The notes beneath the pieces are model-generated. The model saw nothing but the letters and a program-made list of their open reading frames with translations, did not search any database and had not been told where the DNA came from. This document shows, in pieces, positions 1 through 64,000 of a stretch of 64,000 bases of DNA; position 1 is the stretch's first letter; each line of letters opens with the position of its first letter. The position numbers were made by a program, and so were the translations under genes. This DNA comes from Candidatus Methanomethylophilaceae archaeon (GTDB taxonomy: Archaea; Thermoplasmatota; Thermoplasmata; Methanomassiliicoccales; Methanomethylophilaceae): positions 448,001-512,000 of the forward strand of contig CALUHR010000013.1 in the NCBI GenBank assembly GCA_944320495.1. The letters are read 5' to 3'.

Positions 1-40
1 TCTGGGAGGACTTGAGGACGATCCTCCCTCTCTGATTCAT
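1..40 (-). CDS. possible 5' end of a gene running off the window (MNQRGRIVLKSSQ...)
   Basis: ATG at 40 on the minus strand, open to the window edge. Too short to identify. Confidence 0.3.
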   Translation of the reverse strand, partial: MNQRGRIVLKSSQ

Positions 41-184
41 GCTGATGCCATCGCCCTGCCATTGAAATGGATTTTGTTCGGATTATACATCCATCTTCAG
101 CCATGTGACCCATTCGTCGATCCTCTCGGATGCTCGGTCACAATCGTAGGGAGATCGAACGGATGTGCTGGCTATGCGGGCCTT

Positions 185-215
185 ATATTTTTATATTTAA
201 ATAGGCTTAAAAAGC
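185..215 (+). promoter_or_regulatory. AT-rich archaeal promoter region (TATA-like) upstream of the 70-aa gene
   Basis: TATTTTTATATTTAAATAGGCTTAAAAAG in a GC-rich background, about 30-55 nt before the ATG at 243. Confidence 0.55.
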
Positions 216-242
216 TCAGACTAGGGGGGATTTGCCATAGTC

Positions 243-455
243 ATGGAGAAAATCGACATCAAGAAGGCCCAGGCCATCGCCAAGAACAAGGGTCTCAAGC
301 CCGGCAAGGTCAAGGGAACCGACGGGGTCCAGTTCACGAAGGGGAAGAACGAGAGGCTCGACGTCATCACATGGGATGAGTTCGAGGCCATTCTCGCCAA
401 GAGGAGCCTGGCCATCTATGAGTCGGGCGGTTGGATGAAGATAATGAAGGCCTGA
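243..455 (+). CDS. small Lys-rich hypothetical protein (70 aa)
   Basis: Host-like codon usage (AAG, GCC, ATC), upstream promoter and downstream hairpin; TGA stop. Confidence 0.8.
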   Translation: MEKIDIKKAQAIAKNKGLKPGKVKGTDGVQFTKGKNERLDVITWDEFEAILAKRSLAIYESGGWMKIMKA

Positions 456-482
456 ATCACGATTTCATCGCTTCACATTCAG

Positions 483-508
483 ACCTGCCCGGATCCGGAC
501 GGGCAGGT
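483..508 (+). terminator. GC-rich hairpin followed by a pyrimidine/T tract
   Basis: ACCTGCCCG-gatccgga-CGGGCAGGT, then TCACTTCATCTTTTT. Confidence 0.55.
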
Positions 509-559
509 TCACTTCATCTTTTTATACTATGACAATATCCGCGTCTTAAGGCTCTCCGT

Positions 560-647
560 GCAAGGGTATCCGAGCCTGGCCAAAGGAGATAGGTTCAGGG
601 CCTATTCTCGTAGGAGTTCGAGGGTTCAAATCCCTTCCCTTGCACCA
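560..647 (+). tRNA. tRNA-Leu(CAG)
   Basis: GCAAGGG acceptor stem, ATAGG-TTCAGGG-CCTAT anticodon arm, long variable arm, GGTTCAAATCC T-arm, encoded CCA. Confidence 0.95.
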
Positions 648-774
648 ATTTCTGCATCCTGACAGCTCGTCAGAGCGTCACGCCCCCCATCCCCCGATTT
701 CGAAGCATCCGCCCATCTGTCGTCCCATCCCATCGCCGAATAGCTCTCCGGCTACATGTCTGGCACATCGCGTC

Positions 775-1038
775 TCACAGCGAGATGAGGATCCCGACGA
801 CCGTTATGGCCAGCAGTATGCCGGCGACCATCGCCCAGAACATGTCCCTCTCCTTCAGGAGGCAGGCGAGGCTGACGATAATGCCCGCGAACGGGGAGAG
901 TATGAGTACGAGGATGCCCGCGTGGAGGAGGCCGTCCCCCATGCCGAGGAGCTCCGCGGCGATGCCGGCGACCATCAGGACCATCCCGATCATCACGACC
1001 GCACGGAGCATGAGCGCGGTGGACTTGTTCAGCTCCAT
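775..1038 (-). CDS. small membrane protein, DUF1634-like partner of TauE/SafE (87 aa)
   Basis: MELNKSTALMLRAVV..., three hydrophobic segments. Its ATG overlaps the upstream CGA (CGATG); TGA stop. Confidence 0.75.
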   Translation of the reverse strand: MELNKSTALMLRAVVMIGMVLMVAGIAAELLGMGDGLLHAGILVLILSPFAGIIVSLACLLKERDMFWAMVAGILLAITVVGILISL

Positions 1039-1859
1039 CGGAGCACCCCCGCCGCCTGTAGAAGGACGATCGTCGCCATCACGAACACGACGACGGAGAA
1101 GTACTTCCTGAGATGCCTGGCGTTGATCCTGCGCGTCACCACGGTCCCGGCCAGGGACCCTAGGAACGCACCTATCGCGATCCCGGCGGCGAACTCCAGG
1201 AGGACCTGTCCGCCGAGGAAGTAGGTGATCGCTCCGGAGAAGGCGGTGATGCCGATCATGTAGCTGCTGGTGGCGCTGGCCGTCTTCATCGGCACGTGCA
1301 TGTACAGGTTCATCAGTGGGACCTTGACCATCCCGCCGCCGACGCCCGTCATGGAGGATATCATCCCGGCGACGGTGCAGAGTGCCATCCCACCTCTGAC
1401 GTGTTGGAGCTCGTACGAGACGTCCTCCCCGCTCGCCTCGTCCCTGTAAGAGAAGGCGTACCTGCCCCTTGCGTCCTCGGATGGGTGGACTATCGTCTCG
1501 GGGCTCCTGATCATGCGGTATCCGCTGAAGTAGACGATGATGGCGAAGATCACCATGAGGACCCATTCCTCGAGGTACGTCGCGACTATCGCCCCGATTA
1601 TCGCTCCTGTCGCCGTGGTTATCTCGAGAAGGAGGCCCAGGCGCACGTTCGAGAGGCCCTTGTCCACGTAGACCGTGGACGCTCCCACGGATCCGGCTAT
1701 GATGCCTATGAGGCTGATCGCCACCGCCTCCGTCGGCTCCAGACCCATGAGGAGGAGGACGGGCACGAAGATGATGCCTCCACCGAGGCCGAACAGGGCC
1801 CCGAGTATGCCGGCTCCGAGGCCGATGACCATCAGCAGAACCAGCAGCAGCGGATCCAT
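1038..1859 (-). CDS. sulfite exporter TauE/SafE family protein
   Basis: GLGGGIIFVP and GVGGGMVKVP repeats with many TM helices. Ends at CGA 1040-1038 overlapping the next ATG (standard-code stop at 1029). Confidence 0.9.
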
Positions 1860-1933
1860 GCAACCCGCATCGGTGATCCGTTTCTATACCTTACGCGGAA
1901 ACGCTCTTAATCGCACATCCCGTGACAACGCTC

Positions 1934-3250
1934 ATGGGCGTCTCCGAGTCGCTTGACAGGTTCTTCGAGATAAGCGGCAGGGGATCCACCATCTCCACGG
2001 AGGTCAAGGGCGGCGTCCTGATCTTCCTCTCGATGGTGTACATCATCGCCGTAAACACGGGCATGATGGTGGCCGCCGGGATGGACGAGTCGGCCTGCTA
2101 CACCGCGACCATCGTGATGGCCATCATCGGAACTCTCCTGATGGCGCTGTATGCCAAGTTCCCGGTGGCGCAGGCCCCGCTCATGGGCGTCAACGCGTTC
2201 TTCGCCTACACGATAGCGGGGACCATGGGGTTCTCCTGGCAGGAGGCCCTCGTGGCGGTCCTGATCTCGGGAGTGATATTCTTCGTGATCGCGATCACCG
2301 GCGTGAGGAAGCGCGTGCTGGACCAGATTCCCGCGAGCCTCAGGTTCGGGATCACCGCCGGCATCGGATGCTTCATCGTCTTCATCGGTCTGCAGAACGC
2401 CGGTCTGATAGCTGATTCCACCACCCTCGTGGGTCTCGGGGACTTCTCCGACCCCGCGGTCATCCTGGCGTTCTTCTGCATCATCCTCACCCTGTTCCTC
2501 TACGCCATGAGGGTCCCGGGGGCGGTGTTCTTCGGGATGATCGTCACGGCGGTGATCGGTGTGGCGATAGGCATCATCCCGTTGCCCGACGAGCTCGTCT
2601 CCATGCCATCCATGCCGCCGGTGGGCGACTTTATGGACGGGATATCTTCCAAACTCCTGAGCGTCGACTTCCTCGTGGCGGTGATCTCGCTGGCATTCGT
2701 CCAGTTCTTCGACAGCACCGGCACCCTGATGGCGACCGGGGAGAGGGCGGGGATCCTGGACGAGAAAGGCAACGTGAAGTGCGATAGGGCCCTCAATGCG
2801 GATTCGGCCACGTCCGTGATCAGCGGGCTCGTCGGAGCCACCCCCACCGGGTCCTTCGCGGAGTCCACTGTGGGCATCGAGGCGGGAGCAAGGACCGGCC
2901 TGGCGGCACTGACGGTCGCGTGCCTGTTCGCCGTCGCCCTGTTCGTGGGGCCGGCGTTCTCCGTGATCGGATACAGTTGCACGGTCGGAGCGATGGTCAT
3001 CGTCGGCGCCGCCATGATAACCCAGCTCAAGGGAGTGACATGGGACGACTGGCCGACCGCCGTGGCGGTCATGGCGACGGTCATCATCATGATCCTCACC
3101 TACTCGATCACCGACGGCATAGTGTTCGGCATACTGTTCTACTGCGTGTGCATGCTCGGGGCCCGCAGGTGGAGGGAGGTCAGCCCGATCATCTACGGTC
3201 TCGCGGTCCTGTTCGTGCTGTACCTGGTGTTCGTCGTGGGGAGGCTGTGA
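1934..3250 (+). CDS. NCS2 family (xanthine/uracil/guanine) permease
   Basis: Family motifs AQAPLMGVNAFFAY, FFDSTGT and AESTVGIEAGARTGL; TGA stop. Confidence 0.92.
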   Translation: MGVSESLDRFFEISGRGSTISTEVKGGVLIFLSMVYIIAVNTGMMVAAGMDESACYTATIVMAIIGTLLMALYAKFPVAQAPLMGVNAFFAYTIAGTMGFSWQEALVAVLISGVIFFVIAITGVRKRVLDQIPASLRFGITAGIGCFIVFIGLQNAGLIADSTTLVGLGDFSDPAVILAFFCIILTLFLYAMRVPGAVFFGMIVTAVIGVAIGIIPLPDELVSMPSMPPVGDFMDGISSKLLSVDFLVAVISLAFVQFFDSTGTLMATGERAGILDEKGNVKCDRALNADSATSVISGLVGATPTGSFAESTVGIEAGARTGLAALTVACLFAVALFVGPAFSVIGYSCTVGAMVIVGAAMITQLKGVTWDDWPTAVAVMATVIIMILTYSITDGIVFGILFYCVCMLGARRWREVSPIIYGLAVLFVLYLVFVVGRL

Positions 3251-3290
3251 CATCCGTCACTGTTTTATCCGCAGTGCCGATGGTCCGTGC

Positions 3291-4121
3291 GTGTCCGTAA
3301 TACTCGCCAGATACGCGGAGATAGGCCTGAAGAGCGCGCCGGTCAGGCGCCGGTTCGAGAACCAGCTCCGCGAGAACGCCGTCAACATGCTCATGGAGGA
3401 CGGCGTGGAGGCCATCGTCGAGAAGCAGGGAGCCAGGCTCTACGTGGAGGCCGAGGATCCCGAGAGGGCGGTGGCGACCCTGAGGAGGGTGTTCGGCATA
3501 GCCTCCGTCTCCGTCACGGAGACGACCTCGTCCAAGATGGAGGACATCTGCGCACTGGCGGCCTCGTACTCCCTTCCCAGGCTGTCGCAGGGGCAGTCCT
3601 TCGCCGTCCGCGCCCGCAGGGAGGGATCCCAGGGATACACGAGCATGGACGTCGGCCGCGAGGCCGGCTCGGCGATATTCATCGCCAACGAGGACAAGGG
3701 AGTCAGGGTCGACCTCACCGATCCGGACGTGGTCTTCAACGTGGAGGTCAGGGACAACAGGGCCTTCGTGTTCGGCGACGTGGTGAGGTGTCACGGCGGG
3801 TTCCCGGTCGGGAGCCAGGGCAAGGTCCTCGCCAGGATCGATGACGACCGCGGCATCGTGTCCGCCTGGCTCATGATGAAGCGCGGGTGCAGGGTCATAG
3901 CTTCCGGTTCCGCGGACTGGTCCTGCCTCAGGGCGTACGACCCGATGATCCGCGAGGGCACCGAGCACAGGCAGGCCCTGGGCCTGGTCATGGGCACCGC
4001 GCTGGAGGGCCTCGACTCGGTGGACGTGTCGCAGTACGATCTCCCGGTCTATTTCCCGACCATCGGGATGACCGATGCGGAGGTCGCGGAGCTGGCCGAG
4101 ACGATCAGGGCTGGTCTCTGA
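3291..4121 (+). CDS. thiI: THUMP-domain ThiI-like protein with a shortened, degenerate catalytic domain
   Basis: RYAEIGLKS N-terminus, THUMP domain, GGFPVGSQGK and AWLMMKRGC motifs; no SGGxDS PP-loop. Confidence 0.8.
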   Translation: MSVILARYAEIGLKSAPVRRRFENQLRENAVNMLMEDGVEAIVEKQGARLYVEAEDPERAVATLRRVFGIASVSVTETTSSKMEDICALAASYSLPRLSQGQSFAVRARREGSQGYTSMDVGREAGSAIFIANEDKGVRVDLTDPDVVFNVEVRDNRAFVFGDVVRCHGGFPVGSQGKVLARIDDDRGIVSAWLMMKRGCRVIASGSADWSCLRAYDPMIREGTEHRQALGLVMGTALEGLDSVDVSQYDLPVYFPTIGMTDAEVAELAETIRAGL

Positions 4122-4230
4122 TTCTATTCCCTCACACCTCGAACGACTTCGAGAGGCTGCCGGTCCGCGAATCATGTGCGGGTGAAACGGTACCGGATCC
4201 GATATCGGAATTCTATGGGCTGAAAAGGTC

Positions 4231-4248
4231 CCGCCCCCGAAGGGGCGG
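4231..4248 (-). terminator. hairpin terminator downstream of rpl15e
   Basis: Minus strand CCGCCCC-TTCG-GGGGCGG followed by GACCTTTT. Confidence 0.6.
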
Positions 4249-4271
4249 TAAGAGGTTTCAGGAAGTGAATA

Positions 4272-4901
4272 TCACTTGATCCTTCTCTGGTTGGCCCTGA
4301 CGGAAGGCCTGGCCTTCTCGGCACCCTTTCCGGTGTGCCTCATTCCACGGCCCTTCTGGCCTGCGGAGGTCTTACCGCGGTAGACACGGTTGGTGTGCTC
4401 CTTGTCGCAGATCCAGTTGATCTTGGGGTCGGCCTTGATCACGGGGTGCGCGGGGTCCACGAGGATGACCTCGTACCACTCCTGCTGTCCGTCGGCTCCG
4501 ACCCAGTAGGAGTTCAGAACCTCGAGGTTGGGGTAGCGCTTGGCGGTCCTCTCCTCGGCCATCCTCTGGAGGGACTTGCCGACGGTGATCTGGTTGATTC
4601 CCTTCCTCTTGGCCCTGCGTCCGGTGACGATGGCCCTCTTCTGGAAGGAACCCTTCCTGACCCTGGCCCTGACGACGACGTATCCCTGCTTGGCCTTGTA
4701 GCCGAGAGCCCTTGCCCTGTCGAGCCTGGTGGGGCGCTCGATGCGGAGGAAGTTCTCCTCCTTGCGCCACTGGATCCTGCGCTCGTAGTTCAGGGCCTTG
4801 ACGTAGCTCTTCTCGGGGACGTCCCAGGCCTTTCCGATATAGTAGTACATGCTTTTCCCGTTGACCGGGCGTGTCTCCTGCTGCTGAGTCTCTTCGCTCA
4901 T
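4272..4901 (-). CDS. rpl15e: 50S ribosomal protein L15e
   Basis: [34 protein letters not shown] and [11 protein letters not shown] motifs. Start may instead be 4850; TGA stop. Confidence 0.97.
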
Positions 4902-5019
4902 TGGAATCACCTTTACGGATTCACCGATGGACGGCACATCTCCGTTCGCGCGGCTAAGCGCCGCACTACGGTGGCGAGGGTCATCCGCTATAAATAGTCT
5001 GTTTCCCGGGCAGGATGTC

Positions 5020-6576
5020 TCGGTCCGAGTAGCTCCTCCTCATGGATGATGACGGGACTGGGATGCCCAGAGATTCGAAGATGACCTTCTGGTCATACGT
5101 CGGAGGATTGACGCGGTACTCGTCGTTCACTCTGAACGCTTTGATGTCGGAAGCCGCGGAGATGACGTCGAGATAGTTTATGCGACCGGCCAGTTCCGAC
5201 CCTTCCACCATGCCTATGAGGGCCGATTTCATTATGGATGCGAAGAAGTCCCCCATCATCGAAGCCAATGCCGTCTCGTTCGACGGAAACAGGGACGCCC
5301 CGCCCTGAAGGTCCGTCCTGAAGATGGTCCAGTCCTGCTGATAACGGCCTGATTTCCAGATGATCCCAAGCATCTCCTCGATGGAGTACCTGGAGTTTGA
5401 CACTATGACGGTTGCGCCGAGGCACAGTTCCTCCGACAATATGGCTTCCGCGTTACGTTCGACGTCTATGCCTCCGTCCGGGCCTCTGTTCAGCGTGAAG
5501 AACCGCATCAGATCGTCGAATCCGTAGTCTGCGATGATGCGGTCCTCGATCGATGGGCTCCATCTCATGCGCGATACGGTGTCCTCGAACTGTCTTAGAT
5601 TGGAATAGAACTCGACGGTGCGCTCGTCATGCGCTCTCATGTCAACGACCAGGTACACGTCGCAGCGGTTCAGTCCGAACGTCCTCTCCAGACGGAGAAT
5701 CTTGTACAGGGACCTGTCATAAACGACCGAGTCGTATCTCACGATGTCGCGGTTCTCCAGCAGCAGTTCCCTGGCGATGGGGGACGAGGAACCGACATCC
5801 ACGATGGTACTGTAGTCGGTCCCCAGGTAGTGTTCGATCTCGGACTCCGTGTATTCCCTTTCGCTCATGCAGAACGTGACGTCATTCACACCCATCCGGT
5901 CCAGATCCGCCGAGATGGCCTTCATCGTGCTGCGGTCTGCGCCGGAGTAGTTCGCCATGCGGAAGTAGAATGGCAATCCGGATTCGATGCTCAGTCCGAG
6001 GAACAGGCTCTTCGACGGAAAGTGGTCGAAGGATGCATGGCTGCTCGTGCCGAACAGCTTGTAGATGCTGATGGGCTCCTTGAGGACGTCTATGTCGTAC
6101 ACGATGGCAGATTTGCCCTTCGCAAACCTGGCGAAGAATTCGTGACGGTGGCGGTATACGGTGATCAGCAGGTTCATGTATCCGTGGAGGGACATCGGCG
6201 CAGAGTCCAGGGGCATGTCGAAGAACTCCGGCAGTATCGAGGACCTGATGTTCTGCGTGGACTGCGTCGGGGGACAGCAGCGGATCGCCCTACTGACGCA
6301 GTGGGAGAAGAGGTATTTCGAACAGTCCGTGCCGTACACATCGCACAATGCATCCCAGAGGCCGCAGCGTCTGCAGACGTTGAACATGAGATAGTACTCG
6401 CCCATGTCCTTGCTGTCGACGTCCACCGATTTGGACGATACGAGGTTGCCGTCCTTGTCGCATTTGCCGATGTACTTCCTCTTCTGTCTGGAGCGCTTCT
6501 TCTCAGGGTCCCACTCGGCCGTCACCTCATAGAGGTAGTAGTTGTCGCGAACCTTCTGGACCACGTTATAAGACAT
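5020..6576 (-). CDS. IS1634/IS4-like transposase homolog with a degenerate DDE triad
   Basis: N-terminal [25 protein letters not shown] typical of IS1634-type proteins and a GLPFYFRM segment. Ends at CGA 5022-5020, which clears the rpl15e TATA-like element near 4990 (standard stop at 4981). Confidence 0.7.
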
Positions 6577-6737
6577 GGTAACTATGATTGTAATAACTCG
6601 TTATTAACATCACACATCATTCATCAAAGCTAGAATATTTCGATTATGGGCATATGTTGATAACCATGTTATCTCGACGTGGGTCTTTACCTTTGGTTCG
6701 ACATGTTGTCCGTTCAACCTCTTGAGGAGGAGACGAC

Positions 6738-8552
6738 ATGGAACAGGTACTCAACGATGTCAAGGAATGCATCACGAAATACCGCTTCAGGGACATAGTC
6801 CCCAAGGTGAACGCTGCCCTCGATGCCGGATTCACGGCAGGACAGATCCTGGACCAGGGCATGGTCGCAGGAATGAACGAGATCGGAGAGGGCTTCAAGA
6901 ACAACACGATCTTCATGCCCCAGATGCTCATGGCCGCCAAGACCATGCAGGCAGGGCTGGAGGTTCTCAGGCCCAAGCTTGCCGAGTCTGACGACTCCGG
7001 CGTCAAGGGCAGGGCGATCGTCGGATCCGTCATGGGGGACGTTCATGACATCGGGAAGAACCTGGTCACCGTCATGTTGCAGGGTGTCGGAATGGACGTC
7101 ATCGATCTCGGTGCCGATGTCCCCCCGGAGGACTTCGTGTCGAAGCTCGACGAGAACCCCGACACGCGGATCGTCGCGTGCTCCTCGTCCATGACCCCCA
7201 CCCGTCAGGCCCTCAAGGACACCGCTGACAGGCTCAATGCCAGGGCCGACAGATCTGGTTTCGCCATTTTCGTGGGAGGGGCCACCATGGATCAGATGTT
7301 CAGCGACGAGATAAAGGCCGACATCTACACAGTCGATGCGGCAACTGCCGCCGACAGGGCGAAGGCGCTCCTCAGCGGATGTCCCATCGCGAAGCTCTCC
7401 GAGGAATCCAGGAGGGCGGCACTGGATTCGATGAGGGAGGTCGAGAGGGACATCGAGGCGGAGGAGGCGGTTGAGGTCCGCCACCGTCACATGGAGCCCC
7501 CTGCGATCAGGGCCCTCAGGGACTCCGGCAGGTACGACAGGTCCAAGATGTCCATCTGGGAGAACCTCCAGGAGTGGCTCAAGCACGACGAGGGTGTCCC
7601 GGACGCGTTCCTGAACCAGTACTTCTTCGATGTGCTCTTCGATCCCGTCATGATGAACTCGAGGAACCTCAAGGATGAGCTCCTCGAGCCCCTGCCCAGG
7701 TACGTGGACGCATGGGGCGTGACGCACCTCAACCCCGAAGGGTCCGCAGGGTCCCATCCCGAGGAGACTCCCGAGACCATCGTCATCAAGGACATCACAA
7801 AGTGGAGGGAGTATGTCCACGAGCAGCCCGCCACCGAGTTCCCTGATGAGGCCTGGGCGTTGGCGGATCAGCAGGCGGCGGCAGCACGCGAGGCAGGAAG
7901 GCCGATCGCCATCCCGATGTTCCCCGGACTGTTCGAGAGGACCCACTTCCTCCTCGGGATGAACGCGGCGCTCACCGCGTACTACGAGCACCCCGACGAG
8001 ATGCACGAGCTCATCGATTGGATCGCGGACTGGGAGTGCAGGTCCCTGGATGCCACCATGGGACGCTACCACGCCGAGATCCTCTTCCACCACGATGACT
8101 GGGGAACGGCCATCAACTCGTTCCTGGACCCAGACACCCACAGGGAGTTCTTCCTCAAGCCATACAAGAGGATCTTCGACCATTTCAGGGAGCTCGGCGG
8201 AAAGGTCGTGATCCACCACTCCGACAGCTACGCCGCCAATCTGGTGCCGATACAGATCGACATGGGCGCTGACATCTGGCAGGGTCCGGTCAGTGCCAAC
8301 AACATCCCGGAGCTGATCGACAAGTACGGAGACCGCTTCATCTTCATGGGCGGGATCGACAACGCCATCATCGATGCCCCCGGATTCACCGATGAGGGCG
8401 TCGAGGAGTTCGTCAGGCAGAGGATCGAGCAGAACGGATGTCACAGCTACATCCCCTGCCTCACCAGGGGCCTGGGGATCTCCATCGTCCCCGGCGTGTA
8501 CGACTCGGTCTCCAAGGCGATAGACAAGATCTCCGCCGAGAAGTTCGATTGA
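6738..8552 (+). CDS. cobalamin-binding corrinoid protein fused to a uroporphyrinogen-decarboxylase-fold (MtaA/MtbA-like) methyltransferase
   Basis: B12-binding GDVHDIGKNLV and DLGADV motifs. The C-terminal half has URO-D-fold motifs DAWGV, HDDWG, HHSDS and FMGGID; TGA stop. Confidence 0.88.
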   Translation: MEQVLNDVKECITKYRFRDIVPKVNAALDAGFTAGQILDQGMVAGMNEIGEGFKNNTIFMPQMLMAAKTMQAGLEVLRPKLAESDDSGVKGRAIVGSVMGDVHDIGKNLVTVMLQGVGMDVIDLGADVPPEDFVSKLDENPDTRIVACSSSMTPTRQALKDTADRLNARADRSGFAIFVGGATMDQMFSDEIKADIYTVDAATAADRAKALLSGCPIAKLSEESRRAALDSMREVERDIEAEEAVEVRHRHMEPPAIRALRDSGRYDRSKMSIWENLQEWLKHDEGVPDAFLNQYFFDVLFDPVMMNSRNLKDELLEPLPRYVDAWGVTHLNPEGSAGSHPEETPETIVIKDITKWREYVHEQPATEFPDEAWALADQQAAAAREAGRPIAIPMFPGLFERTHFLLGMNAALTAYYEHPDEMHELIDWIADWECRSLDATMGRYHAEILFHHDDWGTAINSFLDPDTHREFFLKPYKRIFDHFRELGGKVVIHHSDSYAANLVPIQIDMGADIWQGPVSANNIPELIDKYGDRFIFMGGIDNAIIDAPGFTDEGVEEFVRQRIEQNGCHSYIPCLTRGLGISIVPGVYDSVSKAIDKISAEKFD

Positions 8553-8553
8553 G

Positions 8554-9717
8554 GTGGAAACCGTGGGCGCGTACTCCGACGGGATGGGGAAGCCGGGTCT
8601 GGCGGCCGTGATGACCCTGTACTTCTTCAGTCTGGGGTTCTGCATAGTGACCCCTGCGATGGCGAAGTTTGCCGAGGCCTTCCCGTCCCAGGAGTACGCG
8701 CTCATAAACTCCCTTCCGACGATCTTCATAGCGGCTGCAGGGATAGCCTTCGGATTCGTGGCCGGCAGAAAGGTCGGATACAGGACGATGGCCGTCGCAG
8801 GTTCAGCTCTGTGCCTGGTCGCCGGCATAGCTCCCGCGTTCATCGACGATTTCGGGCTCATCCTCGTATGCCGCTCCATCGTCGGCATCGGGGTCGGGCT
8901 GCTCATACCGATGGCGAACGCCCTGGTCAACGGCTCCTTCGAGGGGGATGCCAGGGCAAGGTTGCTGTCTGCAGGCAGCCTGATGCTCAACCTGGGCGGC
9001 ATAGTCCTGCAGTCCGTCGGAGGGTTCCTGGCAGACGTCGGATGGCAGACGACGTTCTACGGCTACCTCCTATTCATCGTGGCGCTGGTGATGTCGTTCA
9101 TGATCCCCGATGTCCGCAGCGACGGACCCATGGGGTGGAGGTGCCTGGACCGCCGGATGGCCGTCGTGGTGGCCCTCTTCATGGTTTACGGCATCCTCCA
9201 GTTCTCGGTCATGCAAAACACCTCCGAGCTGTTCGAGCTCCGTGGCGCGGGAGGCGCATCCGCATCAGGCCTGGCACTGTCGGTTTTCACCGCTCTGGGG
9301 TGCGTCGGCGGGATGCTGTATTCACGCATAAGGTCGGTCTCAACCCGTGCGGTGTTTCCCCTGCTGTGGGCGGCAACGGCGGTGGGCGCGCTGATACAGG
9401 CGGTCTCCGAGAGCGGAGCGCTGATGACCGCAGGGCTGGCGGTGTTCGGATTCGGCTTCGGAATGATCATCCCCGCCTTCGTCGATTGGGCAGGGGTCAT
9501 GAGCAAGCCGTCCACCGTCGCATTCGCCACGGCCCTGACGACATCCGGGCTCTACACGGGCAGCTTCCTCTCCCTGGTGTGGAGCGGGGTCGGCGATTCG
9601 CTGTTCGGGGAGCACCTGGTGTCGAATCTGTGGGCGGCGGTCGCTGTCGGTGCACTGCTGGCGGTCGTGTTCCTCCTCTATGACCCCCTGAGGTCCAGCT
9701 CCGATGGGAGGAGCCGA
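8554..9717 (+). CDS. MFS transporter
   Basis: About 12 TM helices and RSIVGIGVG motif. Ends at CGA 9715-9717, 4 nt before the next ATG (standard stop at 9810 overlaps the next gene). Confidence 0.88.
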
Positions 9718-9721
9718 GCGG

Positions 9722-10282
9722 ATGGACGCCGTCGAAGCAGCCGTGCGTTCGGTGCCAGGTCCGAACGTCACGTACGTGGGGTCGTTCGATCTGGCGGAGC
9801 ACCCGGTTAGGATAACGGAGGAGGTCCGCCGTGCCTGCGAAGCCAACTACTGCGGGCACTATGGGAGGAATCGGGCATGTCCTCCTCACGCACCGCCGTG
9901 CCAGACGTGCGCAGCGATGCTCTCGCGTTACATCAAGGTGATATTGATCAGGACGACGTTTGCACGCGACGGACCGTTCGACCTCGAAGGGATGGAGAGG
10001 GCGTCAGAGGCGCACGCGGGCTACTCCTTCGATGTTCGTAGGATGCTCCGGGGCATCGACGGGCTGGAATTCACGATGCTTGGGGCCGGTCCTTGCACCC
10101 ATTGCTCGGGACGCCCCTGTCCGGAGGATGGGTGCAGGTCGCCTCCCGATCGCATGTTCTCGATAGAGGCGTACGGCATCGATCTGACATCGTTCCTCGT
10201 CTCCAACGGCATTGACCGCAGGGGAGGAGACAGGGAGCAGTCGTACTTCTCGATGGTCTTCTACAACCCTCTGGAGCATCGA
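9722..10282 (+). CDS. DUF2284-like Cys-rich metal-binding protein
   Basis: CEANYCGHYGRNRACPP, GAGPCTHC and FSIEAYGIDL motifs; GGAGG RBS. Ends at CGA 10280-10282, just before the convergent stop at 10290. Confidence 0.8.
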
Positions 10283-10289
10283 CGGAGCA

Positions 10290-11159
10290 TCAGTCCGCGG
10301 ACGTCGGACGTGTAGAGTTCAGGAACGACTTGCACTTGGCGTAGAGGTCGACGGTGGGCTGCGTGCTCGCCCATCCCGGCTCGGCATCCTTGATCTCGAG
10401 GCGCATCCTCCTTTCCAGGACCTTCAGGTTCTCGTCGAAGTTCTCGTTCCCGATCCCGTTGTCCAGTCTGAGCAGGTACTTGTAATCCCCGAGGCTCAGC
10501 AGCCATCTCATGTACCCGTCCTGTCCCGGCTCTATCCCGAGCACCTCCATCATGTCGGGCGTAAGGTTCTCGGCGATGGCCTCGGCCTCCTTGTTGTTGG
10601 CCCTCATGAAGTCGTCGTAGTTCGTCGCCATCGCCGGGAACACGTACATGCACCTCGGATAGCGCTTCTCCATCTGGAAGTACTTCGGGCCGCCGGCGAT
10701 GTTGACGCCGACGCAGTCGTGGCACAGGTTGCCTTCGGAGTCGCAGAACATCGCGGACGGCTTGTAGCCCTTCGAGCGGCACCACTCGGGGATGTTCCAT
10801 TCGTAGTTGCCGCACGTCCCGAGGTAGAACCCTATGGCGTCGACATGGGGCTGCATCTCCTCGGTCATCGCCTCCACCTTGGCCCTAAGGTCGTCGGGGA
10901 CCGCATGGAGTCCCAGATTGAACATGAGCACGACGAGGTTGAACCGGTCAGAGGACGGTACGTACCTCCCTGCGAGGAAGTCCCCCTCCTCGATCAGCCT
11001 GTAGGGGATGGAGTGGCTCTCCAGCTTCCTGCACATGGACCCGATGTTCTCGTTCCTGATGATTGCCACGTCCTTCTCCTCGGGGTCGCTGCTGAGGCTG
11101 TAGATGAGATTGTCCTCCAGCATAGGGCATCCGATGATGCCCAGAACTCCAGATGTCAT
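10290..11159 (-). CDS. DUF1638-like protein
   Basis: IIGCPMLE, NLGLH, FYLGTCG and CHDCVG motifs typical of DUF1638; TGA stop. Confidence 0.75.
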   Translation of the reverse strand: MTSGVLGIIGCPMLEDNLIYSLSSDPEEKDVAIIRNENIGSMCRKLESHSIPYRLIEEGDFLAGRYVPSSDRFNLVVLMFNLGLHAVPDDLRAKVEAMTEEMQPHVDAIGFYLGTCGNYEWNIPEWCRSKGYKPSAMFCDSEGNLCHDCVGVNIAGGPKYFQMEKRYPRCMYVFPAMATNYDDFMRANNKEAEAIAENLTPDMMEVLGIEPGQDGYMRWLLSLGDYKYLLRLDNGIGNENFDENLKVLERRMRLEIKDAEPGWASTQPTVDLYAKCKSFLNSTRPTSAD

Positions 11160-11263
11160 GAGTATGACATATCGCAATCCGGCGTATATATTGGGAGGGG
11201 AAACGGATTATACCTGGGTCCGGCGGCATCGGGTTTAATACGCCGTCGGGTTTGAGGCGCCGC

Positions 11264-11677
11264 ATGGATACGCGCGTCCGGTATCTGGTTGTGCTCATCG
11301 CGTACGTGGCCATCGTGATAGTCGCTGGCACTGCGGTGACGATCAGGTTCACGGAGCTGGACGCCGTCGATTCGTTCTATTACGTGGTGCAGACCCTGTG
11401 GACGGTCGGCTACGGCGATGTCGTCCCGGCAGGACACGTCGGCAAGGTGATCACGCTCTGGCTGAACATCCTGGGGACGGTGGCCGTCCTCTCCGCGATC
11501 GGAATCGTCAGCGGCATCGTCCTGGACCGGTTCATGGACCGCCAGAGGAAGCTGGAGTCCGAGGCGTCGGAGCGCCGCAGGGAGATGCGCAGGGCCGTCC
11601 TGGCATGGGCCGACCGCAACGGCATAGACCGCTCCGAGATCGAGGGGGTGATTGGCGATGGTCCTAAGGAGCACCGA
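11264..11677 (+). CDS. two-TM potassium channel subunit (KcsA-like)
   Basis: TLWTVGYGDVVP selectivity filter between two TM helices. Ends at CGA 11675-11677 (standard stop at 12085 would overlap the next gene by about 430 nt). Confidence 0.85.
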
Positions 11678-12131
11678 TGCGGAGCTGCTGAGGTGGGTCC
11701 TCATCGTCGCCGTCGTCCTGGGCGCGTTCACCCTCATGTTCTCTCACGTGGAGGGGTGGGACCTCTTCGACTCGTTCTACTTCGTGCTCTGCACGTCCAC
11801 CACCTCCGGCTTCGGGGACGTCGTGGTCTCTCCGGAGAACAGGCTGCTGGCATCCGTCTTCATCATCGTGGCCGCCACCCTGGTCCTGTCCCTGGCCGCC
11901 AACGTGGGGCAGTGGATCATGGACTCGGTGGGCCGCAGGATGGCGGTAAGGAGGTTCAGGGGCGAGGTGGCGGATACGAAGCTCCGGCTGAGGGGCCTGG
12001 GTGCCGACACGTCGGACCTGGAGGCCGAGCTGGATCGCATCATGGAGGCCGGGAGCAGGGCCATGGGGGAGATGAGGGCCGATGAGCTCGATCTCGGTCC
12101 AGAGCTGGAGGGTCTCCGCAGGAGGCGCCGA
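11658..12131 (+). CDS. second two-TM potassium channel subunit
   Basis: STTSGFGDVV filter and GGGGTG RBS. Ends at CGA 12129-12131; under the standard code it reads through into the next gene. Confidence 0.82.
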
Positions 12132-12182
12132 CCGTCCCCATGGCTACGTTCACTTTATCACGGTCCCGCGCATCTCTCGTGC

Positions 12183-13139
12183 ATGTACCGCCACGCCGAC
12201 CTGGGGGAAGCCATAGCACGCTCGGTCAGGGAGTCCTCCGAGGGGCGCGATGTCGCCGTAGCATTCTCTGGCGGCCTGGATTCCGGACTCGTCGCAGGTC
12301 TTGCGGCGAGATATGCGAGGTCCGTGCATCTGTACACGTGCGGCACCGCCAACGCCTACGACGTGGTCGCCGCCGACGAGCTCTCGAAGAGGCTCGGCCT
12401 GCCGTGGACGCATGTGAGGCTCACCACCGGGAACATAGGTCCTCTGATCGTCGAACTGATGTCCGCCACTGGGGTGACCGATCCGTTCACCGTGTCCTAC
12501 GAGCTCCAGCTGTTCAGCGTCTGCAGGGAGTGCTCCGAGGACGTGGTCCTCACCGGGCAGGGTGCGGACGAGTACTTCATGGGATGCGCCAAGTACGTGG
12601 GGAGGACGGCGGAGGCCTACGACTCACTGGTGAGGGCGGGGAAGGACCGTCTCCGCGAGGTGTCGATTCCGTGCGAGCTCGCCATAGCATCCCACTTCTC
12701 GAAGGACCTGCGTTATCCGTACATGGATCCGGAGGTCGTCGAGCAGGCGGAGGCCCTGGACCCGGAGGAGCTCTTGCCGAGGGATATGGATTCGAGGAAG
12801 GCCGTGCTGAAGGACATCGCCCGCGGCCTGGGGTTCGACTGCCTTCTGGACAGGAGGAAGAAGTCCTCCCAGTACGGCTCCGGGACCACCGACCTCATAA
12901 GGGCGGTCGCCAGGGAGAGGGGCATGAGGTACAACGAGTACATCGATTCCCTGCGCGGTGCCGCAACGTCGGGTCTGCCGATGAGCGGACGCGGGTCCGT
13001 GGTGGACGCCAGGGTGGACTCGGTCCTCAAGGCGGAGGCGGAGAGGATCATCCGTGAGGGTGGGATGGACCCGTCGGCGGTCATCGAGGCGGTTTACCGC
13101 AGGATCGTCAGGGACGGGGACCTGAGGTCCGTCAGGTGA
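12183..13139 (+). CDS. asparagine-synthase C-terminal-domain (PP-loop ATPase) protein with a RelB/DinJ-like C-terminal extension
   Basis: AVAFSGGLDS, GQGADEYFMG and RYPYMD motifs; no glutaminase domain; own AT-rich element (CTTTATC) upstream; TGA stop. Confidence 0.8.
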   Translation: MYRHADLGEAIARSVRESSEGRDVAVAFSGGLDSGLVAGLAARYARSVHLYTCGTANAYDVVAADELSKRLGLPWTHVRLTTGNIGPLIVELMSATGVTDPFTVSYELQLFSVCRECSEDVVLTGQGADEYFMGCAKYVGRTAEAYDSLVRAGKDRLREVSIPCELAIASHFSKDLRYPYMDPEVVEQAEALDPEELLPRDMDSRKAVLKDIARGLGFDCLLDRRKKSSQYGSGTTDLIRAVARERGMRYNEYIDSLRGAATSGLPMSGRGSVVDARVDSVLKAEAERIIREGGMDPSAVIEAVYRRIVRDGDLRSVR

Positions 13140-13301
13140 ACGATAAGCCCTCGATCCAAAAGCAATCGAGGGGCCATCCAAACGCTCGCTCAGCAATCCA
13201 GAATATCTGAAGCCGGGTCTCGGGATCCGGACCGGCGTCCGGATGACGGCAACGCGCATAACCATTTTAGGCGGGGCCACCATCCGGAACCAGGTGCCAA
13301 C

Positions 13302-13874
13302 ATGGATGTCATCGGCGTTATCGCCATCATGCTGAACGGACTCTGGCTGTTCCTGCCCGCGATGCTGCCGAACTCGGCGGCCGTCGTGTTCGGCGGAGGC
13401 ACCAAGATAGACTTCGGCAAGTCCTGGAGGGGCAGGAGGATCTTCGGGGACGGGAAGTCCTGGAGGGGATTCTTCGGAGGCGCGTTCTCCGGGATCCTGT
13501 TCGGGCTGATCCTGATCGGGATCTCCGCCCTGTTCGGTTCGGAGGACTACTGGGGCTTCGGGGCGTTCTGGGGCAACGTGGGCGTTCTCGCCTGCCTGTC
13601 CTTCGGAGCGGTGCTCGGGGACCTCTGCGGGGCGTTCATCAAGAGGCGCCTCGGCATGGAGAGGGGCCAGAAGGCCCCGATCCTGGACCAGTATGACTTC
13701 GTCATAGGCGCGTTCCTCGTGACGGCGCTGTTCTTCCCCGACTGGGTCTACGCCAACTTCATCGAGGGCTGGCACATCGCGGCCCTGATCTTCATCATAG
13801 TCATCATGTTCGCCATCCACAGGCTGGTGAACATAATCGGTTACAGGATGGGCCTGAAGAAGGAACCCTGGTGA
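13302..13874 (+). CDS. carS: CDP-archaeol synthase
   Basis: PAMLPNSAAV, DFGKS, GDGKSWRG and GDLCGAFIKRRLG...PILDQYDF motifs. Confidence 0.93.
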   Translation: MDVIGVIAIMLNGLWLFLPAMLPNSAAVVFGGGTKIDFGKSWRGRRIFGDGKSWRGFFGGAFSGILFGLILIGISALFGSEDYWGFGAFWGNVGVLACLSFGAVLGDLCGAFIKRRLGMERGQKAPILDQYDFVIGAFLVTALFFPDWVYANFIEGWHIAALIFIIVIMFAIHRLVNIIGYRMGLKKEPW

Positions 13875-13879
13875 TTCAA

Positions 13880-14410
13880 ATGAGCGAGCTATCCGACGCA
13901 TTGAAGGAGTGCGGAGCGCTGCAGTTCGGCGAGTTCACCCTCGCCTCCGGCGCCAAGAGCGACTACTACATCAACATCAAGAAGGCCAGCACGGACCCGA
14001 AGGTCCTGGGCCTCATCGCCCGCCTGATGGCGGAGAAGGTCCGCGAGAACGGCATCGAGGCCGACAGGATCGCCGGCGTCGTGCTCGGGGCCGTGCCGCT
14101 GGAGGCCGCGCTGGCCCTGGAGACGGGCCTCCCGTTCGTCATGGTCCGCAAGGAGAAGAAGGACCACGGGACCGGGAAGCAGATCGAGGGCGACCTGAAC
14201 GAGGGCGAGAGCGTCCTGATGGTGGAGGACGTGGTCACCACCGCCGGGTCCTGCATCAAGGGCATCCACGTGCTCCGCGAGGCCGGTGCGGACGTGAAGT
14301 GGGTCCTCTCCGTCATAGATCGCGAGGCCGGAGGCGCCGAGGCCCTGGAGGCCGAGGGAGTGAGGTTCATCCCGCTCGTCAAGGGCTCCGAGCTCCTGGG
14401 TGAGAGATGA
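13880..14410 (+). CDS. pyrE: orotate phosphoribosyltransferase
   Basis: FTLASGAKSDYYINIK, VRKEKKDHGTG and VEDVVTTAGS PRPP-binding motif. Confidence 0.96.
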   Translation: MSELSDALKECGALQFGEFTLASGAKSDYYINIKKASTDPKVLGLIARLMAEKVRENGIEADRIAGVVLGAVPLEAALALETGLPFVMVRKEKKDHGTGKQIEGDLNEGESVLMVEDVVTTAGSCIKGIHVLREAGADVKWVLSVIDREAGGAEALEAEGVRFIPLVKGSELLGER

Positions 14411-15747
14411 GGCCCGATCCCGACTGCAGGCTCTGCGGGCTCTGCGAGGGCCGCACGCAGGTCGTCTACCCGGACGGGAACCCCGGCAACGGGATCATCT
14501 TCGTCGGGGAGGGGCCGGGCGAGAACGAGGACCTGAAGGGCAGGCCGTTCGTGGGCAAGTCGGGGAAGATCCTGGAGGACATGATGGCGGCCCACGGCTT
14601 CGGCCGCGCCGACGTCATGATCACCAACACCGTCAAGTGCAGGCCGCCTGGCAACAGGGACCCCCTCCCGGAGGAGATGGCCGCCTGCCGCCCGTTCCTG
14701 TTCTCCGAGCTGGAGGATGCCAGGCTGGTCGTCGGCCTGGGGAAGTCGGCCTGCAGGAACCTGATGGGGTACGAGGGGCCGATGTCCCAGATAGTCAACG
14801 TTCCCGTGACGATAGACATCAACGGCCGCGAGGTCCTGTTCATCCCCACGTACCATCCGGCGGCGACGATATACAACCGCAACTCGCGTGCCGCCCTGGA
14901 CGAGACCATGAGGGTGGTGTCCCAGTGGCTCGGGAGGCCGGAACGGCAGGAGCCGAAGACCATGAGGTTCGGCGGGTTGATGCTGGACATGGACGGGACC
15001 GTCTACAAGGGCGGCGTCCCGATCCCTGGGGCCAGGGAGCTCATATCGTTCCTGAGGGACCAGAGGGTGCCATTCGTCTTCCTGACGAACAACTCTTCCC
15101 ACCCGCGCTCGTTCTACGGCGACAAGCTCAGGCGCCTGGGCTTCGACGTCACCGACCGCGAGGTCCTGACTTCGACGATCGCGACCATAAGGTTCCTCCT
15201 CTCCCAGCGGATGGGCAGGACCGTGTACCCTGTGGCGGTGCCCGGGGTCGTCGACGAGCTCAGGGAGGCGGGCATCCCGCTGGTCGAGGAGGACCCGGAC
15301 ATCGTGCTGCTGACCTTCGACACGATGATCACCTACGAGAAGATCAACAGGGCGTACAGGTTCCTGAAGGGCGGGGCGGAGCTCATAGCCACGCACCCTG
15401 ACGACCTGTGCCCGACCGAGGACTCCTACGACATAGACATCGGACCGTTCATCAGGATGTTCGAGCAGATGTGCCAGACCACCGCGACGGTCATCGGGAA
15501 GCCGAACCGTCTGATGCTCGAGATGGCCGCCCGCGAGATGGGCGTCGACCCGGGCGAGTGCGTCATGGTCGGAGACCGCCTGTACACGGACATAGCGATG
15601 GCGCAGAACGCCGGCACGCAGTCGGTGCTGGTCCTCTCCGGCGAGACCGACGAGGGGATGCTGGAGGGCTCCGACATCCACCCGACGGCCGTGCTCGGGT
15701 CCGTCGCGGAGCTCCCAGAGCTCATACTCCAGTCATTCGACGATCGA
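14407..15747 (+). CDS. family-4 uracil-DNA glycosylase fused to a HAD-IIA (NagD-like) phosphatase
   Basis: CRLC, GEGPG, GRPFVG, KCRPPGNRDP and YHPAA motifs, then DMDGTVY, TNNS, GKPN and GDRLYTDI. Ends at CGA 15745-15747 (standard stop at 15813). Confidence 0.88.
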
Positions 15748-15945
15748 CGTCAGCCGGTCGCAGGGCATCCCACGGATCCCCGAGGACAGGTGGCCAGATG
15801 TTCCTGGCTTTAAACCCCCTTTAAATATTCGCACCCCTTATCCTTTTAGGTCGTGCGCGCGTCCGGGAAGAGAAGGGTTCCCGGCCGGAAACCGCACAGG
15901 CACGGCATGGGATGCAGGGACGCATGTCCTGGAGAGGTGTGACAG

Positions 15946-18900
15946 TTGCATTTGAAAGCGGTCGAGATGGAGAACTTCAAGTCGTTCGGCGGTAAGATCG
16001 CCGTTCCGCTCATGGACGGATACACGGCGGTCACGGGACCGAACGGCTCGGGCAAGTCCAACATCACCGACGCCATCCTCTTCGTCCTGGGACCCAAGAG
16101 CTCCAAGGCCGTCCGCGCCGGGAAGCTCACCGACCTGATATTCGACGGCGGGAAGTCCCGCGGGAAGGCCGGGTTCACCAAGGTCTCCCTCGTGTTCGAC
16201 AACACCGACCGCCTCATGCCGTGGGACGACGACGAGGTCCGCCTCACACGCTTCGTCAAGCTCTCGGACAACGGCACCGACTACAGCTCATACTTCTACG
16301 TCAACGACCGCAAGTCCACGATGTCCGAGTTCGACGCCCTCCTCACCAAGGCCAGGATATCCGCCGACGGGTACAACCTCGTGCAGCAGGGGGACGTCAC
16401 ACGCATCGTCCAGATGAGCAACATGGAGCGCCGCCGCATCATCGACGGCATCTCGGGCATATCGAGCTTCGATGCCGACATCGAGAAGGCGCGCACCGAG
16501 AGGGCGGAGGCCGAGACCAACCTGGACAGGATCGGCATCGTGATGGAGGAGCTCGCCGTCCAGATCCAGAGGCTGGACCACGACAGGCAGGACGCCCAGA
16601 GGTACCTGGATGCTCAGGCCGCCCTGGAGACCGCCAAGGCGCAGTACGCTCACCGCAGGCTGCAGATGGAGACCGCCAAGCAGGCCTCCGTCGCCGAGCA
16701 GATAGGCCGCCTGGAGGCGTCCATCTCATCGGACACGGACTCCAAGGCCGAGATGGAGAGGCAGCGTGACGAGAAGATCGCGGAGATCCAGGCGAAGGAG
16801 CAGGAGATCGCCTCGAGGATCGGACCCGAGTACACCGAGCTCAAGAAGAGGATCGAGGGTGCGAAGATCGACCTGGCCACCAAGAAGAACGTGGTCGAGA
16901 GCGCCCAGACGGACATGGAGGAGCAGGAGGAGTTCCGCCAGACCTTCGAGGAGTCCATGGCCGCCAACAACGAGCAGGCCAACATGCTCAGGCAGAAGTC
17001 CGTGGAGCTCGACGAGGCCATATCCAAGGCGGAGTCGGAGCTCCAGGCCGCATCCGCGGAGGAGGCGGAGGCCTCGGAGGCCATCGCCCAGACCGGAGGG
17101 GAGCAGAGGGAGCTCCAGGCCAGGCTCGACAGCCTCGACGCGGAGTTCTCGCAGCGCTCGGAATCGCTCAGGCAGGCGCAGGCGGAGCTGTCCAAGGCGG
17201 AGGCCGAGGCGGACGAGGCCCACACGGCCGTCGCCGACCTGGACGAGCGCATCCAGAGCATCGATTTCGAGATCAAGGACGCCAAGTGGAGCCTGGACCA
17301 GCTGAAGGCGGAGGCCGGGCCCAGCACCGAGGACTTCGGGCAGAGGATCCTGGAGGCCAAGAGGCGCGAGGCGGAGCTGGAGAGGCAGGAGTCCGAGCTG
17401 GACTCCGCGTACCGCAGGATTGACGGGGAGTACAACGCCCTGCAGGCCGAGAAGCGCGTCACCGAACGCATGGGCCGCGGAAGCGCGGCCGTGGAGGCCA
17501 TCCTCGCGCTGAGGAATCGCGGCGAGATGCGCGGCATCCACGGCACCATCCAGGAGCTCGCCACCGTCGACAAGGAGTACGAGACCGCGCTCTCCGTCGC
17601 GGCGGGCAGCAAGATGATGGCGGTCGTCGTGGACGACGACCAGGTCGCCGCGGACGCGATCGCCTTCCTGAAGAGGGAGAGGCTGGGCCGCGTGACGTTC
17701 CTGCCCCTCACCAAGATGATGGGTGGCAAGCCCAGGGCCAAGGCGATCATCTCGGAGAAGGACTCCGAGGGGTACGCGATCAACCTCATCGATTTCGACC
17801 CGAAGTACCAGAACGCCTTCTGGTACGTCCTCGGGGACACCCTCGTGGTGAGGGACATGGACGCGGCCAGGAGGATCATGGGCGGCGTCAGGATCGTGAC
17901 CAGGGCCGGGGAGCTCGTGGAGGCCTCCGGAGCCATGGTGGGAGGGACGCTGAGCCTCCAGAACATGCCGCGCTTCGGCGCCGCGTCGGAGGACAAGCTC
18001 GCCGCCACCGGCGAGAAGCTCAGGAAGGCGCAGGAGGCCCTGGCCGATGTGCGCGCGAAGCTCCGCCAGGTGCGCGAGGAGATCCGCGGCATAGACGACG
18101 AGATGCGCAAGGCGTCCTCGTCGGGCATGGAGCAAAGGGAGCTCATGGCCCAGACCAAGGGCCGCGTGGAGGAGCTGGAGCGCTCCAGGAAGGCCGCCGC
18201 CGAGCAGATGAGGGCCGCCCGCGAGAGGATGTCCGCCGCCGACACCGCGCTGGAGGCGGCCACCAAGGCGTTCTCCGAGGGATCCTCGGAGATGTCCCGC
18301 GTGTCGGAGGAGAGGGCCGCGGTCAAGGACCGTATGGCGAAGATCGCCCCGGCCGACCTCCAGGCGAGGATACAGGCGGTCCGCGACAGGATATACAGGC
18401 TGAAGGACAGGCTGTCCGACCTCAGGATGCAGCGCAACGGCGCCTCCACCGAGATCAACGGTCTCGCGAAGCAGAACGAGTCCCTGCAGGTCCAGTTGGA
18501 CTCCGTCCTCCGCGCGATCGAGCAGGACCGCACGGCCATAGCCGAGGGTACCGCGCAGATCGAGAGGTCCAGGCTGGACCTGGACGCCCTCCGCAGGATC
18601 GAGTCCGAGATGGAGAGCGGCATCGAGGGCCTCCGCAACGAGAAGGACGCCCTCAACGAGGCGCGCTACAAGCTGGACGCGGACATCCGCGAGAAGTCGA
18701 AGGACATCGAGAACTCCGTGTCCGCACTGTCCTCGTTCAGGGCGCAGGCCATCCAGGTGGCCGACGCGGTGGAGCAGTGCCGCGCGGAGGTCGCCGCCAT
18801 AACGGTGGAGGTCCCGGAGCCGATCCCCTCGGAGGAGGAGATCCGCAGGGCCATACGCACCCATGAGTCCACCATCGCCAAGATCGGGAACGTCAACCTG

Positions 18901-19530
18901 AGGGCGATCCAGGACTACGAGGAGCGCAAGAGCCGCCACGACGCCCTGGGCGCCGAGGTGGAGAGCCTCAACCGCCACATCAGGGAGCTCAACGACCTGA
19001 TGGACACGCTCACCTCCAAGAAGCGCGGGCTCTTCATGTCGTCCTACGAGGCGGTCAACGAGAACTTCAAGGCCATATACGCCCAGCTCTCCGGAGGAGG
19101 GGAGGCGTTCATGGGCCTGGAGAACGAGGACGACCCGTTCGCGGGCGGCCTCATGATAAACGCGAAGCCCAGGAACGGCAAGCTCCTGAGGCTGGAGGCG
19201 CTGTCCGGAGGGGAGAAGTCCCTCACGGCGCTCTCGTTCATCTTCGCGATCCAGGAGTACCAGCCCTCGCCCTTCTACGTGCTGGATGAGGTGGACATGT
19301 TCCTGGACTCCGTGAACGCGGAGATGGTCGCCAAGAGGGTGAAGGAGAGCTCCTCGAAGGCGCAGTTCATACAGGTGTCCCTGAGGAAGGTCACCCTGGC
19401 GCTCGCCGACCATCTGATCGGCGTCACCAGACCGCCCACGGGGATCAGCAGGATAATCATGCAGCCGGACCTGGCCGAGGTCTCCAAGTACGAGGAGGAG
19501 GCCGAGGCCAAGAGGAAGGAGGCGATGTGA
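15946..19530 (+). CDS. smc: chromosome segregation protein SMC
   Basis: ENFKSF, GPNGSGKSN Walker A, coiled coils, hinge, LSGGEKS signature and LDEVD Walker B; TTG start, TGA stop. Confidence 0.98.
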   Translation: MHLKAVEMENFKSFGGKIAVPLMDGYTAVTGPNGSGKSNITDAILFVLGPKSSKAVRAGKLTDLIFDGGKSRGKAGFTKVSLVFDNTDRLMPWDDDEVRLTRFVKLSDNGTDYSSYFYVNDRKSTMSEFDALLTKARISADGYNLVQQGDVTRIVQMSNMERRRIIDGISGISSFDADIEKARTERAEAETNLDRIGIVMEELAVQIQRLDHDRQDAQRYLDAQAALETAKAQYAHRRLQMETAKQASVAEQIGRLEASISSDTDSKAEMERQRDEKIAEIQAKEQEIASRIGPEYTELKKRIEGAKIDLATKKNVVESAQTDMEEQEEFRQTFEESMAANNEQANMLRQKSVELDEAISKAESELQAASAEEAEASEAIAQTGGEQRELQARLDSLDAEFSQRSESLRQAQAELSKAEAEADEAHTAVADLDERIQSIDFEIKDAKWSLDQLKAEAGPSTEDFGQRILEAKRREAELERQESELDSAYRRIDGEYNALQAEKRVTERMGRGSAAVEAILALRNRGEMRGIHGTIQELATVDKEYETALSVAAGSKMMAVVVDDDQVAADAIAFLKRERLGRVTFLPLTKMMGGKPRAKAIISEKDSEGYAINLIDFDPKYQNAFWYVLGDTLVVRDMDAARRIMGGVRIVTRAGELVEASGAMVGGTLSLQNMPRFGAASEDKLAATGEKLRKAQEALADVRAKLRQVREEIRGIDDEMRKASSSGMEQRELMAQTKGRVEELERSRKAAAEQMRAARERMSAADTALEAATKAFSEGSSEMSRVSEERAAVKDRMAKIAPADLQARIQAVRDRIYRLKDRLSDLRMQRNGASTEINGLAKQNESLQVQLDSVLRAIEQDRTAIAEGTAQIERSRLDLDALRRIESEMESGIEGLRNEKDALNEARYKLDADIREKSKDIENSVSALSSFRAQAIQVADAVEQCRAEVAAITVEVPEPIPSEEEIRRAIRTHESTIAKIGNVNLRAIQDYEERKSRHDALGAEVESLNRHIRELNDLMDTLTSKKRGLFMSSYEAVNENFKAIYAQLSGGGEAFMGLENEDDPFAGGLMINAKPRNGKLLRLEALSGGEKSLTALSFIFAIQEYQPSPFYVLDEVDMFLDSVNAEMVAKRVKESSSKAQFIQVSLRKVTLALADHLIGVTRPPTGISRIIMQPDLAEVSKYEEEAEAKRKEAM

Positions 19531-19531
19531 G

Positions 19532-20401
19532 ATGGATGGGAACACAAGGATGGAGGATCTGGAGCAGCATCTGCTGTTCCACAGGGCGCTCGCCGACGAC
19601 GACGAGTCGCTCAGGAGGATAGGGGGATACATGGACATCCTCTCCCGGGCGGAGTCCGGGGAGAGGCTCCAGGACCCCGTGGACGAGTCGATCAGGGCCG
19701 TCTTCAGCCTGGTGCTGGAGAAGGGCATCGACCCCTGGGAGGTGGACCTCTCGGAGTTCGCCCGCATGTACGAGGCCAAGGTCTCCAGGGACAGCTTCGA
19801 CATGATCGTCGCGGGCAAGCTGCTGCTCATGGCATGGAGAATCCTGCGCATGCAGTCGGAGTCCACTAGGGCCAGGAGCGAGCCGCCGGTCGAGCCCGTC
19901 ATCGAGGAGGCCGACGACAGCTTCTTCTTCGAGGACGAGCCGCTGTACGTGCCCGAGGTCAGCTTCAGGGAGGCCTTCAGGAGGCAGACCGAGAGGCCCG
20001 TCACCGTGTACGAGCTCATCGACGCCTTCGAGGACGCCCGCAGGGACATCGATATCCAGCGCGAGCGCGAGCGCGTCCGCCGCGAGCTCAAGGCCAAGGA
20101 GCCCAAGAGGTTCGACAACAAGGCCCACGACGAGGACGACGAGCGCGACGTCGAGGCCGTGTGGAAGCGGATCGAGAGGCTCGGCACCGGGCAGATCGCC
20201 ATCCGCGACCTCTACACAGCCGACCTCCAGGAGAACCTCACCACCTTCGTGGCGGTGCTCCACCTGGTCAGGGACGGCAGGCTGGCCGTCTGGCAGGACG
20301 AGCTGCCCTACGGCACCATCTATCTGGAGATCAAGACGGACTGGTCCTCAGGGACCCTCGAGGACTCGCCCGGCCAGCTGGTGACCGAGGCGGTGAACCG
20401 A
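19532..20401 (+). CDS. scpA: segregation/condensation protein A (kleisin)
   Basis: IDPWEVDL and RPVTVYELIDAF motifs, C-terminal FVAVLHL winged helix, directly after smc. Ends at CGA 20399-20401, 1 nt before scpB (standard stop at 20761). Confidence 0.9.
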
Positions 20402-20402
20402 T

Positions 20403-20927
20403 TTGGACGCCAAGGGAGCGGCCGAGGCCGCGCTGTTCGCCAGTCCGGAGAACCTGAGGATCTCCGACATAGCGGAGCGCACGGGGTTCCCGGAGGAGGA
20501 GATCCGCACCGCGCTGATGGACCTCCGCAGGGAGTACGAGGAGCGCGATTCAGCCATAGTCATAGCCAAGATAGGCTCCGAGTACGGCATGATGCTCCGC
20601 GCGGAGTACTCCGACTTCCCCGGCATGTTCGGGAAGGCGGAGATGTCCGGAGGGCTGATGAGGACCCTCAGCACCATCGCATACAACCAGCCCGTGCTGC
20701 AGTCGGAGCTCGTGAGGACCAGGGGTCCCCGCGGGTACGACGACGTCCACAGGCTGATTGAGATGGGATTCGTCTCGGGGAAGAAGAGCGGGCAGACGCT
20801 GGAGCTGACGACGACCAAGAAGTTCTCGGACTACTTTGGCATCGGCTCCACCCGCAAGGCGGACATCCGCAAGTGGATCGAGTCCCAGGCGTCCAACTCC
20901 CGCATGCCCGAAGACGGCCAGGAATGA
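20403..20927 (+). CDS. scpB: segregation/condensation protein B
   Basis: AAEAALFAS, TLSTIAYNQPV and TTKKFSDYFG motifs; TTG start. Confidence 0.93.
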   Translation: MDAKGAAEAALFASPENLRISDIAERTGFPEEEIRTALMDLRREYEERDSAIVIAKIGSEYGMMLRAEYSDFPGMFGKAEMSGGLMRTLSTIAYNQPVLQSELVRTRGPRGYDDVHRLIEMGFVSGKKSGQTLELTTTKKFSDYFGIGSTRKADIRKWIESQASNSRMPEDGQE

Positions 20928-21092
20928 CAGATTGCGTATAAGCATTCGTCTCACACAATCATTTTGTGCAATCGGGTGTCGAAAGGCATCCGATTGCATA
21001 CATATTGCATAAGGACAATTCCATATCGCTATCTATCCCGTCTGGACTACATATCCCTAAAGAAAATCCTTATATGGGTTCACGAGGGTGAG

Positions 21093-21176
21093 ATGAGCAT
21101 CATGACGGTGCCCTCTGCCGACGTAGATGCCGCTCCGAGTGCCAGTGCAGTCCATCGGGACCTGGAGGACTGCCGA
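21093..21176 (+). CDS. possible 27-aa leader peptide ending in CGA that overlaps the permease ATG
   Basis: TATA-like CTTATAT near 21070, GGGTGAG before the ATG at 21093, and a CGATG junction at 21174-21178. It could instead be an untranslated leader. Confidence 0.3.
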
Positions 21177-22822
21177 TGTCCCTCCTGAAGAAGATAGATG
21201 AGATATCCGGCAGCTACAAGGCGAGGAACGCCTGGCTGACGTTCGCCATAGTTCTCTTCATAGCGATCATCGTCATCCCCGCGATATTCGTAGTCACCAA
21301 GCTCTTCACGGAGTGGGACCTGGTCAGCGGGGTCCTGAACGATCCCGCGAGCATGGAGGTAATCGAGGGCGCGGTGTGGAACTCGTTCAGCATAGCGGCC
21401 ATAGTCACGGTCATCGACATCCTCGTGGGACTGCCGATGGCGTGGATCATGGTCCGCAGGGATTTCAAGGGCAAGAAATGGCTCGACACCCTGCTGGACA
21501 TGCCCCTGGCGTTCCCGACCGCCGTCCTCGGAATCTCGGTGGTCATGTTCTGGGGCGCCCCCGAGGGCATCACGATCCCGGGGCTGGGGCTGGACCTGTC
21601 ACCGTACGTGATGCTCCTGTTCCTCCACATCATATTCACCTATCCGTACATGGTCCGCTCCCTGTCCGGAATCCTGGAGCAGATCGACGTCAACTACGAG
21701 ACCGCGGCCATGACCCTCGGCGCTTCGAAATGGACCGCCGTGAGGACCATCACGATCCCCCTGTTCCGCGCCGGTCTCGCCACCGGGTTCATCCTGTGCT
21801 TCGCCAGGTCCCTGTCGGAGACCGGGGGCACATACATCGCCCTGACCATGATGGGCGTCGAGAGCACCTTCTTCACCGGGCCGTCGTTCATCAGCTGGCT
21901 GAAGTCCGACCCGACCATGGTCGACTCCGGGGACTACATGGGCGCCATGATCCTGATCAGCGTAGTCATGATCGTCCTGGCCCTGATCCTCCTCGTGGTG
22001 GTGAAGTGGATCATCGCGAGGTTCAGGATCCCCTGGAAGAAGGTCTGGCCGGAGATCGGCAGGAGCGTCAGCCGCGGCCCCCTCCCGAAGGTCAAGGACG
22101 TCATCACAGTCGTGTTCCTGATTATCGTGGTCCTGCTGCCCTCTTTCTACATATTCGCGTATCTGACGGAGCCGATCCCCGACATAGACTACGGGACGCT
22201 CCTGTCGTCCACCGGGGTGTCGTTCCTGGTTGCGGGCGTGGCCGTCCTCGTCGACCTCATCCTGGGCATCCCGCTGTCGCTCTACATCGCCAGGCACAAG
22301 GGCGGGAAGCTCGCCGGCATCCTGGACGGGCTGGTCAACGTCCCCCTGATCATCCCGACCACCGCGCTTGGATTCTCCCTGGCGCTGTTCTGGGCCAGCT
22401 TCGGTGCTGGGGACTCGATGGCCATCGTGCTGGTCATCCTCGGTCACATCTCGTTCACGTATCCGCTCGTGGTGAGGAACCTGGTGGGCGCGATAGAGGA
22501 GGTCAACCCGGAGTGCGAGGAGATCGCCATGACCCTCGGCGCCAAGCCCTTCCGCGCGTTCAGGACAATCCTCATGCCGATCATCAAGTCGTCCGTCGTC
22601 GCCGGATGCATCCTGGCGTTCACCAGGTCCCTGGGCGAGACGGGCGCGACCATCGCCATCAGCGACAGCGTCAGCACGGTCCCGATCTACATCACCAACC
22701 TGGTCCAGGACCACATGTACACCGAGGCGGCGATGTGCTCCATCGTCCTGATCGCCATCTGCTTCGTGCTGATGATGGTCGTCAGGATGCTAACACACAG
22801 GAGGCAGGGTAGGGATGCCTGA
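21176..22822 (+). CDS. ABC transporter permease with two fused TM domains (ModB/WtpB/CysT-like)
   Basis: Two EAA-type loops (YETAAMTLGA and CEEIAMTLGA), each followed by ARSLSETG or TRSLGETG. Confidence 0.9.
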   Translation: MSLLKKIDEISGSYKARNAWLTFAIVLFIAIIVIPAIFVVTKLFTEWDLVSGVLNDPASMEVIEGAVWNSFSIAAIVTVIDILVGLPMAWIMVRRDFKGKKWLDTLLDMPLAFPTAVLGISVVMFWGAPEGITIPGLGLDLSPYVMLLFLHIIFTYPYMVRSLSGILEQIDVNYETAAMTLGASKWTAVRTITIPLFRAGLATGFILCFARSLSETGGTYIALTMMGVESTFFTGPSFISWLKSDPTMVDSGDYMGAMILISVVMIVLALILLVVVKWIIARFRIPWKKVWPEIGRSVSRGPLPKVKDVITVVFLIIVVLLPSFYIFAYLTEPIPDIDYGTLLSSTGVSFLVAGVAVLVDLILGIPLSLYIARHKGGKLAGILDGLVNVPLIIPTTALGFSLALFWASFGAGDSMAIVLVILGHISFTYPLVVRNLVGAIEEVNPECEEIAMTLGAKPFRAFRTILMPIIKSSVVAGCILAFTRSLGETGATIAISDSVSTVPIYITNLVQDHMYTEAAMCSIVLIAICFVLMMVVRMLTHRRQGRDA

Positions 22823-23915
22823 GATTGTTCTGGACGACCTCTGCAAGGACTTCGACGGCCATGTCGCAGCCGACCATCTGAGCCTGACCATAGGCGATGG
22901 GGAGTACGTCTGCATCCTGGGTCCCACCGGGGCCGGGAAGACCACCGCCATGAGGATGATCTGCGGTCTCACGATCCCCGATTCCGGGAGGGTGCTCCTG
23001 GACGGGAGGGACGTGACCATGGATTCGCCGGACTCCAGGAACGCCACCATGCTCACGCAGACCTACGCGCTATTCCCGCACATGACGGTCTACAACAACG
23101 TCATGTTCGCCCCCAAGACCAAGGGGTGGCCGGAGGGCGAGTCGAAGCAGATCGTCAGGAGCATGCTGCACCTGGTGCATCTCGACCAGAAGGCGGACTG
23201 GGTCCCCGGGGAGCTATCCGGCGGCCAGCAGCAGCGCATTGCCCTCGCCCGCGCCCTCGCATCCGGGTCGAAGATCCTCCTGCTGGACGAGCCGCTCAGG
23301 GCGCTGGACGCGCGCCTGAGGATCGACCTGAGGAAGGAGCTCAGGTCCCTGGCCAAGGAGATGGGGCTCACGTGCATCCACGTCACCCACGACCAGGATG
23401 AGGCCCTGGAGATGGCCGACCGCATCGCCGTCATCCGCAAGGGCAGGATCATACAGTTCGGGACCCCCCGCGAGGTCTTCGAGAACCCGGCCACGCCGTT
23501 CGTGGCCAACTTCGTGGGCAGGTCCAACATATTCTCCGGCAAGGTCGTCGGAGCCGGCGACGGCAGGGTGTCCGTGGACGTCGGCGGGATCGTCCTGACC
23601 GGGAGGGGGGACGGGATGGAGCCCGGCTCCGAGGCGGTTCTCGCCGTCAAGGTCGGGTTCACCAGGCTCTCGGCGCCCGGGGAGGGGCCGGAAGGTTCCG
23701 TGAAGGGCATAGTGGAGCGCATCGTGTACGAGGGGGCCACCGTGACCGTGGAGGTCTCCGCCGGGTCGTTGGGCCTGGTTTCGTCCAAGCTGCCGAGCGC
23801 GAGGTTCGAGGAGTTCAGCGTCGGAGCCGCGGTCGATGTATCGTGGCCGGCCGACAAGGCGACGGTGTTCCAGATGCCCGCCGGCGGGCTCGAAGAGGAG
23901 ATGAGGTTGGACCGA
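22815..23915 (+). CDS. ABC transporter ATP-binding protein (PotA/CysA-like with TOBE domain)
   Basis: GPTGAGKT, LSGGQQQR and LLLDEP motifs. Ends ...EEEMRLD then CGA 23913-23915, overlapping the next ATG (standard stop at 24011). Confidence 0.92.
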
Positions 23916-25000
23916 TGGCAAGGATCAAGTTGGACAGGATCTCCATGCGCTTCGGCGATTTCTACGCCGTCAGGGACATATCGCTCGAGATCGGGAACGG
24001 CGAGTACGTGACCATCCTCGGACCGTCCGGTTGCGGCAAGACCACGCTCATCAAGGTCATATCGGGGATCTGGACCCCGACCGAGGGGAAGGTCTACGTG
24101 GATGGCAGGGACGTCACGAACATCCCCATGGAGGACAGGGACGTCGGATACGTGTTCCAGAACATCGCACTGTTCCCGCACATGAACCTGAGGGACAACG
24201 TCGAGTACAGTCCCAGGGTGAAGGACCAGGGCGACGAGAGGATGGCCGAGCTGTCAGAGGAGTACCTCAAGCTCGTGGGCATGTTCCAGAGGGCCGGGAT
24301 GCTCCCGTCGGAGCTCTCCGGAGGGGAGCAGCAGAAGGTCGCCATCGCCCGCGCGCTGGCATCCGGTTCCAAGATGCTGATGCTCGACGAGCCGCTGTCC
24401 GCTCTGGACGCTCGCGTCCGCGTCGAGCTGAGGTACGAGCTCCGCAGGATCGTCAAGAAGCTCGGGATAACCGTTCTCCACGTCACGCACGACCAGGAGG
24501 AGGCCATGTCGGTCTCCGACCGCATCGTGCTCATGCGCTACGGCGCCATCGCCGAGTCCGGTGCGCCCCTGGACATATACCGCCGTCCGAAGTCCGTCTT
24601 CGCGGCCAACTTCATCGGGGAGACCAACCTCTTCGAGTGCACCGTCTCCGATTGGTCCAAGAGCGGGAAGACCAGGGTCACCATGCGCGGTGGCCGCGAG
24701 ATCCGCGTGTCCCGCACGGACTTCCGTCCCGGGGACGCCGTCGTAGTGTCCGTGAGGCCGGAGCATGTGCGTCCGGACGAGGACGGGATCGAGGCGAAGG
24801 TGCGCTCCGTGTCCTTCAGAGGGGTCTACTGGAGGGTGAGGACCATGGCCGAGAGCAGTGACTATATTGAGTACGACGTACCTGCAGACGGTGAGGTCCC
24901 CGAGGTGGGAGACACCGTGCGCCTGTCCTTCGACAGGAACGCATCCGTCGTGTTCCCCAGACCCGAGGGCGGAATAGAGGAGGAGATCAGACTTGAGTAA
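23915..25000 (+). CDS. ABC transporter ATP-binding protein (paralog)
   Basis: GPSGCGKT, LSGGEQQK and MLDEP motifs. Ends ...EEEIRLE then TAA. Confidence 0.93.
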   Translation: MARIKLDRISMRFGDFYAVRDISLEIGNGEYVTILGPSGCGKTTLIKVISGIWTPTEGKVYVDGRDVTNIPMEDRDVGYVFQNIALFPHMNLRDNVEYSPRVKDQGDERMAELSEEYLKLVGMFQRAGMLPSELSGGEQQKVAIARALASGSKMLMLDEPLSALDARVRVELRYELRRIVKKLGITVLHVTHDQEEAMSVSDRIVLMRYGAIAESGAPLDIYRRPKSVFAANFIGETNLFECTVSDWSKSGKTRVTMRGGREIRVSRTDFRPGDAVVVSVRPEHVRPDEDGIEAKVRSVSFRGVYWRVRTMAESSDYIEYDVPADGEVPEVGDTVRLSFDRNASVVFPRPEGGIEEEIRLE

Positions 25001-25673
25001 GGATCAATCCGGCCTGCTTGGATGGTTCGGGAAGAGGAAGGAGGGCGTCGTCGGAGACGGTCTCCGCGCCATGTCCCTCTCCGTCCGCGACTGCGTAACC
25101 GAACTTGGCCTGGCACTGCGCGCCATGGGCGAGGAGGACTCCTCCGCCGCCAAGAAGGCCATCGAGAGGCTGTTCAAGTGCGAGCACGAGGCCGACGCCC
25201 AGGAGGACGAGCTCTGCAACCAGATAAGCATAGGCGAGCTCGGCGCCCAGGAGCGCGAGGACCTCATGCACTTCATCCGCAAGACGGACAAGATCGCCAA
25301 CTGGAGCAAGGAGGCCGCCATCGGCGTCTCCCTGGTCGACGAGCTGGGCATGAAGGTGCCCAAGGGCATCTGGGACATGCTCGCGCAGTCCGTGTCCGAC
25401 CTGGAGTCGGAGGTCCGCGGCCTCGCCAATTCGATAGAGATGATGGGGTCCGAGGGATCCGACATCATGGAGTGCGTCCGCGGCATCAGGGAGATGGAGA
25501 GGACGCTCGACCGCGCCTACTACGAGATGACGAAGACCATCTTCCGCGCGGACATCGATCCCAAGGCGGTCATCATGCTGCTGAGGATAGTGGACGCCAT
25601 CGAGATGGCGGCGGACACCTGCAAGGCCTGCTCCGACACCGTCGCGATCCTCCACTACGCCAAGAGGGTGTGA
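24993..25673 (+). CDS. DUF47/PhoU-like phosphate transport regulator
   Basis: EHEADAQEDEL, REDLMHFIRKTDKIAN and IEMAADTC motifs. Confidence 0.8.
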   Translation: MSKDQSGLLGWFGKRKEGVVGDGLRAMSLSVRDCVTELGLALRAMGEEDSSAAKKAIERLFKCEHEADAQEDELCNQISIGELGAQEREDLMHFIRKTDKIANWSKEAAIGVSLVDELGMKVPKGIWDMLAQSVSDLESEVRGLANSIEMMGSEGSDIMECVRGIREMERTLDRAYYEMTKTIFRADIDPKAVIMLLRIVDAIEMAADTCKACSDTVAILHYAKRV

Positions 25674-27058
25674 GCCTGACCCTCTTCGGGCCCGGCGGCG
25701 TCAGGGCCGTCGTCAACAGCGACCTGACGCCGGAGGTGGCGCTGGATCTGGGACGCGCCGTGGGGAGGACCCTCGGCGGCACGGTGGCCCTCGCCACCGA
25801 CGCAAGGGACTCCGCCCGCATGGTCAGGTCGGCCATGGTCGCCGGCATGATGGCCGTCGGGGCGGACGTCGTGGATCTCGGCATGATCCCCACGCCGGCG
25901 CTGCAGTTCTACGTCCGCGAGCATCCGGGGATATCCGGAGGCGTCATGGTGACGGCCTCCCACAACCCTCCCGAGTATAACGGTATGAAGCTGATACTCG
26001 GTGACGGCACGGAGGCCACCACCGAGGACGAGGCCGAGCTGGGCACATCCTACGCAATGGAGGCCCGCGATGCCGATTGGGACAGGGTCGGGCGCATCCG
26101 CACCGAGGAGGGCGCGATATCCGATTACATAGACGCGATAGTCTCCAAGGTCGATGCTGAGGCCATCCGTTCCGCCGGTCTGACCGTTTGCGTCGATTGC
26201 GCGTGCGGTGCGGCCAGCTTCTCGACGCCGCTGCTCCTCAAGAGGCTCGGCGTCTCCACGGTGACGATAGGCTGCGACCCCGTGGCGTCCCCTCACAGGG
26301 ACAGCGACCCGACGGAGGAGAACCTCACGACCCTCATGGGTCTGGTAAGGTCCTCCGGCGCCGACATGGGCATCGCCCACGACGGTGACGGGGGCCGCGC
26401 AGTGTTCATCGACGGGACTGGGAGGTTCCTCAACGGATCAGTCTCCGGGGCCATAGTCGCAAGGAGCATCCTGGCCGAGGGCAAGGGCAAGGTCGTGACC
26501 CCGATAAGCTCGTCAAAGGTCCTGGAGGACGTGGTGACCGAGGCAGGAGGGCTGGTGAAGTACACCGAGGTCCTCTCGCACCAGGTCGTCCGTAAGATGC
26601 AGGAGAACCTCGCGGTGTTCGGGGTCGAGGAGCACGGGGGCATGGTGTTCCCCCAGATGCAGATGTGCAGGGACGGCGCCATGGCGCTCGCCAAGATGCT
26701 GGAGATCATCGCCAAGAACGGTCCGCTGGCCGACATGGTGTCGCAGCTCCCGTCGTACAGCACGAGGAAGGTCAAGGTCCCCTGTCCGGAGGGGCTCAAG
26801 GTGCCCGTGATGGACAGGCTTCACAGGGATGTGGAGGCCGCGGGGTCCCGCATGGACGTGACCGACGGCATCAAGATAATCCTGAACGACGGATGGGCGC
26901 TGATCCGCGCCTCTACGACGGAGCCCTGCATCAGGGTGTACTCGGAATCGATGGACGCCGGTACCGCCGACAGGATACTGTCGGAGTACTCCAGGATGGT
27001 CAAGGACCTGGTTCGCGGGCTCACAGATGCTTCGCGTGCACAGCCAGAGCCTCGTTGA
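25670..27058 (+). CDS. phosphoglucomutase/phosphomannomutase/phosphoglucosamine mutase family protein
   Basis: LFGPGGVR, VTASHNPPEYNG phosphoserine loop, AHDGDGGR and IRASTTEP motifs; GTG start overlaps the previous TGA. Confidence 0.93.
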   Translation: MSLTLFGPGGVRAVVNSDLTPEVALDLGRAVGRTLGGTVALATDARDSARMVRSAMVAGMMAVGADVVDLGMIPTPALQFYVREHPGISGGVMVTASHNPPEYNGMKLILGDGTEATTEDEAELGTSYAMEARDADWDRVGRIRTEEGAISDYIDAIVSKVDAEAIRSAGLTVCVDCACGAASFSTPLLLKRLGVSTVTIGCDPVASPHRDSDPTEENLTTLMGLVRSSGADMGIAHDGDGGRAVFIDGTGRFLNGSVSGAIVARSILAEGKGKVVTPISSSKVLEDVVTEAGGLVKYTEVLSHQVVRKMQENLAVFGVEEHGGMVFPQMQMCRDGAMALAKMLEIIAKNGPLADMVSQLPSYSTRKVKVPCPEGLKVPVMDRLHRDVEAAGSRMDVTDGIKIILNDGWALIRASTTEPCIRVYSESMDAGTADRILSEYSRMVKDLVRGLTDASRAQPEPR

Positions 27059-27878
27059 TGAGCCTGGCCGCCAGGATCGAGGTTATGCCGGAGGGGTCGG
27101 CCGGAGGGCAGACCTCGTTGACGTCGAATCCCACGAGCCTCTCGCCGATGATGTTGATGACCTTCTTCACATCCATCGGCATGAGGCCGAACGGTTCGGG
27201 TGTGCCGGTCCCGGGTGCGAACGCGGGGTCGATCCCGTCTATGTCCACGGTGAGGTAGACCTTCTCGGCCTTGACCTCGTCGAGGGCCTTGCCGATGGCC
27301 TTCTCGATCCCCATGTCCATGATGTCGTAGGAACTGATGAACGGGACGACGTCGTCCCTGTCGAGCTCCTCCTCGCCGATGGCTCTGGCTCCGAGGACGT
27401 AGACGTTGTCCAGTCCCAGGTGCTCCGCGGCGCGCCTCATGACGCAGGCGTGGCTGTTCGGGGTCCCGAGGTACTCGCCCCTCGAATCGAGGTGGGCGTC
27501 TATCGAGATGAGCGCGATGCTTTTCTCGGGGAAGGCGCGGACGATCGGGATGTTGATGGAGTGCTCCCCTCCGATGGCCACCGTGAACTTCCCGTCGTTG
27601 ATGGCGGGACGGACGGCGAAGTCCACCTCGGCGAACATGTCCTCGGGAAGGATGAAGTCGTCGCAGTTCCCGTAGTCGTACACCTCGAGACGTCTCTGGT
27701 GGATCCCGTGCTCGAAGTGTATCTCCTCAAAATTGTAGGAGGCCCGCCGGATGGCGGTCGGGGCCTCCCTGGCACCCGCCTTGAAACAGGCGGTGTGGTC
27801 GTACGGGATGCCGAATATCACGGCCTCCGCGTCGTTGTATTCTGATTCGGCGCCGGCGTAGGCAAGCCCGTACGACAT
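27021..27878 (-). CDS. speB: agmatinase
   Basis: GGEHSI, DAHLD and TVDIDGIDPAFAPGTGTPEP motifs. Confidence 0.95.
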   Translation of the reverse strand: MSYGLAYAGAESEYNDAEAVIFGIPYDHTACFKAGAREAPTAIRRASYNFEEIHFEHGIHQRRLEVYDYGNCDDFILPEDMFAEVDFAVRPAINDGKFTVAIGGEHSINIPIVRAFPEKSIALISIDAHLDSRGEYLGTPNSHACVMRRAAEHLGLDNVYVLGARAIGEEELDRDDVVPFISSYDIMDMGIEKAIGKALDEVKAEKVYLTVDIDGIDPAFAPGTGTPEPFGLMPMDVKKVINIIGERLVGFDVNEVCPPADPSGITSILAARLINEALAVHAKHL

Positions 27879-27888
27879 TGGTTTCACC

Positions 27889-28266
27889 TCACATTATCTT
27901 GTATCTGCCCATGGCCTCGAGGTAGAGGATCTCTCCGCCCTCGGCGAGGGGCTGCTCGTGGTCGGCGTTGATGGGGATAGAGATCTGCTCGAAGGTCTCC
28001 ATGTCCATGATGAGGGCCTCCTCATCGCTGAGGGTCAGGATCTGTCCCTTCCTCTTGTCGATGACGGGCACCTGGACCTTGGTGCTCACGGGTCCGACGA
28101 TGGACTTCTTAGCGCCGGTGAAGATGCTGACCGCGTCAACGTTGGCTTTGGCGGATCCGTGCTTTCCGGGCTTGGAGGTCGTGATCTTGATGATCTTGCA
28201 GGGCTCGTCGTCGACGTTGACGTACCTGCCCTCTTTCAGCTCCCTGATCTCTTTCATCTCCCACAT
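27889..28266 (-). CDS. eif5a: translation initiation factor aIF-5A
   Basis: TSKPGKHGSAK hypusine motif. Confidence 0.97.
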   Translation of the reverse strand: MWEMKEIRELKEGRYVNVDDEPCKIIKITTSKPGKHGSAKANVDAVSIFTGAKKSIVGPVSTKVQVPVIDKRKGQILTLSDEEALIMDMETFEQISIPINADHEQPLAEGGEILYLEAMGRYKIM

Positions 28267-28629
28267 TTGGACTCACTCTCTCATATTGATGAATGGCTCC
28301 GCGCCCATCAAGGCCGGAGGTTCACCCCCGTGAAGGAGGCGTCGATACGCATGTTCTTTGCAATCATGCTATCTGGACCACCCCTACGGGAGTATCTGGA
28401 TATTAAGATTACTGGGAAAACGGAATCTGGCACTCGTCTGGTGCCGGCATGTGTGGATCAGGTCCGGCGGATAGTTCGTCAGCGTCCCGCAGGGGTCTCC
28501 GGTCGGCGACGGCGGTGAGCACCACCGATGTGATCAGGTACGTGATTAGACCGGCGCCCGGGGATGTCCGCGCGGAGCCTTCCGGCTCCGTACGCGGTCA
28601 CGAGCCCGGGGTCGCGGTGGCGAAGCCGA

Positions 28630-29730
28630 TCGCCGCCTGCGCGGTCCGCCCTTGCCCTTGCCGCCCCTGTTCCTGGGCTTCCCCGACTTCTGCTTCTGGG
28701 GCTTCTTCGGCGGGTCGGGGTACCTCCTGCGGATGTCCTCCACCCTGGCCCTGAACTCCTCGTTCAGGCGGTCCCCGGCGAACTCGCCGTGGTACTCGTC
28801 GATCTTCGCCGCGATCAGGACCTTGCCGGCCAGCGCCCTGGCGACCTTCCCGCGCTGCCAATAGGGCGAGCGGTGGACCTCCGGGTGCTGGTAGATTATG
28901 CCGTGCTTGGGCCCCCTCTTGCCGGAGCGCATGCTCCTGAACATGGCCTTCTCGGCCCCGAGGAGCTGCACGGTGGAAGACGGGAGGGAGGCGAGCCTCT
29001 CCAGCCCTCCGGCGAGGGACACCAGCCTCGCGGCCAGCGGTCCTCCGAGCATGGCGCACATGTTGGGGCACGACTCCTCGACGATCCCCTGGATGTAGGC
29101 CTGGGTCCTGAGCTCGTCGTCGTAGAGGCGGTCGAGGGTGTCCGCCAGGTCCATGACCGCGCGGAGGTCCTCGTCATCCATGTCGGACCCGATGGACTCG
29201 ATGTCTATGCCGAGCTCCCCCATCACGGAGTCCCTGTCGCCGTATCTGGCGACGAGCTCGGCGTACCTCCTGTCGTGGGCGTAGTCCGCGAGCTCCGGGA
29301 AGTGCATCCCGTACCACTCGTGCAGCCTCTCGTTGTACAGGTTGATCGTCGCGATCTGGTCGTCCAGGCATCTGATGGCCTGGGCCATGCTGCGGTCCCT
29401 GGCTATGGGCTCGGAGGTCCTGAGCCTGCCGAGTCCCAGCATGACCTCGTGCATGAACGCGTCGTCGTATCCGTAGTCGGCGGCATGGATGAACGAGGAG
29501 TCGAACATCATGGGCTTCCCGAGCTCGGACTGCCTGCGCTCGGATACGGAGGGCTTCTCGATTCCGGCGACGAGCTCGCGCTCCTCGTCGAGCACGCCCC
29601 CGCGCTGCATCTCCGCCAGCTTCTGCGCCGCGGCCTCGGCGTCCTTGGGCATCAGCCTCTTGTCGAGGATCCTCCCGGACTTCTCGTCCACGAGGAAGCA
29701 CCCGAACCATTTCGTCACGAGCACCGCCAT
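28630..29730 (-). CDS. nop5: C/D box sRNP protein Nop5
   Basis: LHEWYGMHFPEL, LPSSTVQLLGAEKA and PKHGIIYQHP motifs with a Lys/Arg tail. Ends at CGA 28632-28630 (standard stop at 28546). Confidence 0.93.
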
Positions 29731-30332
29731 CGCATCACCCCCAGCTTCGCGAGCTCGGAGTCCGGGAGGTCCTCAGCATCGCCGCAGAGCAGCTGCAGGC
29801 GGGCCTGGAACTCCAGCTCCTCCATCCTGTCGAAGGCCTCCTCCAGGGTGGTCCCCTGCGTGAGGGCGCCGTGGCGGACCATGAGCATGGCCTTCGCGTC
29901 GGCGTGCTCGGCCACGGCGTCCACGAGCTCCTGGGTGCCCGGGGTCACGTACGGGACCTCCGCGACCCTCCCCAGGAGGAGCGCCCCTTCTGGGGTGAGG
30001 TTGCATCTGAGCCTCTCGCCCCGGACGGTGATCGCGATGCAGTTGAGCGGGTGGCAGTGGACCACCGCGTTCGTTCCGGGGTTGGCGCGGTACAGTGCCA
30101 GATGGAAGCCCGTCTCGATCGACGGCCTCCCTCCTGACACGACGGTGCCGTCCATGGAGACCTTCACCAGGTCCTCGGGGGACAGCAGGCTCTTGTTCCT
30201 GCCGGACGGCGTGATCAGGATGCCGTCGTCGATCCTGACGCTCATGTTCCCGCCGGCCGACACGGTGAGGTCCCTGTCGTACAGCATCCTGCAGGTCGCG
30301 ACCAGCGCCCCGCGAGCCTCCGCCTCGTCCAT
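29730..30332 (-). CDS. class II aldolase/adducin family protein (MtnB/Ald2-like)
   Basis: GGNMSVR, PSIETGFH, VVHCHP and LMVRHG motifs. Ends at CGA 29732-29730 overlapping the nop5 ATG. Confidence 0.9.
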
Positions 30333-30333
30333 G

Positions 30334-31332
30334 TCAGTCCCTCATGACGTGGACCTCGTCCGGTCTGAGGATCCCTTTCTCGGTGATGAACCCGGTCACG
30401 AGCTCCGCGGGGGTGACGTCGAACGCAGGGTTCAGCGCCTGGGAGCCCTCCGGGGCGATCCTGGCGCCGTTCATGACGCAGACCTCGTCCTGGGAGCGCT
30501 GCTCGATGACGATGTCCTTGCCCGACTCCATGGACAGGTCGAAGGTGGACACGGGCGCGGCGACGTAGAACGGGATGCCGAAGTGCTTCGCGACGATGGC
30601 CTTATCGAATGTCCCGATCTTGTTGGCGAAGTCCCCGTTGGCGGTGATCCTGTCCGCCCCGGTGATGATCATGTCGACGCCCTGGCTCATGTAATATGCG
30701 GACGCCCCGTCCGGGATGATCCTGTGCTCGATGCCCTCCTGCCACAGCTCCCAGGCGGTGAGCTGCATGCCCTGGAGGCGCGGTCTCGTTTCGGACACGT
30801 AGACGAAGAAGTCCCTGCCGGCGTCGTGCGCGTACCTCATGGGGGCGAGCGCGGTGCCGACGTCGACGGTGGCGAGGGCCCCGGCGTTGCAGTGGGTCAT
30901 CAGCTTCATGCCGTCCTCTATGAGCTCGCCGCCGTACCTGCCGATACTCCTGCACTTCTCGACGGTGGTCTCCGCATAGGTGTCAGCGGCCTTCACCGGG
31001 TCCTCGCCCTCGGCGAGCCTGGCGGACATCCAGTCCACGGCGTGGAAGAGGTCGTACGCGGTGGGGCGGGCGGCCTTGATGTCACTGGCGGCCCGGGCGA
31101 GGTCGTCCCCGTTCAGGGCCGCGAGGCACATGCCGTAGGCGGCGGAGGCCCCGATGGACGGCGCCCCGCGGGTGGTCATGTTCCTGATGGCCTCGGCCAC
31201 GTCGCGGTAGTCCCTGAACCCGACGATGCCGATCCTGGCCGGCAGCAGCCTCTGGTCGATCATGCGGACCTCACCGCCCTCGAACCAGACGGCCCTGATG
31301 TCCTTCCTGATTCCGTCTACGACAGCCTTCAT
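30334..31332 (-). CDS. mtnA: S-methyl-5-thioribose-1-phosphate isomerase
   Basis: RGAPSIG, ARPTA, THCNAGALAT, ETRPRLQG, NKIGT and NPAFDVTP motifs. Confidence 0.93.
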   Translation of the reverse strand: MKAVVDGIRKDIRAVWFEGGEVRMIDQRLLPARIGIVGFRDYRDVAEAIRNMTTRGAPSIGASAAYGMCLAALNGDDLARAASDIKAARPTAYDLFHAVDWMSARLAEGEDPVKAADTYAETTVEKCRSIGRYGGELIEDGMKLMTHCNAGALATVDVGTALAPMRYAHDAGRDFFVYVSETRPRLQGMQLTAWELWQEGIEHRIIPDGASAYYMSQGVDMIITGADRITANGDFANKIGTFDKAIVAKHFGIPFYVAAPVSTFDLSMESGKDIVIEQRSQDEVCVMNGARIAPEGSQALNPAFDVTPAELVTGFITEKGILRPDEVHVMRD

Positions 31333-31447
31333 GTTAACAACGGGGGAAGGTCGGGGACGTAGATAAGATGATGCCGATCCCCGTCCGTGCGAATCTCCAG
31401 TTCCATGATGCGTACAGTTTTTATCATTCGCAGGCATCACCCGGCTC

Positions 31448-32194
31448 ATGACCGACGGCCCACTCACAGACTTCGAGCTGTACTTCACCAAGAACGGACT
31501 GGTGCAGGTGTCGAACGACGTGAGGCGCCGCATCCTCCACGAGCTGGAGACGAAGGACCTGTCCCTCACAGACCTCTCCAAGATCCTCGGCAAGGCGCAG
31601 TCTACCCTTTCGGTACATCTGGACAAGATGGTCGACGAGAGCCTCATCGCCGTACACGACGATCCGGAGGACAGCAGGAGGAAGGTGTACTCCCTCGTGT
31701 CCATCATGCTCGCGTACTCCAAGCCCCCGTCGGACGACGCCATGACCATGGCGATGAAGGTCCTCACGGAGGTCGCGGATGACCCCATCGCGACGCGCAA
31801 CGCCCTGACCAAGTTCCTCTTCCTGGGGTTCGACGGGATGGGTCTTTCGGTGGAGCCCATGGCCACGATCCTGGGGTCCATACACGCTATGGCGCTGGGA
31901 GGGTTCCTCACGGGACCCACCATCGAGGACACGGTCGCCAACGCCAGGGACTACTACAAGAAGATGGGGTTCGGTGACGCCAGTGTGTTCTCCCTGAAAC
32001 CGCTGTCCATCACGATAAAGGACGACCTCTCGTTCTCGGCGGACGCCGCCAAGTCTCTCGGCAACTACGCCATCGGGTTCTTCAGCAAGGTCCTGGAGGA
32101 CGCCACAGGGAAGACCTACTCCGTCACATCGAGCGAGGTCTTCGGTCTCGACGGCAACTACTTCCGCTTCACCATCGAGCCCGTGAGCCAGCGA
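31448..32194 (+). CDS. ArsR-family HTH transcriptional regulator with a V4R-like C-terminal domain
   Basis: RRRILHEL...KAQSTLSVHLDKM...DSRRKVY winged HTH. Ends at CGA 32192-32194 (standard stop at 32857 would run through the whole convergent gene). Confidence 0.82.
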
Positions 32195-32824
32195 TCGCCT
32201 CGACGGTTCGAACGTCAGGAGGGCGCCGTTGCCCAGGGTCTCGCAGGAGACGAGCGTGAGCCTCATGCCTCCGTCGGCCACCCATCCGTCGCCGTCGCAG
32301 GGCGTGGGGGCGTCGCGGCCGCCGATGACGAGGCCTCCGACGAACACGGTGTACCTGTCCACCATGCCTGCTCTGAAGAACGACGATATCGTCTCGCCGC
32401 CGCCCTCCACGAGGACGTTCTCGACCCCCATGTCCGCGAGCTCCTTCATGACCTTCTCCAGGTCGATGCGGTCGGCGCCGGCGCGGATTATCTCCTCGCA
32501 GTCCCACTCGCGGTCGCAGCCCTCCAGGGTGACCATTATTGTCGGTGCCCTCTCGTCCAGGATCTTCGCTTCGTCCGGGGTCCTCCCGTGGGGGTCCAGA
32601 ACGATCCTGATGGGGTTGGTGTCGTAGTCCAGGTCCTTGAGCGTGAGATGCGGGTCGTCAGCGACGACGGTGCCGACGCCCACGAGTATGGCGTCGTATT
32701 TGCGCCTGAGCCCCTTGGCGCGGGCCTTGTCCTCCTCGGAGGAGATCGATACCTGGGTCCTGTCGTCCCCGGCGATCTTGCCGTCGGCGGACATGGCGCA
32801 GTTGACGTGTACGAAAGGTCTCAT
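32195..32824 (-). CDS. arfC: 2,5-diamino-6-ribosylamino-4(3H)-pyrimidinone 5'-phosphate reductase (RibD C-terminal family)
   Basis: AMSADGKIA, DAILVGVGTVVADDPHL and LVEGGGET motifs. Ends at CGA 32197-32195 (standard stop at 31424). Confidence 0.88.
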
Positions 32825-33858
32825 CTCTTCGCCCCCGGCGTGACTGTGAAACGATAGACGTCGTTGGTCCTCTCCACCCCGAACTTCACATCAAGGAAGG
32901 ACTCCAGCGTGTCCATCTGGCTCAGCAGGTGCCTGCTGATCCTGGAGACGTTGAACGAGCTCTCCCCGGTGGCCATGGCCATGTACGGGAGGAGCTGGTC
33001 GGCGGTGTGGACGTCCATGGTCGCACCGCTCTGCATCTCGCTGATGAGGTCCCTAGCGGCGTCCTTGCCGCTCCTCTCGGGCGACTGGCCCCTGGCGGAC
33101 AGGGCGTTGCTGCCGAGCATCCCGTTCTCGTACTCCGCGACGAGCACCAGTCCTGCTCCGCGGGAGTCCCCCTCGGTGCGTTGGACCTCGATGTCCACGT
33201 CGATGTCGGGTTCGAAGGCCTGCCTGCAGCTCTTCACCATGGCCTCGGGTATCCAGTCCGCCAGGCGCTGGCAGAAGCAGATCCCGCGGACCTGGACGAG
33301 CTCCCCGAGGGAGTCCAGCGCCAGCGGGGTTATGTCGCCTATGGGGTCTAGGGTGGCGATGACGCGCCCCCCGCCCTGGGGGTAGAAGCCCCTGTCGATG
33401 ATCTTGACGTCCGCGTTGATGCCCATGCGCCTCATCATAGGGAACAGCAGGGTCGAATAGGAGTCGATGGGCGGGGCCCACATGACGTTGGTCCCCCCGC
33501 TTATGTCGACGGTGAGCCTGCGGGTGTGGTTCCTCGCGGCCAGGAGCATCGCCTGCAGGACCAGGCTGATGCTTCCGGCGGAGCTGATGTTCACGTCGAT
33601 GTCGTACTCCTGCTCGGTCCCGGGGTAGAACTTGAGGTCCCCGGAGCCCATGGTGCACCCCTCCACGGTGGATCCGGCCATCCTGGCGACGGCCTTGACC
33701 GCGGCGACGTGCTGTCTGGAGAGTCCGTTGGTCGGTCTGTTCTCCCTTATGCGGGTGAGGTGTAGCGGTATGCCCGTGACGGTGGACATGGCTACCGACG
33801 TGCGGACCATCTGTCCCCCTCCCTCTCCGCGGGAGCCGTCTATCTCGAGCATATCCAT
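32821..33858 (-). CDS. rtcA: RNA 3'-terminal phosphate cyclase
   Basis: IDGSRGEGGGQMVR, GGTNVMWAP, RGFYPQGGG and DVHTADQLLPY motifs. Confidence 0.95.
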   Translation of the reverse strand: MDMLEIDGSRGEGGGQMVRTSVAMSTVTGIPLHLTRIRENRPTNGLSRQHVAAVKAVARMAGSTVEGCTMGSGDLKFYPGTEQEYDIDVNISSAGSISLVLQAMLLAARNHTRRLTVDISGGTNVMWAPPIDSYSTLLFPMMRRMGINADVKIIDRGFYPQGGGRVIATLDPIGDITPLALDSLGELVQVRGICFCQRLADWIPEAMVKSCRQAFEPDIDVDIEVQRTEGDSRGAGLVLVAEYENGMLGSNALSARGQSPERSGKDAARDLISEMQSGATMDVHTADQLLPYMAMATGESSFNVSRISRHLLSQMDTLESFLDVKFGVERTNDVYRFTVTPGAKR

Positions 33859-33926
33859 GCGACGGCGATTGGGGGCCGTTCTTTTAGGGGTTTCGATGGA
33901 TTCGAAACGGTGCAGAATTGGAGAGA

Positions 33927-34001
33927 TGGTGCGATTGCCGGGAATCGAACCCGGGTCAGAGGCTTGGGAAGCCCCCGTCCTAACCGCTAGACTACAATCG
34001 C
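33927..34001 (-). tRNA. tRNA-Gly(CCC)
   Basis: Minus strand GCGATTG...GGGGC-TTCCCAA-GCCTC...GGTTCGATTCC...CAATCGC-ACCA. Confidence 0.95.
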
Positions 34002-34093
34002 GCAGAGGCTCGAATACAGTCTACATATTTAATTGAGGCTGATGGCCCGTCCTGTGTTCTCTTTAAATACCAAATCCATCTATCGGAATCTGC

Positions 34094-34169
34094 GGGCTCG
34101 TGGTCTAGTGGTTATGACGTCGCCCTTACAAGGCGAAGGTCGCCGGTTCAATCCCGGCCGGGCCCACCA
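34094..34169 (+). tRNA. tRNA-Val(TAC)
   Basis: GGGCTCG acceptor stem, TCGCC-CTTACAA-GGCGA anticodon arm, encoded CCA. Confidence 0.95.
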
Positions 34170-34216
34170 CCTCATTCGTCACCAATAAATAGGGCGACCT
34201 GTTGCCCTGTCCTAAC

Positions 34217-34290
34217 GGACTCATGGTCTAGTTGGTTATGACGTCGCCTTCACACGGCGGAGGTCGCCGGTTCGAATCCGGCTGGGTCCA
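34217..34290 (+). tRNA. tRNA-Val(CAC)
   Basis: GGACTCA/TGGGTCC acceptor stem, TCGCC-TTCACAC-GGCGG anticodon arm, TTCGAAT T-loop; CCA not encoded. Confidence 0.93.
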
Positions 34291-34396
34291 CTCATGTTCT
34301 ACTCCCGATGATTCCGTCCCTACTTCACGTTCATCGGTCTGCGTTATCAACCCTGGGTGATATGCCGCATATGCCGGGTCCAGAGGCCCGGATCCC

Positions 34397-35575
34397 ATGA
34401 GACAGTCGATCCTCGCCGCAACCGCATCGCTGATTCTAGCGATGTCCATCCTGTTCCCGTCCGTCTCGGCCGACGCATACCAGTCCGCCCAGGACCGGTA
34501 TGAATCCGCGATGGGGGACCTGATCGCGACAGCTGTGCTCGTCGTGGTCCTCATCATCGTCATGGTCGCCGTGACCATCGTCTACAAGCGTCGCGTGCTC
34601 GATCCGATGAGGCCTGCATCGGGAGGCTTCATGGCCGGTGTCAACGACGACGTCCACGGAGGTCACGCCGAGGGCGGCGACATCGTCCTGTCCCGCAGTC
34701 TCGGAGGCGGCAGGTTCCCTGCTGTGGTGCTGGACGAGGCCTCGATCGGTGCCGTGCCCCCAGGATCGTTCAGGCTCGTCCTCCAGCCCGTCACGGTCGG
34801 AGGGAAACCTCGCGACGAGCCTCTGATCTCGTCATCCGACATATCCGCAGACCTGGTTCGCGACATCCTCTCGCTGGAGGGGGCCAGCGGGACGCTGAGC
34901 GTGTACACCCCCGACCGCGGGGACGCCCGCTCGGCCATGGAGGCCGCCATCGGATCGGAGCCGACAGAGTACGGTTTCTCGGCAGGCATGCTGTCGAAGG
35001 ACCTCAGCAACTTCCGCAGATGCGGAGGGAAGGCCGTGTCAGGGCCGATGTGCCTCTTCGGACAGGTGCTGCCTGCAGAGGGCGATGAGGCGAGGGGTCG
35101 CATGATGGACCAGTCCTTGGGTTTCCATGTAGTCGGTGACAAGGTCGTCAGACTCTCGGAGGATCTGGGAGGTATCGAAGCGGAGATGCGCGACATCGGT
35201 GCCGATTCGTTCGATGGCGCGGTCCCGGGGTCGTTCTACCTGCTGGTGGACCTCAAGGGCGTCTCGAAGACCGTCGGCGAGGCGGTCGAGGGCGCGATGA
35301 TGTCCGTCGATCCGGTCCCGTACCGCGTGGCCCTCGCGGTATGCTCCGACACGTCCCGTACGGGGGTCCTGTCGGTCTACACGCCGGAACGTGCGGATGC
35401 GGAGGGGATCATGAGGGAGGCGTCCGGAGGGGAGGACCCGTACGAGGCGAGGAGTCCGAGGAGGATGCTGAGCTTCGACGCCGCCTGTCTGGTGCGGAGG
35501 TCCGCCATGTCCGACTCCCCCAGGGCGGTCTACGGGCCCATGAGGGGCGATACGTCCGGTTACGACGACGCATAA
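34397..35575 (+). CDS. membrane-anchored hypothetical protein with an internal domain duplication
   Basis: Signal-like N-terminus plus a TM helix, then two similar units (GAVPPGSF...TLSVYTPDR and GAVPGSF...VLSVYTPER); TAA stop. Confidence 0.7.
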   Translation: MRQSILAATASLILAMSILFPSVSADAYQSAQDRYESAMGDLIATAVLVVVLIIVMVAVTIVYKRRVLDPMRPASGGFMAGVNDDVHGGHAEGGDIVLSRSLGGGRFPAVVLDEASIGAVPPGSFRLVLQPVTVGGKPRDEPLISSSDISADLVRDILSLEGASGTLSVYTPDRGDARSAMEAAIGSEPTEYGFSAGMLSKDLSNFRRCGGKAVSGPMCLFGQVLPAEGDEARGRMMDQSLGFHVVGDKVVRLSEDLGGIEAEMRDIGADSFDGAVPGSFYLLVDLKGVSKTVGEAVEGAMMSVDPVPYRVALAVCSDTSRTGVLSVYTPERADAEGIMREASGGEDPYEARSPRRMLSFDAACLVRRSAMSDSPRAVYGPMRGDTSGYDDA

Positions 35576-35606
35576 CGCTTAACCCCACCTAGGCGATTCC
35601 CGCCCG

Positions 35607-37007
35607 ATGGCACAGATTTCGGAAGCGAAAATACCCGAGACCCAGAGGACCGAGGAGGGCAGGCTCTTCGAGAAGGAGTTCGACACCGTCCTCGGCGGGG
35701 AGAAGAGGGACTACCCCTGCTACATCGGAGGGCTCAAGATCGGGTCCGGCAACCTGTTCTACCTGTGCAGCCCGGTCGACGAGTCGATCCGCTACGGCTC
35801 ATTCCAGGAGCCCGAGGCTGGCACCATGAGAGCCGCCGTCGCCGAGGCCGGCAAGAAGGTCTCCGAGTGGTCCCGTGTCCCGGCGGAGAAGCGCGCCTCG
35901 TACTTCGTCCCGTATCTGAACGGGCTGAAGGCCAGGAGGATGCACTACGCCGCGCTCGTCTCCGTGGCCTCCGGCATGGTCCGCGAGGACGCGCTGTTTG
36001 AGGTGGACTCGCTCATCTCCGCGCTGGAGAAGCTCATCGCGGACTCCCCCTCCTTCAAGGGGAGGAAGTCCGGGGTCTGGGCCGTGATCACCCAGCACAA
36101 CTCCCCGCTCGCGTCCCCCGTCGCGTATGCGGTCGGGGCGATGATCGCCGGGAACGCGGTCGTCATGAACCCGTCGAACACGTGCCCCATGCCGATATAC
36201 GACTTCTACTCCACCACGGAGCGCAGCGGTCTCCCAGGAGGGGTCCTGAACCTCGTGGTCGACCGCAACGAGTACGAGTCGACCCAGGAGCTGGCCAACG
36301 ACATGTCGCTCCGCGGCGTCGTGGCCTCCGGATCAGGCGACAGGATGGAGGACATGATGTTCCTCCAGATCGACGACGAGCTCCGCTTCGTCAACAACCT
36401 CAAGGGCATGAGCCCGTGCATCGTCTACCGTCCCGGGGACATGAAGGCGGCTGCCAGGATGATCCTGGAGTCCGCGTTCGCCTACAGCGGCCAGAGGATC
36501 CACTCCTGCTCCAAGGTCATCGTCACCATGGACGAGCAGAAGCAGCTGGTGGACGCCCTCGTGGAGAGGATGAAGGACCTCGTCGTGGGGGACCCCGTCC
36601 TCGACACGACCTTCACCGGCCCCGTCATAAGCATGGAGGCGGCCGAGAGGTTCTCCGAGCTCGCCCTGGAGAACGCAGCGTTCACGATATCCAAGGCCCC
36701 CAGGTGCATGGAGCCCAACGCGGCCAACTACGTGTCCCCGTTCATCGTCTCCGGACTGGACGAGGAGAACGAGCTGGACTTCATGGACTCCGGGCTCCCG
36801 ATCCTGGACGTCAAGGTGGTCCCGGACCTGGAGGGCGCCTTCGAGGAGCTCTCCAACACCGAGTGCGGCATGTCCGCGGGGATCTTCTCGAAGAACGCCG
36901 AGGCCATCGCGAGGCTCAAGAGCGACTGCGATGCGCCGGTGAAATACGTAAACGAGAGCACGAGGCGCCTCAGTCCCGTGGTCGGTCTCGAGCTCGACAG
37001 GTTCTGA
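35607..37007 (+). CDS. aldehyde dehydrogenase-fold protein (RocA/P5C-dehydrogenase-like) with degenerate catalytic residues
   Basis: YPCYIGG, MIAGNAVVMNPS, GGVLNLV and SAFAYSGQRIHSCS motifs. Confidence 0.85.
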   Translation: MAQISEAKIPETQRTEEGRLFEKEFDTVLGGEKRDYPCYIGGLKIGSGNLFYLCSPVDESIRYGSFQEPEAGTMRAAVAEAGKKVSEWSRVPAEKRASYFVPYLNGLKARRMHYAALVSVASGMVREDALFEVDSLISALEKLIADSPSFKGRKSGVWAVITQHNSPLASPVAYAVGAMIAGNAVVMNPSNTCPMPIYDFYSTTERSGLPGGVLNLVVDRNEYESTQELANDMSLRGVVASGSGDRMEDMMFLQIDDELRFVNNLKGMSPCIVYRPGDMKAAARMILESAFAYSGQRIHSCSKVIVTMDEQKQLVDALVERMKDLVVGDPVLDTTFTGPVISMEAAERFSELALENAAFTISKAPRCMEPNAANYVSPFIVSGLDEENELDFMDSGLPILDVKVVPDLEGAFEELSNTECGMSAGIFSKNAEAIARLKSDCDAPVKYVNESTRRLSPVVGLELDRF

Positions 37008-37586
37008 TCGGCCGACGCGGACGTTCCTGGCGCGTCCCCTCAGGGACTTCGCCAGGGCGTCCAACCTCTTCCTGTCGTACCCGGGGGCCGGTCTCGCCGG
37101 CATCCGGAGCAGGAACATCCCGTATCCCTCGACGGAATCCGCCGCCTCGAGGACCGTCTCCTCGGTCGTCCTCTCGTACAGGCGGACGATGGCGTCGAAG
37201 GTCCCTCCGTTCTCCTCGGCGATGCGGATGCTCCTGCGCTGGTCTCCGTCGGCGGCCCCGTCCATCAGGAGGCCGATGCCGGTGGCGTATCCCGCGCCGA
37301 TGAGGTCGTCCAGCTCGTCCGGATGCCTTCCGGACGTCTCGATGATGACGGGCAGCCCCCTGGGGCGGACGGTCTTGATGAGTCTGTGGATTCCGGGGAG
37401 CTCCTCAGGGTCCCCGTCGAGGCGGCGGACCACCATGGCGTCCACGATGTCGGTGTCGCGGGCTGTGACGGCGGCCACCGCATCCGGGTCCTCGCCCGGT
37501 CCGTCGGATCCATCGACTATGAGGACGCTCACCTGTCTGCCGGGCCATGCGACCATGTCGGTCCTGGAGAACGATGCTATGCGCAT
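37008..37586 (-). CDS. NrdG/PflA activase-like protein lacking the CxxxCxxC motif
   Basis: MRIASFSRTDMVAWPG N-terminus and IETSG motif resemble anaerobic RNR activases, but the protein has no cluster Cys. Ends at CGA 37010-37008, abutting the convergent TGA (standard stop at 36333). Confidence 0.6.
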
Positions 37587-37590
37587 GCCG

Positions 37591-38247
37591 TCACGCAGAG
37601 AAGTTGGAGATGAGCGAGTCCAGGACCTCGCACCCCTGCGGGTCCAGGTCGTCCAATACGGCCAGCCGTCCGCCGCGCATGACCGATACCGAAGCCATCG
37701 CGAGGGCGTACTCTCCGGACCATGCACGGACCACGAGAGGTCTGTCCGCGGACGGGATGCGGGCGGCGAGCCTGCGCATTGCGACGGTGGACTCCAGGCA
37801 CTGCTTCATGTTCCTGACCATGGGGTTGAGCATGATGTCCCGGCAACCTCCGGCCTCCGCGGCCGAGGAGAGCTCCATCAGGCCGTTCAGGCTCTCGCAG
37901 GACAGGATGACGGGTGCGCCGAGCGTCGAGGCCATCACCGCCAGGGCCATTTGGTCCCCGTTCTGGGAGCACAGGACGGGCTCGGAGCAGGGGATCGCCG
38001 ATGCGGCCGCCGCAAGGTTGCCGACGTCATCTGACTCCAGCACTATCCCGAGCCCGGTTCCGGAGGCGGCGAGCGCGGCCGCGGTCAGCATCCCAGCGTC
38101 CATCGCGTCGTCCCTCACGCATATGAGTCCGAGGGACGGCGTAACGGAGGCGATCGTGGCTATGCGTGCCACGCGCTCCGCCATCGAGTCCTCGTCCATG
38201 GCATCGGACACCGACAGCGCGAAGGACGCCCTCTCGAAGGATGTCAT
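37591..38247 (-). CDS. truncated corrinoid Fe-S protein gamma subunit (CdhE/AcsC)-like protein
   Basis: FALSVSDAM...LICVRD...PVILSC...DIMLNP pattern; ATG overlaps the upstream TGA. The family call is from memory of sequence pattern only. Confidence 0.5.
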   Translation of the reverse strand: MTSFERASFALSVSDAMDEDSMAERVARIATIASVTPSLGLICVRDDAMDAGMLTAAALAASGTGLGIVLESDDVGNLAAAASAIPCSEPVLCSQNGDQMALAVMASTLGAPVILSCESLNGLMELSSAAEAGGCRDIMLNPMVRNMKQCLESTVAMRRLAARIPSADRPLVVRAWSGEYALAMASVSVMRGGRLAVLDDLDPQGCEVLDSLISNFSA

Positions 38248-38981
38248 AGGTCCGCCAGCTCCTCCCCGTACACGCGGGCCATGTCTGCCGCGCCGGGGCC
38301 TCTCACGATCATCAGGTCGGCGCCCGACAGCATCGCCGCGAGCGCGGCCTCTCCCTCGATCATGGACGCGGAGCGCTCGTCCGTGAAGCCGTCGTCCCAC
38401 ACAGGGGTGACGTCGAACGCGATGGGCGCGTCGCAGTACGCGTCCCCGTCCAGCGCGCGGTTCCTGATGGATGCGGCCTCCGAGAACGCGTCAGGCTCCG
38501 GGAACCTCCCCGTCACCAGGTGCATCCTGTTCGGCCCCTCCGCGATCCCGGACCCGAACGTCATGGCGCGGACGTGCCCGTCATCCCCGGGGGACGCGTC
38601 CATGAGGATCAGGACGGTGCCGTCGATGTCCGCGCACGCGTCCACCGCCTCCCTGGGGCCGGATACGGCCACGGGGAGCCCGGTCCTGATGGCGACCGCC
38701 GCGACGACCATCGAGTCGTCGGGGTCCCGAACGCGAACGCACACGCCGTCCGCGCCGATCTCCCTCCACATCATCGCCCAGTCGCCCGGATTGGACGTCC
38801 TGCCCGAGAACATGGAGCGAACGAGGGGGTCCTCCGGCTCATGGCACAGGACCTCCCCCAGCACCATGGGCCTGCGCCTCCTGGCGCCGTCCTGCTCGAG
38901 GAACGGTTCGGTGCACGCCCCTCCGGCAGCGTAGTCGCCCCTGCCGAGGACGACCTCGGCCAGCTGTCTCCTCCTGCTCAT
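38244..38981 (-). CDS. truncated corrinoid Fe-S protein delta subunit (CdhD/AcsD)-like protein
   Basis: LAEVVLGRG...EPFL...EV and WAMMWREIGADGVCVR...MLSGADLMIVRGP resemble CdhD motifs. Confidence 0.6.
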   Translation of the reverse strand: MSRRRQLAEVVLGRGDYAAGGACTEPFLEQDGARRRRPMVLGEVLCHEPEDPLVRSMFSGRTSNPGDWAMMWREIGADGVCVRVRDPDDSMVVAAVAIRTGLPVAVSGPREAVDACADIDGTVLILMDASPGDDGHVRAMTFGSGIAEGPNRMHLVTGRFPEPDAFSEAASIRNRALDGDAYCDAPIAFDVTPVWDDGFTDERSASMIEGEAALAAMLSGADLMIVRGPGAADMARVYGEELADL

Positions 38982-39886
38982 CTGAACTCGGAGAACTCCT
39001 TGAGGGTGTACACGCCGTTGAGCCCCTCGATGCTGCTCGGGAGGCGGTCACGGATCTCGTCGAACGTTAGGTCGCTCTTGCCGATGTCCATGACCAGCTC
39101 CAGGTACATGGTCTCGTAGCAGATCTTGACCTTGCTGAACACGGAGATGAGGTTGATGTTCCATCCCGCGATGACGTCCAGGACCTGTCCGATGCCTCCG
39201 GGGCAGTCGGGCATCTCCAGACCGGCCTTGACGAGCCTGGTCCCCTCCTTGAAGAACGTCACGGAGAGGATCCACGAGTCGGCGTCCATCGTGATCAGGA
39301 CGTTCTTGCCGTCGATGTCCCTGAGGATGTCGCCGTACTGGTCGGCCACATTGAAGAGGCCGTCGCGGATGACGGTCGGGTAGCCCCTTTTGATCTCCTC
39401 CTTGCCTCCGTTGCCGGTGGCCCCCTTGAAGAGCCTGCCGATGTCCGCCGGCTTGATGTCGATGCGCCTGATCTTCGAGACGGACGGGTCCCCGGAGGCC
39501 TTGAGGTTCTCGAAGGTCTCCCTGAGGATGTCGGCCTCGCCGGCGAAGTTCATGTCGGCCATGAGCTTCCAGACGATGACCGTGTCGGATATCCCGTTGA
39601 GGGATACGGAGTTCAGGATGTTGATCTCGCGGGATGCCAGGAACTCGGACGCCTGGGCGCTGGAGCCCGGGACGTCGTCGAGGTACATCGTGATGTGCGT
39701 GAGCGTCCTGTAGTTCTCCTGCGGGAAGACCGAGAGGATGATCTCGTAGTCCTTGGGTCCCTCCGCCGGGTGCTTGAAAAGGGTGCTGTACACCACGCCG
39801 CCGTCGACGAGGCCCATGGTGTCCGACATCCAGCTGTCCATCCTGATGGACGAGCCCTCTGCCTTGGCGAACTCCCATATCTTCAT
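38978..39886 (-). CDS. ACT-domain-containing protein
   Basis: Two ACT-like units (DDVPGSSAQASEFLASREINIL and DCPGGIGQVLDVIAGWNINL). Confidence 0.7.
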   Translation of the reverse strand: MKIWEFAKAEGSSIRMDSWMSDTMGLVDGGVVYSTLFKHPAEGPKDYEIILSVFPQENYRTLTHITMYLDDVPGSSAQASEFLASREINILNSVSLNGISDTVIVWKLMADMNFAGEADILRETFENLKASGDPSVSKIRRIDIKPADIGRLFKGATGNGGKEEIKRGYPTVIRDGLFNVADQYGDILRDIDGKNVLITMDADSWILSVTFFKEGTRLVKAGLEMPDCPGGIGQVLDVIAGWNINLISVFSKVKICYETMYLELVMDIGKSDLTFDEIRDRLPSSIEGLNGVYTLKEFSEFR

Positions 39887-39935
39887 TGGCTACGACCATC
39901 GCGGGTATCGACATTAAGGTTGCGCCGAGGCCCCT

Positions 39936-40589
39936 TCGGTCCTTCTCGAACATGTGCTTCGGGGAGGTCAGCGGACGGGTCCAGAGCGGGTCGTCCTCCA
40001 GCCTCTCCAGGTCGAGTGCCAGATTGCGGAGGCTCCCGCCGTACGACGGGTCCCCGGCAATCCTGCGGATGGTCTTCGAGTCATCGCCGGAGCGCGTCTC
40101 CAGGCCCGACATCCTCAGGGCGCCGTCCATGAGGTCCGCCGCGCGGAGGAGGAGCGTCTGCGCCTCGCGTAGCATGCCTATGCGGGTGTCCGGGTCGACC
40201 TTCGCCCTCCTGCCGATCTCGTACCGGGCGGGCTTGGTCTCCGTACCTTTGGCTATGTATCCGCATCTCCTGCAGGACCTGCTCATCTCCACGGTCCCCC
40301 CGTCGAGGGTGCGGTTGCGGACCGATGTCATCGGGTTGCCGCACACGGGGCACAGGTCGCCGACGGGGCGGTCGCTGGACGCGTAGCTGATCTCCAGGTT
40401 GATGAGCCCCCTCTCGATCCCGATGCGCCTGACGCGGTCGGCCCCGACCCTGAAGAGCGGGTCGCGGTACGCCAGGTCGGCGGCGACGGCGTCGCAGAGC
40501 TCCCTCTGGGAGCGCATGCGCGGACACCGGACGAGGCAGTCGTCGATGGACCTGGCCACCTCGTCGTCGCTGGGGATCCTGTAGGCCAT
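39936..40589 (-). CDS. hypothetical protein with a zinc ribbon
   Basis: CPVCGNPM...CRRCGY. Ends at CGA 39938-39936, leaving a 49-nt gap before the ACT gene (standard stop at 39048 overlaps most of that gene). Confidence 0.75.
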
Positions 40590-40642
40590 GCGGCCTGGAT
40601 GTGCATTCCCGTTTATATTCTCGGTGCGCATCGGTCAGACGA

Positions 40643-40725
40643 GCGGGGGTAGCCGAGTCGGACAAAGGCGCGGGACTTAAGATCCCGTCCGCAGAGGTTC
40701 AGGGGTTCGAATCCCCTTCCCCGCA
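40643..40725 (+). tRNA. tRNA-Leu(TAA)
   Basis: GCGGGGG acceptor stem, CGGGA-CTTAAGA-TCCCG anticodon arm, long variable arm, TTCGAAT T-loop. Confidence 0.93.
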
Positions 40726-40769
40726 CCTTCTCAGAAAATAGTATACGGGCGTCGTCCGATACGAACCCC

Positions 40770-41042
40770 ATGTCTGAGAAAAGCGACGAATTCAAGGTCC
40801 AGCTCCTGGAGACCTTCGCCTCCCTCATCACCGCCGCGTTCGGTCTCGTGGCCGCGCTGGCGTGGAACGAGGCGATCAAGCAGGCCGTGGCCGTGGTCTT
40901 CCAGTCATCTGACGACCTGGTCGGGCTCACCGTCTACGCGGTCATCGTGACCGTCCTGGCGGTCATCATGACCCTGCTCATCGCCCGTTCGCTGAGCAAG
41001 GCGAAGAAGGCCCTCCACCTCGCCAAGGAGGACAAGGAGTGA
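40770..41042 (+). CDS. small membrane protein, DUF5654-like
   Basis: AAFGLVAALAWNEAI motif and two TM helices. Confidence 0.75.
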   Translation: MSEKSDEFKVQLLETFASLITAAFGLVAALAWNEAIKQAVAVVFQSSDDLVGLTVYAVIVTVLAVIMTLLIARSLSKAKKALHLAKEDKE

Positions 41043-41044
41043 CC

Positions 41045-42217
41045 TCGGGTCCGGGTCCTGCGCCCGGGCCCGCGAAACATCTTTTTGAGCACTATCCCGC
41101 GGCTGGTCAGGTAGCTGAGCAGCGCGTTCCCGGTGAGCTCCTCGGTCTGGGGCCCCTTTCTGACATAGAATATCTCTATCTTCCCGTCCTTCAGGAACAC
41201 CGGCTTGGGGCAGCTCTCGCAGTGCACGTGGATGACGGCCTTCCCGTCGATGTCCACGATCCTCGAGGTTATGAACGGCAGGAACCCCGACCCTATCTGG
41301 GACGAAATCAGGTTCCCGAGGTGGAGTCCCATCTTGTCCCTGCTCCCGTCGAACGAGTCCACGTCGGCGCCTATGACCGAGCCGTCGTCGGCGACCCCCA
41401 CGAGGAGGTCCCCTCCGTCCGAGTTGAGGAAGGCCACGATGGTCTTCAACACGGCCTTCTCCATCCTCTTGTCGTTCTCGCCTGTGGCCAGGTTGGTCCT
41501 GAGGGTGGACTTGTACTCCGTCCATTCGGACTCGCCCTCCTCGATGATGCGGCGGATCGCCGCCTCCTCCGCGCCCTCCAGCCCTATGGTCTCGGAGTTC
41601 TCCTCCAGGAACGTGTTGACGATGCCGTCGAACACGCTGTCCCTGCGCTGGAACGTGTGCAGGGCGGCCACCACGAGCGCTCCGATCAGGATGTAGGTGA
41701 GGTCCTCCATGAAGACGCCCAGGCTCAGGCCGTCTCTGTAGGGCGCGATCTGCGCGATCCAGTACTGGAGCATCCTCGTGAGGGTGTACGCGGAGAGGGC
41801 GATGCAGATCGAGATGAACGACACGGTCGCACGGCTCCCGTCGCGGTCCTTCGGCAGCGTGCGCAGGACCGAGTAGACGAGGATCATCCCCAGGAGGCCC
41901 AGGTTCATCCCCGTGACCAGGTTCGTCATGATCAGCAGGGCCCCGCCGTCGGCGGCCAGGCGTCCGAAGAACGCCAGGAAGAACGCCAGGACGACCAAGA
42001 CGATGAGCTCCGGCGGGACGTGGATGGCCTTGCGGTCGGTGAACACGGCCAGCCCGAAGATGATGACCATAGGTATGCCGGTCAGGCCGGCGGTCATCTC
42101 CCCCACGGCGAAGCTGATCGCCGTGAACACGACGATTATCGCGAAGGAGATGCAGTAGAACGCATACGCGCCGCGCTTCAGCCTGTGCTGCCCGATTGGG
42201 CCACCGTGTTCGGCCAT
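41045..42217 (-). CDS. multi-TM membrane protein with a C-terminal Schlafen/AlbA_2 domain
   Basis: About 6 TM helices, then ESEWTEYKS...VAFLNSDGGDLLVGVADDG...FYVRKG. Ends at CGA 41047-41045, 2 nt from the convergent TGA (standard stop at 40934). Confidence 0.82.
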
Positions 42218-42343
42218 GTCCGTAGAACGGAGTGGCCGACTTAACGGCTTCGGGGGTCCCCAGTCTCCCCCTACGTACGTATACATACGCCGTACCTCGG
42301 ATACCGAGGACGGGTTTAAGCCACGTCCGCGCATCCACGTATC

Positions 42344-42970
42344 ATGGACAGGATCATCACAGTCACGGGTGCAGGCGTCGCGACGGCAAAGCCGGACCAG
42401 GTCAGGATAGACGGGACCATAAGCGGACACCGCACGGACTACGCCTCCGCCGTCGAGGCCTCCGCCTCGTCGGTCGCCGAGCTCAGGAAGATCATCGGGG
42501 AGGCCGGGTTCGACATGGACCTCCTCAAGACGACCGGGTTCTCGGTCTCCGCCTCGTACAAACAGGTGGAGAGGGACGGGGCCAGGGTCATGGCCTTCGA
42601 CGGGTTCAGCTACAGCCACGGGGTCAGGATAACCGTCGACGCCGGGGAGGACGGCCTCGGGAGGCTCCTGGAAGCGATGCTCGGATGCGCCAACGCGCCG
42701 GAGTTCCGCGTCTCCTACACGGTCAGCGATCCCACGGAGCCCATGGCCCGCGCCAGGGCGGAGGCCGTGAGGGACGCCAGGCACAGGGCCAAGGACCTGG
42801 CCGAGGCCGCCGGTGTCAGGCTCGGGTCGCTGGTGTCGATATCCTACGTCTCCAGCCCGTGCAACGTCGCCACCCCCAGGATGAGGGCGATGTCGATGGA
42901 CATGGGGAGCATCGTCCCCGAGGACGCGGAGTTCCACGACTCGGTCACGATGGAGTGGGAGATCCTCTGA
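42344..42970 (+). CDS. SIMPL (DUF541) domain protein
   Basis: ITVTGAGVATAKPD, ARAEAVRDARHRAKDLAEAAGVRLG and SVTMEWEI motifs. Confidence 0.88.
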   Translation: MDRIITVTGAGVATAKPDQVRIDGTISGHRTDYASAVEASASSVAELRKIIGEAGFDMDLLKTTGFSVSASYKQVERDGARVMAFDGFSYSHGVRITVDAGEDGLGRLLEAMLGCANAPEFRVSYTVSDPTEPMARARAEAVRDARHRAKDLAEAAGVRLGSLVSISYVSSPCNVATPRMRAMSMDMGSIVPEDAEFHDSVTMEWEIL

Positions 42971-43022
42971 CGTCAGTCCCGGAAACGCTTCAATCATAAG
43001 GGGGGACTCCATCCCCCATGCC

Positions 43023-44171
43023 ATGAAGGACCTCCTCGCCGGGATAGGGGCCAGGGAGCCCCGCGCGAAGATCGCGCTGATAGTTCTGATCATAGCGGTG
43101 GCATCCACGGCGGGGGTCCTGACATACTCCGTCCTCTCGTCGGACCATCCGGAGCTGGAGCTTGTCAGAGGGGACCTCACCGTGAAGGGGTCCATCGCAC
43201 AGGAGGGCGTCGAGGCCGACGAGTACGCCGGCGTGGCCACGCTCACTTACGAGCTGTCCGGTTCGGATATAGAGTGGCGCGTACTGGACCTGGACGACAC
43301 GGCCTTCGTCCGCGACATCGGAGGCGGGTACTCGGAGCGCGGGTACACGACGGCATCCAACGGCCGCACGCTGACCATCGACGAGCCCGGCCGCTACTCC
43401 GTCAGGCTCTATGTGGATGGGGACCTCGACCGCAGCGGCACCGCCGTTCTCGACGGACCGGTCGACAGGACGTTCTCATGGAAGCAGACGCTCGCCTCCG
43501 GGTCATCCCACAGCTACTCCGTGTCCGTCCGCTACATGTACTCCGACTACCTGGGCTATTGCCAGGACGATGTCGTCCGCCATCAGAACGAGGACTCGGA
43601 TGCCAGGTTCGTCGTGATCGACGACACCATCAGGATGCTGGAGTCCGCCCTGGAGGCCGAGTACAGGGAGGTGCGCGGGAGCGCTGCCGTCATCGGCGGC
43701 CAGGACTACGCGGACTACTTGCTGTCCTTCGTCCAGTGCTGCATCTCGTACCCCGATCCGATATCGTCCGCGGACGGCGGATACGTCCTCGACACGGAGG
43801 AGGGCAGCGGGGACATGTTCCTCCACGGCGAGTGGGAACGCTGGTCGTATCCACTGGAGACGATCCACACGGGCTACGGGGACTGCGAGGACACCGCGTT
43901 CCTCGCCGCATCCCTGTTCTCCGCCGCCGGATACGGCGCGGCCATAGCAACGATCCCCAACCACATGGTGACGGCTGTGGTGCTCGCGGACTTCACCCCG
44001 CATTCCGCGGTCACAGGCCTGGAGCTGGCCGAGAAGAGGGTCACATCCACAGGGGAGAACCTGTTCTTCTGCGAGACGACGACGGATCTGGCCGTCCCGT
44101 GCGGATACGTCACGAAGGAGGTCCTGGACGGCATCGATGCCCTGGACAGCGTCACGATGGTGGTGCCGTGA
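43023..44171 (+). CDS. membrane-anchored transglutaminase-like (papain-fold) protein
   Basis: N-terminal TM helix; FVQCCISY, GDCEDTA, NHM and CETT give a Cys-His-Glu-type triad. Confidence 0.75.
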   Translation: MKDLLAGIGAREPRAKIALIVLIIAVASTAGVLTYSVLSSDHPELELVRGDLTVKGSIAQEGVEADEYAGVATLTYELSGSDIEWRVLDLDDTAFVRDIGGGYSERGYTTASNGRTLTIDEPGRYSVRLYVDGDLDRSGTAVLDGPVDRTFSWKQTLASGSSHSYSVSVRYMYSDYLGYCQDDVVRHQNEDSDARFVVIDDTIRMLESALEAEYREVRGSAAVIGGQDYADYLLSFVQCCISYPDPISSADGGYVLDTEEGSGDMFLHGEWERWSYPLETIHTGYGDCEDTAFLAASLFSAAGYGAAIATIPNHMVTAVVLADFTPHSAVTGLELAEKRVTSTGENLFFCETTTDLAVPCGYVTKEVLDGIDALDSVTMVVP

Positions 44172-44182
44172 GCCTCCGTGCG

Positions 44183-45334
44183 ATGGGGCTCCTGGCCCTC
44201 ATCGCGGCGATCGCCGTGGCGACCGTCGCGATCCTCAGCCTCGGGGGAGGCCAGACCGCCGACGAGCATCCGTCGTACGATTATCCGGACGGGGTCGCGG
44301 TCGACGGGGAGGCCGGGACGGTCTCCATGGAGGGCGCGGGCACCTGGTACGTCCTGGACCTGACCGCACCCTACGGCACCGCTACCGACGGGGGCCTGGA
44401 GGTCGCCGGATGGGAGACGATGCATGGGGACACGATACACCTGGACCCGGGGATCTACACGCTCAGGACCGGGGACCTCGAGTTCGACGCCGTGATGGAC
44501 GGCGAGATCCGCAGGGAGGCCTCCTGGCAGTACGACCTCGACGGGGCAGTCCTCACGGTCACGGTGGCCTACGGAATCGACCCCCACGACCTCTACGCGG
44601 AGTACCTTGTAGCCGAGGCCTATAACGAGGGGAGCTCCGCGGGCGGAGAGGACACCCGCCGCTTCTCGGACCTGCCTGGTCTCGCGATGGGGTCGGACAC
44701 CGTCGATTCGCTGGTGGGTTCCCTGGTATCCGAGTTCTCCAGGATAGGAGGCGATGCCGGCGACCGTCAGGCCCTGGCCGACTTCCTGGCCTCGTTCCCG
44801 CAGCTCGCGATAGAGTATCCCGACCGTGTGTACGAGGACGGTTCGATGGCTGGAGAGGACATGGAGATCTATGGCGCCGACGAGTACTGGGCGGCACCGC
44901 TCCAGACGCTGGCCATGATGAAGGGCGACTGCGAGGACACCGCCGTCCTCCTGGCCGCGATGTACGCCTCCGCAGGATACGACGCGGCGGTAGGAGGGAC
45001 GAACGGGCACGTGTTCGCAGGGGTCGCGATCCCGGGTTTCGAGGAGGTCCCCGCCGATCGTCTGGACGATCTCGGATACGGGTACTTCCGCCTGGCCGCG
45101 TCCGTGCCGGTGGAGGGCACCTGCGAGGGCGGGACAGCGTCCACGGTGTTCTACGCGGCGGAGACGACGAGGGACCAGGTGCCGGTGGGCTACATGTCCG
45201 GCGGCTCCTCCCAGTTCGGACGCGGGACCCAGTGGGGCACCGCGGGCTTCTATCCTCTGGATGCGGCGGCTGGGCTTTCGTCCTCTCAGATGTCCGGGTC
45301 CGGCGCCGAGTCGGGGATCCACGGCTCGTCGTGA
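44183..45334 (+). CDS. second transglutaminase-like protein (tandem paralog)
   Basis: Signal/TM helix; FPQLAIEY, GDCEDTA, GHV and AETT motifs. A GTG start at 44168 is possible. Confidence 0.75.
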   Translation: MGLLALIAAIAVATVAILSLGGGQTADEHPSYDYPDGVAVDGEAGTVSMEGAGTWYVLDLTAPYGTATDGGLEVAGWETMHGDTIHLDPGIYTLRTGDLEFDAVMDGEIRREASWQYDLDGAVLTVTVAYGIDPHDLYAEYLVAEAYNEGSSAGGEDTRRFSDLPGLAMGSDTVDSLVGSLVSEFSRIGGDAGDRQALADFLASFPQLAIEYPDRVYEDGSMAGEDMEIYGADEYWAAPLQTLAMMKGDCEDTAVLLAAMYASAGYDAAVGGTNGHVFAGVAIPGFEEVPADRLDDLGYGYFRLAASVPVEGTCEGGTASTVFYAAETTRDQVPVGYMSGGSSQFGRGTQWGTAGFYPLDAAAGLSSSQMSGSGAESGIHGSS

Positions 45335-46131
45335 GCCTCGGCGTCCCCCACCGCGATCTCGTCGCCGACATCGATCGTCATGAGGTCCCTGGCCGCGATC
45401 GTCCTGATCCCGGTGGCCCTCTCGGCCATGCGGGCCTGGTCGTCCGCCCCCTTCCTGAGGATGACGATCCCCAGGTGGACGAACACCGCGAGCTCCGGCC
45501 TGACGCGGTCTATGAACGTTATCGCGTCGTCGGTGCAGAGGTGGAAGTGGATGCGGTTCCCCATAGGGGTCGTGACCGGCAGGAGCAGCACCCTGCTTCC
45601 GACGTACTGGTCGGCTATCTCGTCGGAGTACGCCGTATCGCTGACGTAGGAGAGTATCCCGTGCCCGGTGTCGAACCTGAACCCGACGTTGGTGGGGTCG
45701 CTGTGGTCCGCCCGGCAGACCTCGGTCCGCAAGCCGTCGATGTCGAGGACGTCCCCGGGATGGAACACGGACACGTGCTCCGGCCTGCTCAGGTGGTAGG
45801 CGGAAACCGCCGGTCCCAGCCCGTCCTTCCCGTCGATCACGGTCTCCGAGCCGTACAGGGACCCGCGCCTCTCCCATCCTCCGCGGGTCATGCCCTCGAT
45901 GACGCTCTCCGCGTCGGAATAATGGTCGGGGTGGCAGTGCGAGATGACGACCGACTCGGTGCGGGTCAGGTCGTACCTGATCCTCTGCATGTTGGTCAGG
46001 GCCCCCGGTCCGGGGTCTATGTGCAGAAAGCGGCCGTCGTGCTCCACCAGGAACCCGCCGGTGCTGCGGGTCTGGTACATGGTGGTGTGACGCCCACCGC
46101 CGGTCCCCAGGAAGGTCATGCGGAAGCCCAT
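45286..46131 (-). CDS. MBL-fold metallo-hydrolase
   Basis: TFLGTGGG, IDPGPG, SHCHPDH and YVSDT motifs. Confidence 0.9.
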   Translation of the reverse strand: MGFRMTFLGTGGGRHTTMYQTRSTGGFLVEHDGRFLHIDPGPGALTNMQRIRYDLTRTESVVISHCHPDHYSDAESVIEGMTRGGWERRGSLYGSETVIDGKDGLGPAVSAYHLSRPEHVSVFHPGDVLDIDGLRTEVCRADHSDPTNVGFRFDTGHGILSYVSDTAYSDEIADQYVGSRVLLLPVTTPMGNRIHFHLCTDDAITFIDRVRPELAVFVHLGIVILRKGADDQARMAERATGIRTIAARDLMTIDVGDEIAVGDAEAHDEPWIPDSAPDPDI

Positions 46132-46253
46132 GCTTGCGGGAAGCACTTCGTCTTATTTCGTATTGGCGAACGACCCCTCCCCAGGAGACCTGGATGCATA
46201 TGCCGACCTTCCGAACGAAACCTATTCACGATGCGTCCTGCATCCGCCCCCTC

Positions 46254-47543
46254 ATGATCACAGCCATCCGCAACGCCTGGATCGTCACCCAGGACGCCCA
46301 GCGCAGGGTCCTGAAGGGGGACGTCGTCATAGACGGCGAGAGGATCGTCTCCGTGGGCCCGGCGTACGACGGCACCGCAGACAGGGAGATCGACGCCACC
46401 GGCGACATCGTGATGCCGGGGATGATCAACACCCACACCCACATCTCGATGTCCGTCATGAAGGGGGTCGTGGACGACCTGGCATTCCCGGACTTCCTGG
46501 ACAGGACGTTCAAGATCGACTCCGACCGCACCGACGACGACCTCGAGGTCGGCACCAAGCTCGGATGCATGGAGATGATGCGCGGTGGCACGACCACGTT
46601 CATGGACCTCTACTACTCGGAGGACGTCATCGCGAAGGCCACGCAGGAAGCGGGCATCCGCGGAGTGCTCTGCTGGTGCGTCCTCGACGAGGACAAGACC
46701 ACCCAGAAGGGCAACCCCCTGGACAACTGCCGCAGGTTCATCGAGACCCACAGGGGCAGGAGGAAGATCGTCCCCGGCGTGGGGCTCCAGGGCGTGTACG
46801 TTTGCGATGAGGACACCTGCGTCGGCGCGAAGGCCCTCTCGGACGAGATGCAGGCGCCCATGAACTTCCACCTGTCGGAGACGCAGGGCGAGGTCAACGA
46901 GCACAAGCGCAAGACCGGCCAGCGTCCCGCCGAGTGGCTGTCGGGCATCGGGGTCCTCGGACCCAGAGGCGTCGCGGCGCATTCCGCCTACCTCACCATG
47001 AGGGAGGTCAGGCTCATGGGCGAGGCAGGGATGTCCATATCCAGCTGTCCCGCGTCCAACATGAAGCTCGCCACCTCCGGCCTCGCCCCCGTCCCGCAGT
47101 TCCAGCAGAGCGGGGTCAACGTGACCATCGGCACCGATGGGAGCACCACAAACAACACCCTCGACATGTTCGCCGAGATGAGGCTCCTGGGGCTCCTGCA
47201 GAAGTTCGGCAACTGGGACGCGACCGTCGCCCCCGCCCAGGATCTCCTGGACTTCGCCACCATCAACGGCGCGAAGGCGGTCGGCATGGCCGACTCCATC
47301 GGATCCATCGAGCCCGGCAAGTACGCCGACCTTGTGATCCTGGACGGGAAGGCCCCCAACCTGAGGCCGCTGCTCCCCGAGAACATCATCGCCAACATAG
47401 TCTACTCCGGCAACAGCCTGAACGTGAAGACCGTGATGTGCCAGGGCGACGTCGTCGTCGAGGACGGACGCATCACCACCCTGGACACCGAGGACGTCCT
47501 GGCCAGGTCCGAGGACGCCTGGCGCTACCTCTGCCTGAGATGA
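46254..47543 (+). CDS. amidohydrolase, MTA/SAH/5'-deoxyadenosine deaminase family
   Basis: PGMINTHTH, FHLSET, AAHS, SCPASNMKLA, GTDG and GSIEPGKYAD motifs. An upstream in-frame CGA near 46211 favours the ATG at 46254. Confidence 0.9.
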   Translation: MITAIRNAWIVTQDAQRRVLKGDVVIDGERIVSVGPAYDGTADREIDATGDIVMPGMINTHTHISMSVMKGVVDDLAFPDFLDRTFKIDSDRTDDDLEVGTKLGCMEMMRGGTTTFMDLYYSEDVIAKATQEAGIRGVLCWCVLDEDKTTQKGNPLDNCRRFIETHRGRRKIVPGVGLQGVYVCDEDTCVGAKALSDEMQAPMNFHLSETQGEVNEHKRKTGQRPAEWLSGIGVLGPRGVAAHSAYLTMREVRLMGEAGMSISSCPASNMKLATSGLAPVPQFQQSGVNVTIGTDGSTTNNTLDMFAEMRLLGLLQKFGNWDATVAPAQDLLDFATINGAKAVGMADSIGSIEPGKYADLVILDGKAPNLRPLLPENIIANIVYSGNSLNVKTVMCQGDVVVEDGRITTLDTEDVLARSEDAWRYLCLR

Positions 47544-48364
47544 GAGCGGAGTTCGAGGTGCCGGACATACCGGCGATCAGGTCCGAGGGCCTGACGCCGG
47601 TGGACATGCACTACCACACCAGCTGCTCGGACTCGGACACGGACCCCGTCGCCGCCCTCCGCCTGGCCGAGCGCATGGGCGTGGGGTTCGCGGTCACCGA
47701 CCACAACCTGATCCAGTCGGTGCTGAGGCTGAAGGAGGTACGCTCCTCCGTCCCCGTCGTCCCGGGGATGGAGGTCAGCACCACCGACGGCCCGCACATA
47801 CTGGTCTACTTCCCCACCTCCAGGTCCCTGGAGAGGTTCTGGTACACGCGCATCCGCCCCCGCATCCAGGAGAACCCGTGGCTGGCCCTCAGGGACTGCA
47901 CCACCGAGAGGCTCCTGGACATGTGCGAGATGGAGGACTGCGTCGTCTCCGCCGCCCACCCCTCGGGATACTTCAACACCAACAAGGGCGTCGAGATCTG
48001 CATCCGCAAGGGCATCCTCATGCCGTCGGTGGCAAGGCGTCTCGACGCATACGAGGTGATCTCCGGGGGAATGACCCGCGAGTCCAACGAGAACTCCATA
48101 GCCGCCGCCAAGGAGTACGGGCTGGGGTTCACAGGGGGCACCGACTCCCACGTCCTCAACGGCCTCGGAGGCGTCGTCACCGTGTGCCAGTCGTCCACCG
48201 TGGAGGGGATCCTGGAGGACGTGAGGCACCATCGGGTGGACGTGATCGGACAGGAGAAGAACATCCGCGAGAAGGTCGTCACCGGCTCCGCCTCCGCCAT
48301 GAAGTTCGCCCTCCACGTGCCCTCGACCGTATCGGTGAAGGCTCGCGGGATGGTCCGGAGACGA
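47540..48364 (+). CDS. PHP-domain phosphoesterase
   Basis: DMHYHTSCSD, VTDHN, GMEV, AHP and GGTDSH motifs. Ends at CGA 48362-48364, abutting the convergent TGA (standard stop at 49870). Confidence 0.85.
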
Positions 48365-50170
48365 TCACTGGTCGTCTTCCTGCTCCTGCTCCGCCATCTC
48401 GGCCCTTGTCTGGCGGCGCTTCCTCACGTAAAGGACGAGTATCGCCAGCGCGGCCACCGCTATGATCGCCGCATAGTACCACAGCTCCACCTCGACGGCG
48501 TTGGGGACGATCAGGATTATCAGGAAGTCGATCAGCACGATCAGGAGGTACGTGTTGATGTCCAGGAAGTTCAGGAACCTCTCGTATATGGCGACGGGGT
48601 TCGAGTCGCGCCCCTCCCTGTTGGCGATGCGCTTGGCCCCGCCGATGATGATCTCGTCCAGGAACTTCACGTTGTTGATCATGTAGTACGTGGGGATCGT
48701 CAGGAACAGGAAGTTCATGCCGAGGATCATCAGGACCCATCCGGTCTGATTCCATCCGAAGGACTCCAGCAGCCATTCGCTCAGCGGAGGCGTGAGGAAG
48801 TAGAAGGCGATCTCTATCGCCGCGATGACCAGGATGTTGATGTACGCATGGGTCATGCTGCGGTAGACGGCCTTCTGGGACTTCTTCGAGGACGCGGAGA
48901 GGCGGTCGTAGGTCCTGGACCTGGCGTCGTTGAGCGAGCAGCATGCCGCGTAGATGGGGCGGGGGCACTTGGACACGACCCCGTCCCAGATGCTCCCCGC
49001 ATAGCGCGACACGATCGGGAGGGTTATCATCGAGAGCAGGGCCGCGCCGATGACCGAGGTGTAGAACCCGTCGTCTATGACCCCGTCAGCCAGCGCCTCG
49101 GCGGCGATGATGAACGCGAACTCCCCCATGGCGCAGAGGTTGATCGCCGAAAGGAACCCGTTCCTGCAGGTCTCGTTCCCGATCCAGTACGCCAGGAACC
49201 CGTTGCAGGTCATCAGGACGAAGTAGATGACGAAGAAGATCAGGATGGTGCCGATGTTGTCCACCAGGATGGACGCTGGATAGACCTCCGCACCTATGCT
49301 GATGAAGAACACGGCCATGAACAGGTCCCTCATGGGGCCGATCTTGCTGTTCACGTCCTTGGCCTTCCTGCTGCTGGCCACCATCATGCCCATCAGGAAC
49401 GCTCCGATGGCCATGGACAGGCCGGCGTATGTGGCCAGCAGGGCCATGAGGAACGCCAGTCCGACGGATGCGACCGTGAGGATCTCGTCGGACACGTTGT
49501 CGGAGATCCAGTTGATGATCCTCGGCACGACCCTCAGGCCCACGACGATGCTGATGACCATGAACACGAGGATCTTGACGATCAGGACGATGATCTCGTT
49601 GATGTCCATCCCGCCCATCTCCCCGGCGGAGTAGTTCGCCATCAGCGGCGTGATCATGGAAAGGATGATGACCTGGCCGATGTCCTCCATGATGGCGACG
49701 AGGATGAGCATGTCCACGTGGTCGCGGTCGAGCTTGTTCTGCGTCTTCAGCACGGCGAGCAGCACGGCGGACGAGGATCCGGAGATTATGGCGCCCAGCA
49801 CGAGGGACTGGGTCATGTCGTAGCCGAGGAGCGTCCCGGCCACGAATCCCCCTGTGAGCATGAGGGGTAGCAGGATGACCACCACGAGGATGGCGAAGGA
49901 CCCCTGCTTGCGGATCTTCTTGATGTTGATCTCCAGCCCTATGCAGAACATCAGCAGGACCAGTCCGAAGTCCTTCAGGAAGGAGATGATCTCCTCTTCG
50001 GCGAGGATCGTCCCCTTGTCCTGGAAGAGGAACATGACGTTGACCAGGACGATGCCCGCGATGATGTATCCGATGAGCGGGGGCAGCTTGAACTTGTTGA
50101 AGACGATGGAACAGACCGCGGCGAGCAGCGAGAACAGCGCCAGCGCCGTCAGCATCACCGTCTCTTCCAT
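48365..50170 (-). CDS. cation:proton antiporter (CPA2/KefB-like)
   Basis: PPLIGYIIAG, LLMFCIGLE, SSSAV, MEDIG and GEFAFII motifs. Confidence 0.9.
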   Translation of the reverse strand: MEETVMLTALALFSLLAAVCSIVFNKFKLPPLIGYIIAGIVLVNVMFLFQDKGTILAEEEIISFLKDFGLVLLMFCIGLEINIKKIRKQGSFAILVVVILLPLMLTGGFVAGTLLGYDMTQSLVLGAIISGSSSAVLLAVLKTQNKLDRDHVDMLILVAIMEDIGQVIILSMITPLMANYSAGEMGGMDINEIIVLIVKILVFMVISIVVGLRVVPRIINWISDNVSDEILTVASVGLAFLMALLATYAGLSMAIGAFLMGMMVASSRKAKDVNSKIGPMRDLFMAVFFISIGAEVYPASILVDNIGTILIFFVIYFVLMTCNGFLAYWIGNETCRNGFLSAINLCAMGEFAFIIAAEALADGVIDDGFYTSVIGAALLSMITLPIVSRYAGSIWDGVVSKCPRPIYAACCSLNDARSRTYDRLSASSKKSQKAVYRSMTHAYINILVIAAIEIAFYFLTPPLSEWLLESFGWNQTGWVLMILGMNFLFLTIPTYYMINNVKFLDEIIIGGAKRIANREGRDSNPVAIYERFLNFLDINTYLLIVLIDFLIILIVPNAVEVELWYYAAIIAVAALAILVLYVRKRRQTRAEMAEQEQEDDQ

Positions 50171-50274
50171 CTTCCCTCCGTGGCCGGTGATTTGGCGGTT
50201 ATTTATATAATGTTTCGAGCCCCGGGTCTCCGTCGCAAGAGGGTTTATTAATGCGATTCCGATGGCCTTCCGAC

Positions 50275-50350
50275 GCTCCGGTAGTGTAGCGGCCAATCAT
50301 TCGGCCCTTTCGAGGCCGACACACGGGTTCGAATCCCGTCCGGAGCACCA
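50275..50350 (+). tRNA. tRNA-Glu(TTC)
   Basis: GCTCCGG acceptor stem, CGGCC-CTTTCGA-GGCCG anticodon arm, TTCGAAT T-loop, encoded CCA. Confidence 0.95.
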
Positions 50351-50370
50351 TTTCCTCAATCACGACCGCA

Positions 50371-51483
50371 TCGGCGGCCGAGCATCATCTTCCTTCTGAA
50401 CTCGGCGCTCCTCTTCGCGACCTCGTCCACGTTGTGCCTGTCCACCACCTGAACCTCCGGCAGCCTGCGCGGGTTGGCCGCGAGCATCCTGTCCAGGAGG
50501 TTCCTGTCGGAGAACTCGCACTTCTTCAGGTACGGCCTCTCCCAGTTCGACGCCAGGTCCATCATGGCCTCGATCCCGCGGTCGTAGAACAGCGAGGCGA
50601 ACACGGCGCCGACGGTGGACTCCTTGGACATGATGGCGATGTTGCACCCGCGCACGGCGAAGTCGGTCCCGTTGAACGAGACCGCCGCCCCGCCCGCGTC
50701 TCTCACGAGGTCCAGGCACTGGTAGTCCGTGTCGTCCCCTCCGATGTACATGGTGCAGTCCAGGTCGATGTTGGTCTGCTTCCTGATGTCCAGGAGCTGG
50801 TACGCCTTGCGGTGGGACGTCACAGGCACCGAGGACTCCATGAGGCTCATGGCCGGGAGCTCGGGTATCTGGTTCTGGAGGATGTCGTCCAGGGTCCTGA
50901 TGATCTTGACGTCCCACTCGTCGATCTCCATGGGGACGTTGAGCTCGTACTCCACCTTCGGGATGCGCAGGGACGTCACCGTCTCGCACATCTCGCGCAT
51001 CCTGCGGGCGTCCGCGCGACCGAACTGCATGTGGTCGAGGTCGGTCTGGGAGCAGAACACCTCGCACAGCGGCACGTCGATCCTGTCGGCGACGGTCATC
51101 CATCCGTGATTGTAGATTGAGGTGGACACGAAGGTGGGGAGCATCCGGGATATGAAGCGGAGCGCGTCCTCGGAGCCGGGCATGAACCTGAGCGTCTCCT
51201 CGTACGCCTTCTTCAGGAGATGGTCGGTGGCGCCGTTGGCCTTCAGGAAAGGGATGACCCATTTGGCGGTGTTGCCGGCCGTGGCCTCCTCCCTGCCCAG
51301 CACATAGGCGGTGAGATGGTCGTACCTCCTCACCACGTCGTAGAAGTGGGCGCCGTTGCGGATGAAGCGGGCGCAGACGTCGCGGAGGGGGTCGTTCTGA
51401 AGGACGAAGCCGCAGAGGTTCGTCACGAGGATCCTGTCGGGGAAGAGCCCGAGCTCCTCCGCGGGGTCGTACTCTCCCGGCAT
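50371..51483 (-). CDS. HAD-like protein resembling EhaR-family proteins
   Basis: AGNTAKWVIPFL and MYIGGDDTD...AVSFNGTDFAVR motifs. ATG overlaps the purN CGA; ends at CGA 50373-50371 (standard stop at 50356). Confidence 0.6.
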
Positions 51484-52310
51484 CGCTGGTCCTCCAGCGC
51501 CCTGTCGACCATCTCGGAGAGGTCCACGGGTCCGCGGACGGTTCCGTCCGAGGTCACAGGCCTCTTGTCCTCTATCCTGACCCTGCCGTCGGCGAAGGCC
51601 CTGATGGTCTCGGTTATGAGGGGGAGCTCGCGCTTGGCACCATCCTCCCTGATCCTCTTGAACAGGGGCTCCTCCAGCCCCTCGGATGCCTTGATCTGGT
51701 CGAGGGTGGACGATTCCAGCTTCCTCGCCATCTGCTCCCACAGGGCGTCGTAGTTGCCTCCGCGGATGGGGAACCCGCAGTATGTGATGGCCGCCCCGCG
51801 GTCCCACTCCTTGGTGCACACGTGCATCATGGCGCCCTGTCTCTCCGCGTTCTCGGAGATGAGCTGCCAGATGACCTCCTGCCAGGTGCCTTTTGGTCCG
51901 TCCGGCAGAGCGGGGTGGAGGTTGAGCATGTCGAACTCGTCGCAGGTCTCGTCGTCCATCCAGAGCATGTATCCGGCGAGGATCCCCAGGTCGAACTCGT
52001 ACGGGGAGACGGCCTCGCGGAGCACCTTGCCGTACTCCACGCGCCATGCGGCCTCGTCGGCCTCCCTCAGCTCGGGCATGAACTCCTTCCAGGATGCGGT
52101 TACGAGCGGGATGCCGTAGCCCTCGACCATGTCGAAGAACATCTGCCGCTGTTCGCGCTTGGGGTTGTCGGTCTCCTCGTTGGACCAGTTGCAGAAGACG
52201 AATGCAATCTCGACGTCCAGGTCGCCCGCGAGCTTTCTGTCCATGACAGCCTTCAGGAGGTTGCGGGACCCCGGGCCCCTTCCGGTGGAGAACCAGCCGA
52301 GTCTGAGCAT
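51483..52310 (-). CDS. purN: phosphoribosylglycinamide formyltransferase (archaeal PurN-like)
   Basis: LGWFSTGRG, LAGYML, LNLHPALP and WDRG motifs. Ends at CGA 51485-51483 overlapping the next ATG (standard stop at 51423). Confidence 0.8.
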
Positions 52311-52505
52311 GGGTCGCGCCTATGCGCGCGCTCGTTAATTAAGGGTTCTTCGAGAACCGGGGGGCTGACGGACGGATGCGTTTTGGACGCATAATCGCAT
52401 GTCGATTTTACCGAGATGCTGTTTTCGATAATAGTCGGGGATAGAATGAAACTATCATTTTGACAATGTTGTGATCAACCCACATGGGCTTGTACGGAAT
52501 CCCCT

Positions 52506-52913
52506 TCAGACGTCGAACAGGACCGTGACCGACGGAGCGTCCCTGTCGATCTGCATCATGTGGTATGTCACGGCCTTGACCTCCGATCTCACACGGTGCT
52601 TCGAGCGGTCCAGCCTCTCGCCCCTCGCTGTGCAGACCACGTCGTTCCCCTCGAAGCGGACGTCGAACTCCCTCAGGATGAGGTTGTCGGCGTCCTCGAT
52701 GAACAGCATCTCGGAGAGGAACGAGAACAGCCTGTCCTCGTCGTCGATGCCGGTGACGCGGATGTCGACGGACTCGGACGTCCCGACGTTGGAGAGGTCC
52801 ACGGTCTGGTCGAACAGCGCATAGGCGGCGTTGCCGAAGCATTCCTCAAGAGTGGAGCCGAAGGCGCGGACCATCATGTCGGCTGTGTGGTCGATGAGGA
52901 CGTATCTCTCCAT
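52506..52913 (-). CDS. archease
   Basis: IDHTADM, AFGSTLEE and EVKAVTYH motifs. Confidence 0.93.
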   Translation of the reverse strand: MERYVLIDHTADMMVRAFGSTLEECFGNAAYALFDQTVDLSNVGTSESVDIRVTGIDDEDRLFSFLSEMLFIEDADNLILREFDVRFEGNDVVCTARGERLDRSKHRVRSEVKAVTYHMMQIDRDAPSVTVLFDV

Positions 52914-52983
52914 GTGGCGGGCATCGGGCACGGTCGATAACTACGTTCCGTTGGGATTCGATAGAAATTAACGGGAGCTCATC

Positions 52984-53211
52984 ATGCGGATGGTCATGGA
53001 ATCCCCCTGCGTCGCGGTCACCGTCAACGGGAAGGTCATCGAGGTCCCTGAGGGGACGACGCTGGCGGATCTGCTGGGTTCCGAGGGGTACGACCGGTCC
53101 CGCATCGCGGTGGAGGTCGACGGGGACATCTGTCCCCGCGCGGATCTCGGCTCCCGTGTCATCAGAGGCGGTGAGACGGTCGAGGTCGTCTCCTTCGTCG
53201 GAGGCGGATGA
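52984..53211 (+). CDS. thiS: sulfur carrier protein ThiS
   Basis: Ubiquitin-like, ending [10 protein letters not shown]. Confidence 0.92.
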   Translation: MRMVMESPCVAVTVNGKVIEVPEGTTLADLLGSEGYDRSRIAVEVDGDICPRADLGSRVIRGGETVEVVSFVGGG

Positions 53212-53771
53212 TGGGCCGCGGCGTGCGCATAGGGATCGCCGGGCTGGGTGGCATGGGCTCCAACGTGGCCGTTATGCTGGTCCGCTCCGGGTTCCGCGAC
53301 CTCGTGGTGGCGGACTTCGACACGGTGGACGAATCGAACATAGCCAGACAGGCGTATCTGCCGTGCCATCTGGGCATGTCCAAGACGGACGCTCTGGCAT
53401 CCGTCCTGCACGACATCGATCCCGGGGCATCGGTGGAGGTCCACGATACGAGGCTCGACGCCTCCAACGCCGCCGGGATATTCTCCGCATGCGACGTGGT
53501 GTGCGAGGCCCTGGACGACCCGGAGTCGAAGGCGATGCTCGTCGAGACCCTGCTGGAGGCCGGGTTCACGGTGGTCGCATGCTCCGGGATGGCCGGCGAC
53601 GGGGATGCCAACTCCATAGTCACGCGCAGGGCGATGGGGCGTCTCTGGGTCTGCGGCGACGGGGTGTCCGACGTTGCGTCCGAGGGGAGGCTGAACGCCG
53701 CCCGCGTGTCCGTGTGCGCGGGTCACATGGCGCTTGCGGCCATGCATCTGGCACAGGGGGAGGAACCCCGA
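53208..53771 (+). CDS. thiF: ThiS adenylyltransferase ThiF
   Basis: [23 protein letters not shown] and EALD motifs. Ends at CGA 53769-53771, freeing the AGGTGA RBS of thiG (standard stop at 53792). Confidence 0.9.
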
Positions 53772-53793
53772 TTTTGCATTCAAGGTGATTGAT

Positions 53794-54567
53794 ATGAGTG
53801 ATGAGCTGGTTCTGGGAGGTCGCAGGTTCAACTCGAGGTTCATCCTCGGGTCCGGGAAGTTCTCGCTGGAGATGACCCGCAGGGTCATCGAGGAGGGGGG
53901 CGTGGAGATGGCGACCCTCGCCGTGAGGAGGGCCAACGCCGCCGGGGAGGGGAACGTCCTGGACAGCATGCCCGAGGGCATAACGCTGCTCCCGAACACC
54001 TCCGGTGCCCGCACCGCCGAGGAGGCCGTGAGGATAGCCAGGCTCGCCCGCGAGCTCGGGTGCGGGGACTTCGTCAAGGTGGAGATCATCCGCGACACCA
54101 AGTACCTCCTGCCGGACAACCGCGAGACGGTCAGGGCCGTCGGGATGCTCGCCGACGAGGGATTCATCCCGATGCCGTACATGATGCCGGACCTGACCGC
54201 CGCAAGGGACATGGCGGACGCCGGCGCCGCGGCCGTCATGCCGCTCGGCGCCCCGATAGGGTCCAACAGGGGGCTCCTGACGAGGGACTTCGTCCGCATG
54301 ATGGTGGAGGAGCTCGACGTCCCCGTCATCGTGGACGCGGGCATCGGGAAGCCGTCCCAGGCCTGCGAGGCGATGGAGCTGGGATGCGCTGCCGTAATGG
54401 CGAACACGGCCATCGCCACCGCCCGTGACGTCCCGATGATGGCCCGCGCCTTCCGCACAGCCATAGAGGCGGGCCGCATGGCCTATCTGGCGGGGACCGG
54501 CAGGGTCCTCGAGGGGCGCGCGGAGGCCTCCAGCCCGCTGACCGGGTTCCTGGGGGGATCCGATTGA
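53794..54567 (+). CDS. thiG: thiazole synthase
   Basis: [41 protein letters not shown] and SSPLTGFL motifs. Confidence 0.96.
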
Positions 54568-54584
54568 GGGACCCCCTCCCATGG

Positions 54585-55700
54585 ATGGAGGACATAGGAA
54601 CAGACATCATGGACCGCGTCCTCGCCGCCCGCGAGGCTTACGATCCCTCATCGTACACCGAGTCGGACGTCCGCAGGGCGATGTGCGCCGAGCCGTCCGT
54701 CGAGGGATTCGCAGCGCTCCTGTCGCCGGCCGCGGAGCCTCTCCTCGAGGAGATCGCCGCACGTGCGAGGGAGGTCACCCGCGCGCACTTCGGGAACTCC
54801 GTCTGCATGTTCACCCCGCTGTACGTCTCCAACTACTGCATCAACGGATGCGTCTACTGCGGGTTCCACAAGGGGAACAGGATCGAGCGTCTCAAGCTCG
54901 GTCTGGACGACGTCGCCCGCGAGCTCGACGCCATCGCCGCCACCGGTCTGGAGGACATCCTCCTGCTCACAGGGGAGACCCACTCCGAGGAGGATGTGAG
55001 GTACGTCTGCGACTGTGTCTCCCTCGCCGCCGAGTGCTTCGCCGAGGTGGGCATCGAGGTCTTCCCGATGAACTCGGGAGACTACGCGAGGGTCCAGGCG
55101 GCAGGCGCCGACTACGTCACGGTGTTCCAGGAGACATATGACACCGGGAGGTACGACGAGCTCCATCCGTTCGGTCCCAAGTCCGTGTTCTCGTACAGGT
55201 TCAACGCCCAGGAGAGGGCGCTCATGGGAGGCATGCGCGGGGTGGCCTTCGGCGCCCTGCTGGGTCTGGCCGATTTCAGGAGGGACGCGTTCGCCTGCGG
55301 GCTCCACGCGATGGAGATACAGCGCAGATATCCCGCCGCGGAGATCTCCATGTCGCTCCCGAGGCTGAGGCCGGCCGCTCACATGGACCAGTCCTCCGGC
55401 GTGAGCGAGGCCCAGCTCCTCCAGGTCTCCATGGCGTACCGCCTGTTCCTGCCATATGCGGGGCAGACCATCTCCACCAGGGAGCGCCCCGGGTTCAGGG
55501 ACGGGATCGTCGGGATATCGGCCACCAAGATCTCGGCCGGGGTCAGCGTCGGCATCGGGGAGCACAGCGGGACGGGCCACGGCGAGGGCCAGTTCGTGAT
55601 ATCGGACCCGAGGGGCGTGGACGACGTGGTCTCGGCGCTGAGGTCCAACGGCCTCCAGCCCGTCATGGCCGACTATGTCCGCACGGGGCCCAGGGAATGA
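54585..55700 (+). CDS. thiH: 2-iminoacetate synthase (radical SAM)
   Basis: PLYVSNYCINGCVYCGF, FQETY, ISTRE and SAGVSVGIG motifs. Confidence 0.93.
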   Translation: MEDIGTDIMDRVLAAREAYDPSSYTESDVRRAMCAEPSVEGFAALLSPAAEPLLEEIAARAREVTRAHFGNSVCMFTPLYVSNYCINGCVYCGFHKGNRIERLKLGLDDVARELDAIAATGLEDILLLTGETHSEEDVRYVCDCVSLAAECFAEVGIEVFPMNSGDYARVQAAGADYVTVFQETYDTGRYDELHPFGPKSVFSYRFNAQERALMGGMRGVAFGALLGLADFRRDAFACGLHAMEIQRRYPAAEISMSLPRLRPAAHMDQSSGVSEAQLLQVSMAYRLFLPYAGQTISTRERPGFRDGIVGISATKISAGVSVGIGEHSGTGHGEGQFVISDPRGVDDVVSALRSNGLQPVMADYVRTGPRE

Positions 55701-56278
55701 TCGCCGTCACGTCCCGCTCGCTGTGCGGGGAGCCGTTCCTGACGAGGGTCGCCAGGCTGGCCGAGGCCCGTCCGGAGATGATCATCCTGAGGGAGAAGGA
55801 CCTCACGGAGGGCGAGTACCTGGCACTGGCGGCTGGATGCAAGCGCATCTGCGACCCTCTAGGCGTGCCTCTGGTCGTCAACCACTTCGTGTGGGTGGCC
55901 GGCATGCTGGGGATCAGAAGGATCCACCTGCCGATGCCGGACCTCCGCGAGGAGGACGTGTCGGGGTTCGACCTCGTGGGCGCGTCCGTGCACTCCGTGG
56001 AGGAGGCCAGGGAGGCCGTGTCGCTCGGGGCGGATTATCTCATAGCGGGGCACGTTTTCGGAACCGCCTGCAAGCCTACCGAGCCGAGGGGGCTCGGATT
56101 TCTTCGCGACGTCTGCTCGGCCGTGGACGTCCCCGTGTACGCCATCGGGGGCGTGGGCCCCGACAACTACCGGAGCGTCCTCGAGGCCGGTGCGCACGGC
56201 GCCGCGGTGATGTCGTCGGCCATGACCTGCGACGATCCCGAGGCTCTCGTTGACGCGATGCCCTCTCGCAAAGGTCGA
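55697..56278 (+). CDS. thiE: thiamine-phosphate synthase/TenI family protein
   Basis: ILREKDL, GASVHS, GHVFGTACK and YAIGG motifs. Ends at CGA 56276-56278 (standard stop at 56296). Confidence 0.8.
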
Positions 56279-56302
56279 TATCCCCCGAGCCGTTGACCCC
56301 GC

Positions 56303-56938
56303 ATGGACGAGGCGACCTTCGACCGCGCCAAGGCATTCATCCGCGACCTCTTCGAGGGCGACAGCGGCGGTCACGACTACTGGCATTCGATTCGCGTCCA
56401 CGACCTCGCCGTCTCCATCTGCGGCAGGGAGGGAGGCGACATGGACGTCGTCCGTCTGGCGGCGCTCCTGCACGATGCGGACGACCGCAAGCTCTTCGGA
56501 CAGGGGAGCCGCAACGCCAGGGGATTCATGGACTCCGAGGGCATACCCTCAGACGTCCAGGACGAGGTCGTGGAGATCATATCGAAGATATCGTTCAAGG
56601 GAGCCGACACCGAGGTGCCCGCATCGCTGGAGGGGAGGATAGTCCAGGACGCCGACAGGCTGGACGCCATAGGTGCCGTCGGCATAGCCAGGGCCTTCGC
56701 CTACGGCGGGAGCAGGGGCCGTCCGATGCACGATCCGGAGGTCCCGCCGTGCGAGGGCATGGGCGAGGCCGCCTACTTCGCCAATCGCGGGACGACGGTC
56801 AACCACTTCCACGAGAAGCTGCTCCTGCTGAAGGACATGATGAACACCCCGACCGCCCGCGCCATGGCGGAGTCCCGCCACCGCTACATGGAGGGCTTCC
56901 TGGAGGAGTTCCTGGACGAGTGGGAGGGCCGCAGGCGA
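56303..56938 (+). CDS. HD-domain protein
   Basis: GHDYWH, LLHDADD, VQDADRLDAIGAVGIAR and HFHEKLL motifs. Ends at CGA 56936-56938 (standard stop at 57235). Confidence 0.9.
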
Positions 56939-57598
56939 TCGCAGGAGCTCGAACCGGTTCTTGGAGAACTTCAGGACGCCGTCGGCCTGCATCCTTCCGA
57001 GCTCGGCCGACAGGGCGCTCCTGTCCACGCCCAGGTGGTCGGCCATCTGCTGCCTGTTCAGCGGTATGGAGAACTCGTTGCTCCCCGCGATCCTGGCCTG
57101 GTCGGACAGATAGGCGCACACCTTCTCGCGGATGCTCCGCTTCGACATCTGCCCCAGCCTCCTGTCGCGCTCCACGGTGCTGCGGGCGAGGGCCTGGACC
57201 AGATTTCTGACGACTCTCGAATGGAACTGGCATGATGACGGGCAGGTCGTCGTCACCCTGGAGATCTCGAAGAACATGATCTCGGACCGATCGCTGGTGA
57301 CGAAGCTCGTGTCCGCCCGCTCGCCCATCGAGCACGCGTACTCTGCGAAGATCACATCGCCCGGTCCGTGAGAGGAGACCAGGGTCCTGTTCCCCCACCA
57401 ATCCTGTTTTATGACGTCGACGCGGCCGTCGAGGACGACACCCAGGCAGTCGACGGGGTCCCCGCTGCGAAGCACGAACTCCCCCTTGGGATACTTCTCC
57501 CTGCGGGCGTTCAGGCATTCGCACATCGCTGTAATCTCATCATCAGACGTCCCCAGGAAGATCCCGGTGTTCCTGAGGATGGGGATTGGGCTTCTCAT
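56939..57598 (-). CDS. Crp/Fnr family transcriptional regulator (HcpR-like)
   Basis: cNMP-binding beta-roll and HTH (IPLNRQQMADHLGVDRSALSAELGRM). Ends at CGA 56941-56939 (standard stop at 56549). Confidence 0.9.
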
Positions 57599-57602
57599 AG
57601 AA

Positions 57603-57619
57603 TCGTTGTGATAACAACG
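57603..57619. promoter_or_regulatory. inverted repeat in the crp-hcp intergenic region, candidate operator
   Basis: CGTTGT-GATA-ACAACG dyad between the divergent regulator and hcp. Confidence 0.4.
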
Positions 57620-57675
57620 TTTCCGATTTATATCCTACGTAACCTCGATCGACCGAAGAACAGAGGTGACTCGAA

Positions 57676-59205
57676 ATGTCGGAAGAGATGTTCTGCTATC
57701 AGTGCGAGCAGACCGCCGGAGGCCGCGCATGCGTGGGCAGGTCAGGGGTCTGCGGCAAGACCTCCGAGGTGGCCATGCTCCAGGACGAGCTCACGGGCGC
57801 CCTCGTGGGCCTCGCCGATACCGTGGAAACCCCCACGCCCGGAATCGACTCCCTCGTCAGGAGGGCGCTCTTCGCCACCCTGACCAACGTGGACTTTGAT
57901 GCCGACAGCATCAGGGCTCTGACGGACGGGGTCAGGAAGGCGTCCGGAGGGGAGGGCGAGATACAGATGTCGTCGGTCTGGTGCGCCCAGGAGGACGTTC
58001 GCTCGCTGAAGTCCCTGATCCTGTTCGGGGTCCGTGGCATGGCGGCCTACGCGTACCACGCCGAGGTCCTGGGCGAGACCGACCCCGAGGTCGATTCGAT
58101 GATGTACGAGGCCCTCCGCGCCGTGGGGTCGGACATGGGCGCCGACGGTCTCCTTGACGTCGCCCTGAGGCTGGGGAAGGCGAATCTCGCCTGCATGGCG
58201 ATGCTGGACTGTGCGAACACCGCCAGATTCGGCATGCCCTCCCCTGCCACCGTATCCCGCGACGTGGCCGCCGGACCTGCGATCATCGTCACCGGGCACG
58301 ACCTGGAGGACCTCCGTTTGATCCTCGAGCAGACCGAGGGCAAGGGGATCAACGTCTACACCCACGGGGAGATGCTCCCGGCCTTCGGATATCCCGAGCT
58401 CAGGAAGTACACACATCTGAAGGGCAACTTCGGAACAGCCTGGCAGAACCAGAGGGACGAGTTCGACGGGGTCCCCGCGGCTATCGTGTACACGACAAAC
58501 TGCCTCATGCCGCCCAAGGATTCGTACAGGGACAGGGTGTTCACCACCGGACCCGTGGCCTTCCCAGGAACGGTCCACATCGGGGACGGTAAGGACTTCG
58601 CGCCCGTCATCGAGAAGGCCCTGGAGTTGGGAGGCTTCGCCGAGCCCACGAGCACCGGAGCGACGCTCACTACCGGGTTCGGACACGGGTTCGTGCTCTC
58701 CGTCGCCGACAAGGTCGTCGAGGCCGTCAAGTCGGGCCAGATCAACCACTTCTTCCTCGTGGGCGGATGCGACGGCGCCAAGCCCGGACGCGGATACTTC
58801 AGGGAGTTCGTCGAGAAGACCCCGGAGGATTCGGTCGTCCTCACGCTGGCCTGTGGGAAGTACAGGTTCAACGACCTGGACCTGGGGACGGTCGCCGGAC
58901 TCCCCCGTCTCATGGACATGGGCCAGTGCAACGATGCCTACGGAGCGGTGCAGGTGGCCGTGGCGCTGGCCGACGCGTTCGGATGCGGGGTCAACGACCT
59001 GCCCCTGTCGATGGTCATCTCGTGGTACGAGCAGAAGGCGGTGTGCATCCTCCTGACGCTGCTCCATCTGGGGATCAGGGGCATATACCTCGGACCATCG
59101 CTCCCGGCGTTCGTGTCCCCTGCCGTGCTCGACATCCTGGTACGGGAGTTCGACGTCCACGCCATCTCGGACGTCGATTCCGACATGGCCGCGATGCTCC
59201 GCTGA
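57676..59205 (+). CDS. hcp: hydroxylamine reductase (hybrid cluster protein)
   Basis: MFCYQCEQT...C...GVCGK, TGHDLEDL, YTHGEMLP, GGCDG, MGQCND and SWYEQKAV motifs. Confidence 0.96.
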   Translation: MSEEMFCYQCEQTAGGRACVGRSGVCGKTSEVAMLQDELTGALVGLADTVETPTPGIDSLVRRALFATLTNVDFDADSIRALTDGVRKASGGEGEIQMSSVWCAQEDVRSLKSLILFGVRGMAAYAYHAEVLGETDPEVDSMMYEALRAVGSDMGADGLLDVALRLGKANLACMAMLDCANTARFGMPSPATVSRDVAAGPAIIVTGHDLEDLRLILEQTEGKGINVYTHGEMLPAFGYPELRKYTHLKGNFGTAWQNQRDEFDGVPAAIVYTTNCLMPPKDSYRDRVFTTGPVAFPGTVHIGDGKDFAPVIEKALELGGFAEPTSTGATLTTGFGHGFVLSVADKVVEAVKSGQINHFFLVGGCDGAKPGRGYFREFVEKTPEDSVVLTLACGKYRFNDLDLGTVAGLPRLMDMGQCNDAYGAVQVAVALADAFGCGVNDLPLSMVISWYEQKAVCILLTLLHLGIRGIYLGPSLPAFVSPAVLDILVREFDVHAISDVDSDMAAMLR

Positions 59206-59344
59206 GCATCCACCCGACGGGTTCTACGGAATCCGTCGGGAAACATTCGGATACCGCAATTATTCCGCGAAATCCGAACGATTACCAGCGGGATTCCTGC
59301 AAAGTCTGCAAACCTTATTATCCGAAGCCGTCGGTCGGCCATCC

Positions 59345-60151
59345 ATGCGCATAACGATAGTGGGCTGCGGGTCCATCGGTTCCAAGCTGGCCAGCGCCGC
59401 CGATGAGATGCCCGAGGTCAAGAGGATCTACCTCGTCGACATGGAGAGGCATCTCGCCGAGGATCTCGCCGCCAGGCTCAAGAAGGCAATCGTTGTCGAC
59501 AGCGTGGAGGAGGAGCTCTACCACTGCGACCTCGTCATCGAGGCCGCCTCCCAGGCAGCCGCCAGGGACATCGCCCCCCGCGTCGTGTCCCGCGGTGTCG
59601 ACATGATGATAATGTCCGTCGGAGCCCTCGTGGACGACGACTTCCGTATGATGGTCAAGGACAAGGCCAAGAACTCCGAGGCCAAGATCTTCATCCCCTC
59701 CGGTGCGATCTGTGGCACCGACGGCCTGAGGGCGTCCGCCGTGGGTAGGCTCGACGAGGTCGAGCTCATCACCACCAAGGGCCCCAAGAGCCTGGAGGGG
59801 GTCCCGTACATCATCGACCACGGGATCGACGTGGACAAGGTGAAGGAGCCCACGGTCATCTTCTCCGGAACGGCCAGGGACGCGGTCAGGTTCTTCCCCA
59901 GGAACATCAACGTGGCCGCCACCGTCTCGCTCCTCGGAGTCGGGTTCGACAGGACCAAGGTCAAGATCGTCCTCGACCCGGGCAGCCACAGCAACTCCCA
60001 CGAGCTCAGGATCAAGGGCGAGTTCGGGGAGATGACCTGTCACACCTACAACGTGCCGTCCCCGGACAACCCGAAGACGTCCTATCTCGCATCCCTCTCC
60101 GCCATCGCCGCCCTCCACAGGATCGTCGGCAACGAGTGGATCGGGATCTGA
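59345..60151 (+). CDS. nadX: L-aspartate dehydrogenase
   Basis: VGCGSIG, EAASQ, PSGAICGTD, PRNINVAA and NPKTSYLA motifs. Confidence 0.92.
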   Translation: MRITIVGCGSIGSKLASAADEMPEVKRIYLVDMERHLAEDLAARLKKAIVVDSVEEELYHCDLVIEAASQAAARDIAPRVVSRGVDMMIMSVGALVDDDFRMMVKDKAKNSEAKIFIPSGAICGTDGLRASAVGRLDEVELITTKGPKSLEGVPYIIDHGIDVDKVKEPTVIFSGTARDAVRFFPRNINVAATVSLLGVGFDRTKVKIVLDPGSHSNSHELRIKGEFGEMTCHTYNVPSPDNPKTSYLASLSAIAALHRIVGNEWIGI

Positions 60152-60239
60152 TAATCAAACCCTGGCGGGCGCATGCCCGCCGACCTCCGGGATTCCGGAG
60201 GACATTCCATTATCATTACTGTACGCGTTCCGTCTCCGC

Positions 60240-60752
60240 ATGGAAGAGCGTCGGCATCTCGGCATGGAGGACATCCTCGGCCTGCTAAGGTCCAGAGGCA
60301 TAGCATTCGAGGAGGCGCATCACCCTCCGGTGTTCACCATCGAGGAGATGCTGGAGCAGGATCTCCCGCATCCCGAGCTAATCGCCAAGAACCTGTTCCT
60401 GAGGGACGACAAGAAGCGCAGGTACTATCTCGTGGTCGCCAGGGAGGATCAGAGGGTGGACCTGAAGGCCCTCCGCACGGTCATCGGTTCCAGGCCCCTC
60501 AGCATGGCCTCCGAGGAGGACCTGATGTCGCACCTCGGGCTAACGCGCGGGTCCGTCACGCCGTTCGGCATACTCAACGACCCGGACCGTTCGGTGGACG
60601 TGGTGGTCGACTCCAGCTTCCGCGGGTCCCGCATGGGCGTCCATCCCAACGACAACATGTGCACCGTCTGGGTCGGCACGGAGGACCTGGAGTCGCTCAT
60701 CTCGGACGGATGCGCGTCCTTCGCCTACGCGGACCTGCCCACATCCGACCGA
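60240..60752 (+). CDS. YbaK/ProX prolyl-tRNA editing family protein
   Basis: HPPVFT, AKNLFLRD, GSVTPFG and HPNDN motifs. Ends at CGA 60750-60752 (standard stop at 60788). Confidence 0.88.
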
Positions 60753-60797
60753 TGGGTCCATCGCCATTCCTATCTATGGCATCCCTAATACGGGGGC

Positions 60798-61886
60798 ATG
60801 CAGAAATCAAGGGCCGAGAGGCTCATGGAGAACGCCGAGGGCATGGACGCCGTCGTCATCGCGAACGACGGCGAGCCGTTCCTCGATTCGGCATTCTGGT
60901 ACCTCACCGAGCAGACCTCCGGGACGTTCGAGGGTAGCTTCGCCATCGCCGGACCCGGCGGGAAGCTGGACGTCATCGTCAGCATCCTCGAGGAGGAGGG
61001 CGCCCGCCAGGGGGCGGGGGATGTGCACGTCTACCACACCGGGAAGGAGCGCGACGAGTTCATCCGCGAGGCGCTGAAGGGCTGCACCAAGGTCGGGTTC
61101 AACGTGAACAACGCCACGTACGCGGCCGTCGAGTACGTGAAGAAGGTCGCGGAGGGGATCGAGGTTGTCAACGCATCCGACGCCATCGGGGACACCGTCT
61201 CCGTGAAGGACGAGAAGGAGATCGCCGCCACCCGCGAGGCTTGCAGGATATCGTCCATCGTCGCCGGGGAGATCCCGGACATGCTGTCCGAGGGCGTCAC
61301 CGAGAAGCAGGTGGCCGCCAGGATGGACAACAGGATGCGCGAGCTCGGCGGGACCGGGAACGCCTTCGACACCATCGCCGCGTTCGGCCCCTGGTCCTCT
61401 CAGCCCCACCACATGCCCTGCGACTACTCCCTGAGGAAGGGGGACACAGCCCTATTCGACTTCGGCACCAAGTACGACAGGTACTGCTCCGACATGACGA
61501 GGACCGTGTTCCTCGGAAGGCCCCCGGAAGTCCTCGAGAGGGCCTACGAGGTCGTCCTGGAGGCGCAGAGGGCCGGGATCGAGGCGTACCGCGCCGGGAT
61601 CAAGGCGTGCGAACCGGACCTCGCGGCCAGGAAGGTCATCGACGAGTCCGAGTTCAAGGGGAAGTTCATCCACTCGTTCGGGCACGGCATCGGCATGGAC
61701 GTGCACCAGCACATCTCCGTGTCTCCGAGGTCCGAGCAGATACTCAAGGCCGGCAACATCGTATCCGCCGAGCCCGGCGTGTACATACCCGGGGTCGGAG
61801 GCATAAGGATCGAGGACACGATACTCGTGACCGAGGACGGATGCGAGGTGCTCACGTCCTTCGACCACTCGTTCACGGTGGTATGA
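60798..61886 (+). CDS. M24 Xaa-Pro aminopeptidase
   Basis: DFG...YCSDMTRT, HSFGHGIG, AEPGVY and RIED motifs. Confidence 0.93.
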   Translation: MQKSRAERLMENAEGMDAVVIANDGEPFLDSAFWYLTEQTSGTFEGSFAIAGPGGKLDVIVSILEEEGARQGAGDVHVYHTGKERDEFIREALKGCTKVGFNVNNATYAAVEYVKKVAEGIEVVNASDAIGDTVSVKDEKEIAATREACRISSIVAGEIPDMLSEGVTEKQVAARMDNRMRELGGTGNAFDTIAAFGPWSSQPHHMPCDYSLRKGDTALFDFGTKYDRYCSDMTRTVFLGRPPEVLERAYEVVLEAQRAGIEAYRAGIKACEPDLAARKVIDESEFKGKFIHSFGHGIGMDVHQHISVSPRSEQILKAGNIVSAEPGVYIPGVGGIRIEDTILVTEDGCEVLTSFDHSFTVV

Positions 61887-63292
61887 TGGAGGCGGTTCTG
61901 ATGAGGGCCGAGGAGGCCCAGGACGTCCTCCACCAGGCCGTGGACCGTATGCGCGACCTCGGCGCCGTGTTCGCGGATGCCAGGTCCCAGACGGTCCGCG
62001 TCGCCGGGGCCACCACGATCAACGGCAACCTGAAGCAGCTGGTGGAGAAGAGCACGGGCGGCGTGTGCCTCAGGGCATGGGGAGGCTCCCGCTGGGGCTA
62101 CGGAACCGCCACCTCCTTCGACAGGGACGCGGTCCTGAGGGCCGCAGAGGAGGCCGTCTCCAACTCGAGGGACGACTCCGCCGTCAGGCTGGACCTGGAG
62201 CCCGCGGTCTCCCGCGGGGACCACCGCGCGGACGTGAGGGTCCATCCCGACTCAGTCGACCTGGACGAGAAGATCCAGGCCGCGCTCGACCTGGACAGGG
62301 CCCAGGCGATCGACGACAGGGTCATCAACCGCACCGGGGCCTACTCCGAGGAGGTCAAGACCAACGCCCTCGTGAACTCCGCCGGCTCCGACGTGAGCTG
62401 GGAGGAGGTCCGCACCATCTGCCGCGCCATGTCCATCGCGGCCGACGGCCAGAGGATGGAGCAGTACTACGACGGTCCGGACAGCACCCGCGGGTTCGAG
62501 GTCGTGAGGGACGCGGACCTGGAGGAGATAGGCAGGAACGCCGCCCGCGAGGCCATCGTCACGCTCTCCGCGGACCGCGCCCCGTCCGGCAACATGACCG
62601 TCATCTCCGACCCCATGGTCTCCGGCCTCCTGGCCCACGAGGCCATGGGACACGCGTCGGAGGGCGACGAGATCACCAAGAGGCGCTCGTTCCTTACGGA
62701 CGCCGTCGGCAGGAAGGTCGCCTCCGATCTGATAACGATGTACGACGACGGCACGGTCCCCGGGGCGCACGGGTCCATACGCTTCGATGACGAGGGGACA
62801 CCGGCGTCCAAGGTCACGATAATCGACCACGGGGTCTACCAGGGCTACATGCACAGCCTCGAGACCGCCTCCCGCCTGGGGGTCCACCCAACCGGCAACG
62901 GCAGGGCGGAGAACGCCGGCAAGAGGGTCTGGGTCAGGATGACCAACACGTTCTTCGGACCGGGCGACTGGGACAGAGACGAGCTCATCGCCGACACGAA
63001 GGAGGGCATCCTCTGCGACAAGATGCTCAACGGCATGGAGGACCCCGTGGGCGGATGCTTCGAGGCCAAGTGCCTGCGCGGATACCTGGTGAGGAACGGG
63101 GAGATAGTGAAGCCGGTGCAGTCGTTCACGCTCACGGGCAAGTCGATAGACATCCTGTCCTCGGTGGACGCCCTGTCCAAGGAGGTCCTCTTGGACGGGG
63201 GGATGTGCGGCAAGGGCATAGAGGACTGGGTCCGCGTATCGACGGGAGGCCCTTACATGCGCGCCAGGATGATCGTGGGGGGAGGCCAGTGA
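61886..63292 (+). CDS. tldD: TldD family metalloprotease
   Basis: LLAHEAMGHASEGD (HExxxH), DDEG and RMTNT motifs. Confidence 0.9.
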   Translation: MEAVLMRAEEAQDVLHQAVDRMRDLGAVFADARSQTVRVAGATTINGNLKQLVEKSTGGVCLRAWGGSRWGYGTATSFDRDAVLRAAEEAVSNSRDDSAVRLDLEPAVSRGDHRADVRVHPDSVDLDEKIQAALDLDRAQAIDDRVINRTGAYSEEVKTNALVNSAGSDVSWEEVRTICRAMSIAADGQRMEQYYDGPDSTRGFEVVRDADLEEIGRNAAREAIVTLSADRAPSGNMTVISDPMVSGLLAHEAMGHASEGDEITKRRSFLTDAVGRKVASDLITMYDDGTVPGAHGSIRFDDEGTPASKVTIIDHGVYQGYMHSLETASRLGVHPTGNGRAENAGKRVWVRMTNTFFGPGDWDRDELIADTKEGILCDKMLNGMEDPVGGCFEAKCLRGYLVRNGEIVKPVQSFTLTGKSIDILSSVDALSKEVLLDGGMCGKGIEDWVRVSTGGPYMRARMIVGGGQ

Positions 63293-64000
63293 GCGACCTC
63301 GAAGTCAACGTGGAGAGCGCGCTCCGCGCCCTCGAGGGATACGGCCAGGCGGAGGCCTACGGTCTGGAGTCCGTGATCCACACCGTCTACGTGGACGGCA
63401 CCCGCATCAGCAACATAGAGACCAAGCGCGAGTCCGGCCTCATGGTCAGGATGGCCGACGGCGGCCGCCAGGGCAAGTCCTCGGTCACCATCGGCGGCGA
63501 CAGCTCCGTCAAGGAGTGCGTGAGGATGGCCGAGGCGGTCATCAGGCACTCTCCGGAGGGTCCCGCGGTCAGGTACGCCGAACCGGGCAGCGCCAGGATA
63601 TCCGATCCCGGGGTCTGGGACGGGAGGGTCGAGGACGTGACCCCCGACGTCCTGAGGGAGATGGCCCAGCGCCTCATAGATTCATGCGGTGTGGACATCC
63701 CCAGGGCGCAGATACGTGTGTCGACTAACGTCAGCAGGGTGATGAACTCCAACGGCGTCGACGTCGGCCACAGGAGCACCCTGGTGTACGGTCACTTCAC
63801 GTCGATGTTCAGGGGCGAGCAGCCGGGCGAGGGCGTGGAGACCTTCCACGGCACCCATCTGGACATCCCGATCGAGGACATCGGTGCATCCCTTGCCAGG
63901 CAGGCGAGGGACTCTGCGTCGGCGAAGGGGTTCGAGGGCCACGAGTCGCTCTCGATGATCCTTCCGCCGGGCCAGCTCGGGGACATGCTCATGTCCTCCG
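63289..64000 (+). CDS. PmbA/TldE family protein (partial, runs off the window)
   Basis: GTG start overlapping the tldD TGA; open to the window end; NSNGVD motif; typical partner of tldD. Confidence 0.8.
   Translation, partial: MSDLEVNVESALRALEGYGQAEAYGLESVIHTVYVDGTRISNIETKRESGLMVRMADGGRQGKSSVTIGGDSSVKECVRMAEAVIRHSPEGPAVRYAEPGSARISDPGVWDGRVEDVTPDVLREMAQRLIDSCGVDIPRAQIRVSTNVSRVMNSNGVDVGHRSTLVYGHFTSMFRGEQPGEGVETFHGTHLDIPIEDIGASLARQARDSASAKGFEGHESLSMILPPGQLGDMLMSS

Follow-up and report, generated by a model that had tools for sequence, protein, structure and literature searches.

Two genes of an archaeal genome face each other across the hexamer CGATCG at positions 56936-56941 of the window, by which we mean the whole 64,000-nucleotide stretch of DNA that was analysed. 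Both reading frames reach this hexamer in frame with the arginine codon CGA, and the question raised by the locus is whether each CGA ends its gene or is read through. The surrounding sequence is GAG TGG GAG GGC CGC AGG CGA TCG CAG GAG CTC. One frame begins with ATG at 56303 on the forward strand and reaches its CGA at 56936-56938 directly after EWEGRR, and the other begins with ATG at 57598 on the reverse strand and reaches its CGA at 56941-56939 directly after NRFELL. Under the standard code (table 11), the first frame stays open to 57235 (310 amino acids) and the second to 56549 (349 amino acids), and the two resulting ORFs overlap in antisense for 687 nucleotides, wherein each runs through most of the other. 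The original prediction was that the hexamer is shared by two gene ends on opposite strands, and both in-frame CGAs are confirmed. It is very probable that both genes terminate there.

The CGATCG site and its two facing genes

The forward-strand frame corresponds to an HD-domain hydrolase gene (YpgQ/YedJ-like) of 211 codons, which spans 56303..56935 and is followed by its gene-ending CGA at 56936..56938. The product matches the Pfam family HD (E 1.8e-9) and PDB entry 3djb (E 4e-58 over residues 7-209), and its solved relatives are 209-239 amino acids in length, including those from B. subtilis (5dqv, 211 amino acids) and E. coli (YedJ, 3gw7). The translation contains YWHSIRVHDLAV and LLHDADD, which together carry the H...HD...D metal motif. 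The predicted 211-amino acid product is a complete single-domain HD phosphohydrolase. Its arginine codons are CGC (10), AGG (7) and CGT (2), with no CGA.

The reverse-strand frame corresponds to a Crp/Fnr-family regulator gene of 219 codons (56942..57598), and its gene-ending CGA is located at 56939..56941, where the forward strand reads TCG. A cNMP_binding domain (PF00027) is found at residues 34-112 of the product and an HTH_Crp_2 domain (PF13545) at residues 158-218 of 219, and solved PDB chains of Crp/Fnr proteins have 216-259 amino acids. The predicted product is a complete Crp/Fnr regulator with a sensor domain and a C-terminal Crp-type HTH. Divergently oriented and 77 bp away is the hybrid-cluster protein gene hcp (57676..59205, forward strand), which matches Pfam Prismane (E 1e-150, profile positions 1-512 of 513) and ends with TGA. 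Judged from this arrangement, the regulator is probably HcpR-like. The sizes of the solved homologues bear out the original proposal that both genes end at the usual ends of their families. Neither gene has an internal CGA in its codons, of which there are 430 in total.

Coding signal falls at the hexamer in both frames. The codon log-odds score, which was trained on the source genome (G000 in our genome set) and is taken over 50 codons, is +1.00 before the CGA and -0.44 after it for HD, and +0.97 before and -0.46 after for Crp/Fnr. GC3 is likewise 1.00 (HD) and 0.96 (Crp) before the hexamer and 0.62 after it. Read-through would add an HD tail of 99 codons (CGA plus 98; 56939..57235, forward strand) that is antisense to the Crp/Fnr gene, and a Crp tail of 130 codons (CGA plus 129; 56549..56938, reverse strand) that is antisense to the HD gene. 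Both tails have negative coding scores, a Pfam search matched no family in either the 98 or the 129 amino acids past the CGA, and we regard them as spurious.

The HD gene is found in 22 of the 24 sampled species of the source genus. Its end codon is TGA in four of these (G022, G006, G020 and G013) and CGA in five (G000, G018, G014, G002 and G009), and TGA lies one codon further on in G017, G005 and G024. A wider set of 80 homologues covers archaea and a broad range of bacterial phyla. Most of these have a standard stop (TGA, TAA or TAG) exactly at the end codon, and almost all others have one no more than a few codons away. Eight homologues from the genus have no standard stop there, and all eight carry CGA at offset 0; beyond it, the next standard stop is located 2, 4, 13, 18, 92, 99, 99 and >499 codons away. 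In the HD tree, the CGA-bearing sequences occupy at least six separate places within the genus, some of them beside near-identical sequences that bear TGA. Such repeated switching between TGA and CGA is the pattern expected if both codons are interchangeable as stops.

The Crp/Fnr gene gives a similar picture. At its end codon, or one codon later, there is TGA in G006 and G002 and CGA in G000, G018, G009, G004, G014 and G016, and CGA appears three codons later in G013. In another family, the homologues of three genomes extend 4-5 residues further before they reach TGA or TAA. The complete hexamer is kept at the HD/Crp junction in five species (G000, G018, G009, G004 and G016), although the codons next to it vary, being AGG, CTG or CTC before the hexamer and CAG, CTT or TTT after it. 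Alignment with homologues had been suggested as a check, and the alignments end at the CGA codons with none continuing beyond. The locus is among the cleanest single-site demonstrations of CGA gene ends, since the two overlaps exclude each other and both are removed by a single hexamer that five species share.

In the public collections searched (NCBI, ENA and Logan), the 310-amino acid read-through form of the HD ORF is present in a 40-member cluster whose individual members are found on up to 21 contigs, and the 211-amino acid protein is absent. If CGA is a stop, standard gene callers mis-annotate the genomes of this genus, and overlapping antisense 'extensions' such as these two will be a source of contamination in protein databases and in pangenome studies of archaea from human and animal guts.

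The genes at this locus had been described as part of a bacterial-looking block, with the suggestion that acquired genes have also adopted CGA. The HD genes of the Methanomethylophilaceae do sit in a clade otherwise made up of Clostridia and other Bacillota (100/96 support, unrooted tree), and no HD homologue was found in 16 genomes from six other families of the Methanomassiliicoccales. Transfer of the gene from gut Firmicutes is thus a plausible reading of the sequences, although the unrooted tree fixes no direction. However, the HD gene is common to several genera of the family, and the other genera end it with TAA, TAG or TGA, so CGA appeared after acquisition and within the genus, where T-to-C change of TGA would have occurred at least six times in the HD tree. 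The bacterial affinity therefore stands, but the transfer predates the genus and CGA came later; acquired genes adopted CGA only in the sense that any resident gene is exposed to drift from TGA to CGA. Several sequences in the HD homologue set that are labelled as bacterial ('cleanbin' isolates) are mislabelled archaeal bins. Three of the HD sequences (L026, L027 and L029) cover the same contig ranges as loci of the genus labelled g1, including L005 and L004, and are placed in the source archaeal genus.

CGA at gene ends across the genome and genus

The source assembly is a draft of 1.77 Mb with 62% GC, 14 contigs and 90.6% completeness. Its gene set was defined by a codon-usage score and is not a curated annotation, and all of the genomes compared are metagenome bins or uncharacterised assemblies. 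In-frame codons were classed by the coding signal on either side within ORFs that have a clear coding signature. For CGA, there are only 11 cases with coding signal on both sides and 82 with a change from coding to noncoding. The corresponding numbers are 417 and 43 for CGG, 834 and 36 for CGT, and 854 and 28 for AGA. CGA is therefore nearly absent from conserved sense positions, as expected for a codon that has changed from sense to stop, and it also coincides with the ends of homologues at places where relatives have standard stops.

When CGA is read as a stop, the 1561 well-scoring gene ends comprise 1080 TGA, 360 CGA (about 23%), 69 TAG and 52 TAA, and those in the 64-kb window comprise 36 TGA, 22 CGA, three TAG and two TAA. 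For 19 CGA-ended genes, an orthologue is present in samples of 80 kb taken from three relatives. The corresponding codon is TGA in 11 cases, TAA in one and CGA in six, with the remaining case having CGA one codon earlier; a sense codon was found at this position for none of the 19. The share of CGA ends varies among samples, with 22 of 81 in G000, 7 of 65 in G013, 5 of 100 in G004, 2 of 62 in G008 and 2 of 66 in G015. GC content was considered as a driver of this share and rejected, since G004 and G000 are nearly identical in GC (0.617 vs 0.618) and yet differ in CGA ends (5/100 vs 22/81).

The arrangement at 56936 is not unique. Among convergent gene pairs in G000, the stop-to-stop distance peaks at zero, with 27 pairs compared to 0-8 at any other distance within 60 nucleotides. 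These 27 abutting junctions between convergent high-scoring ORFs comprise 13 CGATCG, nine CGATCA, four TGATCG and one TGATCA. CGA thus accounts for 39 of the 54 stops (72%), compared to 25% of all CGA and TGA ends and, by subtraction of counts, 31% of TC-followed ends outside abutting junctions. A simpler junction detector gives the same picture in G000, and the junctions it finds in the samples of G008, G015, G004 and G013 are mostly TGATCA (8 of 11). These counts indicate that abutting YGATCR is a genus-wide layout that has been almost completely converted to CGA in the G000 lineage. The original argument that the geometry is no coincidence is well supported, both by the 13 CGATCG junctions and by the drop in coding score at the hexamer in either frame.

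The window itself holds four abutting junctions, which begin at 32192, 37005, 48362 and 56936. At 32192..32197 (C13:480192) there is the window's first back-to-back CGATCG junction, which under the CGA-stop reading separates the ORFs 31448..32194 (forward strand) and 32195..32824 (reverse strand). The junction at 37005..37010 (C13:485005) is TGATCG, with TGA on the forward and CGA on the reverse strand, and that at 48362..48367 (C13:496362) is CGATCA, with CGA on the forward and TGA on the reverse strand. The HD/Crp site had been called a second independent junction, which is right and is an understatement, because there are 27 in the genome. Back-to-back junctions are also the simplest diagnostic that can be applied from sequence alone, as a single hexamer has to account for two overlaps that would be impossible without it.

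CGA is also nearly as frequent as TGA where a stop overlaps a start codon (78 CGATG vs 80 TGATG). Its share of all CGA and TGA ends depends on the following base, with 0.39 for U, 0.23 for C, 0.18 for G and 0.11 for A at position +4. The excess of CGA at abutting junctions argues that CGA followed by U is an efficient stop, because these junctions are the sites at which read-through would run furthest into antisense sequence. Against the CGA-stop reading, a few in-frame CGAs occur inside apparently intact genes, such as those for aRF1 and a flavodoxin-like protein. In the four cases with strong coding signal on both sides (aRF1, the flavodoxin-like gene and two others), the next base is C or G and not U.

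Two other sources of CGA-rich junctions were considered and rejected. A systematic base-calling artefact, linked to DNA modification, that turns TGATCA into CGATCG does not fit the genome, in which TGATCA is still frequent (614 occurrences vs 692 of CGATCG), and the same CGAs are present in many independent assemblies. Restriction-driven avoidance of TGATCA is likewise rejected, since the 614 occurrences compare to about 220 expected from base composition, so there is no avoidance.

Release factor, tRNA and the competing explanations

The best explanation for these findings is that CGA serves as a stop in addition to TGA, TAA and TAG, and that the HD and Crp/Fnr genes each stop at CGA, which we consider likely. 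The sequences show where coding ends, that CGA is equivalent to the TGA of orthologues, and that CGA is depleted within genes. The two CGAs form the halves of the palindrome CGATCG. Each would have arisen when the T of a TGA changed to C on the coding strand of its own gene, and CGATCG would be the CGA counterpart of the TGATCA junction used by relatives. From the features of the release factor and tRNA described below we infer a CGA-recognising molecule, leakiness and a feedback loop.

There is one aRF1 gene in the source genome and one Pelota-like gene. The aRF1 gene ends at TGA and contains a single in-frame CGA, located 20 codons after NIKS at an arginine that is conserved across the order. 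CGA is found at this same codon, and nowhere else within the coding region, in 21 of the 22 aRF1 genes of the genus for which the region is readable; the exception is G005, which has AAG. Synonymous sites that flank this CGA vary, and the base that follows it is always C. Outside the genus, seven aRF1 genes that represent four further families of the order have CGC, CGT, CGG or AGA at this position and contain 2-4 CGAs elsewhere. The aRF1 gene thus carries a conserved in-frame codon of the type known from prfB.

Both NIKS and YxCxxxF are retained in aRF1, and thus no known specificity determinant explains the acceptance of C at the first position, which counts against CGA being a stop. The residues beside NIKS do differ, with QASNIKSKTTM in the genus and QSSNIKSQGTR in other families. 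In addition, a loop that reads RGRGTE in all others reads RGRSTE in G000 and G018 alone. Direct reading of CGA by aRF1 seems moderately probable. The genus would make it possible to test directly in what way a factor of the eRF1 type might come to accept C as the first base of a stop.

A tRNA-Arg(UCG) is present in G000 with a good tRNA score (55.7 bits), so CGA is readable as arginine in principle, which also counts against the CGA-stop reading. In 12 species of the genus, position 31:39 of this tRNA is always mismatched (C.A, A.A or U.C), and the four pairs above it covary. G008 has a different form, with C33 and a C.C mismatch at 27:43. Absence of the tRNA from the G008 subclade, as suggested by a blastn search with the G000 tRNA and by two DNA patterns, was rejected when a full tRNA inventory of G008 revealed the gene. 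In five other families, all five pairs of the stem are intact and the loop reads CUUCGGA or CUUCGAA. Loss or disabling of the cognate tRNA, which might mark a sense-to-stop change, is not what is found, as tRNA-Arg(UCG) is altered but conserved. The code is thus better termed ambiguous or leaky than cleanly reassigned. An altered and conserved tRNA fits with a weak decoder that is kept for the few sense CGAs.

The conserved CGA of aRF1 and the retained, altered tRNA-Arg(UCG) together suggest that CGA could be a leaky, context-dependent stop. Most likely, the single aRF1 reads CGA. It would do so in competition with the detuned tRNA, and termination, with only slight leakage, would be favoured by U at position +4. 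The CGA of the aRF1 gene, being followed by C, would be read as arginine and might act as a feedback sensor. When aRF1 is plentiful, it would terminate its own synthesis, and when it is scarce, the tRNA would be allowed to read through. For an autoregulatory loop of this kind, to which the conservation of the codon points, we consider the chances to be evenly balanced.

The alternation of CGA and TGA at the same positions would also be expected if C-to-U editing of the mRNA converted CGA into UGA, so that an ordinary stop is used and the genetic code is unchanged. Editing of CGA is a source of stop codons in plant organelles, and there are two CDA-fold deaminase genes in the genome. However, approximately 360 sites without a shared upstream context would all need to be edited while the conserved aRF1 CGA escapes, and there would be no reason for keeping a tRNA-Arg(UCG) with a conserved stem defect. 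Both deaminases are of ordinary size and belong to families that are also found in the Haloferax and Methanosarcina controls; the search for deaminases yielded only these two, which neither supports nor excludes editing. We know of no archaeal mRNA editing of the C-to-U kind that creates stops, and we consider this explanation improbable. Another possibility is that CGA is unassigned or decoded very slowly, and that stalled ribosomes are resolved by Pelota/ABCE1 or by drop-off rather than by true termination. This would account for the near-absence of CGA inside genes across the genus, even where CGA ends are few, and is compatible with the alteration of the cognate tRNA in every species examined and with the presence of the Pelota-like gene. 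It would require, though, that nearly a quarter of genes, many with housekeeping roles, rely on a form of rescue that leaves peptidyl-tRNA unhydrolysed. Moreover, CGA is favoured where read-through or stalling would be most awkward, namely where convergent stops abut (39 of 54 are CGA) and where a stop overlaps a start (78 vs 80 for TGA), and the sensor-like CGA is located in the gene for the release factor and not in that for a rescue factor. Stalling is thus quite improbable as the basis of these gene ends.

The simplest reading of the annotated code, that CGA is ordinary arginine and that both proteins carry long C-terminal extensions encoded antisense to one another, draws on the frames being open under table 11, on the 310-amino acid form reported by public gene callers and on the existence of tRNA-Arg(UCG). 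Against it, the tails score negative for coding and match no family, orthologues have TGA at the very same codon, none has another arginine codon there, and tail lengths among the CGA-bearing relatives range from 2 to >499 codons. These observations make genuine extensions very unlikely. The chance that the CGAs are sequencing or assembly errors, or marks of decaying genes, is close to negligible, even though the genome is a draft with 14 contigs and 90.6% completeness. The same CGA recurs in independent assemblies from different projects and hosts, the read-through ORF has 40 cluster members with individual ones on up to 21 contigs, and the HD and Crp/Fnr genes are otherwise intact and conserved.

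Termination at CGA is accordingly the explanation that we prefer. For its most complete form, we lean only slightly towards acceptance. This form proposes, for a whole genus of gut methanogens, a code with four stops, wherein aRF1 would read CGA in a context-dependent manner and would be balanced by the weakened tRNA-Arg(UCG) and by the in-frame sensor in its own gene. The code would be an ambiguous intermediate, and the change from TGA to CGA would have gone furthest in G000 and G018, which alone have the Gly-to-Ser change in the loop equivalent to GTS of eRF1.

Relation to known changes of the genetic code

No paper found in a literature search describes CGA as a stop in the Methanomassiliicoccales or establishes it as one in any free-living organism, and to our knowledge sense-to-stop changes are otherwise known only from organelles. 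Thus, if true, this would be the first such change in a free-living organism, and it would be in an ambiguous intermediate state. A cellular genome with an arginine codon that ends a quarter of genes while its tRNA survives would also illustrate, in nature, how a code may evolve by the 'ambiguous intermediate' route. Among the NCBI tables, AGA and AGG are stops in vertebrate mitochondria (table 2), UCA in Scenedesmus (table 22) and UUA in Thraustochytrium mitochondria (table 23). As in the source genome, a codon that is coding elsewhere marks the ends of genes and vanishes from inside them. However, these organelle genomes are tiny and have a dozen or so genes, whereas the source genome is a cellular one of 1.8 Mb with about 360 affected genes. 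It also differs in that the old stops are still used, in that the cognate tRNA is retained and in the codon itself.

The proposed sensor in aRF1 has a counterpart in the bacterial release factor gene prfB (RF2), in which an in-frame UGA is read by the gene's own product in a negative feedback that is escaped by a +1 frameshift. Similarly, the aRF1 gene carries in frame a codon that is putatively read as a stop by its own product. The routes of escape differ, since plain decoding of CGA by tRNA-Arg(UCG) is proposed for aRF1.

CGA has been mentioned as a possible stop in two Njordarchaeales assemblies, in which it is absent from conserved domains (bioRxiv 10.64898/2026.04.02.715157). This is a one-sentence speculation that accompanies a CGG-to-Trp reassignment, with tRNA(UCG) not found and no evidence from gene ends (bioRxiv 10.64898/2026.04.02.715157). 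The lineage studied here is unrelated (Thermoplasmatota), and its gene ends, orthologue comparisons and retained tRNA are documented.

In Blastocrithidia, a nonstop code is reported to go with a tRNA-Trp that has a 4-bp anticodon stem and with a mutant eRF1 (PMC13092985). The likeness would consist of a change in the meaning of stops, a tRNA without the bottom pair of the anticodon stem and a changed class-I release factor of the eRF1/aRF1 family. The direction is opposite, being from stop to sense there and, on the preferred reading, from sense to stop in the source genus.

Rare arginine codons have also changed their meaning in other prokaryotes. Codetta found CGA and CGG reassigned to Trp in Absconditabacterales, CGG to Gln or Trp, and AGG to Met (PMC8629427). 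Methods of this type cannot infer stops, which may be the reason why the CGA case went unnoticed. The cases found by Codetta are changes from sense to sense in low-GC bacteria, whereas that of the source genus would be a change from sense to stop.

Abutting convergent stops and neighbouring gene ends

Abutting YGATCR junctions, at which the stops of two convergent genes adjoin directly, are located at positions 32192, 37005, 48362 and 56936 of the window. Genome-wide, CGA provides 39 of the 54 stops (72%) at such junctions, against an overall CGA share of 25%, and TGATCA, wherein both stops are TGA, is present at just 1 of the 27 abutting junctions of the source genome (G000). Among the abutting junctions sampled from relatives, TGATCA predominates.

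The ThiE-like gene (55697-56278, forward strand), which adjoins the HD gene on its upstream side, reaches a CGA at 56276-56278. A standard stop at 56296 follows six codons beyond this CGA, a tail so short that sequence alone cannot place the true end of the gene. Read with the standard code, the frame that contains the Pelota-like gene (G000:C1:21949-22224, forward strand) is open for 858 codons, suggesting that this gene also ends at a non-standard stop.

Orthologues in relatives and in public records

The HD and Crp orthologues of the sampled relative G016 (G016:C18:2723-3960; locus L024) are each interrupted by several TAG, TAA and TGA stops, and therefore both are pseudogenes in this genome. 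The CGATCG junction nevertheless persists between them. Genes of the G000 genus were also found in several public MAG records ('cleanbin' isolates; loci L026, L027, L030, L033 and L037) that are titled Prevotella hominis, Firmicutes bacterium CAG:194, Lachnospiraceae, Bacteroidaceae or Bifidobacteriaceae. The organism labels of these records look wrong.

Candidate sense CGA codons

An in-frame CGA at codon 191, followed by GCC, separates a GmhA-like part (...VERELFGS) from a GmhB-like part (AVFIDRDDT...) in one frame of the source genome (G000:C13:357212-358313, reverse strand). No start codon is present beside this CGA in the few codons read on each side. The frame holds either one gene, for a fusion protein in which the CGA is a sense codon, or a gene pair whose restart is unusual. 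Another candidate is codon 136 of a flavodoxin-like gene (G000:C8:55276-55840, forward strand), where a CGA followed by CCC lies midway through a well-scoring domain (...DFTGKTI[CGA]PFCTNEGSG...). This may be a sense CGA, or the gene may have been truncated recently.

tRNA-Arg(UCG) and the release factor

The gene for tRNA-Arg(UCG) (G000:C13:413317-413390, forward strand) lies 34.6 kb before the window. In our comparison (loci L105-L117, L224 and L233-L243), this tRNA is kept in 12 species, always with a conserved 31:39 mismatch (C.A, A.A or U.C) alongside which the upper stem pairs covary. Its loop UUUCGGC is restricted to G000 and the relative G018, and the tRNA of another relative, G008, has C33 plus a 27:43 C.C mismatch. 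Both stem and loop are canonical in five outgroup families.

The aRF1 gene, located outside the window (G000:C2:85936-87165, reverse strand; locus L131:1087-2316:-), contains one in-frame CGA, at a conserved Arg 20 codons past NIKS. This is the sole CGA within the coding region, at the identical codon position, in 21 of the 22 genus aRF1 genes in which the region is readable, and wherever it is carried the next base is C without exception. Other families encode the same Arg with codons other than CGA. In the aRF1 alignment (loci L132-L161), RGRSTE occurs only in G000 and G018, which have the highest CGA-stop share among the sampled genomes, and RGRGTE occurs in the 28 other sequences. This site corresponds to the aRF1 loop equivalent to the GTS loop of eRF1.
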